From assembly GCA_965208615.1 (NCBI GenBank), contig CBDBPB010000004.1, forward strand, positions 32,001 through 96,000: a stretch of 64,000 nt of DNA, in the 5' to 3' direction. Made by a program: the position numbers and the translations under genes. The DNA comes from Spirochaetota bacterium (lineage in GTDB: Bacteria > Spirochaetota > UBA6919 > CBDBPB01). This document shows positions 1 to 64,000 of this stretch, piece by piece (within the stretch, counting starts at the first letter, position 1; every line of letters begins with the position of its first letter). The notes under the pieces are model-generated. The model was not told the origin of the DNA and did not search any database. It worked only from the letters and a program-made list of their open reading frames with translations.

Positions 1-1
1 T

Positions 2-1462
2 TTATTAATAACCATAATTAACGTTGTAGGAGGCGTAATTATTGGCACCACACAACATAATTTGCCTATAGGTGAAGCATTTGACATCTTTTTCTTATTA
101 ACCGTAGGAGATGGCTTATCTGCTCAAATACCATCATTATTATTGTCCACTGCTACAGGCATTATAGTAACCAGAGCTGTATCTGATCAAAGTCTTGGTC
201 AAGATATTGCTAAACAGCTAAATTTAAAACCTAAGGCTATTATAGTTAGTGGTACTTTTATATTGTTCTTAGCTGTTCTTCCACTATTCCCAAAAGCCCC
301 CCTTATTATTATAGGCCTATTTATCCTTAGTTATGGGGTATTCCTTTATCGTCACCTTGAATCAGAAAAAATAGCAGAATCTAAAAGAATAAAAGAAACT
401 GAAAGACCTACTAGTCCAGAAAGTGTTGTATCCCTCATTAACGTAGAACCCTTAGAAATAGAAATTGGATTTAATCTTGTCCCTTTTGTAGACCTAGAAC
501 AGGGAGGCGACCTATTAGATCGCGTTAAGCTTATCAGAAAAAGCTGTGCCCTTGAATTAGGGCTACTTGTACCACCAATACGAATTAGGGATAATATGAA
601 ACTTAGACCAAGTGATTATTTAATAAAAATTAAAGGTGTAGAAATAGGTAAGGGGAGCCTTAGAGTTAAAAAGTTATTAGCTATACCATCAGTCAGTGTA
701 ACTCAAACGATCGATGGTGAGGATACTATAGAACCAGCTTTCAAAACTAAAGCCAAGTGGATTAATGAAGAAAACCGTGAACAAGCAGAAGGATTAGGCT
801 ATAGTGTTGTTGATCCTCCTTCTATAATAGCAACACACCTAACTGAAGTTATAAAACGTAACTCAAGCGATATTTTAGGTAGGCAAGAGGTAAAACAGCT
901 CATTGATAACATAAAAGAGGGCTATCCAGCTGTAGTGGAAGATGCCTTAAAAGCAACTAACTTAGGAACTATACAAAAAGTTCTACAAAGGCTCTTAAAA
1001 GAACAGGTCTCCATTAGGAATATGGTAACCATACTCGAGGTTATCGCAGATTACGGAGAAAAAATATTAAATATAGATACTCTAAGTGAATATGTAAGAC
1101 AAAGCCTTAGTAAACAAATATCTCATCAGCATATGGACGAAAATGGTAAAATAAAAGCATATACCTTAGATGCTAACCTAGAGGCTATTTTAGAAGAATC
1201 ACTACAAGAAACCGATCAAGGGTTTGTCTCTACAATAGATACTAATACTCTTAATCTGGTTTTGCAAAAAATCGGAGAAGCGGCTAAACAAACTGCTCAA
1301 GTGGGAATAGAATTTATTATTATGTCTTCAAGTTCAATAAGGGTATTAGTTAAGCATCTTACAGAAAGAACTTTTTCTAATTTAATTGTATTATCATACA
1401 ATGAGATTACTCCACAGGTTCAGATCGAACAAATGGGGATTATCTCTATTGACTCACAATAA
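2..1462 (+). CDS. flhA: Flagellar export protein FlhA (5' end outside window)
   Basis: Frame open from position 2; TVGDGLSAQIPSLLLSTATGIIVTR, IRIRDN, VLSYNEI motifs; followed by flhF. Confidence 0.96.
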   Translation, partial: LLITIINVVGGVIIGTTQHNLPIGEAFDIFFLLTVGDGLSAQIPSLLLSTATGIIVTRAVSDQSLGQDIAKQLNLKPKAIIVSGTFILFLAVLPLFPKAPLIIIGLFILSYGVFLYRHLESEKIAESKRIKETERPTSPESVVSLINVEPLEIEIGFNLVPFVDLEQGGDLLDRVKLIRKSCALELGLLVPPIRIRDNMKLRPSDYLIKIKGVEIGKGSLRVKKLLAIPSVSVTQTIDGEDTIEPAFKTKAKWINEENREQAEGLGYSVVDPPSIIATHLTEVIKRNSSDILGRQEVKQLIDNIKEGYPAVVEDALKATNLGTIQKVLQRLLKEQVSIRNMVTILEVIADYGEKILNIDTLSEYVRQSLSKQISHQHMDENGKIKAYTLDANLEAILEESLQETDQGFVSTIDTNTLNLVLQKIGEAAKQTAQVGIEFIIMSSSSIRVLVKHLTERTFSNLIVLSYNEITPQVQIEQMGIISIDSQ

Positions 1463-1474
1463 TAAGGGGAGATT

Positions 1475-2695
1475 ATGGAATATAGAAAATATCGGGCAAA
1501 AACCTTTCAAGAGGCTAAGTTAAAAATGCTTTTGGATGTAGGTAATCGTGCGTACATAATATCACAAAAAAAAGTTAAAGAAGGTGGAATATTCGGACTA
1601 TTCGGAACTCCTATGATCGAAATTACTGCCGGGCTTATGGAACACAAAGTATTTAACAAAAATAAGCCTGATAACCTTATAGAAAAAAATGAGGGCTATA
1701 TTAGTAATAAACCAATTAATAATAATCCAACAATAAGTAGTTTAAAGCCAAAAGAAAATATTAACCCATCACACAAAGATGAAGCAAATATTAGAGAAGA
1801 AGTAGACGAACTAAAATCTCTAATAAATAAAATATTGGCTGATAAAACTAATTATCAAGAACAAATCCAAAATAATAATATAGAGTCTAAACCACCTAAA
1901 TCACAAACTTCTGATAAAACAAAAGAAATTATAAAAATGTTCTTACAAAACGAAGATTTTGATAGTAATTTTATTAATACATTATGTTCTTTATCTAGTA
2001 TAGAGTTTGAGCTGGCTGGCGAAACTAATCTAAGTAAAATAAAAGAGTATGTTAGAAAGCATATTTTTGATTCCATTGAATTTAATAAAGGAATATCCAT
2101 AGACCCTAAAAAGAAAAATATTGTTATTTTGGTTGGACCTACCGGAGTTGGTAAAACTACTACCCTTGCTAAGTTAGGAGCATATTTCGGCGTATTTCAA
2201 AAACAAAAAGTTAAGTTTATATCCATAGATACCTATAGAGTTGGTGCCATACAACAACTAAAACTATATGCAGATATTATGGAAATACCATTTGCAAAGG
2301 TTAACAACGTTGAAGAACTCAAAATGGAGGCCTATAATGATAACTATGATATTGTACTAATTGATACTACAGGACGAAATCAAAAAAACCTCGATGAAAT
2401 TAGAACCATTAAAGAATACGCTAATATCCTAAACGGTAAAGTACATCTATCACTTTGTATAAGTGCTACTACTAAATATAAAGACTTGGTAGAAGTCCTT
2501 GATAAATTTGACATACTTAATTATACTAGTATTATTGTTACCAAGTTAGATGAAACTAATACCCTTGGTCAAGTTATTAGTGCTATTAGTCCTAAAAAGC
2601 GATCTTTAGCTTATATAACTTTTGGTCAAAGCGTACCTGAAGATATTGAAGAGGCTTCAAAAGAAAAACTATCCGAAATGGTCTTAAAGTCATAA
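1475..2695 (+). CDS. flhF: SRP-family GTPase FlhF
   Basis: GPTGVGKTTT, DTYR, DTTG, TKLDET, GQSVPEDI; position after flhA. Confidence 0.95.
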   Translation: MEYRKYRAKTFQEAKLKMLLDVGNRAYIISQKKVKEGGIFGLFGTPMIEITAGLMEHKVFNKNKPDNLIEKNEGYISNKPINNNPTISSLKPKENINPSHKDEANIREEVDELKSLINKILADKTNYQEQIQNNNIESKPPKSQTSDKTKEIIKMFLQNEDFDSNFINTLCSLSSIEFELAGETNLSKIKEYVRKHIFDSIEFNKGISIDPKKKNIVILVGPTGVGKTTTLAKLGAYFGVFQKQKVKFISIDTYRVGAIQQLKLYADIMEIPFAKVNNVEELKMEAYNDNYDIVLIDTTGRNQKNLDEIRTIKEYANILNGKVHLSLCISATTKYKDLVEVLDKFDILNYTSIIVTKLDETNTLGQVISAISPKKRSLAYITFGQSVPEDIEEASKEKLSEMVLKS

Positions 2696-2707
2696 AGGAG
2701 TAAGTAA

Positions 2708-3586
2708 ATGGATCAAGCCGAAACACTATTAAAAATTATGAAAGAAAAACAGACTAATAACCTTACTCATAGTGACTCAACCACTGGTTCAAGAATTATT
2801 ACTGTTACTAGCGGAAAAGGAGGTGTAGGAAAAACAAGCCTCTCTACTAACTTAGCAATAGCCCTGTCACAGATGGGTAAAGAAGTTATCCTCATGGATG
2901 CTGACCTAGGCTTAGCCAATGTTAATGTTATGCTTGGTATTATCCCAAAATATAATTTGTATAACGTTATAAAAGGACAAAAAACTATTAAAGATATTAT
3001 CACTGATACTACCATTGGAATTAAAATTATTGCTGGAGCTTCTGGTTTTAGTCAATTAGCAGATTTAACCCATGATGAAAAAACTGTATTCATAAAAGAA
3101 CTCGAAAAGTTAGATTTCGCCGATATTATCATTATTGATACTGGTGCTGGTATATCTGATAATGTATTAAGCTTTGTTTTAGCCGCAAATGAGATCATTG
3201 TTGTTACTACTCCAGAACCCACTGCTATTACTGATGCTTATGGTATTATTAAATCAATTGCCTCAAAAAATATAGATGCAAATATTAAGCTTATAATAAA
3301 CAGGGTTCAAAACTATTTAGAGGCCAGTAAGGTAGCTGATAGAGTTATTAATATTGCAGGACAGTTTTTGAATATTAGTATTGACTATCTTGGTTATATC
3401 CAAGAGGATAGTACTGTATCAAAGGCTGTTGTAAGTCAACAACCCTTTATTCATGTTTCGCCTAAGTCAAAAGCCTCTAATTGTATAAGAAATATTAGTT
3501 TGCGTTTAGAAAAAATGGAGATCCCCCATAAAGAGAAAGGGGTTACTCGTTTCATTAAAACTTTTTTTAATTATTACAATAAATAA
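2708..3586 (+). CDS. flhG: MinD/ParA-family ATPase FlhG (FleN)
   Basis: MDQA start, SGKGGVGKT deviant Walker A, DADLGLAN, TPEPTAITDAY. Confidence 0.94.
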   Translation: MDQAETLLKIMKEKQTNNLTHSDSTTGSRIITVTSGKGGVGKTSLSTNLAIALSQMGKEVILMDADLGLANVNVMLGIIPKYNLYNVIKGQKTIKDIITDTTIGIKIIAGASGFSQLADLTHDEKTVFIKELEKLDFADIIIIDTGAGISDNVLSFVLAANEIIVVTTPEPTAITDAYGIIKSIASKNIDANIKLIINRVQNYLEASKVADRVINIAGQFLNISIDYLGYIQEDSTVSKAVVSQQPFIHVSPKSKASNCIRNISLRLEKMEIPHKEKGVTRFIKTFFNYYNK

Positions 3587-3598
3587 CAGTTGGTTACC

Positions 3599-4165
3599 AT
3601 GAACGAAGAAAATAGCTTAAACGAAGAAAATAGCTTAAACGAAGAAAATAGCTTAAACGAAGAAAAACTTAAAGATAATTTTAATAAAAAAGATTTACTT
3701 AAAAGTTATAATATTGAGTTATCTATTGGAATAGGTTTATTAGTTATTGCCTTAATTTTAGTGCTATTTATTGGAGTTATTAGTGGTGTAAGTTTTTTTA
3801 CTGTATTGTGGAAAATGATTATTAGTGGAATTATTTTCTTTATTTTAGGTTTTGGCATTGGAGTTTTATTAAAGAGATTTGTTCCAGAGGTTATAAAAGC
3901 TTTTTCGCAAAATGAAAACGATGTTAGTATAGAGTCAGATGAAGAAGTTAAAGAGACTAAAAATATTATTGACTATACCCTGGGAAACGAAAAAGAAGAT
4001 AAAGAATTCTTGGATACTTTTACCTTAGAAAAAGAAGATACGTCAAAAAGCAATAACAAGGTAAGCAAACAAATAGATAAAAAGTTAAAAGAGCATTCTA
4101 TAGAAATAAATGATCCAAAAGTCTTAGCTGAAGCAATAAGAACTAAAATGAAAGAAGATAGTTAG
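3599..4165 (+). CDS. Hypothetical membrane protein (two TM helices) in flagellar operon
   Basis: ORF directly after flhG; two hydrophobic segments; acidic tail. Confidence 0.75.
   Translation: MNEENSLNEENSLNEENSLNEEKLKDNFNKKDLLKSYNIELSIGIGLLVIALILVLFIGVISGVSFFTVLWKMIISGIIFFILGFGIGVLLKRFVPEVIKAFSQNENDVSIESDEEVKETKNIIDYTLGNEKEDKEFLDTFTLEKEDTSKSNNKVSKQIDKKLKEHSIEINDPKVLAEAIRTKMKEDS
3602..3666 (+). repeat. 18-bp in-frame tandem repeat (NEENSL x ~3.6)
   Basis: AACGAAGAAAATAGCTTA x3 plus a partial unit. Confidence 0.9.
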
Positions 4166-4384
4166 TATAATAAATATAAGTGTTATGCTGGTGTCAAGGC
4201 ATTATAAAAATGGTTAAAAGGTTTTACCACAATAGATAATGCAATTATCAAATTATTAACTAATTTATTTAATAAGTAATTGAGTTTTTAGAATTGAAAA
4301 GAATATAAAAAAAAATGCTTTATAAAAGCTTATATTGTTTTCTTTTTACCAAAACAATATAAGATTAATTAAAAGGAGGAGATA

Positions 4385-5161
4385 GTGATTCATAAGTCAG
4401 AAGAGGAGCTCTGGGAGGAGTATAAAAAAACACAAGATCCAACAATAAGAGAGAACTTTATTATACAATATGCTCCTTTAGTAAAATATGTTGCCGGTAA
4501 AGTTGCCATGGGAATGCCTCAAAATATTGAATTTGAAGATTTAGTCGGATATGGTATTTTTGGCTTACTTGATGCTATTGAGAAATTTGATCCATCTCGA
4601 GATATTAAATTTAAAACTTATGCCGTTACGCGAATAAGGGGTGCAATATATGATGAGTTACGGTCTATTGACTGGGTGCCAAGATCAATAAGGCAAAAAG
4701 CCAAAGAAATTGAGTCTGTTATTGGAGTGTTAGAGAATAAACTAGGTAGAACCGTTACCGATGAAGAAATTGCAGGTGAATTAGGAATCCCCGTAGATGA
4801 CTTTCACCAAACACTATTAAAAATATGTGGAACTTCATTAATATCTATTAATGATGCATGGTATTTAGGTGATGATAGTGATAAAGTCTCTATTATTGAA
4901 ACCATAGAAAGTCCTAACTCTCTTAACCCTGATATAATGGTAGAAAAAGAAGAGGTTAAAAAAATTATTGTAAAAATTATTGAAGAGTTACCTGAAAAAG
5001 AAAAAAAAGTGCTTATTCTATATTATTATGAAGATCTAACATTAAAAGAAATTGGTGAAATACTAAGTGTAACTGAATCAAGAGTTTCTCAGTTACATAC
5101 AAAAGCAATTATTAGGCTTAGAAGTAAGCTAAGTCATATTAAGGCTAATCTTTCAGTATGA
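4385..5161 (+). CDS. fliA: Sigma-28 factor FliA/WhiG
   Basis: [40 protein letters not shown]; AGGAGG RBS before GTG. Confidence 0.96.
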
Positions 5162-5203
5162 CAATATAGGTAGTCTATAACTTTAGTTAATAAGGAGCAA
5201 ATT

Positions 5204-7192
5204 ATGGCATCTATTAATGATTTAAAAAATAAGCTATCTGAGAAAACTGATAATGCTATTAAAGATTACTCTATACCAGATAACAAAGTTGAATTTATAG
5301 CTAATTCTATTGATCAGGCTTTAGAAGAAGCTTGTAAATTCTTTAATACGAGCCGTATTAATTTAGACTACGAAGTCTTAGAAAAAGCTAGAAAAGGCAT
5401 AATAGGAATAGGAAAAAGACCTAATAAGCTTTTGGTATGGATAACAGGAGATTTAAATACAGCAAAAGATGCTATTGACCTCGAAGGAGAATATGACGAA
5501 CACTTTGGAGTCATAAATAAAGAAAGTACTGTTGATGACAATGCCCCAATAGACGGCATAACAAAAGTAGTTATTCGTAAAAGCGGTATATATTTAAAAG
5601 TTACCCCTCCCAAAAGGAATGGTCAGCCTACTAATCTTGAAGAAGCAAAACTTGTTCTTGCATCAAAAAACATACGTTCGTATGACCAATCTCTAGTCAA
5701 AAGCATTATTAAAAAAGCAAATAATGAAGAAGTAAAAATTGGTGAATGGACACCAAATCCTGATTATGACAGTAAGGCGTCTATAGAAATATCTTCTGAT
5801 GAAATGAAAGGCTATGTTACAGTTAATGCCCCCATACTATCTGGACGAATTATGGAAGTAGATGAAATATTTGATCAACTAGAGTCATATAATATCTCAT
5901 TTGGTATTATGAAAGAAAAGGTGAATAGCATTTTTGAAAAAGAACTATATAATGTACCAGTATTAATTGCTGAAGGAAAAAATCCTGATCACGGTGTTAA
6001 TGCAAGTATTGAATATAAATTTAAGACAGATCGGGCTAACTTCAAATTTGAACAAGATGAAACTGGTAAAATCGATTATAAAAATATTGAAAATGTGCAA
6101 AACGTTGTGGCTGGACAAGTTTTAGCTGTAAAAAATCCTGCTTCTACAGGAATTACAGGAAGAACTATCAAAAATAATAAAATTGAAGCTAAAGATGGTA
6201 ATGATATCCAGTTTGAAGCTGGTAAAAATACTATTCTATCAGAAAATACCCTTGAAATAATTGCTCAAATTGCAGGTCAGGCTGTTTTAGTTAGTGGGAG
6301 TGTTTCCGTTGAACCTATTTATGAGGTTAAAGGAGATATAAATTTAAGTACTGGTAATATTGTATTTTTAGGAACTGTTATTGTTAAAGGAAATGTATTA
6401 GATGGATTTAACGTAAAAGCTGCTGGGAATATTGAAGTAAAGGGTAACATTGGTAATGCAGAGATAGAGGCTGATAACGAAATTATTGTTAGCCAGGGTA
6501 TATTAGGAAAAGACGGAGGTAAGGTTAAGGCTGGAACTAACATATTTGCCAAGTTCATAGAGAATGCTAAGGTTTATGCTGGTAATGATGTAATAGTAAA
6601 AGAAGAGATATTGCATAGCTCTGTGGATGCTGGTAATAGAGTTATATGTCATGGGAAAAAAGGAATGATTGTTGGAGGACTTGTTAGAGCTGGATATGAA
6701 ATTAGTGCAAAATATTTAGGTTCCACTGCATATACTGATACATCATTAGAAGCTGGGATTGATCCTAAGTCTAAAGAAAAACTACTAAAATTGGAAGATG
6801 AGAGAAAGATTGCAGGAGAACAAATTGACAAATTATCTGCAAATATTACTTCATTAGAACGAATTGAAAAACAGGGCAATATATCAAAAGAAAAAAAAAT
6901 CATGTTAGAAAGACTACGTAGAGCTAAAAAAGAATTTGAACTTCAATATAGTGAGATTAAAGAGGATATTATAGAGCTAAATAACTACATAGAAAATATT
7001 GATACAAAAGGAAAAATATCTGCTAAGATAAATGTATTTCCAGGAGTTGCTCTTACTATTAAAAATGCTACTTTTACTGTTAAAAATGATTTTAAGGGAG
7101 TTACCTTCATAAGCGAAAATAATCTAATTAAACCTATTGCATATACTCCATTTGAAGGGGATGATAAGTATACAAAACGCTATAAAAACTAA
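5204..7192 (+). CDS. FapA (DUF342) family protein with N-terminal Jag_N-like domain
   Basis: IDQALEEAC...KGIIGIGK Jag-like start; beta-helix repeats (GNIVFLGTVIVKGNV); usual position after fliA. Confidence 0.85.
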   Translation: MASINDLKNKLSEKTDNAIKDYSIPDNKVEFIANSIDQALEEACKFFNTSRINLDYEVLEKARKGIIGIGKRPNKLLVWITGDLNTAKDAIDLEGEYDEHFGVINKESTVDDNAPIDGITKVVIRKSGIYLKVTPPKRNGQPTNLEEAKLVLASKNIRSYDQSLVKSIIKKANNEEVKIGEWTPNPDYDSKASIEISSDEMKGYVTVNAPILSGRIMEVDEIFDQLESYNISFGIMKEKVNSIFEKELYNVPVLIAEGKNPDHGVNASIEYKFKTDRANFKFEQDETGKIDYKNIENVQNVVAGQVLAVKNPASTGITGRTIKNNKIEAKDGNDIQFEAGKNTILSENTLEIIAQIAGQAVLVSGSVSVEPIYEVKGDINLSTGNIVFLGTVIVKGNVLDGFNVKAAGNIEVKGNIGNAEIEADNEIIVSQGILGKDGGKVKAGTNIFAKFIENAKVYAGNDVIVKEEILHSSVDAGNRVICHGKKGMIVGGLVRAGYEISAKYLGSTAYTDTSLEAGIDPKSKEKLLKLEDERKIAGEQIDKLSANITSLERIEKQGNISKEKKIMLERLRRAKKEFELQYSEIKEDIIELNNYIENIDTKGKISAKINVFPGVALTIKNATFTVKNDFKGVTFISENNLIKPIAYTPFEGDDKYTKRYKN

Positions 7193-7212
7193 ACAATGAT
7201 TAGGAGGTAAAC

Positions 7213-7902
7213 GTGGTAGAAGGAGTACTTTTCTTGCTTATTGTTATTAACTTCTCTCTAACATTAACTATTTATATACAGTACAACAAAACAAAGCCTT
7301 GGAATGTAAAAAAAGACATGACTAATATAGTTAACAATTTCAATAAAAATGCAGAGAGAAATATACAAATCCTAGAAGACCGAATTAATAAAACAAAAAT
7401 ACTATTAGAACAGTATAAACAACAAGAAAAAAGAAGAGTTATAAATAATAATCAAGGCAGTATAAATTCTTCAAAAGAAAAGTTAGATAATATTATACAT
7501 ACTTCTACAAAGCAAATGGAGGAGTATACTAAATCTTTAAAAGCAAAGCGATCAGCAAAGATAAGAAAAAATACTAAGGCAAAGACATACATACAAAAAG
7601 CATATGGCTCCCCAAAAGAACAACCCATAAAACCTCTAAAACAAAAAGACGAGTTTAAACCTTTTGTAGATAATAATACTATAAATTCGGATCTATTTAA
7701 TAATCAGGTTAAAGATGATATACAAAATACTTTTGATGAAAATAACTTATTTAGCTCTAAAAAAGATACTACTCATAAAATAGCCAAACTAATTGGAGAA
7801 GGCAGATCACTAAAAGAGATATCCGACATACTTGGTATAAGTCTTGGAGAGATAAAATTATTTACCTCACTTTTCAGGAAGAAAATTTTAAAAACAGATT
7901 AA
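7213..7902 (+). CDS. Hypothetical membrane-anchored coiled-coil protein with C-terminal HTH-like motif
   Basis: AGGAGG RBS; N-terminal TM; GRSLKEISDILGISLGEIKL. Confidence 0.7.
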   Translation: MVEGVLFLLIVINFSLTLTIYIQYNKTKPWNVKKDMTNIVNNFNKNAERNIQILEDRINKTKILLEQYKQQEKRRVINNNQGSINSSKEKLDNIIHTSTKQMEEYTKSLKAKRSAKIRKNTKAKTYIQKAYGSPKEQPIKPLKQKDEFKPFVDNNTINSDLFNNQVKDDIQNTFDENNLFSSKKDTTHKIAKLIGEGRSLKEISDILGISLGEIKLFTSLFRKKILKTD

Positions 7903-7997
7903 TAAGTTAGTCAAAACAATCTTATAGTCTCCTTATCAACAAGCCGTTTCAACTGATAATTAAAAACATAAATATTAAGTTTTTTAATATTTATGTG

Positions 7998-8475
7998 TAA
8001 AGGGATTCTAATGTACAAATAAGTATAGTAAAAATGACATTTCATGATAATTTAATTATTAAAAAGCGGCAATTATTTTATAACACATAACGTAAAGGCA
8101 AGTGAATTTTAGATTTCTTTATGGAACAGAAAAGTTAAAATATTTATGAAAAAGTTATTTTCTTGTGTCATAGTGTTTATCACTCTATGCTCTTTAAGTG
8201 CTGTTTACTTGAGTTAGAAATTAACACAAAAAATGCTTTTTATGCAAGTAGTCATCACTACGAGAGCTATTAAGAATCACTTACTGAGACTAAGAATTAT
8301 AGACCTTTATTAAGTGTTAAAGGTTTTTCTGTTCTATAAAGGCATAGAGCGAATTCTTCAAATGTCATATATTGACTTTATGTGTAACTTTCTATCCGAA
8401 TTAAAAATAATAGAACTGTTTATAGCTATAAAAATTAGACCGCCTTAAAGCCTTTTACAATAATTTACTAAAAAT
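7998..8475 (+). mobile_element. Degenerate copy 1 of the repeated non-coding element (core plus eroded flanks, ends not recognisable)
   Basis: 8083-8390 aligns with 51686-51991 and 60358-60662; similarity to copy 2 continues to about 8475. Confidence 0.75.
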
Positions 8476-8849
8476 CCCTTTGATAATAAAAAATCTATCA
8501 TACAGAACTACCTTAAAAATAAATATACTTTTATTATAGATCATAACTATGATAACAACTTTTTACTTAATATGAAGTACCACATCTTCCGATATAATAA
8601 AAATCTTTTACAAAGCATATTTAAAACTAATGTTGAAAATTAAAATGTTATTTAATATATTTAAAAATAAACTTATTTTGCTTTATTATATTAATTATAT
8701 ATTTTACCTCCGTAGTAGGTGAAAATATTTTGTTAGAAATATTATATAAAATAATAGCTAAATACTGTTATATATACATCTTTAAACATTTAATAAAAAA
8801 TCTAACTTGCTTTAGTGTTATTATACTTATTGGCAGAAGGGTTTGAGAT

Positions 8850-10577
8850 ATGAAAAGAATATTAGGTATTGACTTAGGTACTACTAACTCCGTTATGGCC
8901 ATAATGGAAAATGATAAACCTATGGTAGTCCCCAATAAAAGAGGACTAAGAGTAACTCCCTCTGTTGTAGCTTATAACAAAGAGTGGGAAGTTATGATAG
9001 GACAAATAGCTAAAAACCAATCCATAATAAATGCGGAAAGAACTATTAATTCAATTAAACGTAAGATGGGTTCTAATACTAAAATACAAATTGCTAGTAG
9101 AATATTTACTCCACAGGAAATATCTGCAGAAATCCTATCCAAGCTCAAAGAAGATGCAGAAGACTATTTAGGTGAAAAAATTACTAAAACTATTATAACA
9201 GTACCAGCCTACTTTAATGATAATCAGCGTCAGGCAACTAAAGAAGCTGGAATTATTGCAGGACTAGAAGTAGTTAGAATCATTAATGAACCTACTGCTG
9301 CTGCCCTTGCATACGGCTTTGGCAAAAATGAAAACCAAACTATCCTAATATATGATCTCGGTGGTGGAACTTTTGATGTATCCATCTTAGAAATTGGAGA
9401 CGGCGTTTTTGAAGTAAAAGCTACCAATGGTAATAATAAACTAGGTGGTGATGACTTTGATAGACTACTACTAGAGCTTGTTCTAAAAAAATATCGCCAA
9501 AATAGTGGTATAGATTTATCACTAGATGCTATGGCTATTCAAAAACTAAAAGAAGAAATAGAAAAAATTAAAATTAATCTATCAGAAACTGAAACTTCGG
9601 AGTTAAATATACCATTTATATCCGCAAATGAAAACGGTCCACAACATATAAACTTTGAAATAAGAAGATCAGACTTCGAAGAACTTATTCAGGAATATAT
9701 AGAAGAAACTTTATCCGCTACAGAAAAAGCTATCCAAGACGCAAACCTAACTAAAAATAATATTGATAAAGTAATACTAGTAGGAGGATCTACTAAAATA
9801 CCCTTTGTACAACAGGAAGTATCAAAACTTATGGGTAAGGAAATTACTAAAGGGATTAACCCTGATGAATGCGTTGCTATAGGTGCCGCTATACAGGCTA
9901 GCATATTAAGTGGTAATAAAAAAGGAATGGTGCTCGTTGATATAACACCTCTATCATTAGGAATAGAAATCGAAGGAGGTGTCTTTATACCAATTATTGA
10001 TAGAAACTCTCCTATACCAATTACTGAAAATAAACTATTTACCACTATATCCGACTTTCAGAAAAACGTCGAAATTAATATATATCAAGGTGAACGAATA
10101 CGGTGCATTGATAATATTCCCCTTGGTAGATTCCAACTTGAAAGCATAAGACCTGCCAAAAAAGGCGATCCCAGAATAGAAGTTACATTCTCAATTAACG
10201 TAGACGGCATATTAGAGGTAAAAGCTAAAGATTTGGATACATCTAATTATCACAAAATTAAAATTACTAATCCCAATACACTTAACGAAAAAGAAATTAA
10301 TAAAATTATCGAAAATGCACAAATAAATAAAGATAAAGATAAACAGTATATTGAAAAAGAAAAAATAAAAGAAAAATTCGAAACTGAGTATCAAAAACTT
10401 AAAACTCTATATCAACAAAATATAGATAAAATAGATAGCACCTTAGTTAAAGAAACTAGAGCTTTAATTAAAAATGTTGAAAAGAAATCTAAAAACTTAA
10501 ATACTAATCAGTACAATGAACTAATTGATAGTATAGAATTTATAAACGGAGAACTTAAAGCCGTATGTACTGAATAA
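8850..10577 (+). CDS. dnaK: Hsp70/DnaK-family chaperone (short paralog)
   Basis: GIDLGTTNS, YDLGGGTFDVS, LVGGSTKIP, DITPLSLGIE; 575 aa; no grpE or hrcA adjacent. Confidence 0.9.
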   Translation: MKRILGIDLGTTNSVMAIMENDKPMVVPNKRGLRVTPSVVAYNKEWEVMIGQIAKNQSIINAERTINSIKRKMGSNTKIQIASRIFTPQEISAEILSKLKEDAEDYLGEKITKTIITVPAYFNDNQRQATKEAGIIAGLEVVRIINEPTAAALAYGFGKNENQTILIYDLGGGTFDVSILEIGDGVFEVKATNGNNKLGGDDFDRLLLELVLKKYRQNSGIDLSLDAMAIQKLKEEIEKIKINLSETETSELNIPFISANENGPQHINFEIRRSDFEELIQEYIEETLSATEKAIQDANLTKNNIDKVILVGGSTKIPFVQQEVSKLMGKEITKGINPDECVAIGAAIQASILSGNKKGMVLVDITPLSLGIEIEGGVFIPIIDRNSPIPITENKLFTTISDFQKNVEINIYQGERIRCIDNIPLGRFQLESIRPAKKGDPRIEVTFSINVDGILEVKAKDLDTSNYHKIKITNPNTLNEKEINKIIENAQINKDKDKQYIEKEKIKEKFETEYQKLKTLYQQNIDKIDSTLVKETRALIKNVEKKSKNLNTNQYNELIDSIEFINGELKAVCTE

Positions 10578-10602
10578 TAATATAATGAGAGTGTAAAGTC
10601 TT

Positions 10603-11454
10603 ATGTTACAAAAGAATACATTAACTTATTATCAAATACTAAAAATAGATGAATTGGCCTCCAATGAAGAAATAAAAAAAGCATATAGACAACTAATGCT
10701 TCAATATCACCCCGATGTTGCTAAAACACCTCTGGCAAGTGAACAATTTGAAAAAGTAGTACAGGCCTATAAAGTATTAAGTAATTCTGAAGAAAGATCA
10801 AAATATGACAAAAATAAACATGCTAAATTTGTCAAAAATACTATCTCAACCCTAAAACCGCGTAATATAAATTATAAAAACTTTAGAACATCAATATCAA
10901 AGAAATTAAAACTAAAAAACCTCATCAACATATTAAAAATAAATAAAAGTCTAAAAGAAGATAAAAACTTCTTTGTAGTCCCAGAAGAAATATTAAACCT
11001 ACATCCAAAAGATCTAAAATTACGATTTTTAGAAAGCTCTAATAAATACGTTAGAGCAGAAGCATTAAAATCTCTAGTTATTAACTGCGGAACACGTTGC
11101 TATAAACTTATTGAAGCAGGATTTCATGACCAAAGTAAAGAGGTTAAAGAAGTAGCAGTTCATGCAATTGGAAAACTGAAAATTAGACAAGGTGTACTAC
11201 ACCTGGCTAACTTATATAAAACTAGTGGACCGCATATGCGAAAAACTATTATTAAATGCCTTGCTCTAATTAATACTAAAAAATCCAATGACCTTGTTGC
11301 ACACTCTTGCTTTGATAGAAACGAATCAGTACAACTTGAGGCATTAAAAATTATTAAAAATACCAAACTATATGAATATCTACCAAAAATTAAAAGTCTT
11401 ATCCATCACCAAAATAAGGATATACATTTATTGATAAAATCTATGTTAAAGTAA
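10603..11454 (+). CDS. J-domain protein with C-terminal HEAT-like repeats
   Basis: YYQILKI...YHPD J-domain; repeats of type DQSKEVKEVAVHAIG and DRNESVQLEAL. Confidence 0.85.
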   Translation: MLQKNTLTYYQILKIDELASNEEIKKAYRQLMLQYHPDVAKTPLASEQFEKVVQAYKVLSNSEERSKYDKNKHAKFVKNTISTLKPRNINYKNFRTSISKKLKLKNLINILKINKSLKEDKNFFVVPEEILNLHPKDLKLRFLESSNKYVRAEALKSLVINCGTRCYKLIEAGFHDQSKEVKEVAVHAIGKLKIRQGVLHLANLYKTSGPHMRKTIIKCLALINTKKSNDLVAHSCFDRNESVQLEALKIIKNTKLYEYLPKIKSLIHHQNKDIHLLIKSMLK

Positions 11455-11513
11455 GTCCTATTATAAAGCTATGTATAACCTGTTTAAGCCTTAACATCCT
11501 TAAAGCAATTTAT

Positions 11514-12146
11514 ATGATAAATAAAAATACTAAAACCTTAGCAAATATTATATATATTAAAGAAAATTATGACCTAATAAATAACCTATGTTATAATACC
11601 TTTATACAAAATAAATTAGCTGTAATACCAACAGATACTGTTTATGGAATATCAGGTAATTATTTTAATAGCAACGTTAGAAAGAAAATTATACAAATAA
11701 AAAATCGCCCTTCTAATAAAGGGTTTATAGTATTATTACCCAATATTGAAACCCTTTTAGAATTTACTAATCAACATATACCTTCTACAATAATAGATAT
11801 GTTACCTGCTCCCCTAACCCTTATTGTCAAAAATAACTTTAATAACCTATATAACGAAAAAACCATTGCAGTTAGAATCCCTAATGACCCATGGATAAAC
11901 AACTTATTAAATATTATAAAAATACCCCTAATATCTACAAGTGCTAACCTATTAGCTAAAGCAATCCCTAAAACAACAAAAGATATAATAAATAACTTCA
12001 GCGATAAAGTTGACTTAATAGTACTAAAAAAATCCAAGCCATTAACCTTGTCATCCACTATACTAGATATATCCCAAAAACCATATAGAATATTAAGACA
12101 AGGCTCCCTAAAAATAAATCTCGACCTAATAAACAATAAATCATAA
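11514..12146 (+). CDS. tsaC: L-threonylcarbamoyladenylate synthase (YrdC/Sua5 family)
   Basis: PTDTVYG, KNRPSNK, STSAN, SSTILD, ILRQG. Confidence 0.9.
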   Translation: MINKNTKTLANIIYIKENYDLINNLCYNTFIQNKLAVIPTDTVYGISGNYFNSNVRKKIIQIKNRPSNKGFIVLLPNIETLLEFTNQHIPSTIIDMLPAPLTLIVKNNFNNLYNEKTIAVRIPNDPWINNLLNIIKIPLISTSANLLAKAIPKTTKDIINNFSDKVDLIVLKKSKPLTLSSTILDISQKPYRILRQGSLKINLDLINNKS

Positions 12147-13268
12147 TAAAGACAATATTATTTTATCCAAAAGTAGAATACCACTAATACTAGCATAAAC
12201 CCTATCACCCTCTATACAAAGAAGATCCAAATCAACATATTTGAATAGCTTACTCTCAAAAGATGAGTAATGCTCATGCCCCCGCAACTCCTTAATAGAT
12301 AAACCCTCCTTAGTACGTAAGGATAACATAATCTTCTCAGTCCAAAGAGTATTATAATCGAGCTTCTCATATGAACTAATAGGTAGTCTATTCTCATTAG
12401 TCATAAGCAAATATTTTTTAAGGTCAGAAACGTTATTCCGTCGTAAAGAATTAACAGTTCCAACAGCAGATATACCTAATCCAAAATAGTCTTTCTGCCT
12501 CCAATAGTTTAAGTTGTGTATGCTTTCTTTACCCTGCCTTGCAAAATTGGAAACTTCATAATAATGTATACCACTAGCAGATAAAACCTCATGAGTTAAT
12601 AAATATTCTTTTCTAATAAGCTCTTCATCAGGTATATTATATGCCCTACTCTCAATAATCCTCGATAACCTCCTATTTATACTAAGACTATAACAAGAAA
12701 TATGATCAGGAGAAAGCCTAATAAGTTCAGCTAAATCATTAGCATAATCAGTATAATTCTGGTTAACTAATCCAAATATAATATCAAGGTTAATATTATC
12801 AAAGCCTATCCCCCGAGCTAAATAATACTTATCTAAAATATCCCTTTTATAAGTAATACGACCCAATATCTTTAATAGCTTATCATTAAAAGTCTGACAC
12901 CCTAAACTAAGCCTATTAACTCCATAAGCTTTATAACATAAAAGCTTTTTTCTATCAATAGATTCAGGATTAACCTCTATGGTAAACTCAAAACCCTGCC
13001 TAAAAGAAAATGAATAAAATAAATGATGTAATAACTTATCAATAGCGTATAAGGGAAGTATAGATGGAGTTCCACCACCTATATATAAAGAGTGGAAAAC
13101 ACTATTAGGATATTTCCTTTTATATAAATCAATCTCCTTTATAAGAGCATTAATATACTTATCAAAAATATCCTCATCTTTATAAAGATCAACCTTTATA
13201 GAGTGAAAGTCACAATAATAACACCTAAGCTTACAAAAGGGTATATGAATATATAATCCATAAATCAC
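12141..13268 (-). CDS. hemW: Radical SAM heme chaperone HemW (HemN-like)
   Basis: YIHIPFCKLRCYYCDF, GGGTPS, YEVSNF, HNLNYW. Confidence 0.9.
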   Translation of the reverse strand: MIYGLYIHIPFCKLRCYYCDFHSIKVDLYKDEDIFDKYINALIKEIDLYKRKYPNSVFHSLYIGGGTPSILPLYAIDKLLHHLFYSFSFRQGFEFTIEVNPESIDRKKLLCYKAYGVNRLSLGCQTFNDKLLKILGRITYKRDILDKYYLARGIGFDNINLDIIFGLVNQNYTDYANDLAELIRLSPDHISCYSLSINRRLSRIIESRAYNIPDEELIRKEYLLTHEVLSASGIHYYEVSNFARQGKESIHNLNYWRQKDYFGLGISAVGTVNSLRRNNVSDLKKYLLMTNENRLPISSYEKLDYNTLWTEKIMLSLRTKEGLSIKELRGHEHYSSFESKLFKYVDLDLLCIEGDRVYASISGILLLDKIILSLL

Positions 13269-13279
13269 ATTATATTGTC

Positions 13280-14314
13280 CTAATTAGGAGAAGTCCAAAG
13301 TCGCTCAATAGGCCAAAAAATTATAAGAGGTTTTCCTATTATATACCTTTCGTTAACAAAACCCCAAACACGACTATCATGACTACTATCCCTATTATCC
13401 CCCATCATAAAATAATAATCATCCTTAAAGTCATACGTTATAGTTTTATCTAGTTTTAGCTTAGCCATTTTATCAAGTAAAATATTACTGTAATACCTTG
13501 AAAAATTATAACTAGTAAGACTACCTAAATACTTAGCATTTACTTTAACCTTAACCATCTTATTCAATCCAGAATCAGTAATTAAACTAAACTCAGCTTT
13601 ATCCCCTTCTTTTGGAACGTATATAAATGGAATATTCTCACTAATTAAATCTTCAATTTGAACAATATGTTCAATATTAGCCATTTTAGAAGAATAAAGA
13701 AGTTCATCATTTTTTCCATAGACCTCGCCATTAGCTTTCTCAGTATAATAACGAGTATCAGAATCAGCATAAAATGAGTTACTGTTTGCCTGAGGATTAT
13801 TTATTGCTTCAATATCCTTCATAAGCTCCAAACTTATTTTCTTTGAAAGAGTTATCTGTTTTCCGTTTATTAGCAATGTCTGATCCTTAAAAGAAATAAC
13901 ATCACCTGGGAGTCCCACAGCTCTCTTTATATAATTCTTAGGATGATCATGCGTATTAGTAAGCTTAAATATACCAAAAGTAATAAGGTCTATAAGCTCA
14001 TATGCCCAACCCGGAGATCGGTAATTCGGAAAATGAAAAACTACTATATCCCCTCTATCTGGAGAAGTAAACTTAGGTAACTTCCAACCTAAAATAGGTA
14101 TTCTAACTCCATAAATAAACTTGTTTACCAAAAGCCTATCCCTTTCTATAATTGTTGGTATCATGCTACCAGTGGGGATCTCATAAGCTTCTATTATTAA
14201 TATTCTTATAATCAAGGCTATCACTACAGCAGAAAAAATAGTTTCAATATTCTCTCTTAACTTGCTTTTCTTTTTATTGGCTTTATTACTACTTATACGG
14301 TCTTTTCTAAACAT
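13280..14314 (-). CDS. lepB: Signal peptidase I
   Basis: IPTGSM (Ser), YIKR (Lys), GDNRDSSHDSR; ATG chosen for its GAGGG RBS. Confidence 0.93.
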   Translation of the reverse strand: MFRKDRISSNKANKKKSKLRENIETIFSAVVIALIIRILIIEAYEIPTGSMIPTIIERDRLLVNKFIYGVRIPILGWKLPKFTSPDRGDIVVFHFPNYRSPGWAYELIDLITFGIFKLTNTHDHPKNYIKRAVGLPGDVISFKDQTLLINGKQITLSKKISLELMKDIEAINNPQANSNSFYADSDTRYYTEKANGEVYGKNDELLYSSKMANIEHIVQIEDLISENIPFIYVPKEGDKAEFSLITDSGLNKMVKVKVNAKYLGSLTSYNFSRYYSNILLDKMAKLKLDKTITYDFKDDYYFMMGDNRDSSHDSRVWGFVNERYIIGKPLIIFWPIERLWTSPN

Positions 14315-14524
14315 ATTTCCCTCAACTAAAAACAACTCTTATAGATTAAAATAATTATATTGTGATTCACTATTCTTATGGAAAGTGTTATATAGTAGTT
14401 AACTACTTTAATTTTACTTAAAAAAAACTATTCTACAATATTACTAATATTATACATAGTCTTAATAAAAGATAATCATTTTTTCAAAAGAAATCCTTTT
14501 TTCGCCTTAACTAATCTTAAAACA

Positions 14525-14821
14525 TTAGCTATCAGCATCTTCTATATCAATAAATTGAATTATATTACTAACTTCAAGAGTATTACAATTACTTTTAATA
14601 TCATCCATAGAGCTTAATATAATTTCTTTAAACTTTTTAATATCCTTATCAAATAAAAATATAGAAAGCTCTATACGAGGAAAAAAACTTTTTATATTTC
14701 CATCATTAAGCTTAAAAGATTTAATCTCTTCAAGATAAACCTCTTCGAATCCATTATTTTTTAAGCTTTCTAGTATTTTAGAAAGTTTATAAGGCTTTAT
14801 TATAGTCATAATTTTCTTCAT
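14525..14821 (-). CDS. Degenerate P-II-like protein
   Basis: MKKIMTIIKPYKL N-terminus and FFPRIELSIF resemble GlnB/GlnK; T-loop and B-loop motifs missing. Confidence 0.6.
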   Translation of the reverse strand: MKKIMTIIKPYKLSKILESLKNNGFEEVYLEEIKSFKLNDGNIKSFFPRIELSIFLFDKDIKKFKEIILSSMDDIKSNCNTLEVSNIIQFIDIEDADS

Positions 14822-15108
14822 AAAAATATTATAATATAACCTATTGAAACAGTAAATAACTTTTTCTTAGTAAAAAGAAAAATATAGACCCGTTTATGTA
14901 AAATCATTAATTTTTGCTTTTAACCCAAAACTAAACAATATTTAACCTTATTTAATCTAACTAGCATAGCTTAACACACTTTACTGATTTATTAGACCAA
15001 TTTTTAACAGCGAAAATATAAGAAATGAAAAAAATATTTTTCGCTTTAAGCTATTCTAAATTTGTCGATATAACCAAGTATATTTTATTACTTTTGGAGG
15101 GAGGGTAA

Positions 15109-18100
15109 ATGGATTTTATGTCAATCCTTCACATGTTCTTGCCTTCTATTATGGCATTTATTATTATTCTATTTTTTAGAAAACATGATAAAGATAAATT
15201 TCATATATCAAAGATAAAAAGGTTTAGTGATTCTGTTCTTAATCAGCTGGCTAAGGTTGTACAGGATAAAGAAAAAGAGATACGCAACCATATTATTGGC
15301 CTAAATGATTTAATAAATGAATCAAGATCATTAAAAGAACACCTAAGAGATCAAACCACTAAGGCAGATAAAAAGTTAAGTGAACTTTGTGATAAAGATG
15401 GACTAATTGGACAAATAGATAAGCGAATAGTTGAGGTAAATCACTCATCTAATAAAATTGAACAAAGTCTAACTAGCCTACAAAATGAAAATAGCAATAT
15501 AAAACTAATTGCTAAACAAGTCAAACATATAAAATCTTTCCTAAATGAAATAGAAAATAAGCTCCCTCAAGTAGAAAAAGATGTTCTAACAAGTACAGAA
15601 AAAAAAGTTGAAAAATTAAAGGACGTATTTGAAGAAGACTTAGGCATTATTATAAAAAATAGTGAAAATAAAACTAAGCAGTTAAACCTTTATTATGAAG
15701 AAAAGTTAAACAATCTCTATTTAGACAATGAAAATAATATACAAAAAGCTAACAAAGAAATAGATAACGTAAAACAAAAAATCTATCTCTTAGAAGATGA
15801 CTTCATTGAAAAAGCTGATAATAGAATAAACCTTAGACTAGAAGAAAGTGAAAAACGTCTGGAACAATTTAAAGATAACCTAAATGAAATAGAGCAGAGT
15901 ATGTATAATATGCGGGATACTGTTACCAGTGAGTCTAATGAGCGTTATCAAGAATTCTTTTCTAAGTTAACCGATAAAACTATGGAATACAATAGCCAAA
16001 TTAAAATGTTAGACGAAAAAATGGGCTATATAGAAAGAGATTTTAAATTGACGACTGAACGATATATACAAGACGTTCACGGCCGTATTGACGGATTTTC
16101 AAACTTCTTGGATAAAATTGATAAAACTGCTCAGGATTTAGAGGATAAATTACTAAGTGAGCTGGATGAAAAAATATATTCTATAAGTGAAAATGCAAAT
16201 AGTAAAATTGAGGTTTTAAGGGATAACCTTAGGAGTGCAGAAACTCAAGTTGAAGAGTTTATGAAAGCATCATCAAATAACATAAGCGAAAATATGAAAG
16301 ACTTAACCATTGAAATAGAAAAAAAAGGCCATTCCTTAGATCAGAAAATTACTAATATAGAACTAACTGTTGCAAACATTGCTAGTAACCTGAAAAATAA
16401 GTTTAATAAAGATATTGAGTTCTTAACTAGAACCGTTGAAGATGAACGACAAAAAATACATAAAAACGCAAGTAATATAAATGTCTATTTAGACAACTTT
16501 ATGGAAAGTGAACGAGAACGTGTGTCAACAGAAATTAGTACTATTGGTTCTAAGCTGTCCGAAGAGCTTAAAGAACTAGAAAGAAATATTAGTTCACTTC
16601 ATAAAAATAAAAACGAAATAAAAAAAGAAATTGAAAAACATGCTAATACTATAAGAATAAACATGGAAAGCTTAACTAATAACCTTAAAGAAAAGGTCAC
16701 TTTAGATTTTGAAGATCTACACTACAAAATTGAGGATGAGACTAAAAACGTTAACCGAATATACGAAAATATGAAAAATAGTATAGAACATCTACATGGT
16801 GCTTCTAAGGATCGTATTCTGGCTGAATCTGAAAGTCTTAGCTCTCAAATAGAAGAAAAAAAGGACGAAATTAACCTATTCTTCGAACACAATAAATCTA
16901 TCATACAAGAAAAAAATAAAGAAATAGACTATATCACTAACAATATAAAAGACTTCTATAACTCCGAACTTGACCTGATCATTCAATCGATTAAGGCCAA
17001 TTATGAAAAAACTGAACAAGAATATATATTTAATAATACCAGAGTACTAAGAAATACTGAAAGCCAGGTTAAAGAAATTGGAAAAGAATTAAACACTATC
17101 CAAGAAAACTTTAAACTATTATCTGATAGATCACTTATAGAAGTAGAAAACCAGATTGGCGAATACAAAAAAGACTTTGTTGCTATGATGAATAACCTTG
17201 ATTCACATGTAAGAGAAAAAGAAGAAAGAATTATTCATAGAATAGACGACAAAACTAATGACCTAGGCTCTAAAGTTAATATAATCGAAGCTAAGGTAGT
17301 TGAGATAAAAGATCACGCTGTTAGAGATATGAATAAAAAGGCTGATGATATGCATATTTCTATTTCTAGATTAGAACAGAAATTTACTGAGCAGTTTGAT
17401 ATAAAGGTATCCGAATATAACAGCAGGATTAATGATATTTCTGGGCAAGTTAGCCAATTAAAGCTTTCATCGCATAAAGAATTTGAAACTACTGTTCACG
17501 GTTTTAGAAGTCGTATAGAAAAACTTGGACAAGAAATAGAAAATAAGATGGCTATTAAATTAGATAAGTCATCCTTTAATATTCAACTAAATTTTGAGAA
17601 AATAGAGTCTGAGGTAAATACCAGAGTTAAATCCTATATAGATAAAACTGAACTAAAGGTAAATAGTTTAGATGCAGAAATTAAACGAATCAAAGACTAT
17701 GACCTGGCAGTAGAAGAATTTAATCAGCGATTCGACAATGAACTACAAGGAATTAGTGAAGAGTTAATTAAACTAAAAGAAAAACTAAGTCAAGAAACTA
17801 AAGAGGAGTTTATCCACATAAACAAAGAACTCAAGCTAATCGATGAAAGAATAGAATCCTTTACACGAGATTCCAAAGTATTTAAAAAAGCTGATAAGTT
17901 TTATGATAAGCTTAAACATGAGATTCTGCTTGCTAATGACCAAGTTAAACGAATCAAAGAAGAAAAAAATTATTTTAATGATTTTGAAAAAAAGTTCAAA
18001 ACCATTATGAAAGAACGTAATACTCTTTCAACCGAGTTAACAAGAATTGAATCTAATAAAAATGAACTAAGCTATCTAAATAAACGAGTTGAGGAACTTT

Positions 18101-18856
18101 TACACGTTTCAGCTGAGGCCGAAAAAAGAGTCGCTAAACTAGATGATAATGCCTCACTATTAAATCAACTAGAAGATAGACTTTCTGAACTAAATAATAT
18201 GTATAAAAAAACTGAAGAGAGAATTGCAGAAATGGATAGTAAACATGATGCTTTTGATGAATCTGTCCAATTCTTAACAAAAGCTAAAAACTTTATCGAT
18301 AACTTAAGAAGTCAGCTAGAAACTAGCAAAAATGACTTTGAAAACTTCGATAATAAAAATAAGCAGATGAAAGAACAGCTAAAAGAGCTTGAAAAACGCT
18401 TCCGAAATACACATAATACAGAAAATAAAATTGAAAAGTTCATAGAAAAGTTCAGCCAAATGGACTCTCTTATAATGGATGTAGAAAAAAGAACTGATCA
18501 GTTGGAAATAGCAAAAAAAACGATTAGCCGAAACTGAGGAACGTTTTGAAGATATACAAGTGAATGCTGATAATAAAATATCAGAACTAGCTAACCTTGT
18601 ATCTATAAATAATGGAAATGGACAAAATCATACTTCAACAAATAATGATAGGCAAAGTAAGCCTAGTACCACCATTATGACTAACGTTGCTACTCTACAA
18701 AAAAGCATATTAGATAGCGATAATCGTCAGGAGTCTGTAATTAAGTTTTATGAAAAAGGATTCGATATCGATAGAATTAGTACACTCCTTAATCTTAGTA
18801 AGAGTGAGGTTAAACTGATTATTGACGTTGATAAGAGTAAAATCAAAAACGACTAA
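15109..18856 (+). CDS. Large membrane-anchored coiled-coil protein (SpiroCoCo-like), split by an extra A in the A-run at 18513-18520
   Basis: N-terminal TM, over 1000 aa of coiled coil; deleting one A joins 15109-18537 to 18560-18856 (AKKRLAETEERFEDIQV) and adds an HTH-like tail. Confidence 0.75.
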
Positions 18857-18891
18857 TAATATGATCTAACTTATAAACATTATTACCACTA

Positions 18892-18928
18892 AGACCGCAA
18901 ACCTTCTTATAGGTTTTGCGGTTTTTTT
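18892..18928 (+). terminator. Rho-independent terminator
   Basis: ACCGCAAACCT / AGGTTTTGCGGT stem followed by a T-run. Confidence 0.85.
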
Positions 18929-19145
18929 ATATATTGCAATTCCTCTAGTGTAATTGTTAAAATACTTTCTAACATTTTATAACAAGAACTTTTGCTAACA
19001 AATACTTTAAAATCTAAGGCTTTCCCTAATTATTATAGAACAATCCATAAATATTATCTCTAAACTAAAAAAAAATATTATTATTTATACTAAAGAATGT
19101 TAGCGAATTAGCTATTTGCTAACAATTAATGGATAAATTAATTAT

Positions 19146-20945
19146 ATGGACAAAGAAAAAATTAATAAGCAAACTGAACAACAATATGATAAAAAATTGC
19201 AAACCGACTTAGATGTCTATTTGCACTTTGTAAGCCTATATAAAAAAAAACGTCCTAAAAAGTTAATGCAGCAAATTGAACAAATTATTAACAAAGAAAA
19301 CTCAACTATTAAACGTATAAAAAAAATCGATGAACTAGATAAACAATATATAAATACAGAAAAAACTGAGAGTAAAAAAATAATCAAAGAAAAATATAGT
19401 GAAAATAATACTAAAACAAAAAGTTATAACATAACTTCCCCATCCAACTTGATAAAATCCAGCTTAATAAACTACCTTTTCTTTGAACGAACTAAACTAA
19501 TTAACTTCGCCAGAAAAACTAAAACCATTGACTTTAAACTACTAGGACTAAAAAAAGAGCTATCAGCTTATGCTATTGTATTCTGGAATAAACTTATATC
19601 TGACAGCATAGAAATACTATTACCGCAAATAAATTACGTTATTATAAACGGTTGGCAAACTCTAGAACCTATCGAGTACAACCTAATAAAAGCATTTAGA
19701 GAATTCCTCAATAAATTCTTAAAATCGGCAGGATCTTTGGATCGTAACAACTCTAACTTTGCTAACCTTAGTATAATTGACTCATTCATAGATAGCTATA
19801 TAAGGCTTATATCTAATACCTCATACCCCAATCTAATTGAAACATCATTTTATAAAATAATTAATAATAGTAAGAGCCATAATCAGAAATTAAAAAAGTC
19901 TACGAATATTATAAAAAAGTTTACAAATATACAAGCTAATGAACTATCCTTTTTAAATATCTCTATAAGTTGTTATGCAGTATGTTATAACAAATTAATA
20001 ACGCTAAATAATATATCTCATTCGTATAAAATAAAGCCCATTAACTCAGAATATCACGAATTCGACCATAAAACCCTTAATGACGTAAAAAAATATATGA
20101 ACAAAGTAAATGAAAAAATAACTGAAAGAGAAGATGCACTATTTTTTATAAACTTTATTGATGAAACCCTTGATTTTAACTCTGATAAAACAAATAAGTG
20201 GGTAAACCTATTTTATAAATTTATATCCCATAAAAATGCATTAACCCATAAGAATAATAAACAAAATGGCCTTGAACTAGAACATTTTCATAACGATATA
20301 TTAAAATATCTGTCCAAGCTAACGGATGGCTTTTTAAAAAACCATTTAATTATACTAGAAGAAAATATAAAAGTTATCACAAATGAACGGTATAAAAAAG
20401 TATCAATATTTGATAACTCACTATTTATAGCCGAATTAACAGTATTAAAAAATATAACCAAAGACTATCAGTTTATGCATGACAGCGGTAAACTTATGGC
20501 TATACCATTTGAAACATACAACATCTTTCAAATAGAAGGGCAACTAGAAGGTGAAAAAGAAAATAAATTATGTCAAATGATTTATAATGCCTTACTAGCC
20601 TATAAAAATATTAGTTTAACCCTCGAAAAGGTATTATTACAACATAATAAGGCCTTACAGGAGTCTAACACTGAATTGTTAGAGAAATATAAAGCACAAA
20701 ATAAACCCATAAGCATTATAAAAGATAACGAAATAAGATTTATCCCCCACTCATTCGATGTAATAACCCATTGTGCTCCTCTAGAAAAACAAAAAATTAT
20801 AGATATTATAAATCAAACTGTATTTTTTTGCCTAAGTCTATTATATTTACTTAAAGAAAAAGATATTATTCAAGCCATATCTACTAAAGAACAGCTCATA
20901 GCAGAAATAGAAGGATACCTCAAACTAAAAGCCAAAATTAGATAG
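19146..20945 (+). CDS. Hypothetical protein (599 aa)
   Basis: Long ORF; no motif recognised. Confidence 0.75.
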   Translation: MDKEKINKQTEQQYDKKLQTDLDVYLHFVSLYKKKRPKKLMQQIEQIINKENSTIKRIKKIDELDKQYINTEKTESKKIIKEKYSENNTKTKSYNITSPSNLIKSSLINYLFFERTKLINFARKTKTIDFKLLGLKKELSAYAIVFWNKLISDSIEILLPQINYVIINGWQTLEPIEYNLIKAFREFLNKFLKSAGSLDRNNSNFANLSIIDSFIDSYIRLISNTSYPNLIETSFYKIINNSKSHNQKLKKSTNIIKKFTNIQANELSFLNISISCYAVCYNKLITLNNISHSYKIKPINSEYHEFDHKTLNDVKKYMNKVNEKITEREDALFFINFIDETLDFNSDKTNKWVNLFYKFISHKNALTHKNNKQNGLELEHFHNDILKYLSKLTDGFLKNHLIILEENIKVITNERYKKVSIFDNSLFIAELTVLKNITKDYQFMHDSGKLMAIPFETYNIFQIEGQLEGEKENKLCQMIYNALLAYKNISLTLEKVLLQHNKALQESNTELLEKYKAQNKPISIIKDNEIRFIPHSFDVITHCAPLEKQKIIDIINQTVFFCLSLLYLLKEKDIIQAISTKEQLIAEIEGYLKLKAKIR

Positions 20946-20954
20946 ATAAAATTT

Positions 20955-21590
20955 ATGATCAATAAAAATATTAAACTAATACAAAAATATAAAGTCTTTG
21001 CTGTTATACGTGCTGAAAATACAAAGCAGGCTTTGGACTTATCATATGCACTACTAGAAGGGGGGATTAATATTATTGAAATATCACTATTAACTCCCAA
21101 GCCATATAATGTCATATCCAAACTAAAAAAAGATGATGTGTTTATTGGGGCTGGTACTGTTATGGATAGCAATATGGCAATACAAGCAATAGATGCAGGA
21201 AGTCAATTTATAATATCACCTTTTACGGATAGGGATATAATTAAAACTGCTATTAAACAAAATATAATAGTAGCCTCTGGATGTCTAACTCCAACTGAAA
21301 TTATATATGCAAATAAACTTGGTGCAAACTTTATTAAAATATTCCCCGCACACAGTCTTGGAGGTGTAAGCTATTTAAAATCCCTTATTGATATTTTCCC
21401 TCATATTCCCTTTATGCCAACAGGGGGAGTTAATCTAACTAACTTAAATGACTATTTTAGCGTTGGAGTAATGGCTGTGGGGATGTCTAGTGCATTATTA
21501 GATAAGGATACCCTTGCAAACTATGACTCCATAAAGAATAGGGCCAAACAATGTACATCTATAATAAACCAGCTAAGTAAAAATAATTAG
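20955..21590 (+). CDS. eda: KDPG/KHG aldolase
   Basis: AVIR, IGAGTV, TPTEI, KIFPA, MPTGGV. Confidence 0.93.
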   Translation: MINKNIKLIQKYKVFAVIRAENTKQALDLSYALLEGGINIIEISLLTPKPYNVISKLKKDDVFIGAGTVMDSNMAIQAIDAGSQFIISPFTDRDIIKTAIKQNIIVASGCLTPTEIIYANKLGANFIKIFPAHSLGGVSYLKSLIDIFPHIPFMPTGGVNLTNLNDYFSVGVMAVGMSSALLDKDTLANYDSIKNRAKQCTSIINQLSKNN

Positions 21591-21594
21591 AATT

Positions 21595-22638
21595 TTAATA
21601 TCCCAATTTAAACCACTTTTTAGGCATAAAATATTTTTCATAACACCTTATAGCAAAGCTATCCGTCATCATAGATATGTAGTCCACCACTCTAGACTCT
21701 AACGAAATAGTTTTATAATTTATAAAGTCAGTCTTTTTCATAATAATATCTGGATTAGTTAAAAAAAAGCTGTACAAATCAGTTATAACCTTTTTAGCCT
21801 TAATAGACTCCTCTAAAACTGCCTCATGGGTATATACCCTATTATAGAGATAATCTTTTAGTTTTTCGCTTTCACCAAGAATAATAGAACTCATAGTTAT
21901 ATATTCGCTATTCTTGCTAGCCTCAATAACGTTCTCTACCATGGTATTTATCCTCTTAGAATAGCTATCCCCCAATACCTTAACAACCGACTTGGGTATA
22001 TCTGAATTCTTAAGAATACCAGCTCTAACAGAGTCATCAATATCGTGGTTTAAATAAGATATTCTATCAGCAATTCTGACTATTTGTCCCTCTAGAGTTA
22101 TGGCCCTATCCTTATCCCTTTTTGCTAACATATCCCCCATACTTTTTGAGTGCTTTAAAATACCATCCCTAACCTCATAAGTAAGATTTAAACCCTTTCC
22201 TTTTTTTTCCAGTCGATCTACTATCCTAAGACTCTGAATATTATGACGAAATCCTTTTGAATAAATCTCATTAATTGCACTCTCTCCAACATGACCAAAA
22301 GGAGGATGTCCAAGATCGTGTCCAAGAGATATAGCCTCAGTAAGGTCTTCGTTTAAAGATAATCCCCTTGCAATTGTCCTAGCGATGCCTGAGACCTCAA
22401 GAGTATGAGTTAATCTTGTTCTATAAAGATCATTAAGTGAAATAAAAAAAACCTGTGTTTTATGTTTAAGCCTTCTAAAAGCCTCTGAGTGCAATATTCT
22501 ATCTCTATCACGCATAAAAGCAGTACGAATATTACTTTCCTTTTCATGGCGGACTCTACCTCTTGAATTTATGCTTAACTTTGCTCTAGAAGATAAATAA
22601 CTTTTCTCATTTTCCTCAATTACATGGCGTATAAACAT
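21595..22638 (-). CDS. dgt: dGTP triphosphohydrolase (HD family)
   Basis: RDRDRILHS, RRLKHKTQVF, RTRLTHTLEV, HDLGHPPFGH. Confidence 0.93.
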   Translation of the reverse strand: MFIRHVIEENEKSYLSSRAKLSINSRGRVRHEKESNIRTAFMRDRDRILHSEAFRRLKHKTQVFFISLNDLYRTRLTHTLEVSGIARTIARGLSLNEDLTEAISLGHDLGHPPFGHVGESAINEIYSKGFRHNIQSLRIVDRLEKKGKGLNLTYEVRDGILKHSKSMGDMLAKRDKDRAITLEGQIVRIADRISYLNHDIDDSVRAGILKNSDIPKSVVKVLGDSYSKRINTMVENVIEASKNSEYITMSSIILGESEKLKDYLYNRVYTHEAVLEESIKAKKVITDLYSFFLTNPDIIMKKTDFINYKTISLESRVVDYISMMTDSFAIRCYEKYFMPKKWFKLGY

Positions 22639-23122
22639 ATTGTTAACAAAAGTACTAATATTTTATATAAAAAAAGATTTTAATAAAAGTTAACTAGTTT
22701 AGGTTAAAAAGTATAGAGACCGCCTAATTCAATATAAGTTAATATAAAGTTCTTTAGCGTTTAATAAAAAAATACTATGTTTTGCCATCTTTATTTTTTT
22801 GCAATTTACTTTTTTATTATTTTTTTAATAAAAAGCTTTTTTTTTAGTTCTAAACTAATATAAATTTTAAGTACATTTTAACTAGTTTTAAATACTTAAA
22901 TTACCTAATGGTTTTTAATTAAAAATTATAATAATTTTGTATTTAATTCTTAATAAGGAGGTTTAATAAAATAACTGATTAACTTTATGCTTTATCTATT
23001 TAAAGTTTTTTAAATAAATTATACATGAAAAAAAAATAAAGTTAGCATATAATTTAAATATAAAAATAACCTATATTTTATTCGATAATATATTTGTTAA
23101 TAACATAATAATAAGGAAAAAG

Positions 23123-23764
23123 ATGAGAGCATTAACTATCTTTATAGTACTTACAATAATAACAGTTTTCTTTATATGGAAAAGTATTAATGGACATATA
23201 GAAGAAGGCTTTAACCGGAATAAAAAAGTTGATATTCTCCTTATTGACGAAAAAAGAAACATGAAAAATATGGATTATGTCATTGGAGATCAACAATTCC
23301 AAGTGAGGGTTAGGTTAGATGTTCCATCTTATGTATATATATTTAATCTTGATACATATAAAAGACTTTATGACATATTCCCAAAAACAAACATTGCAAA
23401 GCAAAATCCACTGCAAGAAGGCGAACATTATTTTCCCTCTCAAAATACTGTTTATCAATTTGCTTCTGGTAGAGGTATTGAGATATTCTATATCTTTATC
23501 TGTAAAAAGAGAATAATGGCATTAGAAAAGCTACGGGAACTTATTTTACCAAGGGGATATGATATTGATAAAAAAGATAAGAAGGCTTTAGACTTTATAT
23601 CTTTTTATGTTCCAGGGGGAAAAGGAAAAAGTAATTTTTATTATGACAAACTAATATTACTGTATAGTCCAAGAGAAAGAGGTTCTTTAAATAACGAGAT
23701 CTACAGAAAAGCTGAAAAAGAACTTAAAACTATTAAGATTTATAGATCTAGGCAAAAACTCTAA
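23123..23764 (+). CDS. DUF4384-like domain protein
   Basis: N-terminal TM; SYVYIFNLD...IFP...GIEIFYIF pattern. Confidence 0.6.
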   Translation: MRALTIFIVLTIITVFFIWKSINGHIEEGFNRNKKVDILLIDEKRNMKNMDYVIGDQQFQVRVRLDVPSYVYIFNLDTYKRLYDIFPKTNIAKQNPLQEGEHYFPSQNTVYQFASGRGIEIFYIFICKKRIMALEKLRELILPRGYDIDKKDKKALDFISFYVPGGKGKSNFYYDKLILLYSPRERGSLNNEIYRKAEKELKTIKIYRSRQKL

Positions 23765-23900
23765 TGCATTAGTTAACAAACTAATAACAGATGTCGAGGT
23801 AGAAGTAGGATATTTAACTATTAGAAGTTACAGTAATAAAAAAAACAAGGCTGTTTAATAAAACGAAAAGACATTTAATGTTTATTATTAGGATTTAGTA

Positions 23901-24998
23901 ATGAGGTTGTTAATTCCTTCAATATTAATTTTTTTTGTATTAGCTGTACCTCTTTTTTCAGAGACCCACAAATATAATTATAAGCTTAAGGTTATAGTGG
24001 CTCCTAATTATCGCCTTATTAGTTATTCAATAAGCAAGTATGAGTGGGATGAAAAAGAGAAATTTAAAGTTAAGGAGGATAAGTTTAGTGATAGTCAAAA
24101 GCGTTTAAAGTCATATAATTTTAAATATAAAGATAAAAGGCTAATACTAAAGACTGAGAATGATGGTATTGCTAAACCTATTAAGTTAACACAATACTAT
24201 TATAGGTTTGGGAAGCTTATAAAAAAAGTTGAAGAAGATAAAAAGCTAAATTCTATTTTAGCTATTAATGTTAACCAACACTATTATAAGGATAATATCT
24301 TGAACCACCAAGAAATTATCCCTATTAAAAATGGATTATTAACAAAAAAAACTCTATATACCTATTCACTTCATCAGACTAGAGTGGATCATACAAGAAA
24401 CACTAAAATAGGACTTAAGGAAAGTTTTTCACGAGATTACACTGAAATACACCATTATAAGACTAATGGCAAGCTAAATATAACAGTCAAGTTAGATGGT
24501 ATGGACTCCCCTATTAGTTATACAAAGTATTTTTATGATAATAAATATAGAATTAGCAAGGCAGAAGTTTACAAAGTATCTGAATGGCTTTCAACTTGGG
24601 ATCGTAAAAACTTTTCTTTTCCTCGTAATGTAAGATCCCTTATTAAGATTATTTATTATCATTATTCGGATAGCTATCCAGATATTTCAAAAAGAGTTGT
24701 TATGTCTTCCAAACATCCTAAATATTATATTTATCTTGATAAGTTAAAGCTAAAGCCTAAGAAAAAGATAAAGCCTGTAAAGCTAAAGCCTAAGAAAAAG
24801 ATAAAGCCTGTAAAGCTAAAGCCTAAGAAAAAGATAAAGCCTGTAAAGCTAAAGCCTAAGAAAAAGATAAAGCCTGTAAAGCTAAAGCCTAAGAAAGACA
24901 TAAAGCCTGTAAAGCTAAAGCCTAAGAAAGACATAAAGCCTATCCAAAAAAAAGACTACCGTATAGGAGACTATCAAAAAAGATGGTATGAATATTAG
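23901..24998 (+). CDS. Hypothetical exported basic protein with KLKPKKKIKPV repeats
   Basis: Signal peptide; Lys/Tyr-rich; six 11-aa repeats. Confidence 0.75.
   Translation: MRLLIPSILIFFVLAVPLFSETHKYNYKLKVIVAPNYRLISYSISKYEWDEKEKFKVKEDKFSDSQKRLKSYNFKYKDKRLILKTENDGIAKPIKLTQYYYRFGKLIKKVEEDKKLNSILAINVNQHYYKDNILNHQEIIPIKNGLLTKKTLYTYSLHQTRVDHTRNTKIGLKESFSRDYTEIHHYKTNGKLNITVKLDGMDSPISYTKYFYDNKYRISKAEVYKVSEWLSTWDRKNFSFPRNVRSLIKIIYYHYSDSYPDISKRVVMSSKHPKYYIYLDKLKLKPKKKIKPVKLKPKKKIKPVKLKPKKKIKPVKLKPKKKIKPVKLKPKKDIKPVKLKPKKDIKPIQKKDYRIGDYQKRWYEY
24745..24941 (+). repeat. 33-bp in-frame tandem repeat x6
   Basis: AAGCTAAAGCCTAAGAAAAAGATAAAGCCTGTA; last two units have GAC in place of AAG. Confidence 0.95.
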
Positions 24999-25221
24999 TT
25001 AACTATTTTTTTATAGTTAATTCTAAGGTTGTATTGTTACTAACTACTCTAATGCCTCTTTTAGATTATTAGCTTTAAAAAAGTTTTTATTATATCCGTT
25101 AGAACCTTTGCTAATACCTATCTTATCTCATAAAATGCTTTTTACGAAAATATTAAAATCTTTATCAACAAATACAAAAAATATTTAATTACCTAACCCA
25201 AATGACGACTTACTAATTATT

Positions 25222-25258
25222 ACTATCCCTTTTAACTAAATTCTATGAGGTCATAGTG
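25222..25258 (+). promoter_or_regulatory. Possible degenerate PyrR-binding RNA loop overlapping the pyrR RBS
   Basis: CCCUUUUAAC then AAUUCUAUGAGGUC versus consensus CUUUAA...ARUCCNGNGAGGYU; ACUAU/AUAGU closing stem. Confidence 0.4.
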
Positions 25259-25804
25259 AATACTAATAAAAAATTATATCCCAAAATCATAATGAATGAA
25301 GTAGATATTAAAAATACCATTATGAGAATGACATATCAAATCGTAGAAAAAGAAAAAAATCTTATGAATATGGCCTTCGTTGGTATAAAAACTAGAGGCG
25401 AATTTTTAGCTAGACGATTCGCTAATGAATTTGAAAAACTCGCTGGCTATAAAGCAAACTTAGGTATACTAGATATTACCCTGTATAGAGACGACTTTAA
25501 CTCTCTAGATAACCTTTCCATCGGAGAAACCCACCTTATTTTCGATATAAATGCTAAAAGAATAATCCTAGTGGATGATGTTATATATACAGGAAGGACT
25601 ATTCGCTCTGCCATAGACCAACTCGTTGACTTTGGTAGACCTGCCGAAATAGAACTAGCTATCTTGGTGGATAGAAAAGGTAGAGAACTGCCTATTTCTG
25701 CAAACTATATTGGAAAAAGTATATCAACCAAAGAAAATGAGCATATTATGGTAAAGTTCTCCGAACTCGATAATATAGATCAAGTTGTTATAATAAAAAA
25801 ATAA
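25256..25804 (+). CDS. pyrR: Pyrimidine regulator / UPRTase PyrR
   Basis: GIKTRG, LDITLYRDD, LVDDVIYTGRT, RELPI. Confidence 0.95.
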   Translation: MNTNKKLYPKIIMNEVDIKNTIMRMTYQIVEKEKNLMNMAFVGIKTRGEFLARRFANEFEKLAGYKANLGILDITLYRDDFNSLDNLSIGETHLIFDINAKRIILVDDVIYTGRTIRSAIDQLVDFGRPAEIELAILVDRKGRELPISANYIGKSISTKENEHIMVKFSELDNIDQVVIIKK

Positions 25805-25821
25805 TCTTAAGGATAAGTATA

Positions 25822-26766
25822 TTGAGACTGGATAATAAAAATCTCTTAGGGCTAGAAAGCCTAAGCAAAAACGATATAGAATTAATTTTATCCACCGCTA
25901 TACCCATGAAAAAGATTTTCACCCGTTCTGTAAAAAAAGTCCCTGCGTTAAGAGGAAAAGCTATATTAAACTTATTTTATGAACCGTCTACCAGAACAAG
26001 AACCTCATTCGAAATCGCCGCAAAAAGCCTTAGTGCTGATGTAATAAATATCTCCACATCAACTAGTAGTATCCTAAAAGGAGAAAGCCTAGTAGATACT
26101 ACTAAAACTATTGAGGCTCTAAATGTTGATGCAATAGTACTTAGACATAATGCATCCGGTGCTCCGCAGTTTTTAGCCCGTAGAACCTCATTACCCATAA
26201 TAAACGGAGGCGATGGTATCCATGAACACCCTACACAAGCTCTCTTAGACCTATTTACAATAAAAGAAAGAAAAAAAAATATAAAGGGATTAAAAGTAGC
26301 TATAGTAGGTGATATCCTTCATAGCAGGGTGTCTAGATCCAATATAATCGGAATTACTAAACTGGGCGGAGAAGTTAGAGTAATAGGTCCTCCAACACTA
26401 ATTCCTAAAAATATAGAAAAACTGGGGTGCAAGGTATACTACACTTTAGAAGAAGGATTAAAGGATGTTGATGTCATTTATTGTCTTAGAATACAGCTTG
26501 AACGTCAAGCTAAAAACCTCTTTCCTTCTCTAGAAGAATATATTAAACTTTTCTCTATTAATGAAAAGAGGCTTGCCTTAGCTAAAAATGATGTACTAGT
26601 CATGCATCCAGGCCCCATGAATAGAGGTGTTGAACTATCCGCTAAAGTGGCTTATAGTGATTTATCCACTATTAAGGATCAGGTTACTAATGGAATTGCT
26701 ATTAGGATGGCTGTTTTCTACTTGATCTTGGGAGGAGGTGATAATGTTAAAGAAATTACTGATTAA
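25822..26766 (+). CDS. pyrB: Aspartate carbamoyltransferase
   Basis: FYEPSTRT, HPTQALLD, RIQLER, MHPGP. Confidence 0.97.
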   Translation: MRLDNKNLLGLESLSKNDIELILSTAIPMKKIFTRSVKKVPALRGKAILNLFYEPSTRTRTSFEIAAKSLSADVINISTSTSSILKGESLVDTTKTIEALNVDAIVLRHNASGAPQFLARRTSLPIINGGDGIHEHPTQALLDLFTIKERKKNIKGLKVAIVGDILHSRVSRSNIIGITKLGGEVRVIGPPTLIPKNIEKLGCKVYYTLEEGLKDVDVIYCLRIQLERQAKNLFPSLEEYIKLFSINEKRLALAKNDVLVMHPGPMNRGVELSAKVAYSDLSTIKDQVTNGIAIRMAVFYLILGGGDNVKEITD

Positions 26767-28060
26767 AAACGGATTAGTAGTTTGTCCAGAACAAGGTATA
26801 GTAGAAAAATTAGACGTATTAATAAAAAACTCCAAAATTATTGAACTTAAAAAAAATATTACTAATAGTGATGCCAATATTATTAATGCAAAAGGGAAAA
26901 TAGTAATACCAGGTTTAGTCGATATTCACTCTCACCTGAGAGAACCTGGTCGTGAAGATGTGGCTACAATTAAAACAGAAGTAGAAAGTGCTTCTGCTGG
27001 TGGATATACCTCTATAGCGTGTATGCCTAATACAAATCCCCCTATCGACGATAAAAGAGGTGTTATTTATGTTAATGCCAAAGGTAAAGAAGCTGGACTA
27101 ACTAATGTTTATTCTATTGCCTCTGCTACCAAAGGATTAGAGGGTAATAACCTTACTAATATTTCCATGCTTGTGGAGGCTGGAGCTGTTGCTATATCAG
27201 ATGCCGAAAATACTATTATAAACTCATCCGTTATGAAGTGTGCATTAGAATATATCCGTATGTTTAATATACCAATTATAAGCCATTGTGAAGATAACAG
27301 CTTATCCGAAAATGGATGCATAAATGAAAGCTATGTTTCTACTTCCCTCGGACTTAAAGGTATTCCTTATGTCGCTGAAGAAATTATGGTAGCTAGGGAT
27401 ATTGCTCTTACAAAATATACTAACTCTATATTACATATAGCACATATTACTACTGCTTCATCAGTTAGGCTTATAAGAAAGGCAAAAAAAGATGGTATTA
27501 GGGTTAGCTGTGAGGTTAGCCCTCACCATTTTACGTTAACCGAAAACGATATTATTAACTCCTCATATAATAGTAACTTTAAAGTAACTCCTCCGCTAAG
27601 AACAGAAAAAGATAAAGATGCCGTTATAGACGGACTTATAGACGGTACTATTGACTGTATTGCAACTGATCACAGTCCTTGGCTAGATAACGAAAAAGAT
27701 ATGGAGTTTATTGAGGCTCCATCGGGTATTGTTGGCTTTGAGACTGCCTTACCTTTAGTATTCACTAACCTTATTAATACTAAAAAACTTTCTTTACTCG
27801 ATGCTATTTCAAAAATCACCTTAAACCCTGCTAAAATAATTAACTTAAATAAAGGAACCCTCTCTATAGGCAGTACTGCAGATATTACCATTATAGATCC
27901 AGAATTAGAAATTACTATCGATCTTGACTTCTTTCACTCAACAAGTAAAAACTCTCCATTTATCGGAAAAACTTTAAAGGGTTATGCAATATATACAATT
28001 ATAGAAGGAAATATTATTTATGACAGAACTAAAAATATGTTTTTTCCTAAAAAAAAATAA
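26744..28060 (+). CDS. pyrC: Dihydroorotase
   Basis: DIHSHLREPG, MPNT, PPLR, ATDHSP; GGAGG RBS favours ATG 26744. Confidence 0.95.
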   Translation: MLKKLLIKNGLVVCPEQGIVEKLDVLIKNSKIIELKKNITNSDANIINAKGKIVIPGLVDIHSHLREPGREDVATIKTEVESASAGGYTSIACMPNTNPPIDDKRGVIYVNAKGKEAGLTNVYSIASATKGLEGNNLTNISMLVEAGAVAISDAENTIINSSVMKCALEYIRMFNIPIISHCEDNSLSENGCINESYVSTSLGLKGIPYVAEEIMVARDIALTKYTNSILHIAHITTASSVRLIRKAKKDGIRVSCEVSPHHFTLTENDIINSSYNSNFKVTPPLRTEKDKDAVIDGLIDGTIDCIATDHSPWLDNEKDMEFIEAPSGIVGFETALPLVFTNLINTKKLSLLDAISKITLNPAKIINLNKGTLSIGSTADITIIDPELEITIDLDFFHSTSKNSPFIGKTLKGYAIYTIIEGNIIYDRTKNMFFPKKK

Positions 28061-28142
28061 AGTTGTATTTCTTTAAAAAAACTTGTTTTTATTATTAATA
28101 GAGTTAAATTTTAGTTTAGTTATTAAATTAGGAGGATTTGTT

Positions 28143-28787
28143 ATGAAAAAATGTTTATTCGTTATTACATTATTGATAATTATGTCTTTTACACTAACTC
28201 TTTTCGGAAGAAGTAATGGAAAAATATCCGTACTATTAGGTAAAGTATATATAATGGAATATAGAAAAGCATATAAAAAGTCTTTGTTAACCGCTAACAA
28301 AACTATTTCTCCAAAAGATATTATACTTACCACCTCTAATGGAATTGTAATAGTTCGTTTTCCGGATAAATCTAGTATTATAGTTCGTCCTAATTCCAGA
28401 GTACAATTTTCTTTTATGTCCACTAGATCACAAATGATAAATCTAGGGAATGGCGGAGTTATGGCAAGAGTAAATAGGTTGAGATACAAAAAAGGTTTTA
28501 ATGTAAATACCCCAAACAGCTTGGCTGGAGTTAGGGGAACACAGTTTATCGTCGAATATAATGAAAATTCTAAAGAATATAACGTTGATGTTTATAGCGG
28601 ACGCGTTAATTATAAACCAAAATCTAAAAAAAATCGTGTTACACTTAACCTAGATAAAGGAAATGCCCTTCACTATGATAATAAAAAGCTATCATCTGTC
28701 AGAATCTCTAATAAAGAGACTCTAAAAAAGTACGAAGAGTTTATGAAAAAGCTATCAAGTAATATAAGCGGCTGGGAATTTAATTAA
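28143..28787 (+). CDS. FecR-domain exported protein
   Basis: AGGAGG RBS; signal peptide; TPNSLAGVRGTQF. Confidence 0.85.
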   Translation: MKKCLFVITLLIIMSFTLTLFGRSNGKISVLLGKVYIMEYRKAYKKSLLTANKTISPKDIILTTSNGIVIVRFPDKSSIIVRPNSRVQFSFMSTRSQMINLGNGGVMARVNRLRYKKGFNVNTPNSLAGVRGTQFIVEYNENSKEYNVDVYSGRVNYKPKSKKNRVTLNLDKGNALHYDNKKLSSVRISNKETLKKYEEFMKKLSSNISGWEFN

Positions 28788-28802
28788 CTATATAAATAAG
28801 GC

Positions 28803-29723
28803 TTAGTGATTTCTACTCCTTAAAAGTACTTTTATTACAGAATAAAAGTACCTGTTTGTTGGAACAGCTATATTAAGCTTTTCAGCTCTATTTATAATAT
28901 CACCCAATATACCGTCTACTTCAAGGGGTTTATTTGCCATATAGTCTTGCAACATAGACGTCTTAAAAGAGTAGAGGTTTTTAGGTAAGTTAATTTGCTT
29001 ATCTATGAAGTCTTTATTAAAGTCAAATCCGTATTTATTAGCTATACTCACCGTCTCAGTCATGGATGACCTTAAAAGCTCTATACCATATTCACTTGAT
29101 AGTATATCCCCCAAATTTAGCTGAGTTATTGTAGACAAAGGATTATAAGCCGCATTCCAAACCAACTTGCCCCACTTAACCCTCATAATATTCTCCGATA
29201 AATGAACGTCTATTTGTGATGACCTTAAAATATTATTAACCTTGTTTAGAAAGTCCTTTGAACCACTTTTATTAAAAGCTCCAAAGTTAAACCTTCCACC
29301 ACCTGTATGCTTAACTATATTAGCCTTTTGTTTTACTAACCCTACAAAAGCACTCACCGGATATAAACTCCTAGAAGTTATCCTATTCAAAATAATGTCT
29401 TCACTCAATACTCCATTTTGCATAGTCATAAAACAAGCAGAATTATATAAAGACTGAGGCAAACTATCTAATAAGCTAAGTACATCATAGTTTTTTGTAG
29501 CTATCATTACCAAATCAAATTTAGCATTAAGATCTATTTTATCAATTATATTTACGGATATATTAAATGACTCCTCTATATCACTATCTATTTTTATTCC
29601 TTTACTTTTAATTATATTATAAGTCTCACCCTTACTCAAAAACGTTATATCATTACCACTACGAGCAATCTTAGCACCAAAAAAACATCCTATTGCACCT
29701 GTTCCTATTAGTAATATTTTCAT
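28803..29723 (-). CDS. panE: 2-dehydropantoate 2-reductase
   Basis: GTGAIG, QNGV, WGKLVWN, TSMLQD, LEVD. Confidence 0.92.
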   Translation of the reverse strand: MKILLIGTGAIGCFFGAKIARSGNDITFLSKGETYNIIKSKGIKIDSDIEESFNISVNIIDKIDLNAKFDLVMIATKNYDVLSLLDSLPQSLYNSACFMTMQNGVLSEDIILNRITSRSLYPVSAFVGLVKQKANIVKHTGGGRFNFGAFNKSGSKDFLNKVNNILRSSQIDVHLSENIMRVKWGKLVWNAAYNPLSTITQLNLGDILSSEYGIELLRSSMTETVSIANKYGFDFNKDFIDKQINLPKNLYSFKTSMLQDYMANKPLEVDGILGDIINRAEKLNIAVPTNRYFYSVIKVLLRSRNH

Positions 29724-30226
29724 TTTATTTCCCTAATCAAAGTATTAGCCATTACCCCTATTCCCTCTATCCTGCCAATAAAGCCTAAGCCCTCTGTAGT
29801 AGTAGCTTTAACACTAATAGAATTAAAAGGAATATTTAAATTATGGGATATATTATACCTCATATCATTAATATAGGGCAATAACTTAGGCTTTTCGCAT
29901 ATAATTGTACTATCTATATTTACTATATCATATTTTAAACCTTTAACTTTATCATAAACCTGACTAAGTAGACTAAGACTATCCATACCCTTATATCTAA
30001 TATCAGAATCCGGAAAGAATTTACCTATATCACCAAGAGCAAGACATCCCAAAAGACTATCCGCTATTGCATGACAAAGTACATCAGCATCAGAATGACC
30101 ATCCAAACCAAAACTATATGGTATTTCCACTCCACCTAGTATAAGCTTTCTGTTTAGCACAAAGGGGTGAACGTCAAATCCGTTACCTATGCGTATTATA
30201 CCCGTATAAGTATTACTTTTTAACAT
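29720..30226 (-). CDS. ispF: MEcPP synthase
   Basis: RIGNGFDVH, HSDADV, GDIG, KATTTE. Confidence 0.96.
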   Translation of the reverse strand: MLKSNTYTGIIRIGNGFDVHPFVLNRKLILGGVEIPYSFGLDGHSDADVLCHAIADSLLGCLALGDIGKFFPDSDIRYKGMDSLSLLSQVYDKVKGLKYDIVNIDSTIICEKPKLLPYINDMRYNISHNLNIPFNSISVKATTTEGLGFIGRIEGIGVMANTLIREIK

Positions 30227-30478
30227 AATTTATAGTCATCAAGTATTAAAGTTGCTTAACGCATTATTTCTTACTTTTGAACAATGGTATAAAGTAAAAT
30301 TAACATATTAAAATAAAAATACTATTGGTTATCCAGAAAAAAATTACTATTTTCCTAATATAGCCAATTAAAAATAATTCTTTTGGATAACTTAATTAGC
30401 TATAATAATATAAGATGAAGGAATTAAAATTGCTTAAAGCATTTATTATAAAACTAGCTGTTATTGGCATACAAAGTT

Positions 30479-32920
30479 ATGAATAAGAAATATATCTCTA
30501 TTCATTGTCATTTTTATCAACCTCCTAGGGTTAATCCATGGCTTGATCACATTGAGGTTCAAGATTTAGCCTCCCCCTTCCATGATTGGAATGAAAGAAT
30601 AAATACTGAGTGCTATGGACCAAATAGTGCCTCTAGAATTATAAATCCTGATAAAAAAATTGTGGATATAATTAATAATTATAGCATGATAAGCTTTAAT
30701 TTTGGCCCTACTCTTTTATCGTGGTTAGAAAAATATGATAAAATAACCTATAACAATATACTAGAGGCTGATAGGGTTAGCGTTGAAAAACACTCCGGAC
30801 ACGGTAATGCTATTGCACAAGCCTATAATCATATAATACTGCCCCTTGCTGAATATAATGATAAGGTTACACAGGTATTATGGGGTATAGAAGACTTCAA
30901 ATACAGATTCAAACGTGAACCAGAAGGAATGTGGCTACCCGAAACCGCCGCTAACTCCGAAACCTTAGAAGTTCTTGCACAACATAATATAAAGTTTACG
31001 ATTCTATCCCCTTTTCAGGCAAAGAAAGTTAGGAATATAGAGGGGGATGAAAACTGGTATGATATACATAATGGTCAAATTGACCCCTCGCAAGGGTATA
31101 TCTATAAACTGAAAAATGGACGTACTATTACTTTATTTTTTTATGATGCTCCAATATCACAAGCAGTAGCTTTTGAGGGCTTATTATCTGACGGCTTAAA
31201 GTTTGCAAATAGACTGTTATCTGGCTATTCCAGTGAAAGACAAAAAGATCAGCTACTCAATATAGCAACAGACGGTGAGACTTATGGACATCACTTTAAG
31301 TTTGGAGAAATGGCTCTAACTTATGCGGTTAGAGACTTGGTTAATAATCATAATGTACTCCTTACAAACTATGGAGAGTTTTTATCCCTTAATCCCCCAG
31401 AACATGAGGTTATTATACACGAAAATACCTCATGGAGCTGTTTTCATGGTGTTGGCAGGTGGAATAGTAATTGTGGTTGTAAAGTTGGTAATAACCCCGG
31501 CTGGGATCAACATTGGAGAAAGTATTTAAGAATTAGCCTTAATAAGCTTAATGACCAACTAAACAACATCTTCGAAAAAGAAGCATCTAAATACCTTAAA
31601 GAACCATGGATAGCAAGAAATAGTTATATCTCTTGTATATTAGATAAAAAAACCATTGATCAGTTTTTTAATGATAATCAAAAAAATGAATTATCAAAAA
31701 GTAATAAAGTAGACCTTTTAAGACTAATGGAACTACAACATCAGGCAATGCTCATGTTTACCAGCTGTGGATGGTTCTTTGATGATATCTCTGGTATTGA
31801 GACAATTCAGATCCTAAGGCATGCGGCTAGAGCAATACAACTTGCCAGTCAGGTGGGGTATACCATAGAAAAAGACTTTATTAAAAGTCTTACCCTTGCA
31901 AAAAGTAATATTGCTAAAGAAAAAAATGCAAAAAAAATATATTATAACTTTGTAATCCCTTATAAAGTAGACCTTAAAAGGGTTATATCTCACTATGCCA
32001 TAACTTCCCTTTATCTAAATAATAGCCACTATGATAGTAAAAAAAAGGTAATATACTCCTATACCATAGAACAAGAAGACTTTGAAAGATATAATAGATA
32101 TGAAACTTCAGTAATTGCCATAGGTAGAGTAAAAGCTATATCCAATATTACCCTAGAGTCCGAAGAGGCTGTCTTTGTTGCCTTATATTTGGGAGAACAT
32201 GACTTTCAATGTAAAATTAATGGAATGGTTTCTGATTATCCTCAAATAAAAAAAGATATTCTAGATACCTTTATGAAAGATAATATAGCACAGGTAATTC
32301 GTAAAATAGATCATTATTTCCCTAAAGAGTTTTACTCCTTAAAAGACTTATTCCTAGAAGAACGTAGAAAAATCTTAATTGGTATATCAGAACAAATATT
32401 TCTTAAATTTCAAACTGGATATCTTAAACTATATAAAAAAAATAGACGTCTTATGGACTATCATATAAAAATAGACGTTCCCATTAATGAGGAGTTTAAA
32501 AAAGCCGCTCAATTTGTGCTATCCAATAGACTAAAGAATAAAATAATAGAAGAAAGCAAATCAATAGGAGCTATTAACTATTCTGATGGTATATCTAAGG
32601 TATTTAATGAAAGTCAAAAATGGGGTATAAAGCTTAACTTATTAACAACTACTAAAATAGTTAACAAAATAATTAATTCTAAGATAGCCCTATTAAAAAA
32701 ACGTATAACTAGTTCAAATCTAAAGGATATTATAAGGTTTTTGTCTATTAGTAAAGATATTGGCCTACCCATTAATATCTGGAACTTTCAAAATAGCTAT
32801 TTTGATATTTATAAAAATCCGCCCCTGCTATTGGATGAAGAAAAAGATAATACATTTAAACTTTTAAATGAGTTAGAGCTTATGTTAAACTTCCAATTAA
32901 GTAATAGTTTGGATAGCTAA
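30479..32920 (+). CDS. GH57-family glycoside hydrolase with DUF3536
   Basis: HFYQPPR, GMWLPET, ATDGETYGHH, SWSCFHGVGRW, MFTSCGWFFD. Confidence 0.9.
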   Translation: MNKKYISIHCHFYQPPRVNPWLDHIEVQDLASPFHDWNERINTECYGPNSASRIINPDKKIVDIINNYSMISFNFGPTLLSWLEKYDKITYNNILEADRVSVEKHSGHGNAIAQAYNHIILPLAEYNDKVTQVLWGIEDFKYRFKREPEGMWLPETAANSETLEVLAQHNIKFTILSPFQAKKVRNIEGDENWYDIHNGQIDPSQGYIYKLKNGRTITLFFYDAPISQAVAFEGLLSDGLKFANRLLSGYSSERQKDQLLNIATDGETYGHHFKFGEMALTYAVRDLVNNHNVLLTNYGEFLSLNPPEHEVIIHENTSWSCFHGVGRWNSNCGCKVGNNPGWDQHWRKYLRISLNKLNDQLNNIFEKEASKYLKEPWIARNSYISCILDKKTIDQFFNDNQKNELSKSNKVDLLRLMELQHQAMLMFTSCGWFFDDISGIETIQILRHAARAIQLASQVGYTIEKDFIKSLTLAKSNIAKEKNAKKIYYNFVIPYKVDLKRVISHYAITSLYLNNSHYDSKKKVIYSYTIEQEDFERYNRYETSVIAIGRVKAISNITLESEEAVFVALYLGEHDFQCKINGMVSDYPQIKKDILDTFMKDNIAQVIRKIDHYFPKEFYSLKDLFLEERRKILIGISEQIFLKFQTGYLKLYKKNRRLMDYHIKIDVPINEEFKKAAQFVLSNRLKNKIIEESKSIGAINYSDGISKVFNESQKWGIKLNLLTTTKIVNKIINSKIALLKKRITSSNLKDIIRFLSISKDIGLPINIWNFQNSYFDIYKNPPLLLDEEKDNTFKLLNELELMLNFQLSNSLDS

Positions 32921-33153
32921 GTCATACCTAAGCGATTTTAATATAATTTTTCTATTGGTTTAAAAAGGTATTTTAATAATTTATGATTTTTTTTTGTTAT
33001 ATTTTTATTATTCTTGTGTTTATTAATTAATACCTTATACCTTAATTATTCGTTAATAACCCTTCTAAATAATTTAGTGAGAAACACTGTTATACAGATT
33101 TCTAATTATATATTTAGTAATTTATATTAAATAAATCCTAGGAGAGAAATACA

Positions 33154-34629
33154 ATGAAGTTAAATAATTTATACAAAAATAAAATAGGAATTTCTATATT
33201 AATATTATTGGCAATATCCTCTATATTTTTATTGTCCTATAATGAGATAATTTATGGTAAAAGTACAAATATTATTAAAGAAATTAACTCTAGTAAATCT
33301 AACCCAATAGTCACCAAAGATAAGGATTCTCTTAGAGTTGCTTTATCCCTTCAAAAAGCCATTAGAAACGTAGCTAAATCAATTAGTCCAACTGTAGTCA
33401 ATATTAGAACTGAGCTTAACCTAAAAGGTAGAAAAAGTAATAATTTTTTTAGGTTCTTTAATAGAGGACAAAAACTTCAACATCTTGGCTCAGGATTTAT
33501 AATCAGTAAAAAGGGATATATAATCACTAATAATCATGTAGTAAAAAATGCTGACCAAATTACCGTTTTATTTTCTGATGAAAAAGAATATGTAGGAAAA
33601 GTAATTGGAAAAGATAGTAGAACAGATATTGCAGTAATTAAGATTAATGCTAATGAAGATTTACCGGTAGCACCCCTTGGAAACTCTGATAATGTTAGAA
33701 TAGGAGATTTTGCAATTGCTATTGGTAACCCATTCGGCCTGAAAGGTAGTGTAACATTTGGAGTAATTAGTGCCATAGGTAGGGATAATATAGATTTAAA
33801 TGCCGGATTAAAAAATTATATTCAAACTGATGCCTCAATTAACAGAGGAAATAGTGGAGGGCCTCTCTTAAACATACACGGACAAGTTATTGGCATGAAT
33901 ACTGCTATCTACTCTACCACAGGTGGATCAGTTGGTATTGGTTTTGCTATTCCCGCTAATATTATTAAACGTATTGTATCTAGCCTTATTAAAAAAGGTT
34001 TTGTAGAACGAGGTTATTTGGGTGTAACCATAGCTCCTATTCCTAAAAATATTGCAAAATATCTTAAGATAAAAAAGAAAAGTGGTATTTTTGTCAATGA
34101 TGTTATGCCTGATGGACCCGCATATAAGGCTGGTATTAAAGCAGGTGATGTTATCCTTGAGGTTGACGGTAAGAAAATTACTTCTGTTAGTCATCTTCAA
34201 AGAGTCATTAGCTTAAAAAAAAGAGGGCAAAGAGTTAATATTAAGTTATTTAGAAAAAATAAAGTTATTACTAAAAAAGTAATTATTGGTAAGTTAAAAA
34301 GTGATCCAATAGCAAGAAATGGTAAAGAAAGTAAGAAAAAGAGTAGTAATTTTATGGGTATCACTGTTGGACCAATAAAAAATCATTATAAAAAATTCCG
34401 TTTATCAAAAAAGATTAAAGGAGTAGTAATAATTAATATAGAAAATAACTCCACAGCATATAAAGCTAATATTAGAGCTGGAGATGTTATACAGTTTATT
34501 AATTATGAATATATTAACTCAGTTAAAGGTTTTAATAAGTTTATAAATAAAAATAAAAAGAAAAAGAAGTTTTTAATACAGCTTAAACGAGGCAAACAAA
34601 ACTATTTTGCCTTGCTGGAAAATAAATAA
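33154..34629 (+). CDS. htrA: HtrA/DegP serine protease with two PDZ domains
   Basis: TNNHVV, TDIAV, GNSGG catalytic triad; GYLGV PDZ. Confidence 0.93.
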   Translation: MKLNNLYKNKIGISILILLAISSIFLLSYNEIIYGKSTNIIKEINSSKSNPIVTKDKDSLRVALSLQKAIRNVAKSISPTVVNIRTELNLKGRKSNNFFRFFNRGQKLQHLGSGFIISKKGYIITNNHVVKNADQITVLFSDEKEYVGKVIGKDSRTDIAVIKINANEDLPVAPLGNSDNVRIGDFAIAIGNPFGLKGSVTFGVISAIGRDNIDLNAGLKNYIQTDASINRGNSGGPLLNIHGQVIGMNTAIYSTTGGSVGIGFAIPANIIKRIVSSLIKKGFVERGYLGVTIAPIPKNIAKYLKIKKKSGIFVNDVMPDGPAYKAGIKAGDVILEVDGKKITSVSHLQRVISLKKRGQRVNIKLFRKNKVITKKVIIGKLKSDPIARNGKESKKKSSNFMGITVGPIKNHYKKFRLSKKIKGVVIINIENNSTAYKANIRAGDVIQFINYEYINSVKGFNKFINKNKKKKKFLIQLKRGKQNYFALLENK

Positions 34630-34664
34630 TTTATTCTTATACAATTTTAAGATTTCTATAATAT

Positions 34665-34730
34665 TAAAGACTGGTCTAAAACAACTTTAATCTTAAGGTT
34701 ATAGCCCTTTTAGGTCAGTCTTTATTTTAT
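34665..34730 (+). terminator. Stem-loop after htrA, possible terminator
   Basis: TAAAGACTGGTCTAAA pairs with TTTAGGTCAGTCTTTA (G-U pairs); large loop; T-rich tail. Confidence 0.5.
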
Positions 34731-35174
34731 GTTAGATAGTGTTTTGGTTTTTAGCTCTTGTTTTGTGGTATATTTTATGCCCCCTATTATATACAGACTT
34801 GCCTTTTTATTTATTAACCTGTTATAGCTATTCTCACAAATTAAATATACCGATTATAAAACTAAAACATAGTTTAGGTAAATATACATCTAAATTATCT
34901 TAAAGTATTTAAAATAAACTATAGTAACGGTTAATATTATACTATCCCATAAGTTAACCCTTGTGTATAATACTTAGGTTTTTTATCTTTTTCCATCTTT
35001 ATTCAGAAAAGTAAATTTTAACATTCTCTTATACGATTCTATATAAAGATTTAATAAAAAAAATAATTATTTAAACTCTCTTTTCAATTACATATAAATA
35101 ATAAAGCTTAATAATATAACATTCAAAGAATGGTTATAAACAAGCTAATTTTAAATAAAAAGGTGTTATAGAGT

Positions 35175-35750
35175 GTGTTTTATTACGTAAATAGTATAAT
35201 ATTAACTATTTTTTTATTTATAACATCCTTGTCTATTTCGGCTTATGGAGATAGCTCTAAAATTGTTAGTGTTAAATATTATTCTAAATACTTTTTTAAA
35301 GAAGATCATAAAGATATTCTACATAAAATAGAGGTATCACAAGATAAAATTAAATACTTAAAGTCTTTTTGGAAGGTTTACTATAATTTGGATAACAGAA
35401 TTATAGGAGAAGAGTACTACAAAAACTGGAGACTTTTTTATTATTATCTTTATAGGTATAAAAATAACAAGATTTATAAAGCTGGCTTTTTTTGGCATGG
35501 TATAATCGACAGAGCTCACTTTAATATATTTAAACGATATATATGGCAAGGGTATTTTTATAAAAGAATACCACATACTTTGTGGGTATATAATAAAAAT
35601 GGGCAACTAATTATAAAAGCATATTATAAATGGCAAAACAAATATAATATTGATTATACCGATAAATATATATATAACAAAGCTAAGAAGTTAGTTAGGA
35701 TAAAGAGGTATAGAGAGGGTATTATGGTTAAAGAGTATTTATTAAAATAA
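35175..35750 (+). CDS. Hypothetical exported Lys/Tyr-rich protein
   Basis: Signal peptide; AGGT RBS. Confidence 0.65.
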   Translation: MFYYVNSIILTIFLFITSLSISAYGDSSKIVSVKYYSKYFFKEDHKDILHKIEVSQDKIKYLKSFWKVYYNLDNRIIGEEYYKNWRLFYYYLYRYKNNKIYKAGFFWHGIIDRAHFNIFKRYIWQGYFYKRIPHTLWVYNKNGQLIIKAYYKWQNKYNIDYTDKYIYNKAKKLVRIKRYREGIMVKEYLLK

Positions 35751-35777
35751 ATATTTAGTTTTAAAAGGAGCGCTGTT

Positions 35778-36206
35778 TTGAAAGACAGTAGGCATGTTAA
35801 TAAGGTAGAATATTATAATAAGTTATTATCTAATTCAGAAAAAAACGAGATTATAATTGAGACTATTGCAGATAAAATTGCCAAATCAATGGGGATGCAA
35901 CTTATTGACTTTAGCAAAAATAAAACTAAGGTTATATATATTAATCGAGTTAGAAATGAAAAAGATATTCTTATGTTAAATAAACCAATTAAGATTTATA
36001 TTAAGAAGTTTATAGGAGGTTTTTCTGTTTCACAGAAGAATATATCACTAGTTATATTTGCTCCTAACTTTAGAGAGGCTTTAACAAAGTTTCAAAAAAC
36101 TTTTTTTGATGACTACCAAAAATATCTTTTGTTAGACCCTATTAACGGTGAAGATGTGGCATTTAAAAAGTTTTATAGTTCTTTAATGATTGCCAGTAAG
36201 GATTAA
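35778..36206 (+). CDS. Hypothetical protein
   Basis: AGGAG RBS before TTG; 142-aa ORF. Confidence 0.65.
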   Translation: MKDSRHVNKVEYYNKLLSNSEKNEIIIETIADKIAKSMGMQLIDFSKNKTKVIYINRVRNEKDILMLNKPIKIYIKKFIGGFSVSQKNISLVIFAPNFREALTKFQKTFFDDYQKYLLLDPINGEDVAFKKFYSSLMIASKD

Positions 36207-36244
36207 CCGGCTTAAACTTATATATTTAACTTTTGCTATACATA

Positions 36245-36308
36245 TAGGAGAGTCCATTCTACAAAAAAGGTCATCCGTGATCCATAGTGTAGAATGAGAG
36301 CTCTCTAA
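36245..36308. other. GC-rich nested stem-loop (REP-like or small RNA)
   Basis: GAGAG/CTCTC and CATTCTACA/TGTAGAATG stems enclosing a GGTCA-TCCG-TGATC hairpin. Confidence 0.55.
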
Positions 36309-36523
36309 TATTTATTTTTCTTTCGACATATTAAAAAAGATAGTTAGAACATTTTTACTAATATATTAAAAAAAGATTTATTTTATAATAAAGTTACTAA
36401 AGTACTGCCGTAACTACTTTTTATATCTTTAAGCTATAAAGTAGTTATAAAGTTATAATATGATTATCTATCTACTTAATCCCTCATTTTACTAGACTAT
36501 AAATTATATGTAAGAGATTTATT

Positions 36524-38197
36524 ATGAATAATTTAAAAAATCCACTTATTATTCAAAGTGATCAAACAATATTTTTAGAAGTACATCACCCTGACTATGA
36601 ACTTACTAGAGATAAACTATCCTCATTTGCAGAGCTGATAAAATCTCCCGAACATATACATACATACAGTATTTCACAAATATCTTTATGGAATGCCTCT
36701 TCTGCTGGAATTACAAAAGAAGATATTTACGATTTTCTTAAAAAGAAGTCAAAATATGAGATTCCAGATAATGTCTTCTATTTTATAGATAAGACTCTCT
36801 CTAAGTTTGGCAAGGCTGAGCTTTATAAGTCTGATGATGAAAATTACTTATATTTAAAAATATCTGATCCCGACATCATAGAAGAGCTAAAACATCATAA
36901 TAACATCTGGAAACTCTTTGTTAAACAAAAAGACTTTAATACATTTTTACTAAACTATATAAACAGAGGAACTATAAAACAGTTATTTATTGATATAGGC
37001 TATCCTATAAACGACTACGTAGGGTTTAGTGAGGGAGAAGCTTTTCCAATAGAACTTAGAAAGAATACTCTAATGGGTATTCCTTTTGAGCTTAGGGAAT
37101 ACCAAAAAGAGGCGTCTAATATTTTTTATTCAAACAACAGTAAGCTAGGGGGACATGGTGTAGTTGTTTTACCCTGTGGCTCAGGAAAAACAATGGTTGG
37201 TATGAGTATTATGGAAAAAATACAAATGTCAACTTTAATTCTAACTGCTAATGTAGCCGCTTGTCATCAATGGATTAACGAGCTTATAGACAAGTCTTAC
37301 GTTGATAGCAAAGATATTGGAGAGTTTTCTGGTGAAAAAAAAGAAATAAAACCTATTACTGTTGCCACTTATCAAATTGTTATTTATAGAAAACGTAAAG
37401 GAGATGATTATCCTCATTTTTCTCTTTTTAGAAAAAAAAACTGGGGATTAATTATTTATGATGAGGTTCATTTATTACCCGCTCCTGTATTTAGGGCTAC
37501 TGCTGAAATACAGTCCAAAAGAAGATTAGGCTTAACTGCTACTCTCATAAGAGAGGATGGTAAAGAAAAAGATGTCTTTTCATTAATTGGACCAAAACGA
37601 TATGATGCCCCATGGAAAGAGCTAGAAAATAAGGGCTATATATCTGAGGCAGTTTGTTATGAGATTCGTATTCTTATGAAGAGAAATTTACGATTAGAGT
37701 ATATGTCCTCTGGTAAAAGGGCTAAATTTCGTTTAGCCTCATCCAATGAAGAAAAGCTTAATGTGGTAGCCAGTCTTTTAGAGCGTCATACTGATGACCA
37801 AGTATTAATAATTGGTCAATATATTGATCAGCTTAATATTACTTCTAAACGTTTTAGTTTTCCTATTATCACTGGTAAAACTAATAACTCTGATAGGGAT
37901 AATCTTTATCAGGCATTTCGTAGTGGACATATTAATGTATTGGTGGTATCTAAGGTAGCCAATTTTGCTATTGACCTTCCTGATGCTTCTGTTGTGATAC
38001 AATTATCTGGTACTTATGGCTCAAGACAAGAAGAAGCTCAACGTTTAGGACGTATACTAAGACCAAAAAGAAAAACCTCTTATTTTTATACTATCATATC
38101 AAAAAACTCTAGCGAAGAGGAGTTTGCACATAAACGTCAACTTTTTCTTACCGAACAGGGTTATAAGTATATTATAGAGGACTGGGATAAAAATTAA
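36524..38197 (+). CDS. Bacterial XPB/Rad25-like SF2 DNA helicase
   Basis: KSPEHIHTY N-domain, LPCGSGKT, DEVH, QRLGRILRPK. Confidence 0.92.
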   Translation: MNNLKNPLIIQSDQTIFLEVHHPDYELTRDKLSSFAELIKSPEHIHTYSISQISLWNASSAGITKEDIYDFLKKKSKYEIPDNVFYFIDKTLSKFGKAELYKSDDENYLYLKISDPDIIEELKHHNNIWKLFVKQKDFNTFLLNYINRGTIKQLFIDIGYPINDYVGFSEGEAFPIELRKNTLMGIPFELREYQKEASNIFYSNNSKLGGHGVVVLPCGSGKTMVGMSIMEKIQMSTLILTANVAACHQWINELIDKSYVDSKDIGEFSGEKKEIKPITVATYQIVIYRKRKGDDYPHFSLFRKKNWGLIIYDEVHLLPAPVFRATAEIQSKRRLGLTATLIREDGKEKDVFSLIGPKRYDAPWKELENKGYISEAVCYEIRILMKRNLRLEYMSSGKRAKFRLASSNEEKLNVVASLLERHTDDQVLIIGQYIDQLNITSKRFSFPIITGKTNNSDRDNLYQAFRSGHINVLVVSKVANFAIDLPDASVVIQLSGTYGSRQEEAQRLGRILRPKRKTSYFYTIISKNSSEEEFAHKRQLFLTEQGYKYIIEDWDKN

Positions 38198-38213
38198 AAA
38201 AAGGGATAATATA

Positions 38214-39318
38214 ATGCTAGGCCAATTACTAAAAACTTTAATAGTTATAGAAAAGCAAATATCTGAACACTGGAGGTCTCTTTGACCTTGACTCTAAGAA
38301 AGCCAATATATTAGAAATCGAAAATAAGATGGCTCTGTCAAGCTTTTGGAATAACAAAGAAGAGGCTAATTCACTAACTGCCAAGCTCGCAAACTTAAAG
38401 CGACTTGTAAAACCGTGGATAGACATAAAAAATGACCTTATTGATTATAAAGACATTGCTAAAATGCCTGATGTAGATAATGATCAAACTTTAATAAAAG
38501 AAATTGATGATGGTATAGCCTTGTTAAAAAAGCGTCTTGAGGATTTAGAGTTTAAGTTGATGTTTAGCGAGGATAATGATATTAATAATTGTTTTTTGTC
38601 TATAAATGCTGGTGCTGGGGGTACTGAGGCATGTGATTGGGTTGCCATGTTGTATAGGATGTATATTAGATGGGCTGAGAGTAAAGGATTTCTTTGTGAA
38701 ATTATTGATTATTTGGAGGGTGAAGAAGCTGGCATTAAAAATTTAACTATTTTGATTAAAGGTAACTATGCTTGTGGAATGTTAAGGTCAGAGTCTGGTG
38801 TACATAGGCTAGTTCGCATTTCGCCTTTTGACTCAAACAAGCGTCGTCATACATCTTTTGCATCTGTATATGTTTTTCCTGAGGTTTTAGATGAGATTGA
38901 ATTAAATATAAATACCAACGATATTAGAATTGATACTTACAGATCACAAGGAGCTGGTGGACAACATGTTAATACTACTGATTCTGCTGTTAGGATTACT
39001 CATATTCCTAGTGGAATTGTTGTTCAGTGTCAGAATAACCGTTCTCAACATAAAAATAAAGATAATGCTATGAAAGTCCTTAAGGCAAGGTTATACCAGT
39101 ATTACGAAAAACAGAGGATAGAAGAGATTGAAAAGGTTACTGCAGAGAAAAAAGAAATTGCATGGGGTAGTCAAATTCGTTCTTATGTTTTTCACCCGTA
39201 TACCATGGTTAAAGATCACAGAACCACTTTTGAGATTGGTGATGCTCAAGGAGTTATAGAGGGAAGACATCTGGATGAGTTTATACACAGCTTTTTAAAG
39301 TGGAAAATAGCTAATTAA
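38214..39318 (+). CDS. prfB: Peptide chain release factor 2 with +1 programmed frameshift
   Basis: ATG 38214 reads to GGAGG-TCT-CTT-TGA-C (38272-38286); +1 frame joins the ORF with SPF and GGQ motifs. Confidence 0.97.
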
Positions 39319-39589
39319 TATTACTAGAGCAACTTTTAAAGTTGCCTTTATTAAAAACTAAGATAATATAACTCTTTTATAAAGTTATTATTTATGGTTT
39401 TTATTCTTACCTATTAAAGCACAAATACTTAAACCAAACTATTTAGTTTAACATAAAAATAAATTATAAAAATATACAAATTGATAACTAGTTGTATACC
39501 AATAGGTATATAAAGTCTAATTTAGATAATTTATTGTATAGCAGAATATAAGAAACGCAATAAGATCACTGTAAAAAAACTTTTTTCAC

Positions 39590-39618
39590 TTGACTTAAAT
39601 CAAATTTGTAGATAGATT
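39590..39618 (+). promoter_or_regulatory. Sigma-70-type promoter with no adjacent ORF
   Basis: TTGACT-17 nt-TAGATT. Confidence 0.5.
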
Positions 39619-39624
39619 AATAGA

Positions 39625-39920
39625 AGAGTCGGTAATTTATAGCTAATCGCCTTTAACTAAGTGTTATTTTTATATTTTAATGACCAATTTAAAATTAACT
39701 AAAATAATTCTACAATATTTATTAAGACATTAGTTCATACCTTTTTAACTGAGTCTTAAAACTTATTTATTATCACTCTTAACTAGACTGGGCTATAACT
39801 ATCAATACCTATATAGTCTAATAATACATTGTATTTGGTGTTTAAACTAGACTGGGAGGGGAAAACACCAAATGCAATTTACGTTTAAAATAAGTCCTAT
39901 GGTTTATTTTAAACGAGTTA
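39625..39920 (+). ncRNA. Candidate structured small RNA (four consecutive hairpins)
   Basis: Stems at 39722-39759, 39784-39820, 39828-39878 (16 bp) and 39882-39915 (13 bp); AACTAGACTGGG occurs twice; promoter upstream. Confidence 0.45.
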
Positions 39921-40335
39921 ATTATAATAATCTAAAACACACTACTTTTCTATATTACTCCTCTATATTTAAGCGAAAACTTGATACATAGTTTAATTTA
40001 TCCTTTATGCCATAGTCTTTTGACTAGTAATAAACCTATATAAAATAAATCTATAGCTTCTAAAATTACAGGATATACTACCCTAATATTAATAAAACAA
40101 ATTGTTTGTCTCTAATCTTTTATAAGACTCGTAAAAAAAAGTTTTTTTGCACCTAACCTGAAACAAGAGTAGTATATATAGGTATAAAGGGAATATTTTA
40201 ACTATAATTAACTTGCTAACTGTTTATTATTAATGCAATAATAGGTATTTTTTTCTTATTAAGAATCTAAGTTTTATGCAATAGCTCTTGTTTAATATAG
40301 TGAGATACTATAGTATAAAAGGCAAGAGGTAAAAG

Positions 40336-40473
40336 ATGGGCAAAAATAAAAGAGAAAAAGAAGTGCTTAGGATATTTAAGACCGTCAATGAAGAACAAGA
40401 AAAGCTAAAAGAAAAAAAAGAAAATGACTCAGACATAACTAATATAAATATTAACATAACTATAAACAAGTAA
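40336..40473 (+). CDS. 45-aa small protein (below ORF-track cutoff)
   Basis: GAGGT RBS; MGKNKREKEVLRIFKTVNEEQEKLKEKKENDSDITNININITINK. Confidence 0.55.
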   Translation: MGKNKREKEVLRIFKTVNEEQEKLKEKKENDSDITNININITINK

Positions 40474-40917
40474 ATAGGGGTATTTTCTAAAGCTAAACTA
40501 CTGATCGTTTAATTTAATAAAATGTTTTGCTACAGCTTCATAAAACTAAACTACTGACTAAAATATAACTTTTTATAAAGATAAGCTATAGTATTAATTC
40601 GTTGCTAACTGACTTACTAATTTTCATATTTATGCATAATTATCTATCCCAGCCTTCTAAACCTTATTATATTGCCTAACCTTATAAAATAATCGAGGAT
40701 AAAAAGATTATATTTTTTTTTATTTCATAGCTTTTATCAAAAAAAATAATTTTCTTATTTTTAAAATTAAGTAAATTTTAGGGATATCTTAAATGCTTAA
40801 ACCCTATTACTGCTTTTTAATTAATTTATTAAAACACTTAGCCTTAATCATTGGCTTTGTTAAGGGTATAAAGTTAGTTAATGTCGCTATTTACAAATAG
40901 AATGAGAATTACTGAAC

Positions 40918-42039
40918 ATGATTAAAACTCGTAGTGCCTTATCTGTAGTTATGGATAATATAGATGTCAGTGTACTTATTATAGATATTGATAATAATGA
41001 TATTTTATTTTCTAACAATTACTTTAATAAGTTATTCGGTAATATAGTAGGAAAAAAGTGTTGGGAAGTTATCTCTAACAAGAATCACGGCCCTTGTAAG
41101 TCTTGTAATAAGGATTTACTTGTAAAAAGGTTTTCAGAAAAAGAGAGTAAAAATAAAACTTTGGTATGGGAGTTTTTTAATACCTCATTAAATATTTGGT
41201 TTGAGGTTCGGGATAGGCTTATTAATTGGGCCGATAATAAAGTTGCTAAGTTACAAATTGCTGTTGATATTACCGAACGTAAACAAATAGAGAGTAAGCT
41301 GAATAGCTATAAGTTACACTTGGAGGACTTAGTCAAAGAAAAGACTAAAGAATTAGCTTATAGGAACACAGAACTAAGTATAGAGATTTATGAACGTAAG
41401 CGTAATGAGATGGCATTAAAAGAGGCTGAGACTGAGTTAACTTGGTTAACTAGTGAAATTCATAATTCTATAAAGAATAAGTTAGAGTCTGCCAAATTCT
41501 TTATTCAGCAGGGTAAGTCATTAATAAGGCGATCACCTGGAAAAGCCATCGATTGTATTAACAAGGTAGAAAAGCTTTATTCTTTTATTAATAGTGTTAC
41601 AAGAAATATTTTATTTGTTACTCATCATAGACACTGTGATTCAAAAACTCTTTATAAAGAAATTGACCTTAGAGCAAGGTTAACATTAACTAACTCTTAT
41701 ATCTCTTATACAATAGACAAAGAAAACATAAGAGACTCTGATATTTTACGTCCTAGTTCGGTGCAATACATTTTAGAGGTTATATCTGAGCTTTTTAACA
41801 ATATTGCAAAGCACTCTAGAGCAACTCATACTAACATTACCATGAAAAATGACTATAATTATATTGTATTGGTGGTTGAGGACAATGGAATAGGATTTTC
41901 TTATGAAAAACAAAAGCATAAAGAAGATGCATACGGTATTGAGATTATAGAACAACTTTCTAAAAATTATAATGGTACAGTTGATTTTACTACAAGCGAA
42001 GGTAACGGCGTAATTGTAACCATAATAATTGATAAGTAA
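40918..42039 (+). CDS. Cytoplasmic PAS-domain histidine kinase (HisKA_3-like)
   Basis: PAS ending DITERK; SEIHNS H-box; ELFNNIAKHS, DNGIGF; no TM segment. Confidence 0.88.
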   Translation: MIKTRSALSVVMDNIDVSVLIIDIDNNDILFSNNYFNKLFGNIVGKKCWEVISNKNHGPCKSCNKDLLVKRFSEKESKNKTLVWEFFNTSLNIWFEVRDRLINWADNKVAKLQIAVDITERKQIESKLNSYKLHLEDLVKEKTKELAYRNTELSIEIYERKRNEMALKEAETELTWLTSEIHNSIKNKLESAKFFIQQGKSLIRRSPGKAIDCINKVEKLYSFINSVTRNILFVTHHRHCDSKTLYKEIDLRARLTLTNSYISYTIDKENIRDSDILRPSSVQYILEVISELFNNIAKHSRATHTNITMKNDYNYIVLVVEDNGIGFSYEKQKHKEDAYGIEIIEQLSKNYNGTVDFTTSEGNGVIVTIIIDK

Positions 42040-42045
42040 AGTAGT

Positions 42046-42216
42046 TTATTCAACATTCTTATTTTGTTTAAGTTGTTCAAAAGCATTTTGAAGGTTAATA
42101 GCCTCTTCGTCTAATTCTTGCTTATTATCTATGGGGTTAGATTTTGTATGTCTAAAGGCTAACCATAAACTTATAACTAAAGTTATTATTATTATCGCTG
42201 TAATGATTTCAAACAT
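42046..42216 (-). CDS. 56-aa single-pass membrane protein (below ORF-track cutoff)
   Basis: AGGA RBS; MFEIITAIIIITLVISLWLAFRHTKSNP...KNVE; starts 20 nt after the regulator stop. Confidence 0.65.
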   Translation of the reverse strand: MFEIITAIIIITLVISLWLAFRHTKSNPIDNKQELDEEAINLQNAFEQLKQNKNVE

Positions 42217-42236
42217 ATTATTTATCCTAATTGTAT

Positions 42237-42881
42237 TTATAGTTCAATATATTCTAGTATAAATGGTAGTTTAAGTTTTGATAATCCTCTTTCTATGTGG
42301 CTAGTAACAGTATTTGGGTTCATATTAAGGGTTTTAGCTATTTCGTTTATTGTTTTACCTTTTTGTTTTAATATTAACACTTTTTTTTGATTATTCGTAA
42401 GACTTTGGACCTTTGATTGTGCATTATCCAACCTATTAGATAGTTCTATAGTTTTTTTACAATATTTGGTATAAGTCTTTTGCTGAAGAGATAATAATTG
42501 ATCATCCCTTTCTACACTAGTAACTATTTTATCTATTAAGACTTCACCTAGTGTACCTTTTTCTATATAGTCAGCTTTAAGTTGTTTAGCCTCTAACATT
42601 GTCTCTGAGTCAGGGTAGGCAGTTAGAAATATTATGTGAATATTAGGTGCTACTTTTTTCAAGATTTTTGCACAGTCCACACCCGACATCTCTCCTACAA
42701 GTTTAATATCCAAAAGGCATACATCTGGTTTAAAGGGAGAGTTTAAGCTATTAATAAAGTCTATTCCGTATGCATACTCTCCAAAGATAGATATACGCAA
42801 GTCTTTTTCCATAGTTTGCTTTAGTACTTGCCTATAAGACTTTTCATCATCTACTATAGAGACTTTTATCCGTCTTTGCAT
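42237..42881 (-). CDS. NarL/LuxR-family response regulator
   Basis: VDDE, LLDIKL, FLTAY receiver motifs; GKTINEIAKTLNMNPNTVTSH HTH. Confidence 0.9.
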   Translation of the reverse strand: MQRRIKVSIVDDEKSYRQVLKQTMEKDLRISIFGEYAYGIDFINSLNSPFKPDVCLLDIKLVGEMSGVDCAKILKKVAPNIHIIFLTAYPDSETMLEAKQLKADYIEKGTLGEVLIDKIVTSVERDDQLLSLQQKTYTKYCKKTIELSNRLDNAQSKVQSLTNNQKKVLILKQKGKTINEIAKTLNMNPNTVTSHIERGLSKLKLPFILEYIEL

Positions 42882-43279
42882 TTTTATTATCCTATTTATT
42901 GGTAAGTAATTATATATGTATTGTGGTTATATTTTTATGTTGTCCAAATCATAAGATAAATTAAATCATGGAAAAATTAATATAAAAATATTAACTAGTT
43001 TAGTGGTAAATTTCTACATAAGTTTAATATTTATCCAAATTCTTCTATAAAAGAACTTAATTGCTATCACATTAACGAGTTTTTCTAATATTTAAACTTT
43101 TACTAACATAATATGTTCTTTATGTTACAATTCAACTATCTAATATATAGCCTTGTTAATACGAAAAACCATTTTCTCTGTGGCATATTACTACTTGATT
43201 AATTCTATCAATAAAAGCATCTTAAATTAAGCAACCTTACTTTTAAAGCTATCAAATCATATTTTAAAAAGGGGGAATT

Positions 43280-43837
43280 ATGACAGAGTCAAATGATGTT
43301 TTATTTTTTATGAAAATAGTATATATGACATATTTAACTATTATTTTCATTTTATTTGGATGGTTTGGTTGGAGCCTTCAGAGAGAGGGTAAGCCGCCTG
43401 TTAAGTTAAAGAAGATTTTTTATAGTTGGATCATACTGCTTGTTATAATAGGTGTTGGGATTCATATAACTACTTATCTAACTCTACCTTGGATTAAGTG
43501 GGATCTAAATCGGCATGATAAGGATTTTGCTGTAGATAAAGAGTTTAAGATAAAAGTGTCTGACCATAAGTTTCATTTTCCTGATAACAAGAAGGTCCTA
43601 CATATAAATAAGGGTGATATGGTTAGGTTTGATTTAATATCTAGCGATTTGATGTATGGGTTTGGTCTTTTTAGAAAAGATGGTACTATGCTCTTTCAAA
43701 TGCAGGTTAATCCCATGAGTCGCAATGATATAGTTTGGAAGTTTGATAAAGAAGCGGTTTATACTATTAGATCTACTGAGTACTCAGGTCCAAGGGGAGG
43801 GAGTATGGTAGTGAGGGATTCAGTAATTGTTAAGTAG
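43280..43837 (+). CDS. Heme-copper oxidoreductase subunit II, cupredoxin fold lacking CuA ligands
   Basis: Two TM helices; DLMYGF and STEYSGPRGGSM replace DVxHGF and CxExCGxxHxxM. Confidence 0.85.
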   Translation: MTESNDVLFFMKIVYMTYLTIIFILFGWFGWSLQREGKPPVKLKKIFYSWIILLVIIGVGIHITTYLTLPWIKWDLNRHDKDFAVDKEFKIKVSDHKFHFPDNKKVLHINKGDMVRFDLISSDLMYGFGLFRKDGTMLFQMQVNPMSRNDIVWKFDKEAVYTIRSTEYSGPRGGSMVVRDSVIVK

Positions 43838-43875
43838 TTTCTTAGTTGATAAAAACCATTAATTATGGAGGAAAT

Positions 43876-45477
43876 ATGTTAATAACCAGAAACTTAAGTC
43901 CACTACAAAGGGTAGGCCTTCGTTTTGCTGTTGTATCCTTAGTATTTTATTTAATAACCATATTAGAGGGAATGTTAATGAGGGTACACCAAATCTCATG
44001 GGATATGTGGAGTGCAGAACATTATTACTCTATTATGACTGCCCATCCGTTAGTGGGGATATTTGGTAGTAGTTATTTATTAGTATTTGGGGCATTTTAT
44101 TTTTTAGTGCCTACTCTTATGAAAAAAGAGATATATAGCCAAAAGATGGCTGAGTTTACATGGGTCATAATGACTATTGGGGTAGCTGTGGTATGGGGGG
44201 CAGGCTTTTTCTTTAATTATGGTGCTCTTTATACTAGTTATTGGCCTTTACCTGTTGATTTTAAGCAATTTGCACCTATTGCCACTGCATCCTTTTCGGT
44301 GGGTGCGGCTTTTATAATGGTGGGGGTAATTGTATTTTGTTATAATTTATTTGCTACTGTGTTATCCCAAAAAGGTGTTGAGAATAAAAAGCCGGTTGGT
44401 AAGTTACTTATGTCTGCTTTGGGAATAGATGGCTTTATAAATATAGTTCGCAGGTTAAGGGGTAAGGAGGTTGAAGAACCATTACTTAGCCTACCTGTGG
44501 TTGCTATTTTCAGGGGTACTGTGGATACTATTTTAGACGCAGCAGTTCTTACAGCTTTTGGGGTTGTTTTTTTAGTACACGCTGTATTTTTTATGGCAAC
44601 TGGTAATATTATACCCTGGGAGTGGTTAGACCCTCTTATTGCTAAGAATGTTTTTTGGTGGGGGCTTGATTTAATTGCCGATGGGCTAGTGTTAATTTAT
44701 GTAGCTGGAACATGGTATTTATTAGCAACTTTGATTACTGGTAAAAAGTTATTTATGCAAAATATTGCAAGGGCCGCATTACTAATTGAATTAGTTGTAT
44801 CATGGAATGTATGGGGCCATCACTTATTAGCTGATCAGGGTCAGCCTAATATGATGAAGATCTTGTCTGGTGAGATGGTTACAGCATTTGAGCTAGTTAC
44901 TATGGGAATTGCTATTTTCATAACTCTAAAAACCTTATGGGATGCAAGGCCATTAAAAATGACTCCTCAGTTAATGTTTTTATTAGGGGGTATACTTGGT
45001 TTTTCTTTGGGTGTACCAGCTGGTATTATCCAAGCGGATATTGGTATGAATAGGATTTTGCATAATACTCAATGGGTAATTGGTATTCATGCTCACATGC
45101 AGTTATTAGCTGGGCTTGGAATGACATTATATGCCGCTCTTTATGCTCTTTGGCCTTTATTGACTAATGATGTTAAGATAAAGTATCCATTTTTAACGGT
45201 CTTCCATTTTTGGGGTCATTTAATTGGATCTATTGGTATGGCTATAGCAATGGGTTATGCTGGTATGAATGGAATGTTAAGAAGGCATAATTATGTTGGT
45301 GACTCTACTTTTAGCACTGAGTTATGGCTTACCTTATTTTTTGGTATTTTAATGGTATTGTCATTTTTGGCAATGTTGTTTAATTTAGTTAGTTCCATGG
45401 GGCTTAGGGGAACTATTGAAATCTTCATAAAACTACCCGGAAGAATAAAAGAACAAGTAGCTCCATCAAAAAGCTAA
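43876..45477 (+). CDS. Heme-copper superfamily subunit I, gNOR-type putative nitric oxide reductase
   Basis: Polytopic membrane protein; TAHP, VWGHH and IHAH His ligands; helix VI reads WWGLDLIAD instead of WxxGHPxVY; GGAGG RBS before ATG 43876. Confidence 0.82.
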   Translation: MLITRNLSPLQRVGLRFAVVSLVFYLITILEGMLMRVHQISWDMWSAEHYYSIMTAHPLVGIFGSSYLLVFGAFYFLVPTLMKKEIYSQKMAEFTWVIMTIGVAVVWGAGFFFNYGALYTSYWPLPVDFKQFAPIATASFSVGAAFIMVGVIVFCYNLFATVLSQKGVENKKPVGKLLMSALGIDGFINIVRRLRGKEVEEPLLSLPVVAIFRGTVDTILDAAVLTAFGVVFLVHAVFFMATGNIIPWEWLDPLIAKNVFWWGLDLIADGLVLIYVAGTWYLLATLITGKKLFMQNIARAALLIELVVSWNVWGHHLLADQGQPNMMKILSGEMVTAFELVTMGIAIFITLKTLWDARPLKMTPQLMFLLGGILGFSLGVPAGIIQADIGMNRILHNTQWVIGIHAHMQLLAGLGMTLYAALYALWPLLTNDVKIKYPFLTVFHFWGHLIGSIGMAIAMGYAGMNGMLRRHNYVGDSTFSTELWLTLFFGILMVLSFLAMLFNLVSSMGLRGTIEIFIKLPGRIKEQVAPSKS

Positions 45478-45509
45478 CTTTACTTTAATAGCCAGTAACA
45501 TTAATTTTG

Positions 45510-46106
45510 TTATTGGCTATTAATATCACAAACAGAGTTAAAATTAACAAAGTGATTTTTTGTATTTTTATCAGGATAAACAATTTTCGTTTTACCCAAT
45601 GATAGAATATATTTTAAGCTATGATTTTTCACTCTATTATTCATTAACCTTGTTATACACCTTAACCCCTGCGTACTATACAAAGCACAAAGAGGTTCTA
45701 GTTGTTTATTATTTTGATATACATAAAAGTCATAGTTATTTTTGATTGAGTTTTTATAAAGAGTTTTAAGGGTATCGCTTTTCATATTTATCATATCGCA
45801 GGCAAGGACTAATAAATCTTTATTAGGAAACGTATTATGAACACTTAATATACCTCTTAAGGGGCCGTTAACGTTTACTGAGTCAACTATCAACTGGTTA
45901 TCGGGGAATATAGTCTTATATTTACTTAGTTGGCTTTGATTAATGGATATAACGCTTGTAGGAGTTATATTATCTAGTACATTTTTTATTATTTGAGCCC
46001 ATAATAGCTTATTATGCTTTATAAGTCCTTTATCAAAGCCCATTCGCTTACTAAGGCCTCCACACATAACAACGCCTATTATATTACTTCCAATTAGTTG
46101 TTCCAT
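45510..46106 (-). CDS. mobA: Molybdenum cofactor guanylyltransferase
   Basis: CGGLSKRMGFDKG, GPLRGI, LACDM, EPLCALY. Confidence 0.92.
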   Translation of the reverse strand: MEQLIGSNIIGVVMCGGLSKRMGFDKGLIKHNKLLWAQIIKNVLDNITPTSVISINQSQLSKYKTIFPDNQLIVDSVNVNGPLRGILSVHNTFPNKDLLVLACDMINMKSDTLKTLYKNSIKNNYDFYVYQNNKQLEPLCALYSTQGLRCITRLMNNRVKNHSLKYILSLGKTKIVYPDKNTKNHFVNFNSVCDINSQ

Positions 46107-46497
46107 CACTAAAGAACTCTTTTTTCCATATAGGTACATCTTCTTTTAAAGTGTTTATTATAAACTGATTCGCTTCATAAGCCTCTTTTCTGTGGGATGA
46201 GCCGGTAACTATACAAACAGAGCATTCACCGGGATTAACCTTGCCAATCCTGTGTATACATATTGCATTATGCAAGTTCCATTTTTGTTTAGCTTTATCG
46301 CATATTTCTTTTATCATTTTTTCTGCCATAGGTATATGAGCCTCATATTCTATATAGTCTACAGCTTTATTATTGTGATGATTTCTAACATCTCCGCTAA
46401 AAAGTACTATAGCACCAGTTTTTATATTGTGTGTACTATTTAATATGTCTGATAGGTTAATGGATTCATTGCTAATAATTTTCATATTTTCAACCAT
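46084..46497 (-). CDS. moaE: Molybdopterin synthase large subunit
   Basis: GAIVLFSGDVR, YEAH, HRIG, PIWKKE. Confidence 0.95.
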   Translation of the reverse strand: MVENMKIISNESINLSDILNSTHNIKTGAIVLFSGDVRNHHNNKAVDYIEYEAHIPMAEKMIKEICDKAKQKWNLHNAICIHRIGKVNPGECSVCIVTGSSHRKEAYEANQFIINTLKEDVPIWKKEFFSDGTTNWK

Positions 46498-46505
46498 GTT
46501 ATAAT

Positions 46506-46748
46506 TTATCCACCGCTAGACGGTGGGAATAGAAATATAGTCTCACTATTTTTTAGGATATAATCCTCATTTATAAACTCGTTATTAACGGCCATTTTAG
46601 ATACTGATAATACACCTTTTGAGTCGGGATTTATTTTAATTAGTTTATTTTTTAGTTCTTCCACATTAGCATTTTCTGATATATTAATCGTTAATTTATC
46701 TTTAAAGAACTCTTTTAACTTAGCGTATACATGTACATTAACTTGCAA
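46506..46748 (-). CDS. moaD: Molybdopterin synthase sulfur carrier
   Basis: AVNNEF; C-terminal PPSSGG. Confidence 0.93.
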   Translation of the reverse strand: MQVNVHVYAKLKEFFKDKLTINISENANVEELKNKLIKINPDSKGVLSVSKMAVNNEFINEDYILKNSETIFLFPPSSGG

Positions 46749-46749
46749 T

Positions 46750-47706
46750 CTACCCCCCTATTGCTTTCATAGATAGCGAACTACCTAAAAACTTATTTCT
46801 CTGTTTTTGGTGTAGTGCCTTTGTCAATAGTGATCTTAACACATCCTCATCTTTAATATTTAGTATTGGAAAACCAATATTACTGCTAATACAACCGTAT
46901 AACACACCTTGTTTATCCATACGTAGTCTATTGCAGTCATGGCAAAAGGGTGAGGAGTAATTAGCTATAATACCAAAAGTTATATTATTATTTGTTAGAT
47001 AATAAGTGGCTGTAGATGACTTATCCCGTTTAAGCTCAGTAGAAGGATATTCTTTATTTATAACATCAAGTATTTCTTGTTTAGAAAAGAGATAGTTATT
47101 AAAGTTATTAAATAGGTGACCCATTTTCATAACTTCTAAGAAGCGTACAATAATTCCATAGTTCTTAGCATATTTTAGTATGGGCATAATTTGGCACTCA
47201 TTAATATTTTTTATTATTGTACAGTTAATCTTAACAGATATACCATTATTAACAGCACACTCTATCCCAGACAGGACGTTATCAAGACAATTTTTCTTAG
47301 TAATCTTAGAGAATATATTATGATCAACAGCATCCATGGATATATTAATGGAGTTGAGTCCTGCTTTTTTTAGTTTGGGGATAATATTAACAAGGTTAGT
47401 AGCATTAGTGGTCATACTGACATTTTTTATACCCAATTGTTTAACGGCTGAAATAAGAGGGATAATATCCTTATACAGTATAGGTTCACCACCGGTTAGT
47501 CTAACTGTTTTAAGCTTAGTTAGTTTATGTATTTTTGATATAGCCTTTACATAGTCTTTATATGGAAGATAAGATTTATTATTTAGCTTATTATCTTTAT
47601 CAGATGGATCACAATATAGGCATGATAGATTACAGTTATTAGTTAGGCTAAGTCTAAGAGTTTTGAACTGTCTATTAAGGTCATCCACGATCATAGAGGC
47701 CTCCAT
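46750..47706 (-). CDS. moaA: GTP 3',8-cyclase
   Basis: CNLSCLYC, TGGEP, FCHDCNRLR...C, C-terminal IGG. Confidence 0.95.
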   Translation of the reverse strand: MEASMIVDDLNRQFKTLRLSLTNNCNLSCLYCDPSDKDNKLNNKSYLPYKDYVKAISKIHKLTKLKTVRLTGGEPILYKDIIPLISAVKQLGIKNVSMTTNATNLVNIIPKLKKAGLNSINISMDAVDHNIFSKITKKNCLDNVLSGIECAVNNGISVKINCTIIKNINECQIMPILKYAKNYGIIVRFLEVMKMGHLFNNFNNYLFSKQEILDVINKEYPSTELKRDKSSTATYYLTNNNITFGIIANYSSPFCHDCNRLRMDKQGVLYGCISSNIGFPILNIKDEDVLRSLLTKALHQKQRNKFLGSSLSMKAIGG

Positions 47707-48887
47707 GGATAGAACTCTATTATAGAGTTTTCTTTTATGGCATTAATATTATGTGGATGCTTAGCTAAGCCATCGGAGTTTAGGGTGGATAACACATCTC
47801 CACTACCTTTAAAGCTAATTACCTCAATAGAAGACGGTTTATTTATAATACGGCATGGGAAGTACTCTTCACGATCACCTTTTTTAGTACGACTGGATAT
47901 AATGGGTAGATATAGGGTTTTAAGTTCTGTTAGATGCATATACTCTCTAATATACGCTTCAATAAAGAGCTTAAACCCGACTTGGCATGACATATTATTA
48001 CCAGGTAGTCCAAATACAACACCTCCCTGTGGGTTAGTACCAAACCATATAGGCTTACCAGGCTTAACTTTAACCTTATGAAATACCTTTTCTATCTTCA
48101 TTTGTGATAATATATCTGGAATGAGGTCTACATCACCCATGGATACGCCGCCTGATATAATTAGTATATCGGATAGTAGGCCTAGTTCAATGGAATTAGT
48201 CAGTTCCTCTTTGTTATCCTTTACTATACCAGAGAATTGGGGAGTAATATCGTAATTAGCCAATAAACTCCTTATTGTATATGAATTTGAATCCCTAATT
48301 TGATGGCTTAGAGGAATACTATCTGGACTTACTATCTCATCCCCTGTTGATATTATACTAACAGTCGGTTTGGGGTATACTTTTACGTTATGATGCCCTG
48401 TACTAGCCAATAGGCTTATTACAGCAGTATTACAAAGGGTATTCTCTTTTATAACGAGTTTATCCTTAAGACAGTCCTCACCTTCTTTAGCAATGTTTAA
48501 CCCTGATTTTATGTTAGTTAAACTAAATCTGACCTTGCCGTTATGTTCAGTGCTATCCTCTACTTTTATGACTGAGTCAATATCATTAGGTAATGGGGCT
48601 CCAGTCATAACTTTTATACACGATCCAGATGGTATGGGCTGATCAAAGGTTTGTCCAGCTTGCAGATGGCCTATAACGTTAAATTCATTTATTTGCTTTT
48701 CGTTAATATCACTTGCTGAAAGACCGTATCCATCCATAGTAATTCTGTTAAAGGGTGGATAATCTCTATCGGCAAAGATATTCTGAGATATTGCCAGACT
48801 TTTAATATCGGTTATTGATTTTTTTATAGGACGATTTGGTCTTATTGTTGATAGAATTAATTTTTGTGCATCAGAAACGTTTATCAT
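47691..48887 (-). CDS. moeA: Molybdopterin molybdenumtransferase
   Basis: MDGYG, MTGAP, STGDEI, SGGVSMGD, GLPGN; ATG 48887 follows AGGAG. Confidence 0.95.
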   Translation of the reverse strand: MINVSDAQKLILSTIRPNRPIKKSITDIKSLAISQNIFADRDYPPFNRITMDGYGLSASDINEKQINEFNVIGHLQAGQTFDQPIPSGSCIKVMTGAPLPNDIDSVIKVEDSTEHNGKVRFSLTNIKSGLNIAKEGEDCLKDKLVIKENTLCNTAVISLLASTGHHNVKVYPKPTVSIISTGDEIVSPDSIPLSHQIRDSNSYTIRSLLANYDITPQFSGIVKDNKEELTNSIELGLLSDILIISGGVSMGDVDLIPDILSQMKIEKVFHKVKVKPGKPIWFGTNPQGGVVFGLPGNNMSCQVGFKLFIEAYIREYMHLTELKTLYLPIISSRTKKGDREEYFPCRIINKPSSIEVISFKGSGDVLSTLNSDGLAKHPHNINAIKENSIIEFYPWRPL

Positions 48888-48890
48888 AAA

Positions 48891-48990
48891 GGACTCCTTT
48901 TCAAGTATGGAAGGCATACTTATTTATAAGTATACCCTATCGTCTACCATGCCATAGAGTTAATCCTTAGGCATCGCAGATCGGAGTAGT
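48891..48990 (-). promoter_or_regulatory. Moco RNA motif (riboswitch candidate), P3-less form
   Basis: ACUCC/GGAGU P1 covering the RBS; AUGCC-UAAGG...UAU-GGCAU P2; GGUAUACUUA/UAAGUAUGCC P4; UUCCAUACUUGAAAAGGAG 3' end; upstream of moeA. Confidence 0.85.
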
Positions 48991-49015
48991 TATTTTAGTT
49001 ATAAGTTAAAAATTA

Positions 49016-49924
49016 TTAATGGCCTTCCCCTATTAGCATTTTCCTAGCATGAAATACTCCCGGTAATATAGCCTCTAATCCCTCTCTTGCTCCGTTAGAG
49101 CTACCGGGTAGAGTTATTATTAATGTATTTGCAACACTGCCACTAATTGACCTGGACAGCATAGCAAGGGGAGTTCTCATACCGCCGTAAGTTCGTATTG
49201 CTTCACTTATACCATTGGCATCTCGTTCTATAATATTTTTAATAGTATCAACGGTTTTATCTCTTGGACCAAGTCCAGTACCGCCAGTGGTGAATATAAA
49301 GTGTATATCATCTTTTATCCAGTTTTTTATTTGCTGTTCTATTAAGTTTGGTTCATCAGCTACAATTTGATAGTCTACTACGTCTATTTCGTATTTGGAC
49401 AGCATTTCCTTAATGATTAAACCAGATTTATCTTTTCTGGTACCTTTAGCAGTAGAGTCTGAGCATACTAATATGGCGGCTTTAGTACCAGACTTTATTT
49501 TAAGCTTTTTATCTGTTCTACCACCTGTTTTACCTATTAGTTTTATGGATGTAATTTCCATATTTTTATCAATGGGTTTTAGTAGGTCGTATATGGTTAA
49601 CGTACAGGCCGATACAGCTGATAATACTTCCATCTCTATACCAGTACGCCCAATAGATTTACCTTCTACACTTACTATTACTTCACCTATGTCGTTTAGG
49701 TCAAAGTTTATATCCATAGAGTCAATAGACACAGGGTGACAATGTGGTATAAGGTTTGAGGTGTTTTTGGATGCTAATAGTCCTGCCGCTTTAGCTATGT
49801 TTAGTAGATCACCTTTAGGCAGAGACTTATTTTTTATTTTACTTATTGTATCACTTGAGCAAATTACTTTACCGGTGGCTTTAGCGGTTCTTAGGCTAAT
49901 TTGTTTTTTAGTTATATCAATCAT
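49016..49924 (-). CDS. moaCB: Fused MoaC-MoaB/MogA protein
   Basis: LIPHCHP, TGIEME; TTGGTGLGPRD, TLPGS. Confidence 0.93.
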   Translation of the reverse strand: MIDITKKQISLRTAKATGKVICSSDTISKIKNKSLPKGDLLNIAKAAGLLASKNTSNLIPHCHPVSIDSMDINFDLNDIGEVIVSVEGKSIGRTGIEMEVLSAVSACTLTIYDLLKPIDKNMEITSIKLIGKTGGRTDKKLKIKSGTKAAILVCSDSTAKGTRKDKSGLIIKEMLSKYEIDVVDYQIVADEPNLIEQQIKNWIKDDIHFIFTTGGTGLGPRDKTVDTIKNIIERDANGISEAIRTYGGMRTPLAMLSRSISGSVANTLIITLPGSSNGAREGLEAILPGVFHARKMLIGEGH

Positions 49925-50127
49925 TTTTCTTTGGTCTATTTAGATAGTTATAATATTTTTTATTTTAGGATAGTAATCTATAGTCAAATCTAAAAGAAAG
50001 ATAATATATACTACATGAAATGGCAAATAAAAAACTTATAAAGTTTAAAGAAATCATAGGTATGAGTTCTATGATCATTTTAACAATATTGTTATTAAAG
50101 GTTCTATTGTATTATTATAAAAGCGTT

Positions 50128-50871
50128 CTAAAATAAGTTTTGAGTAATTTTAGGAAATAAGGTTATTTCAGGTATTTGATTATAATATTTACCATCGAGC
50201 TCTCTACCAGCAAGTTTTTTATTTACACCACCCCATTGTTTAAAGAAAAAAGGTATTCTTTGCTTTAAACAATGATCCCGGATATTTCTTATCCATTTGG
50301 CATTTATAGGTCGAGCTTTAGGTCCGGATTCACCACCAACAATTATCCATCCAATATTATTTAAATCAATTTTATTAACTAGACCAAGGAGCGGTTCAAA
50401 CGATATAAATTTTAGTTTTGCACCTGTCTTTCTTAAGTAATCAATACGACTTATGTATTTTTCATTTTCAACACTTACACCCATCCATATATTATTACTC
50501 CAATTTAATTTATGCGATAACTTAGCAAGCCTATCAGGTCGTTTGGTTAAAAGCTGAAATATGTGCCAATTAGCTTCATTCATAGTTTTGAAAACTTTAA
50601 AGATAAAGTCATCTGAAACACTATCATGGAATAAATCGCTCATAGAATTAACAAAAATTATTTTTGATTTCCTCCATTTAAACGGAGAACTTAACATATG
50701 TTCATGAGTAGTTAACTTAAAACCGTTATAATACTTCTTTTGTCCCATGGCTTTTAATCTATTAGCCATACGTTCTGCATAGCAATTTCTACAACCTTCG
50801 CTAACCTTATCACACCCAGTAACTGGGTTCCAACTTGACTTAGTCCATTCTATGCTATAAGTTAAAGCCAT
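50128..50871 (-). CDS. DUF5131 / phage Gp37Gp68-family three-Cys protein
   Basis: IEWT..SWNPVTGCDKVSEGCRNCYA, VNSMSDLFH, GGESG, FFFKQWG. Confidence 0.92.
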   Translation of the reverse strand: MALTYSIEWTKSSWNPVTGCDKVSEGCRNCYAERMANRLKAMGQKKYYNGFKLTTHEHMLSSPFKWRKSKIIFVNSMSDLFHDSVSDDFIFKVFKTMNEANWHIFQLLTKRPDRLAKLSHKLNWSNNIWMGVSVENEKYISRIDYLRKTGAKLKFISFEPLLGLVNKIDLNNIGWIIVGGESGPKARPINAKWIRNIRDHCLKQRIPFFFKQWGGVNKKLAGRELDGKYYNQIPEITLFPKITQNLF

Positions 50872-50876
50872 AATTA

Positions 50877-51330
50877 TTACCCTTTATATTTAATTACTGG
50901 CAAATCTTTATTCCAATTACCATAATTTGCAAGTATTTTTTTTATCTTTAATATAGTTTTGCTAAAGCCTTTTTTACAATATTCATAATTTTTAGACCAT
51001 TTAGAAGGATCAAAAATTACTGGCTGTCTAAACTCTTTCACTCTACCAACAATACCATCATTACTATACTCCCAAATTAAATTGTTCATTAGGATCATCC
51101 CTAGTAAATGTTTTGCAAGGAAAAACAAAGCATTTTTCTGTCCCCCACTATCTATACAAATCGACCTAACATACTTTAAACTAAGATATTATAGCAAACC
51201 TATTCGTATTTCTTCATTAAAATCGTTAATATCGCTATAGTCTATACATCCTTTATTTGTAAGATCATTCAAAAACTTCTTTAATTTTCCAGTAAGATTT
51301 TCATTAGCAAAACGATAACTGTGAAATGTA
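50877..51330 (-). pseudogene. 3' half of a probable three-Cys-motif partner (TcmP-like) gene, truncated by the element, with an internal stop
   Basis: Frame from 51329 reads TFHSYRF...IGLL*YLSLKYVRSICID...ALFFLAKHLLG...; directly upstream of DUF5131. Confidence 0.65.
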
Positions 51331-51331
51331 T

Positions 51332-51466
51332 TGTTAGTAATTGTTCTAGAGGTGTAGACCAAAAGTATTCTAAGTTAGTTTATCTTTTTAAACTTCCTAA
51401 AGTGCAGTTAGTAATTGTTCTAGAGGTGTAGAGCAAAAGTATTCTAAGTTAGTTTATCTTTTTAAA
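51332..51466 (+). repeat. 74-bp unit x1.8
   Basis: Units start at 51332 and 51406; same sequence as the 59067 array. Confidence 0.93.
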
Positions 51467-52139
51467 GCTTAAAAAACACAGATTATGAAGTTATAGAAAG
51501 TGTTCTGATGAAAGTAAAAAGGTTGTTGACAATGGGGATAAATATAAACGTGTAGGTTTAGACTTTGAGTTAGTGTTGGTAAGCATATTTATTTTTTTGT
51601 TATAATGTTAAGGGGATATTATTTAATAATTTAGTTATCATTTTATGATAGAGTTATGACTAGTCATACAGGGTAAAAAGGCAATACATATAACGTAAAG
51701 GGAAGTGAATTCCAGATTTCTTTATGGAACAGGAAAGTTAAGATATTCATGGAAAAGCTATTTTCTTGTGTCAAGCAGGTTATCCCTTTATGCTCTTTAA
51801 GTGCTGTTTAAATGCCTTAGCAATGAACACAAAATATCACTTTTTATGCAAGTAGTCATCACTACGAGAGCTATTAAGAATCCCTTACTGAGACTAAGAA
51901 TTATAGACCTTTATTAAGTGATAACGGATTTGCCGTTCCATAAAAGCTTAGAGGGGATTATTGGAATATTCTATATTGACTTTATGTGTAATTTTCTATG
52001 TGAATTAAAAATAATAAGATAGTTTATCCCTATAAAAGTTCATAAGCATAGAGCCTCTTTACAATAACATACTAAAACTTTCTCTAACAAAATCGCCCAA
52101 TAAAACCTTTTTTGTTATATTTGCTAAAACGTTTGTTAA
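51332..52139 (+). mobile_element. Copy 2 of the non-coding element (1.8 terminal units, core, right end lacking final CA)
   Basis: Starts TGTTAGTAATTGTTCTAG; 51609-51991 nearly identical to 60281-60662; 52063-52139 matches 60713-60788. Confidence 0.85.
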
Positions 52140-52341
52140 TGGATTTTATTATATATTGGCATAATAATTATATTTAAATACTAACAAAATACTATTTTTT
52201 TATAATTTTATTGCTTTATCATTTTTTTTAACCTTAAAAGTTTATAACTTTTAAATATACTCTAGTTTTTACAACCATATTAATGCTTTTACTTGAATAA
52301 TATAGTTTAAGCATAATAAATACTATATAGGAAATTTAATT

Positions 52342-53559
52342 ATGAGCTTTGATGTAGGACATGGGCTTAGCAATTTAGAAGATGCCATAAAAGACTTTAA
52401 ACAAGGTAAAATGGTCATATTAGTTGACCGAGAAGATAGAGAAAATGAAGGAGACTTAGTTGTAGCCGCAGAATTCGTTAATAAAGATGCCATTAATTTC
52501 ATGTCTAAAGAGGGTAGAGGACTTATATGCGTTCCTCTTACAAAAGATAGACTCAATGAATTAGACTTAGGCCAAATGGTTACACAAAATACTGAACATC
52601 TACAAACAGCTTTTACAGTATCAGTTGATGCCGCTCACGGCACTAGCACTGGAATATCTGCCAGCGATAGAGCTAAAACTGTTAAAGCATTAATCGACCC
52701 AAAAACTAAACCAGTAGACCTTTCCAGACCTGGACATATCTTTCCTTTAAAAGCAAGAAAAGGTGGAGTATTAGTACGAACTGGTCAAACTGAAGGCTCT
52801 ATCGACTTGTGTAGACTATCAGGCCTTTATCTGGGAGCTGTGATTTGTGAAATTATGAATGATGACGGCTCTATGGCTAGAATGCCCGATCTTCAGAAGT
52901 TCGCAGAAAAACATGATCTTAAAATTATATCCGTAGCTCAGATAATTGAGTATCGTAGAAAAAAAGAAAAATTGGTACACAGAATATCTGAGGCAAAACT
53001 ACCTACTAAATACGGTAACTTTAAAATTATAACCTATGAAAATGATGTTGATGACTTAATCCATATTGCTTTGGTGTTCGGGGATATTAAAAGTAAAGAA
53101 AGTGTTTTGGTTAGAGTACACTCAGAATGCCTCACGGGCGATGTGTTTACTTCTTTACGCTGTGATTGTGGTGAACAATTACAAATAGCTTTTAAGATGA
53201 TCTCTGAAGAAGGTAGAGGTGTCTGCCTTTATATGAGACAAGAAGGTAGAGGAATTGGCCTTCATAATAAAATTAAAGCCTATGAACTACAAGATAAAGG
53301 AATGGATACTGTTGAGGCAAATGAAAAACTGGGATTTAAAGACGATTTAAGAGACTATGGTATTGGTGCCCAAATGCTTAAGGACTTAGGATTAACCAAT
53401 ATACGCCTTTTGACAAACAACCCCAAAAAAATTGTTGCAATAAAAGGCTATCATTTAAATGTTACAAATCGAATTCCGATAATTTGTACTCCTAATGAAC
53501 AAAATAAAAAATATCTTACTACTAAACAAAAAAAAATGGGACATTTTCTCGATATGTAA
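52342..53559 (+). CDS. ribBA: Bifunctional DHBP synthase / GTP cyclohydrolase II
   Basis: [37 protein letters not shown]. Confidence 0.97.
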
Positions 53560-53582
53560 ATTAATACCTTGGGTATACTATC

Positions 53583-54492
53583 TTGGATAAACCTGCTATA
53601 AAAGAGAAAATACTAAGAGAGTTCTTTCGCTATCTTACCATTGAAAGAGGATTAGCAAAAAATACTATTTTATCCTATAAGAACGACTTAAATAAGTTCT
53701 TTGAATATATAAGTCTTTACAAAATAGACTTTACTAACGTTAATCAACAAAATATTGTTAACTATTTTATTAAGCGACTGGACGAAAAACTCTCCCCTAA
53801 AACAATTTCTAGGATATTATCTAGTATTAGGTTATTTTATAATTTCGCTGTTATTGAGGGTATTATTAAGGTTAACCCTACTATTCATGTTAAAAATCCT
53901 AAAACTATTAATAGCCTACCCAACTTTCTTAGCGTAAAAGAAGTAAATATGCTTATATCTTATCCAGATATAAATAGTTATGCCGGATTTAGGGATAGAA
54001 CAATTATGGAGCTTATATATTCCGGTGGACTTAGGGTAAGTGAACTAGTAACCTTAACTGTTAACGCTATTAATATTGATGAACAGTTTTTAATGTTACT
54101 AGGTAAAGGCTCCAAAGAACGACTAGTTCCTATTGGTAGTATTTGTACCAAACTCATTAAGGAATATTTAAACATAGTACGCCCCATCTTAATGAAAAGG
54201 CAAATTCATCCATTTGTATTTGTTAATGTAAAACACGGTAAACCCATTTCAAGAAAAGGTATTTGGATGCTAATAAAAAATTATTCTCTAAAATGCGGCT
54301 TAAAAAAAGAAATAAGCCCTCACTCTTTAAGGCATTCCTATGCAACGCACTTATTACAAGGAGGTGCAGACTTAAGAACCATTCAAGAACTATTAGGCCA
54401 TAAAAATATAACTACTACTCAAATTTATACTCATTTTGAAAAAAAAAGAATTAAAACGCATACACCAAAACTTTCACCCTTATGAAAATTAA
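53583..54492 (+). CDS. xerD: Tyrosine recombinase XerD (extra A at 54439-54447 shifts the last codons)
   Basis: GLRVSEL, GKGSKER, HSLRHS, LLGH, TTQIY; deleting one A gives ELKRIHQNFHP, the usual XerD tail. Confidence 0.88.
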
Positions 54493-54679
54493 AATACTAT
54501 TTAAATATTAACATAGTTATGGCTTAAGCATAATGCTTTAAAAAAATAAAGCTATTTAAATGCATTCATAAATAAATATCTTACGTTTATTCATAACAAA
54601 ACTTAAAACAATTACTGATAAACTACTCTATAGAAAAGCAAAAATATTAATATCTTAAACAAACTATTATATATTTTTG

Positions 54680-54708
54680 TTGACAAAATAGATTAATATT
54701 ATTATGTT
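54680..54708 (+). promoter_or_regulatory. Possible sigma-70 promoter
   Basis: TTGACA-17 nt-TATGTT. Confidence 0.4.
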
Positions 54709-54820
54709 AAAACCTAACTTATACTAAATATAACATTATCTTGCTGATTAATAATAGACTAAAATTAACTATATTAACATATAAATATTAAATATACTCA
54801 TATACCAATTGGAAAAACAT

Positions 54821-56404
54821 ATGAAAAAAATATTTTTTATACCAATAAGCTTTATACTTCTTAGTATTTTTACAACTTTAACCTATTCAAATGACCATAA
54901 TAACCCAAAAAATAATAAAAAATATTTTAGTGAAAAAACTTCAAATAAAAATAATATAAAAAAACAAAATGCTATAAAAAAACCTAGAAAAAGATATAGA
55001 AGGTATTACAAAAAAAGAAAAAAATACTCTTATAAATATAATAGGCGAAGGTCGTTTAGAAGAAGGTCACTTAGAAGAAAGAAAAGAAATAATTCTCGAA
55101 TAAGAAAAGAATATATAGAAAAACTTATAAGAAAAATTACTCTTAATAATAACTCTAATAGCAAAATAAAAAAAGTTGAACTTAACTATAATCTTGGCGA
55201 AACTAACAAAATAGAAAAACAAGATTTGCTTAATAATATCAACTTTAAACTAAATAATATTGAAAAGGCTGTATTTAGTAAAAACTATTTGAACAGCTCA
55301 TCTAATAAGCTGGCCAGTATATATATAAAAGCTTCCCCAAAACAAGGAGAAACTATAGCATTATATATAAAAAGCCCGTATAAAATAGAAAAATGCTTTG
55401 GGAGCATTGCCGGAAAGAAAATCCAGTTTTTTAATATAAAAAATCATAATATTTTTCGTGGATATGTTGGCTTTGATATACAACATCACTATAACTCCAT
55501 AAAAGTAGTTATAGGTGTTTTATTAAAAAATGGAAAAATTACTTTTCTTGAAAAAAAGCTAAATATCGCTAAAAGAGGTGCTAATCGTTATATTTGGGTG
55601 CGACGTTATGGCTATAAACGGATTACTGTTAAATATAAAAAAAGAGTAAAAGATAATGGTAAATTAGTTTGGAAAACCTTTTTTAAGAAAAAAAGAATAC
55701 GTTATAGAAGGCTTGTTAAAATATTACCTCCAACTTTAGTTAAAAAAGCTAAACCTAAAGATATTATAAAAAAAGAGCTTGCTAATAAATTTAAGCAAAA
55801 AATAGAAACTAAAACACCTACTAATCTTTATACTAATAAAAAAGATATTGGTTTTTATGCTTTAGATAACGAGCCTGACTCTTCTAAAAAATCATATACA
55901 AAAAATAACTATATATCTAAAACTGAAAATAGATCATTTAAATATTACTATAAAAAGTCACTTCCCTATAAGCTTTGGAGTGGGGCTTTTTTGCAACCAA
56001 CCTATCCCAATAAAAGAGGTAGGATTTCTTCAAAGTTTGGTGTTTATAGAGTTTTCCGGCTTAGAAGAAGACTTCATAGAGGCTATCATAAAGGATTAGA
56101 CATAGCTATGAAAAGAGGTGAGCCTATATATGCCCCTAATTATGGTGTTGTTGTTGTAGCTAAGTACTTTAAAACAAGGGGTAACGTAGTTATGATTGAT
56201 CACGGACTCGGAGTTATGACTAGTCATCTACATTTAAGTAAGATTAACGTTAAAAAGGGTATGTTTGTAAAAAAAGGACAGCTTATTGGTAAAGTAGGCT
56301 CAACCGGTCGTTCTACTGGTCCTCATCTACACTGGGAAGTAAGAGTTAATGGAGTTAGTGTTGATAGTACTCAGTGGAGAAATAATAAATTTACAACAGA
56401 ATAG
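54821..56404 (+). CDS. M23-family metallopeptidase with Arg/Lys-rich segments
   Basis: Signal peptide; HKGLD and STGPHLHWE motifs. Confidence 0.9.
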   Translation: MKKIFFIPISFILLSIFTTLTYSNDHNNPKNNKKYFSEKTSNKNNIKKQNAIKKPRKRYRRYYKKRKKYSYKYNRRRSFRRRSLRRKKRNNSRIRKEYIEKLIRKITLNNNSNSKIKKVELNYNLGETNKIEKQDLLNNINFKLNNIEKAVFSKNYLNSSSNKLASIYIKASPKQGETIALYIKSPYKIEKCFGSIAGKKIQFFNIKNHNIFRGYVGFDIQHHYNSIKVVIGVLLKNGKITFLEKKLNIAKRGANRYIWVRRYGYKRITVKYKKRVKDNGKLVWKTFFKKKRIRYRRLVKILPPTLVKKAKPKDIIKKELANKFKQKIETKTPTNLYTNKKDIGFYALDNEPDSSKKSYTKNNYISKTENRSFKYYYKKSLPYKLWSGAFLQPTYPNKRGRISSKFGVYRVFRLRRRLHRGYHKGLDIAMKRGEPIYAPNYGVVVVAKYFKTRGNVVMIDHGLGVMTSHLHLSKINVKKGMFVKKGQLIGKVGSTGRSTGPHLHWEVRVNGVSVDSTQWRNNKFTTE

Positions 56405-56698
56405 GTGAATAATTATATTAAACCTTATAAAAATGGAATAGCTCTTGTAATTAGGGCTATACCAAATAGTTCTATTAACAAGATATCTATTGATAACAAT
56501 CGTATAAAAGTCTATATTACAGCTTCTGCAAGAGAAGGTAAAGCAAATAAACAAATTATAAAGTCTTTATCTTCATACCTAAAATTAAGAAAAAAGCAAA
56601 TTGAAATTATTAAAGGAAAAAAAAGTAAAAATAAAGAAATTTATATTTCTGATTTATCTGAAAAAGATATTATTTTTAAATTAAATGAGGTTATTTAA
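56405..56698 (+). CDS. DUF167 (YggU) family protein
   Basis: EGKAN; IIKGKKSKNK. Confidence 0.85.
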   Translation: MNNYIKPYKNGIALVIRAIPNSSINKISIDNNRIKVYITASAREGKANKQIIKSLSSYLKLRKKQIEIIKGKKSKNKEIYISDLSEKDIIFKLNEVI

Positions 56699-57561
56699 TG
56701 AGTCAAGTAGAACTAGCTATTATTGGTGGTAGTGGAGTCTATAATATTGAAAAAATAAATATTGTAGAACAAATATCAATAAAAACTCCTTTTGGATATC
56801 CATCGGATAGAATTGCTATTGGCAATGTTAAAAATAAATTAGTTGCATTCCTTCCAAGACACGCTAAAGGACATACTATATTACCATCAGAAGTACCATC
56901 TAGAGCAAATATATACGCTTTAAAGAGTTTAGGAGTAAAAACTATAATATCTATTAGTGCCGTTGGGAGTCTAAAAGAAGAAATAGCTCCAAAAGACTTT
57001 ATTATTCCTAACCAACTAATTGATATGACCAAATATAGAGAATCATCCTTTTTCGGAAAAGGAATAGTTGGTCATGTTAGTTTTGCTGATCCTTTTTGTA
57101 AAACTCTTTCCGACTATCTTTATAATACTATTAAGTCAGAAAATATTGTTAATATCCATAAGGATGAAACCTATCTTTGCATTGATGGTCCTTTATTCTC
57201 TACTAAAGCAGAAAGCAACCTTTATAAATCATGGGGATGTGGAATTATTGGAATGACCGCTGTACCTGAGGCAAAACTAGCTAGAGAAGCTGAAATATGC
57301 TACGCTACTATTGCTATGAGTACTGATTATGACTGCTGGCATAAAGATCACGAAAATGTTACTATTAACATGATCTTGGAGAATATGAATGCTAATGTTA
57401 ATAATATTAAGTCGTTTTTGATTGATCTTATTAGTAATATTCCTAATTTAAAAAGCTGTTCTTGTAGAAAGGCTGTCGATAATGCTATTATTACTGATTC
57501 TTCTCTACTTAACAAAAATATTAAAGATAGGTTGGAAGTGCTTTATGATAAATACTTATAA
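56698..57561 (+). CDS. mtnP: S-methyl-5'-thioadenosine phosphorylase
   Basis: IIGGSG, RH, SAVGSL, IGMT, TDYDCW. Confidence 0.93.
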   Translation: MSQVELAIIGGSGVYNIEKINIVEQISIKTPFGYPSDRIAIGNVKNKLVAFLPRHAKGHTILPSEVPSRANIYALKSLGVKTIISISAVGSLKEEIAPKDFIIPNQLIDMTKYRESSFFGKGIVGHVSFADPFCKTLSDYLYNTIKSENIVNIHKDETYLCIDGPLFSTKAESNLYKSWGCGIIGMTAVPEAKLAREAEICYATIAMSTDYDCWHKDHENVTINMILENMNANVNNIKSFLIDLISNIPNLKSCSCRKAVDNAIITDSSLLNKNIKDRLEVLYDKYL

Positions 57562-58051
57562 GGTTTATAGGCTAATAAGTTATATTATAGTGATCACTTT
57601 TTTTATTAATATTACACCTTTGTCTTTTGCAAAAAAAGAAAAGAAATCAGATAAATATCATATTATTGATCTAAGTGATGATATTAAACTATCCGAGGCT
57701 GAAAAATATAATAAAAGGCTTTTACCTCCCGAAAAGTTGGAAAAAGAGTATGAAGAGTCCACTTTTAGAAGGTTTGAAATAGTTTTTTTTCTTGCCATTC
57801 CATTTATTATAGCCTATCAGTTTTTATTAAATCAGCTAATTACTAGTAACTTCGCTATTAATGGGCAACGAGGGGGTAAACTCTCTGGTCAACAGTGGGT
57901 TTATATGGGTATGAGTTCTATTTTAGTTGCTTTAGGCGTTGGAGTTAGTGATTATTTATCTATTTCGGGGCGTAGTGATAGTTATAGTCCTTATAGCTCT
58001 CCTGTTGGAGTTATTAATGGTGTAAATATTGCTTTTAATTTTTACTTTTAA
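57545..58051 (+). CDS. Hypothetical membrane protein
   Basis: Signal peptide plus two TM segments; RRFEIVFFLAIPF; start uncertain. Confidence 0.7.
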   Translation: MINTYKVYRLISYIIVITFFINITPLSFAKKEKKSDKYHIIDLSDDIKLSEAEKYNKRLLPPEKLEKEYEESTFRRFEIVFFLAIPFIIAYQFLLNQLITSNFAINGQRGGKLSGQQWVYMGMSSILVALGVGVSDYLSISGRSDSYSPYSSPVGVINGVNIAFNFYF

Positions 58052-58064
58052 GGTGCAACTAATT

Positions 58065-58589
58065 ATGAAATCAAGTATATTTATAGTTATCGTTTTGTTG
58101 TTGGATCAGTTAACAAAGTTTTTGATTGTTAAATATCTCAATTTGTACGAAACCATAAATATTATTAGTAATTTTGTTAGACTAAAATACGTAGAAAACT
58201 ATGGAATTGCTTTTGGTATTGGTTCTAACTTAGATAAGCCTTTTAAGGATTTATTATTTACCTCTTTAACAATTATTGCTATTGGAATAGTTATTTACTA
58301 TTATAGGAAAGTTCCCCTTAAGAAGACTTTTGTCCGTAGCTCTTTTGCATTAATTTTGGGGGGTGCTTTAGGAAATATTTTTGATAAACTCTTTGGCTAT
58401 ATTATATTCCATGGGCAGCTTAAGCTTTTTTATGGAAGAGTGGTAGACTTCATTGATATAGGCTTTAAATCTTATAGATGGCCTACTTTTAATGTAGCAG
58501 ATATTGCTATTACTTTAGGTGTTATTTTTTTGTTTATACTAATTTTACGCTCCGATGATAAGGATCTATTTTCTAGTACCTCTAGTTAA
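58065..58589 (+). CDS. lspA: Lipoprotein signal peptidase
   Basis: DQLTK, NYGIAFG, GGALGNIFD, VVDFI, FNVAD. Confidence 0.96.
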   Translation: MKSSIFIVIVLLLDQLTKFLIVKYLNLYETINIISNFVRLKYVENYGIAFGIGSNLDKPFKDLLFTSLTIIAIGIVIYYYRKVPLKKTFVRSSFALILGGALGNIFDKLFGYIIFHGQLKLFYGRVVDFIDIGFKSYRWPTFNVADIAITLGVIFLFILILRSDDKDLFSSTSS

Positions 58590-58622
58590 CAACATTAAAT
58601 TAACTCAAAAAAATAAAAATAT

Positions 58623-59072
58623 GTGACTATGGATACATTAAATAAAAAAGCCAGAACACAGTTTGATAACTTCATTAAAAAGAAAAAACTTAAGGCTACT
58701 AAAACAAGATATAAAATCCTAGAAGAGACCTTATCTATTAATAACCACTTTACCGCTGAAGAAATATTCATCCAAGTTAAAAAAAAGAAAATTAAAGCCT
58801 CCAGAGCAACAATATATCGCACTCTAGACCTATTAGTTGAGTCTAAGTTATTAATAAAACTTAATCTTGGTACCCTCGAGTCTAAATATGAACACATAAT
58901 AGAACATGGACATCATGATCATCTTATTTGTAACAATTGCGAAGAGGTTATTGAGTTCCATAGTCCAGAAATTGAAAAGCTACAAAATATGGTTTGCCAG
59001 GAACATAACTTTAAAGAAGTTGATCATAGTTTAAAGATATTTGGTCTATGTAGTAAGTGTCAGCTATGTTAG
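58623..59072 (+). CDS. fur: Fur/PerR-family regulator; last codon and stop supplied by the element (TGT TAG)
   Basis: SRATIYRTL, HHDHLICNNC, CSKC. Confidence 0.93.
   Translation: MTMDTLNKKARTQFDNFIKKKKLKATKTRYKILEETLSINNHFTAEEIFIQVKKKKIKASRATIYRTLDLLVESKLLIKLNLGTLESKYEHIIEHGHHDHLICNNCEEVIEFHSPEIEKLQNMVCQEHNFKEVDHSLKIFGLCSKCQLC
58821..59066 (+). repeat. 246-bp direct repeat, left copy
   Basis: Identical to 60791-61036 except G59000 / A60970. Confidence 0.96.
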
Positions 59073-60176
59073 TAATTGTTCTAGTGGTGTAGAGCAAAAG
59101 TATTCTAAGTTAGTTTATCTTTTTAAACTTCCTAAAGTGCAGTTAGTAATTGTTCTAGAGGTATAGAGCAAAAGTATTCCAAGTTAGTTTATCTTTTTAA
59201 ACTTCCTAAAGTGCAGTTAGTAATTGTTCTAGTGGTATAGAGCAAAAGTATTCTAAGTTAGTTTATCTTTTTAAACTTCCTAAAGTGCTGTTAGTAATTG
59301 TTCTAGTGGTGTAGAGCAAAAGTATTCTAAGTTAGTTTATTTTTTTAAACTTCCTAAAGTGCAGTTAGTAATTGTTCTAGTGGTGTAGAGCAAAAGTATT
59401 CTAAGTTAGTTTATCTTTTTAAACTTCCTAAAGTGCTGTTAGTAATTGTTCTAGTGGTGTAGAGCAAAAGTATTCTAAGCTAGTTTATCTTTTTAAACTT
59501 CCTAAAGTGCAGTTAGTAATTGTTCTAGTGGTATAGAGCAAAAGTATTCTAAGTTAGTTTATCTTTTTAAACTTCCTAAAGTGCTGTTAGTAATTGTTCT
59601 AGTGGTGTAGAGCAAAAGTATTCTAAGTTAGTTTATTTTTTTAAACTTCCTAAAGTGCAGTTAGTAATTGTTCTAGTGGTGTAGAGCAAAAGTATTCTAA
59701 GTTAGTTTATCTTTTTAAACTTCCTAAAGTGCTGTTAGTAATTGTTCTAGTGGTGTAGAGCAAAAGTATTCTAAGCTAGTTTATCTTTTTAAACTTCCTA
59801 AAGTGCTGTTAGTAATTGTTCTAGTGGTGTAGAGCAAAAGTATTCTAAGTTAGTTTATTTTTTTAAACTTCCTAAAGTGCTGTTAGTAATTGTTCTAGTG
59901 GTGTAGAGCAAAAGTATTCTAAGTTAGTTTATCTTTTTAAACTTCCTAAAGTGCTGTTAGTAATTGTTCTAGTGGTGTAGAGCAAAAGTATTTTAAGTTA
60001 GTTTATCTTTTTAAACTTCCTAAAGTGCAGTTAGTAATTGTTCTAGTGGTGTAGAGCAAAAGTATTTTAAGTTAGTTTATCTTTTTAAACTTCCTAAAGT
60101 GCAGTTAGTAATTGTTCTAGTGGTGTAGAGCAAAAGTATTTTAAGTTAGTTTATCTTTTTAAACTTCCTAAAGTGC
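59067..60176 (+). repeat. 74-bp tandem array x15
   Basis: (T/A)GTTAGTAATTGTTCTAGTGGTGTAGAGCAAAAGTATTCTAAGTTAGTTTATCTTTTTAAACTTCCTAAAGTGC; 1110 bp; no spacers. Confidence 0.97.
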
Positions 60177-60357
60177 AGATAAAATCTATTTAGTAATTGT
60201 GTTATAATAATTTTTTATCTAAAAGCTATAGTAATTAGTAACTGGGGAGGATGGCGTTTTTTTTTTGATATTAGGTTATTTAAAGGGATATTATTTAATA
60301 ATTTAGTTATCATTTTATGATAGAGTTATGACTAGTCATACAAGGTAAAAAGGCAAG

Positions 60358-60660
60358 ACATATAACGTAAAGGGAAGTGAATTCCAGATTTCTTTATGGA
60401 ACAGGAAAGTTAAGATATTCATGAAAAAGTTATTTTCTTGTGTCAAGCAGGTTATCCTTTTATGCTCTTTAAGTGCTGTTTAATGCCTTAGCAATGAACA
60501 CAAAATATCACTTTTTATGCAAGTAGTCATCACTACGAGAGCTATTAAGAATCCCTTACTGAGACTAAGAATTATAGACCTTTATTAAATGATAACGGAT
60601 TTGCTGTTCCATAAAGGCTTAGAGGGGATTATTGGAATATTCTATATTGACTTTATATGT
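60358..60660 (+). ncRNA. Candidate structured RNA core of the element (also 8083-8385 and 51686-51989)
   Basis: Nested long-range helices with compensatory and wobble changes among three copies. Confidence 0.55.
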
Positions 60661-60790
60661 AAAACTTCAAAAAGTATACCTAATCCTATATGAGTAAATA
60701 ACAAACAAAAAAATAATCTACTAAAACCTTCACTAACAAAATCGCCCAATAAAACCTTTTTTGTTATATTTTCTAAAACGTTTGTTAACA

Positions 60791-61042
60791 ACTCTAGACC
60801 TATTAGTTGAGTCTAAGTTATTAATAAAACTTAATCTTGGTACCCTCGAGTCTAAATATGAACACATAATAGAACATGGACATCATGATCATCTTATTTG
60901 TAACAATTGCGAAGAGGTTATTGAGTTCCATAGTCCAGAAATTGAAAAGCTACAAAATATGGTTTGCCAAGAACATAACTTTAAAGAAGTTGATCATAGT
61001 TTAAAGATATTTGGTCTATGTAGTAAGTGTCAGCTAAGCTAA
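60791..61042 (+). pseudogene. fur: Duplicated 3' part of fur (right direct repeat 60791-61036 plus probable original end KCQLS*)
   Basis: 245/246 identity to 58821-59066; lacks most of the DNA-binding domain. Confidence 0.9.
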
Positions 61043-61181
61043 CTTATTAAAACTTAATAATATAAAATTAAATAAGTATATAAAAGCTTAAATAATTATT
61101 AAACAATAGTTTTTATTGCATTACTATATAATTTTAACTATCTTTTTAAAATAAAATACTCTATTCTTAGGAGATGATAAA

Positions 61182-61643
61182 ATGCAAACTAATGCAAGTG
61201 AGGTTTTTCAATTCGCAATAAAAATAGAGGAAAACGGAGAAAAGTTTTATAGAGAACTAGCAAATAAAATTAATAATAAATTCATTAAAAACATCTTTAA
61301 TATATTAGCCGATGAAGAGGTTGTCCACGCTAAAATATTTAGCGATATGTTATCTCAATTTGAATCGTATACCCCAACAGATTACTTTCCAGAAGAATAC
61401 TTTGTCTACTTAAAAACACTTGTAGATAATGAAATATTCAACACTAATAAACTCGATGAAAAAATAGATAGTATAACAACTGGCGAAGAGGCAATAAAAC
61501 TGGCAATTAGAAAAGAACTCGACTCAATACTATATTACCAGGAAATGAAAAAAATGCTCCCCCCTGATCAGTACTCCCTAATAGATAAAATACTAGAACA
61601 AGAACGAATACACTTCATGAGGTTAACCAATATAGAAGTATGA
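61182..61643 (+). CDS. Ferritin-like / rubrerythrin-family protein
   Basis: AIKIEENGEKFY, EEVVH, ELDSILYY, QERIH; AGGAG RBS. Confidence 0.88.
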   Translation: MQTNASEVFQFAIKIEENGEKFYRELANKINNKFIKNIFNILADEEVVHAKIFSDMLSQFESYTPTDYFPEEYFVYLKTLVDNEIFNTNKLDEKIDSITTGEEAIKLAIRKELDSILYYQEMKKMLPPDQYSLIDKILEQERIHFMRLTNIEV

Positions 61644-61692
61644 AAAAGCTTTATAGAAAATAATATCAAAGTTTAATTAATAACTATTACTT

Positions 61693-63999
61693 TTACTTAA
61701 TAAAAAACTCAGTAACACCATATCCCCCAGCCTCTGGTCTGGCTAAGTTATACGACTCAATATGTGGATGAGCTTTTAATAACTGTTCAACAAGTGATCT
61801 TAATATACCACTACCCTTTCCATGAACTATACGCCCCTTTAGCATAGCCGATGAATATAACCTGTCAATGTATAACTCAGCCTTTCGTATTGCCTCATCC
61901 CCGCGTAAGCCAATAAGATTAAGTTCAATAGGTATTGTCTCTTTGGGTAACTCATAAGATGCAGACGGCTCATCCTCTAATGGTGTATCAACTGGCACTC
62001 TAAGATCATCCAAACTAGTGCTAACCTTAATATCACCAACCTGAACAGTAACCGATGACTTTGATATATTATAAACCTTGCCAGTTTTGTTTAAACTGTC
62101 TATATAAGCAGACTCCCCTACTTTCCACTCATGATCAGTATTTATATACGGCTTTTTAACCTCAACCTCTTTTAACATCTCTTTAGTACTAAGAGCAAAA
62201 CCCTCTATATCCTTTAAACCATCCTTCAATACCTTTTCAGTAGGCTCAACAGAACGAATCTCCTTGTATAAAGCAAGTACCTTTTTTCTAATATCAGTTA
62301 TCGTATTAATATTATCCGTTAACTTAAGACGCTTTATTTCTGCTATCTCTTTTTTAATAAGATCCTCTCTAACAGTAAGCTCAGCCTCCTTACGACTTAA
62401 AGTACTAAACTTATTAGCATAAGACTCGGTCAACTTAGCAACCCTATCCTTTTCCTCACTAATATTACTAATAAGCTCATCAGTCTTTGTATGGGTTTTT
62501 TTAAGTATACCCTTAGCCAAGTTAATAATATTAGTCTTTATTCCCAAAGTCTTTGCAATGCTTAAAGCATTACTCCCACCGCTCATACCGTAAATTAACC
62601 TATAAATAGGCTTAAGTGCCTTTATATCAAACTCACAACAAGCATTCTCAACACGATTATTAAATAGTGGATAGCCCTTAATCTTTGCATAGTGAGTAGT
62701 AATAACCGCTTTTGAACCAATAGACCTAAACTCATCCAAAAGTGCAATACCAAGGGCACTACCCTCATCAGGATCAGTGCCAGCTCCAAGCTCATCAATT
62801 AATACAAGACTATCTTTAGTTGTGTTAGCAAGAATATCAACTATCTGCTTTATATGACCAGAAAATGTAGATAAACTCTGTTCAATACTCTGCTCATCAC
62901 CGCTGTCAATAAAAATGTTATCCACCACAGATATAGAACTACCCTCATTAACAGGTATTAATAAGCCATTTATAGCCATCATAGTCAAAAGACCAAGAGT
63001 CTTTAAAGCTACAGTCTTGCCCCCAGTATTAGGCCCAGTAATAATCAGTATATCATAAGCCTCACCAAGAAAAAGATCAACAGGGATAACATCACCATGC
63101 AATAATGGATGGCGTGCCATATATAACTTAAAATACCCTCTATCATTTACGTCAGGGAGTATAGCATTCATCTGTATGGCAAGCTTAGCCTTAGAGTAAA
63201 TAAGATCAATAACAGATATATTGGCAAGGGACTCATTAATCCCCATAAGATTATCCCTTATACCCTTAGTCAGAGCCTTTAAAATATTAATCTCTTCTGC
63301 CTTCTCCTCCCTGAATAAAGCTATTAAATAGTTATTATCCTCAACAACCTGTTCAGGCTCAATAAATAAAGTCTCCCCACTAGACGACGTATCAGTCACT
63401 ATACCCTTAAGCTTGCCTTTGTGATCCCTCTTTATGGGGATAACATATCTATCGTCCCTCACGGTTACAATATGGTCCTGTATTACATGAGTATAATCTG
63501 TGTGTCTTAGAATAGCCCTAAGCCTGGTCTCTATATGCTTTTTCTTTGAACGAATACTACTACGGATTGTCTTTAACTCAACACTAGCAGAATCAACTAT
63601 ATTAGCCCTGTTATCAATGGCCTTTAATATAGTGTTTTCTATCTGATCAAAGTCATAGATAGCTAAAACTAACTCCATAAGGCTAGGGGTAAAATCCCTA
63701 TACTTAACTATATGCCTCTTTATTAGTTTTAATCCCCCTAAAGTAAAGGCAACCCTTAATAGCTCATCAGCAAATAAAAAACTATTATCAAGCCTAGCAC
63801 GATGAAGCTCCGATGATATGTCGTGAATAGCTAAAGCTGGAAAGTCATGTTCCCTAATAATAGATGTCATCTCAAAAGTCTTGTTAAGAGCATCCCTAAC
63901 CTCTGATAGGTTAGTACAGTGAGTCATGTTATCCACCTCCATAACGCCCAATGGAGACATGGATAAGCCCTTTAGCTTTTCTTTAATAACATCCCACTC
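61693..63999 (-). CDS. mutS2: Endonuclease MutS2 (5' end outside window)
   Basis: TGPNTGGKT, QSLSTFSGH, DELGAGTDP, Smr domain VHGKGSG; frame open to window edge. Confidence 0.95.
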   Translation of the reverse strand, partial: EWDVIKEKLKGLSMSPLGVMEVDNMTHCTNLSEVRDALNKTFEMTSIIREHDFPALAIHDISSELHRARLDNSFLFADELLRVAFTLGGLKLIKRHIVKYRDFTPSLMELVLAIYDFDQIENTILKAIDNRANIVDSASVELKTIRSSIRSKKKHIETRLRAILRHTDYTHVIQDHIVTVRDDRYVIPIKRDHKGKLKGIVTDTSSSGETLFIEPEQVVEDNNYLIALFREEKAEEINILKALTKGIRDNLMGINESLANISVIDLIYSKAKLAIQMNAILPDVNDRGYFKLYMARHPLLHGDVIPVDLFLGEAYDILIITGPNTGGKTVALKTLGLLTMMAINGLLIPVNEGSSISVVDNIFIDSGDEQSIEQSLSTFSGHIKQIVDILANTTKDSLVLIDELGAGTDPDEGSALGIALLDEFRSIGSKAVITTHYAKIKGYPLFNNRVENACCEFDIKALKPIYRLIYGMSGGSNALSIAKTLGIKTNIINLAKGILKKTHTKTDELISNISEEKDRVAKLTESYANKFSTLSRKEAELTVREDLIKKEIAEIKRLKLTDNINTITDIRKKVLALYKEIRSVEPTEKVLKDGLKDIEGFALSTKEMLKEVEVKKPYINTDHEWKVGESAYIDSLNKTGKVYNISKSSVTVQVGDIKVSTSLDDLRVPVDTPLEDEPSASYELPKETIPIELNLIGLRGDEAIRKAELYIDRLYSSAMLKGRIVHGKGSGILRSLVEQLLKAHPHIESYNLARPEAGGYGVTEFFIK

Positions 64000-64000
64000 A

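What the first reader, a model, noticed from the sequence alone, without database searches (positions are those of the whole stretch)
58821..61036. Transposase-free element with TGT...ACA ends and a 246-bp target duplication that leaves fur intact
Seen: 59067-60790 begins TGTTA, ends TAACA and is bounded exactly by two 246-bp copies of the fur 3' end (one synonymous mismatch). Its first bases (TGT TAG) complete fur as KCQLC* in place of KCQLS*. Layout: 15 x 74-bp terminal units, variable segment, palindromes, structured core, variable segment, right end. Two more copies lie in this 64 kb and none has a long ORF. Known: most IS duplicate 2-14 bp, while IS1549 and IS1634 make long variable duplications; TG...CA ends typify DDE elements. 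Inference: a high-copy non-autonomous element carrying a structured RNA and an amplifiable end, a combination I do not recognise. Best candidate for an undescribed system.
Basis: partly seen in the sequence, partly recalled or inferred. Interest (0 to 1): 0.88.

Follow-up and report, generated by a model that had tools for sequence, protein, structure and literature searches.

The report
Transposase-less repeat element inserted at fur
A 1.7-kb non-coding mobile-looking repeat, one of about forty in this genome, sits at the very end of the fur gene between two copies of the gene's last 246 bases; the family is new and odd in detail, but of a known general kind.

Summary
Bases 59067-60790 are a 1724-bp non-coding element that starts TGTTA and ends TAACA. 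It is bounded exactly by two 246-bp copies of the fur 3' end, which differ by one synonymous base, and fur stays open (…KCQLC*). Its left part is 15 tandem 74-bp units.

The element belongs to a lineage-specific family with about 40 copies of a ~400-nt core. The ends are imperfect ~20-bp terminal inverted repeats. I found the family in no other collection searched.

- The 246-bp duplication is unique to the fur copy. Eighteen other end-paired intervals show no consistent target duplication.
- A structured RNA is not supported. Covariation equals the shuffled control and the fold energy is unremarkable.
- The amplifiable left side is real: 18 of 41 cores carry a tandem array just upstream, with periods of 58-318 bp.
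- None of eleven transposase or recombinase Pfam families tested has a match in the genome. Only two Xer-type tyrosine recombinases were found.

My best reading is a MITE-like, modular non-autonomous element. Its insertion at fur carries a one-off long flanking duplication, kept because it preserves fur. The nearest precedents are the BrickBuilt and BOX elements, and IS1634/IS1549 for long duplications. Interest is moderate.

The parts
58623..59072 (+). fur-family regulator ORF (149 aa from GTG). Its last codon and stop (TGT TAG) come from the element.
   Evidence: ORF list. Pfam FUR E 1.3e-31. No NCBIfam equivalog cut-off is reached, with Fur/PerR-like best hits.
58821..59066 (.). 246-bp direct repeat, copy 1 (fur codons 67-148)
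   Evidence: 246 nt, 99.59%
59067..60790 (+). The element, 1724 bp, non-coding
   Evidence: Both ends are defined by comparison with other copies.
59067..59089 (+). Left terminal inverted repeat (TGTTAGTAATTGTTCTAGTGGTG), repeated at the head of each 74-bp unit
   Evidence: 65 matches with up to 3 mismatches in the genome, reversed-pattern control 0
59068..60178 (.). 15.0 tandem units of 74 bp
60179..60269 (+). Middle segment. It holds an inverted copy of the left terminal repeat at about 60220-60243, then a G-rich stretch and a T-run. With one 74-bp unit it equals the free-standing ~130-141-bp small elements found elsewhere.
   Evidence: for example C4:374061-374201, 141 bp
60270..60665 (+). 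Conserved non-coding core. The most conserved part is about 60437-60557.
   Evidence: Alignments of 40-43 copies. Module identities. Variation 5.4% in the centre against about 12.7% at the sides.
60771..60790 (-). Right terminal repeat, variant A (...CTAAAACGTTTGTTAACA), an imperfect inverted copy of the left end
   Evidence: Sharp common end in 12 copies. A variant B end in 10 of 13 other copies matches the left end better.
60791..61036 (.). 246-bp direct repeat, copy 2, continuous with the original fur stop codon and the downstream DNA
60761..61042 (+). Hybrid 93-aa ORF. A TTG start inside the element's right end reads into the fur C-terminal 82 codons. Expression is unknown.
   Evidence: Pfam FUR profile positions 49-120.
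61182..61643 (+). Rubrerythrin-family gene, now 2.1 kb from the fur stop codon
   Evidence: PF02915, E 1.2e-15
51332..52141 (+). Second, complete family member (810 bp, 1.8 units of 74 bp, a different middle segment, right end variant A)
8083..8490 (+). Third family member. It is 5'-truncated (core from about position 100) and has a decayed variant-B right end.
   Evidence: The right end was read by eye.

Best explanation
The feature is one copy of a lineage-specific family of non-autonomous, MITE-like modular elements. Each has imperfect ~20-23-bp terminal inverted repeats (TGTTA...TAACA) and a ~400-nt conserved non-coding core. The modules between ends and core vary. The stretch just upstream of the core readily grows into tandem arrays.

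Shown: the family exists, its ends are sharp, it codes for nothing, and other copies have no consistent target duplication.

Inferred: the copy at fur arose by an end-joining (transposition-type) event. Its two ends were joined to target positions 246 bp apart instead of at one point, and repair synthesis duplicated the interval. This rare product survived because it rebuilds a full-length fur, with only the last residue changed from S to C. The 74-bp array then grew by unequal exchange or slippage.

The enzyme that moves the family is not encoded next to any copy. It was not found in this assembly and is either lost, of a kind I did not test, or resident elsewhere.
For: Family and ends:
- 43 core matches of at least 250 bp lie across 6 of 9 contigs.
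- 12 copies end at the same ...GTTAACA. 10 of 13 others end at variant B, a close inverted copy of the left end.
- The terminal repeat pattern matches 65 times in this genome, against 0 for its reversed control and 0 in 12 relatives.

Insertion-type junctions at fur: both element termini abut the 246-bp copies to the base. There is no microhomology between the termini and the sequences they replace (read). This argues against slippage.

Non-coding.

Recurrent arrays: 18 of 41 cores have one upstream, with many different periods and mostly 93-100% unit identity.

Junction in other data: the right end-to-repeat junction and a branch at the repeat start are present in run X1 contigs at single-copy depth.

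Precedent for long, variable duplications: IS1549 and IS1634 give 8-514 bp with no mechanistic model proposed (PMC2266710, passage read).
Against: - The duplication is a single case, so no mechanism can be inferred from a pattern.
- The other 18 end-paired intervals lack target duplications. This is unusual for elements with terminal inverted repeats, so the usual mechanism may make no staggered cut at all.
- No match to DDE_Tnp_1, rve, TnpB zinc-ribbon, IS110, RVT_1, Resolvase, Y1_Tnp, Transposase_mut, DDE_3 or ISL3 in a 99.4%-complete assembly. The Y2_Tnp search was uninformative because its control was silent too.
- Some copy number may come from segmental duplication with paralogous lipoprotein genes rather than from transposition.
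- The X1 contig does not break at 61036/61037 as a duplicated segment predicts.
Confidence: 0.5

Rival explanations
1. The duplication was made by homologous recombination, not by the insertion chemistry. For example, a circle holding the element plus a 246-bp fur segment integrated into an intact fur by a single crossover. Such a circle could be excised from a chromosome with element copies on both sides of that segment. A multi-step unequal exchange is another route.
For: A single crossover duplicates exactly the shared segment on both sides of the insert, which is the layout seen. Family copies are mosaics: two middle variants and two right-end variants occur in different combinations. So recombination between copies is frequent. 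Other copies have no target duplication.
Against: It needs an earlier state with two element copies in fur, of which there is no trace. No other element carries a captured fragment of a distant gene in its 150-bp flanks, in 16 elements tested. Both junctions sit exactly at the element termini, as in a direct insertion.
Confidence: 0.2
2. The family is mainly a host regulatory or RNA module rather than a selfish element. The core would be a functional non-coding RNA or protein-binding platform, and the upstream arrays would be stacked promoters or binding sites. Copies would spread partly with the surface-lipoprotein genes they flank.
For: Arrays lie just upstream of the core in 18 of 41 copies. 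In many copies the units carry a conserved TTGACA-containing motif, and TGTTATAAT lies close to the core start in some (read by eye). By a crude nearest-ORF call, the gene on the left reads away from the element in 29 of 43 copies. By eye, about a dozen of those start with a lipoprotein-type signal. The core centre varies less (5.4%) than its sides.
Against: There is no covariation, no Rfam family, and fold energies are near shuffled values. Promoter-like sites are no more frequent than in shuffles, 9 against 6.3±2.8 and 6 against 6.9±2.3. The core is not much better conserved than the ends: 86-92% against 81.5% and 91.7%. The fur copy lacks the TTGACA motif.
Confidence: 0.15
3. The 246-bp duplication is an assembly artefact at a repeat boundary.
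For: The element is multi-copy and carries a 1.1-kb tandem array, which is hard to assemble. The X1 contig passes 61036/61037 without the expected branch, and no contig with the copy-1 base at the mismatch position was listed.
Against: The two copies differ by one base. In X1, a contig spans the right end-to-repeat junction at depth 8, equal to the chromosomal contig depth of 8.71. That contig begins exactly at 60791 with a k-1 overlap. The 60787-60824 bin holds about 10 more depth than these two contigs account for, as a second incoming path would give. Bubble popping and removal of weak links beside a high-depth repeat could explain the missing branch; this is my inference.
Confidence: 0.05
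4. The element is a deletion derivative of an IS1634/IS1549-type insertion sequence, and long variable duplications are its normal product.
For: Those elements make duplications of 8-514 bp (PMC2266710), and 246 bp falls in that range.
Against: Only 1 of 19 end-paired intervals has a long duplication. There is no DDE_Tnp_1 match in the genome, while the control rang in 9 of 14 genomes. I did not compare the terminal repeats with ISfinder entries, since no such library was on hand.
Confidence: 0.05

Closest known systems
MITEs (miniature inverted-repeat transposable elements) of bacteria
   Same: Terminal inverted repeats, no coding capacity, many dispersed copies that are mostly intergenic, and sharp common ends.
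   Different: There is no consistent target-site duplication. Copies are large (675-1834 bp). No parent insertion sequence with the same ends was found in the genome or in any collection searched.
BrickBuilt MITE of Porphyromonas gingivalis (PMC4596501, abstract read)
   Same: A species-restricted MITE-like element with small inverted-repeat ends and an internal tandem array. It is present in tens of copies.
   Different: BrickBuilt's repeat is a fixed 23-nt unit between a leader and a tail. Here the unit length differs from copy to copy (58-318 bp), often includes the terminal repeat itself, and lies next to a ~400-nt conserved core.
BOX elements of Streptococcus pneumoniae
   Same: Modular non-autonomous repeats in which one module varies in tandem copy number, with no known transposase.
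   Different: BOX elements are much shorter and have no long conserved core. I did no sequence comparison.
IS1634 / IS1549 (IS1634 family; PMC2266710, passages read)
   Same: Insertions flanked by long direct repeats of variable length (8-514 bp).
   Different: Those are autonomous elements with a DDE transposase, and long repeats are their rule. Here there is no transposase and one long repeat among 19 intervals.
Tn7 / Mu / Tn552-type elements with TGT...ACA ends (recalled)
   Same: Terminal TGT...ACA and repeated end sequences.
   Different: Those make 5-bp duplications and need an rve-type transposase. No rve match was found, and no 5-bp duplications were seen.

Membership tests
MITE / non-autonomous TIR element | Terminal inverted repeats | tested here: met
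   The left end TGTTA(C/G)TAATTGTTCTAGT.GTG and right-end variant B (reverse complement TGTTATCAAATGTTCTAGTAGG) match over about 22 nt. Variant A matches about 14 of 19.
MITE / non-autonomous TIR element | No coding capacity | tested here: met
MITE / non-autonomous TIR element | Target-site duplication of fixed short length | tested here: not met
   19 intervals gave 0 bp in 13, 1 bp in 2, 2 bp in 1 and 3 bp in 3. The permuted expectation is 14.2, 3.1, 0.7 and 0.7.
MITE / non-autonomous TIR element | A related autonomous element with the same ends | tested here: not met
   No long ORF lies between end pairs. Ten informative transposase or recombinase Pfam searches of the genome were empty. Nothing was found in plasmids, phages, viral contigs, metagenome contigs or genome contigs.
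IS1634 family | IS4-like DDE transposase | tested here: not met
   PF01609 has no match in the genome.
IS1634 family | Long variable direct repeats at most insertions | tested here: not met
   1 of 19
IS200/IS605 derivatives (PATE) or TnpB/omega-RNA elements | Y1 transposase or TnpB present; ends are hairpins, not inverted repeats | tested here: not met
   PF01797 and PF07282 have no match. The ends are inverted repeats.
IS110 / bridge-RNA elements | DEDD transposase next to the RNA | tested here: not met
   PF01548 has no match.
Diversity-generating retroelement (template/variable repeat at a gene's 3' end) | Reverse transcriptase nearby; many adenine-specific differences between the repeats | tested here: not met
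   RVT_1 has no match in the genome. There is only one difference in 246 nt.
Xer-dependent integrated element (IMEX) | Integration at dif, with ends made of dif-like sites | tested here: inconclusive
   XerD is present at window 53583-54485 (337 bits against a cut-off of 329.6), and a second tyrosine recombinase lies on C8. Copies are dispersed. By eye the ends do not form an 11-6-11 dif-like site. The genome's own dif site was not located.
Known structured RNA family (Rfam 15) | Match to a covariance model | tested here: not met
   There is none at gathering score. At E up to 10 there is only a chance hit in the array, at 18.4 bits against a gathering score of 54.

The most novel reading that the evidence does not exclude
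The family moves by a mechanism that normally leaves no target duplication and needs no element-encoded protein. It would use a host enzyme, or its own conserved ~400-nt core acting as an RNA or as structured DNA. The terminus-linked tandem arrays, the head-to-tail end junction at C7:82336-82343 and the 246-bp duplication at fur would then be by-products of uncoordinated, replicative end joining. That would be an undescribed class of bacterial mobile element.
Probability: 0.1. Interest if true: 0.85.

Novelty: new variant of a known kind. Interest (0 to 1): 0.45.

Why it matters
The element shows how a protein-less repeat can populate a small genome (about 40 copies in 2.46 Mb) that appears to encode no transposase. 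It also shows how an insertion into an important regulator can be tolerated through a long flanking duplication.

Three features are not explained by textbook transposition, and each is testable with long reads, RNA-seq and strain comparison:
- inverted-repeat ends without target duplications;
- the recurrent growth of tandem arrays next to the core;
- the single 246-bp duplication.

For annotation, the finding warns that fur here is intact. It also shows that a second fur-derived ORF and a separated rubrerythrin gene are products of the insertion.

Tried and rejected
Relatives and an empty fur site: a Fur-protein scan of genome contigs found no relative. The genome is the only member of its family among the species representatives. 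The core was not found in 40 relatives or in 400 genomes of the phylum, where only 2 candidates per genome were scored. So no empty site could be examined.

A paralogous 'empty' site for the copy at C1:270992-271963 was too diverged to resolve the junction.

Exact-word scans: the 24-mer of the core gave 0 hits in genome, viral and metagenome contigs. An 18-mer gave 5 metagenome hits, all in 53-62% GC contigs with no extended similarity, so they are chance. The terminal-repeat pattern gave 0 hits in viral contigs. BLASTN against plasmids and phages found no match.

RNA evidence: no RNA holder was listed, so expression could not be examined.

Runs X2 and X3: X2 had nothing laid. X3 had three low-depth contigs on multi-copy parts only. 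Neither says anything about the fur locus.

Promoter and terminator scans showed no excess over shuffles and no terminator.

I considered and dropped a coding core, a CRISPR-like array (the 'spacers' are identical), a DGR, a dif-like end, and Fur-box likeness of the ends (by eye only, weak).

An earlier idea that arrays always start at the left terminus was wrong. At least three arrays begin with a partial unit that lacks the terminal repeat (C1:41787, C7:333872, C4:173176).

Supplementary files of the two papers were not consulted and might hold end sequences of IS1634-family or BrickBuilt elements.
Full report
THE OBSERVATION

- A direct repeat lies at 58821-59071 / 60791-61041 with spacing 1970. 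The identical-in-register part is 246 nt with one mismatch.
- Between the two copies lie 1724 bases that start TGTTAG and end GTTAACA.
- The first 1111 of these are 15.0 tandem units of 74 bp at 97% identity.
- The fur-family ORF 58623..59072 runs through copy 1 and ends ...KCQLC* on the element's TGT TAG. Copy 2 ends ...KCQLS* on the original stop.
- Pfam FUR matches residues 19-137 of 147 at E 1.3e-31. Only the last residue differs, so fur is very probably functional.
- The single mismatch (CAG/CAA) is synonymous.
- The duplication spans exactly codons 67-148.

THE FAMILY

BLAST of the right-hand 612 bases against the laid genome (2.46 Mb, 9 contigs, about 31% GC) gives 82 matches. Of these, 43 are at least 250 bp, on 6 of 9 contigs. 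Two lie in the window: a complete 810-bp copy at 51332-52141 and a 5'-truncated one from about 8083.

The ends are sharp.
- Twelve copies stop at the same ...GCTAAAACGTTTGTTAACA.
- Among 13 copies lacking that end, 10 carry a second variant...CCTACTAGAACATTTGATAACA. This is a close inverted copy of the left end TGTTACTAATTGTTCTAGTAGTG.
- So the elements are bounded by imperfect terminal inverted repeats of about 20-23 bp.
- A 23-nt consensus of the repeat matches 65 times with up to 3 mismatches in this genome. Its reversed control matches 0 times, and there are 0 matches in 12 relatives.

In a fuzzy-motif search, both ends were recognised at 16 of 41 core copies, giving lengths of 675-1834 bp. 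The rest have decayed or different ends.

The layout is modular.
- The fur copy's middle segment contains an inverted copy of the left terminal repeat.
- One 74-bp unit plus that middle segment equals the small ~130-141-bp elements that also occur alone.
- A second middle variant and the two right-end variants occur in different combinations. The copies are therefore mosaics.

TARGET DUPLICATIONS

- Of 10 full copies first tested with 600-bp flanks, only the fur copy has a flank duplication.
- For 19 intervals bounded by paired ends, the identity between the last bases of the left flank and the first bases of the right flank was 0 bp in 13, 1 bp in 2, 2 bp in 1 and 3 bp in 3. After permuting flanks the expectation is 14.2, 3.1, 0.7 and 0.7. 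The 19 include one 141-bp small element and one 8-bp artefact where two ends abut. The fur copy scores 1 bp in this test because its duplication is long, not short.
- A scan of the 500-bp outside flanks of 133 terminus-like sites against 5 kb inside returned the fur duplication, the arrays themselves and paralogous gene families. I saw no second case, but the output was cut.
- The base before TGTTA is T in 47 of 86 unique termini. Otherwise the flanks show no target motif.

So the family normally inserts without a visible duplication, and the 246-bp repeat is a one-off.

THE ENZYME

The genome is 99.4% complete.
- It has no match to DDE_Tnp_1, rve, the TnpB zinc-ribbon domain, IS110 DEDD, RVT_1, Resolvase, Y1_Tnp, Transposase_mut, DDE_3 or ISL3. 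Positive controls rang in 3 to 12 of 14 reference genomes.
- The Y2_Tnp search was uninformative because its control was silent.
- Phage_integrase matches two genes of 306 and 308 aa. The one in the window (53583-54485) passes the XerD equivalog cut-off.
- Repeated regions of the genome other than this family are paralogous surface-lipoprotein, ankyrin-repeat and membrane-protein genes, not transposases.

THE CORE

It is not coding.
- The longest stop-free stretch in 40 aligned copies is 69 aa in one copy and at most 55 aa in the rest. None is conserved.
- Variation shows no 3-nt periodicity: 0.100, 0.108 and 0.100 by phase.

It is not a known RNA. Rfam gives nothing at gathering score. At E up to 10 the only hit is a chance one in the array.

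Folding is unremarkable. The single-sequence z-score is -0.5 on the + strand and -1.76 on the - strand.

A 22-sequence alignment gives a consensus fold of -30.2 kcal/mol, with a covariation term of only -2.4. Two of 71 pairs change on both sides. On that structure the covariation score is 0.108 against 0.106 in shuffles, and 159 of 500 shuffles are at least as high. The high percentage of paired cells (98.3%) is matched by the shuffles (98.2%).

My own column-shuffle control does give a lower energy for the real alignment. That control destroys local sequence, so it is not evidence for an RNA.

Module by module, mean pairwise identity is 86-92% for three core thirds, 81.5% for the left unit and 91.7% for right end A. 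The core centre is somewhat better kept (5.4% variable columns against about 12.7%), but not strikingly. A structured RNA is therefore possible but unsupported.

THE ARRAYS

- Genome-wide, 18 of 41 cores have a tandem array directly upstream.
- Periods are 58, 74 (twice), 110, 144-146 (four times), 156, 158, 165, 169, 201, 203, 208, 222, 263 and 318. Copy numbers run from 2 to 15 and unit identity is mostly 93-100%.
- Two cores have arrays downstream.
- Many arrays start at the left terminus, so that the terminal repeat itself is multiplied. At least three begin with a partial unit without it.
Whether it reflects a mechanism (end-linked exchange) or selection (stacked promoters or binding sites) is open.
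- Longer units share a TTGACA-containing motif. However, the promoter scan shows no excess over shuffles, and the fur copy lacks that motif.

IS THE DUPLICATION REAL?

One public run (X1, kept as contigs, possibly the source sample) holds 0.90 of the sampled words. Laid on 60179-61300, it shows the following.
- A 61-nt contig at depth 8 spans 60760-60820, with 31 and 30 letters on the two sides of the junction.
- A 6332-nt contig at depth 8.71 begins exactly at 60791, overlaps the first contig by 30 nt, and matches without a difference.
- The 60787-60824 bin holds about 10 more depth than these two contigs explain.

This is what a graph branch at the start of a twice-present segment looks like. 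The same contig runs through 61036/61037 without the expected second branch, and no contig with the copy-1 base was listed. Graph simplification next to a very deep repeat could do this, but that is my inference. I put an assembly artefact at about 5%.

MECHANISM

Both termini are joined to the two 246-bp copies to the base, without microhomology. This points to the element's own end-joining reaction rather than to slippage.

The simplest single event is that the two ends were joined 246 bp apart and the gap was filled. Selection then explains why this product is seen. Any simple insertion at 58820/58821 would have destroyed fur. The duplication instead restores all of it, up to the last residue.

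Long variable duplications are on record for IS1549 and IS1634 (8-514 bp, with no model proposed; PMC2266710, passages read). Those are autonomous DDE elements, though, and long repeats are their rule.

A recombinational origin gives the same layout and cannot be excluded. It would need single-crossover integration of a circle carrying the element and a fur fragment, and so an unseen precursor. With one case, I put the insertion-linked reading at about 0.5 and recombination at about 0.2.

COMPARISON AND NOVELTY

By its traits this is a MITE-like non-autonomous element. It fails two MITE criteria tested here, a fixed short target duplication and a known parent.
- A MITE with an internal minisatellite, tens of intergenic copies and promoter activity is described in Porphyromonas gingivalis (BrickBuilt, PMC4596501, abstract read; found through the search).
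- Pneumococcal BOX elements, with a variable number of one module, are a second analogue. This is recalled, not checked.

What is new here is the copy-specific unit length of the arrays, the multiplication of the terminal repeat, the long conserved core, the absence of target duplications and of any transposase, and the single long duplication that rescues a gene. I file it as a new variant of a known kind, of moderate interest.

The boldest reading still open, at about 10%, is a protein-less element moved by a host enzyme or by its own core. Under that reading the arrays, the abutted ends and the 246-bp repeat are by-products of uncoordinated replicative end joining.

Noticed in passing
window 48879-48998 (-): Molybdenum/tungsten cofactor riboswitch aptamer (RF01055), 70.7 bits against a gathering score of 36.
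   Followed up: no
window 53583-54485 (+): XerD-type tyrosine recombinase (TIGR02225, 337 bits, cut-off 329.6), 1.4 kb downstream of the window's second element copy. It is one of only two Phage_integrase matches in the genome.
   Followed up: partly
window 60761-61042 (+): A 93-aa hybrid ORF starts at a TTG inside the element's right end. It continues into the duplicated fur C-terminal 82 codons, which cover the dimerisation and metal-binding part without the DNA-binding part. If expressed it could interfere with Fur. There is no evidence either way.
   Followed up: partly
genome C7:82321-82360 (outside the window): A variant-B right end and a left end of the same orientation abut head to tail and overlap on TGTTAC. 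Similar near-abutted ends lie at C1:11697 and C7:335560-335600.
   Followed up: partly
genome C4:586562-589648, C8:87569-89587, C2:78054-80679, C2:153539-154408 and others (outside the window): A large paralogous family of lipoproteins built of ~25-aa repeats (GGGMYNNNSSPTLT.VTF..N.A), often next to the left end of an element copy. Several copies are fragmented.
   Followed up: no
window 24745-24941: Six perfect-to-98% tandem copies of a 33-bp unit. I did not examine them.
   Followed up: no
genome C1:94939-97578 and C7:28013-29040 (outside the window): An 879-aa ankyrin-repeat protein whose gene holds 24 repeats of 99 bp, and a locus of short tandem repeats that is open in two frames.
   Followed up: no
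whole genome: Copies are unevenly spread. By core matches of at least 250 bp there are 19 on C4 (605 kb) and none on C5, C6 or C9 (451 kb together). The cause is unknown.
   Followed up: no
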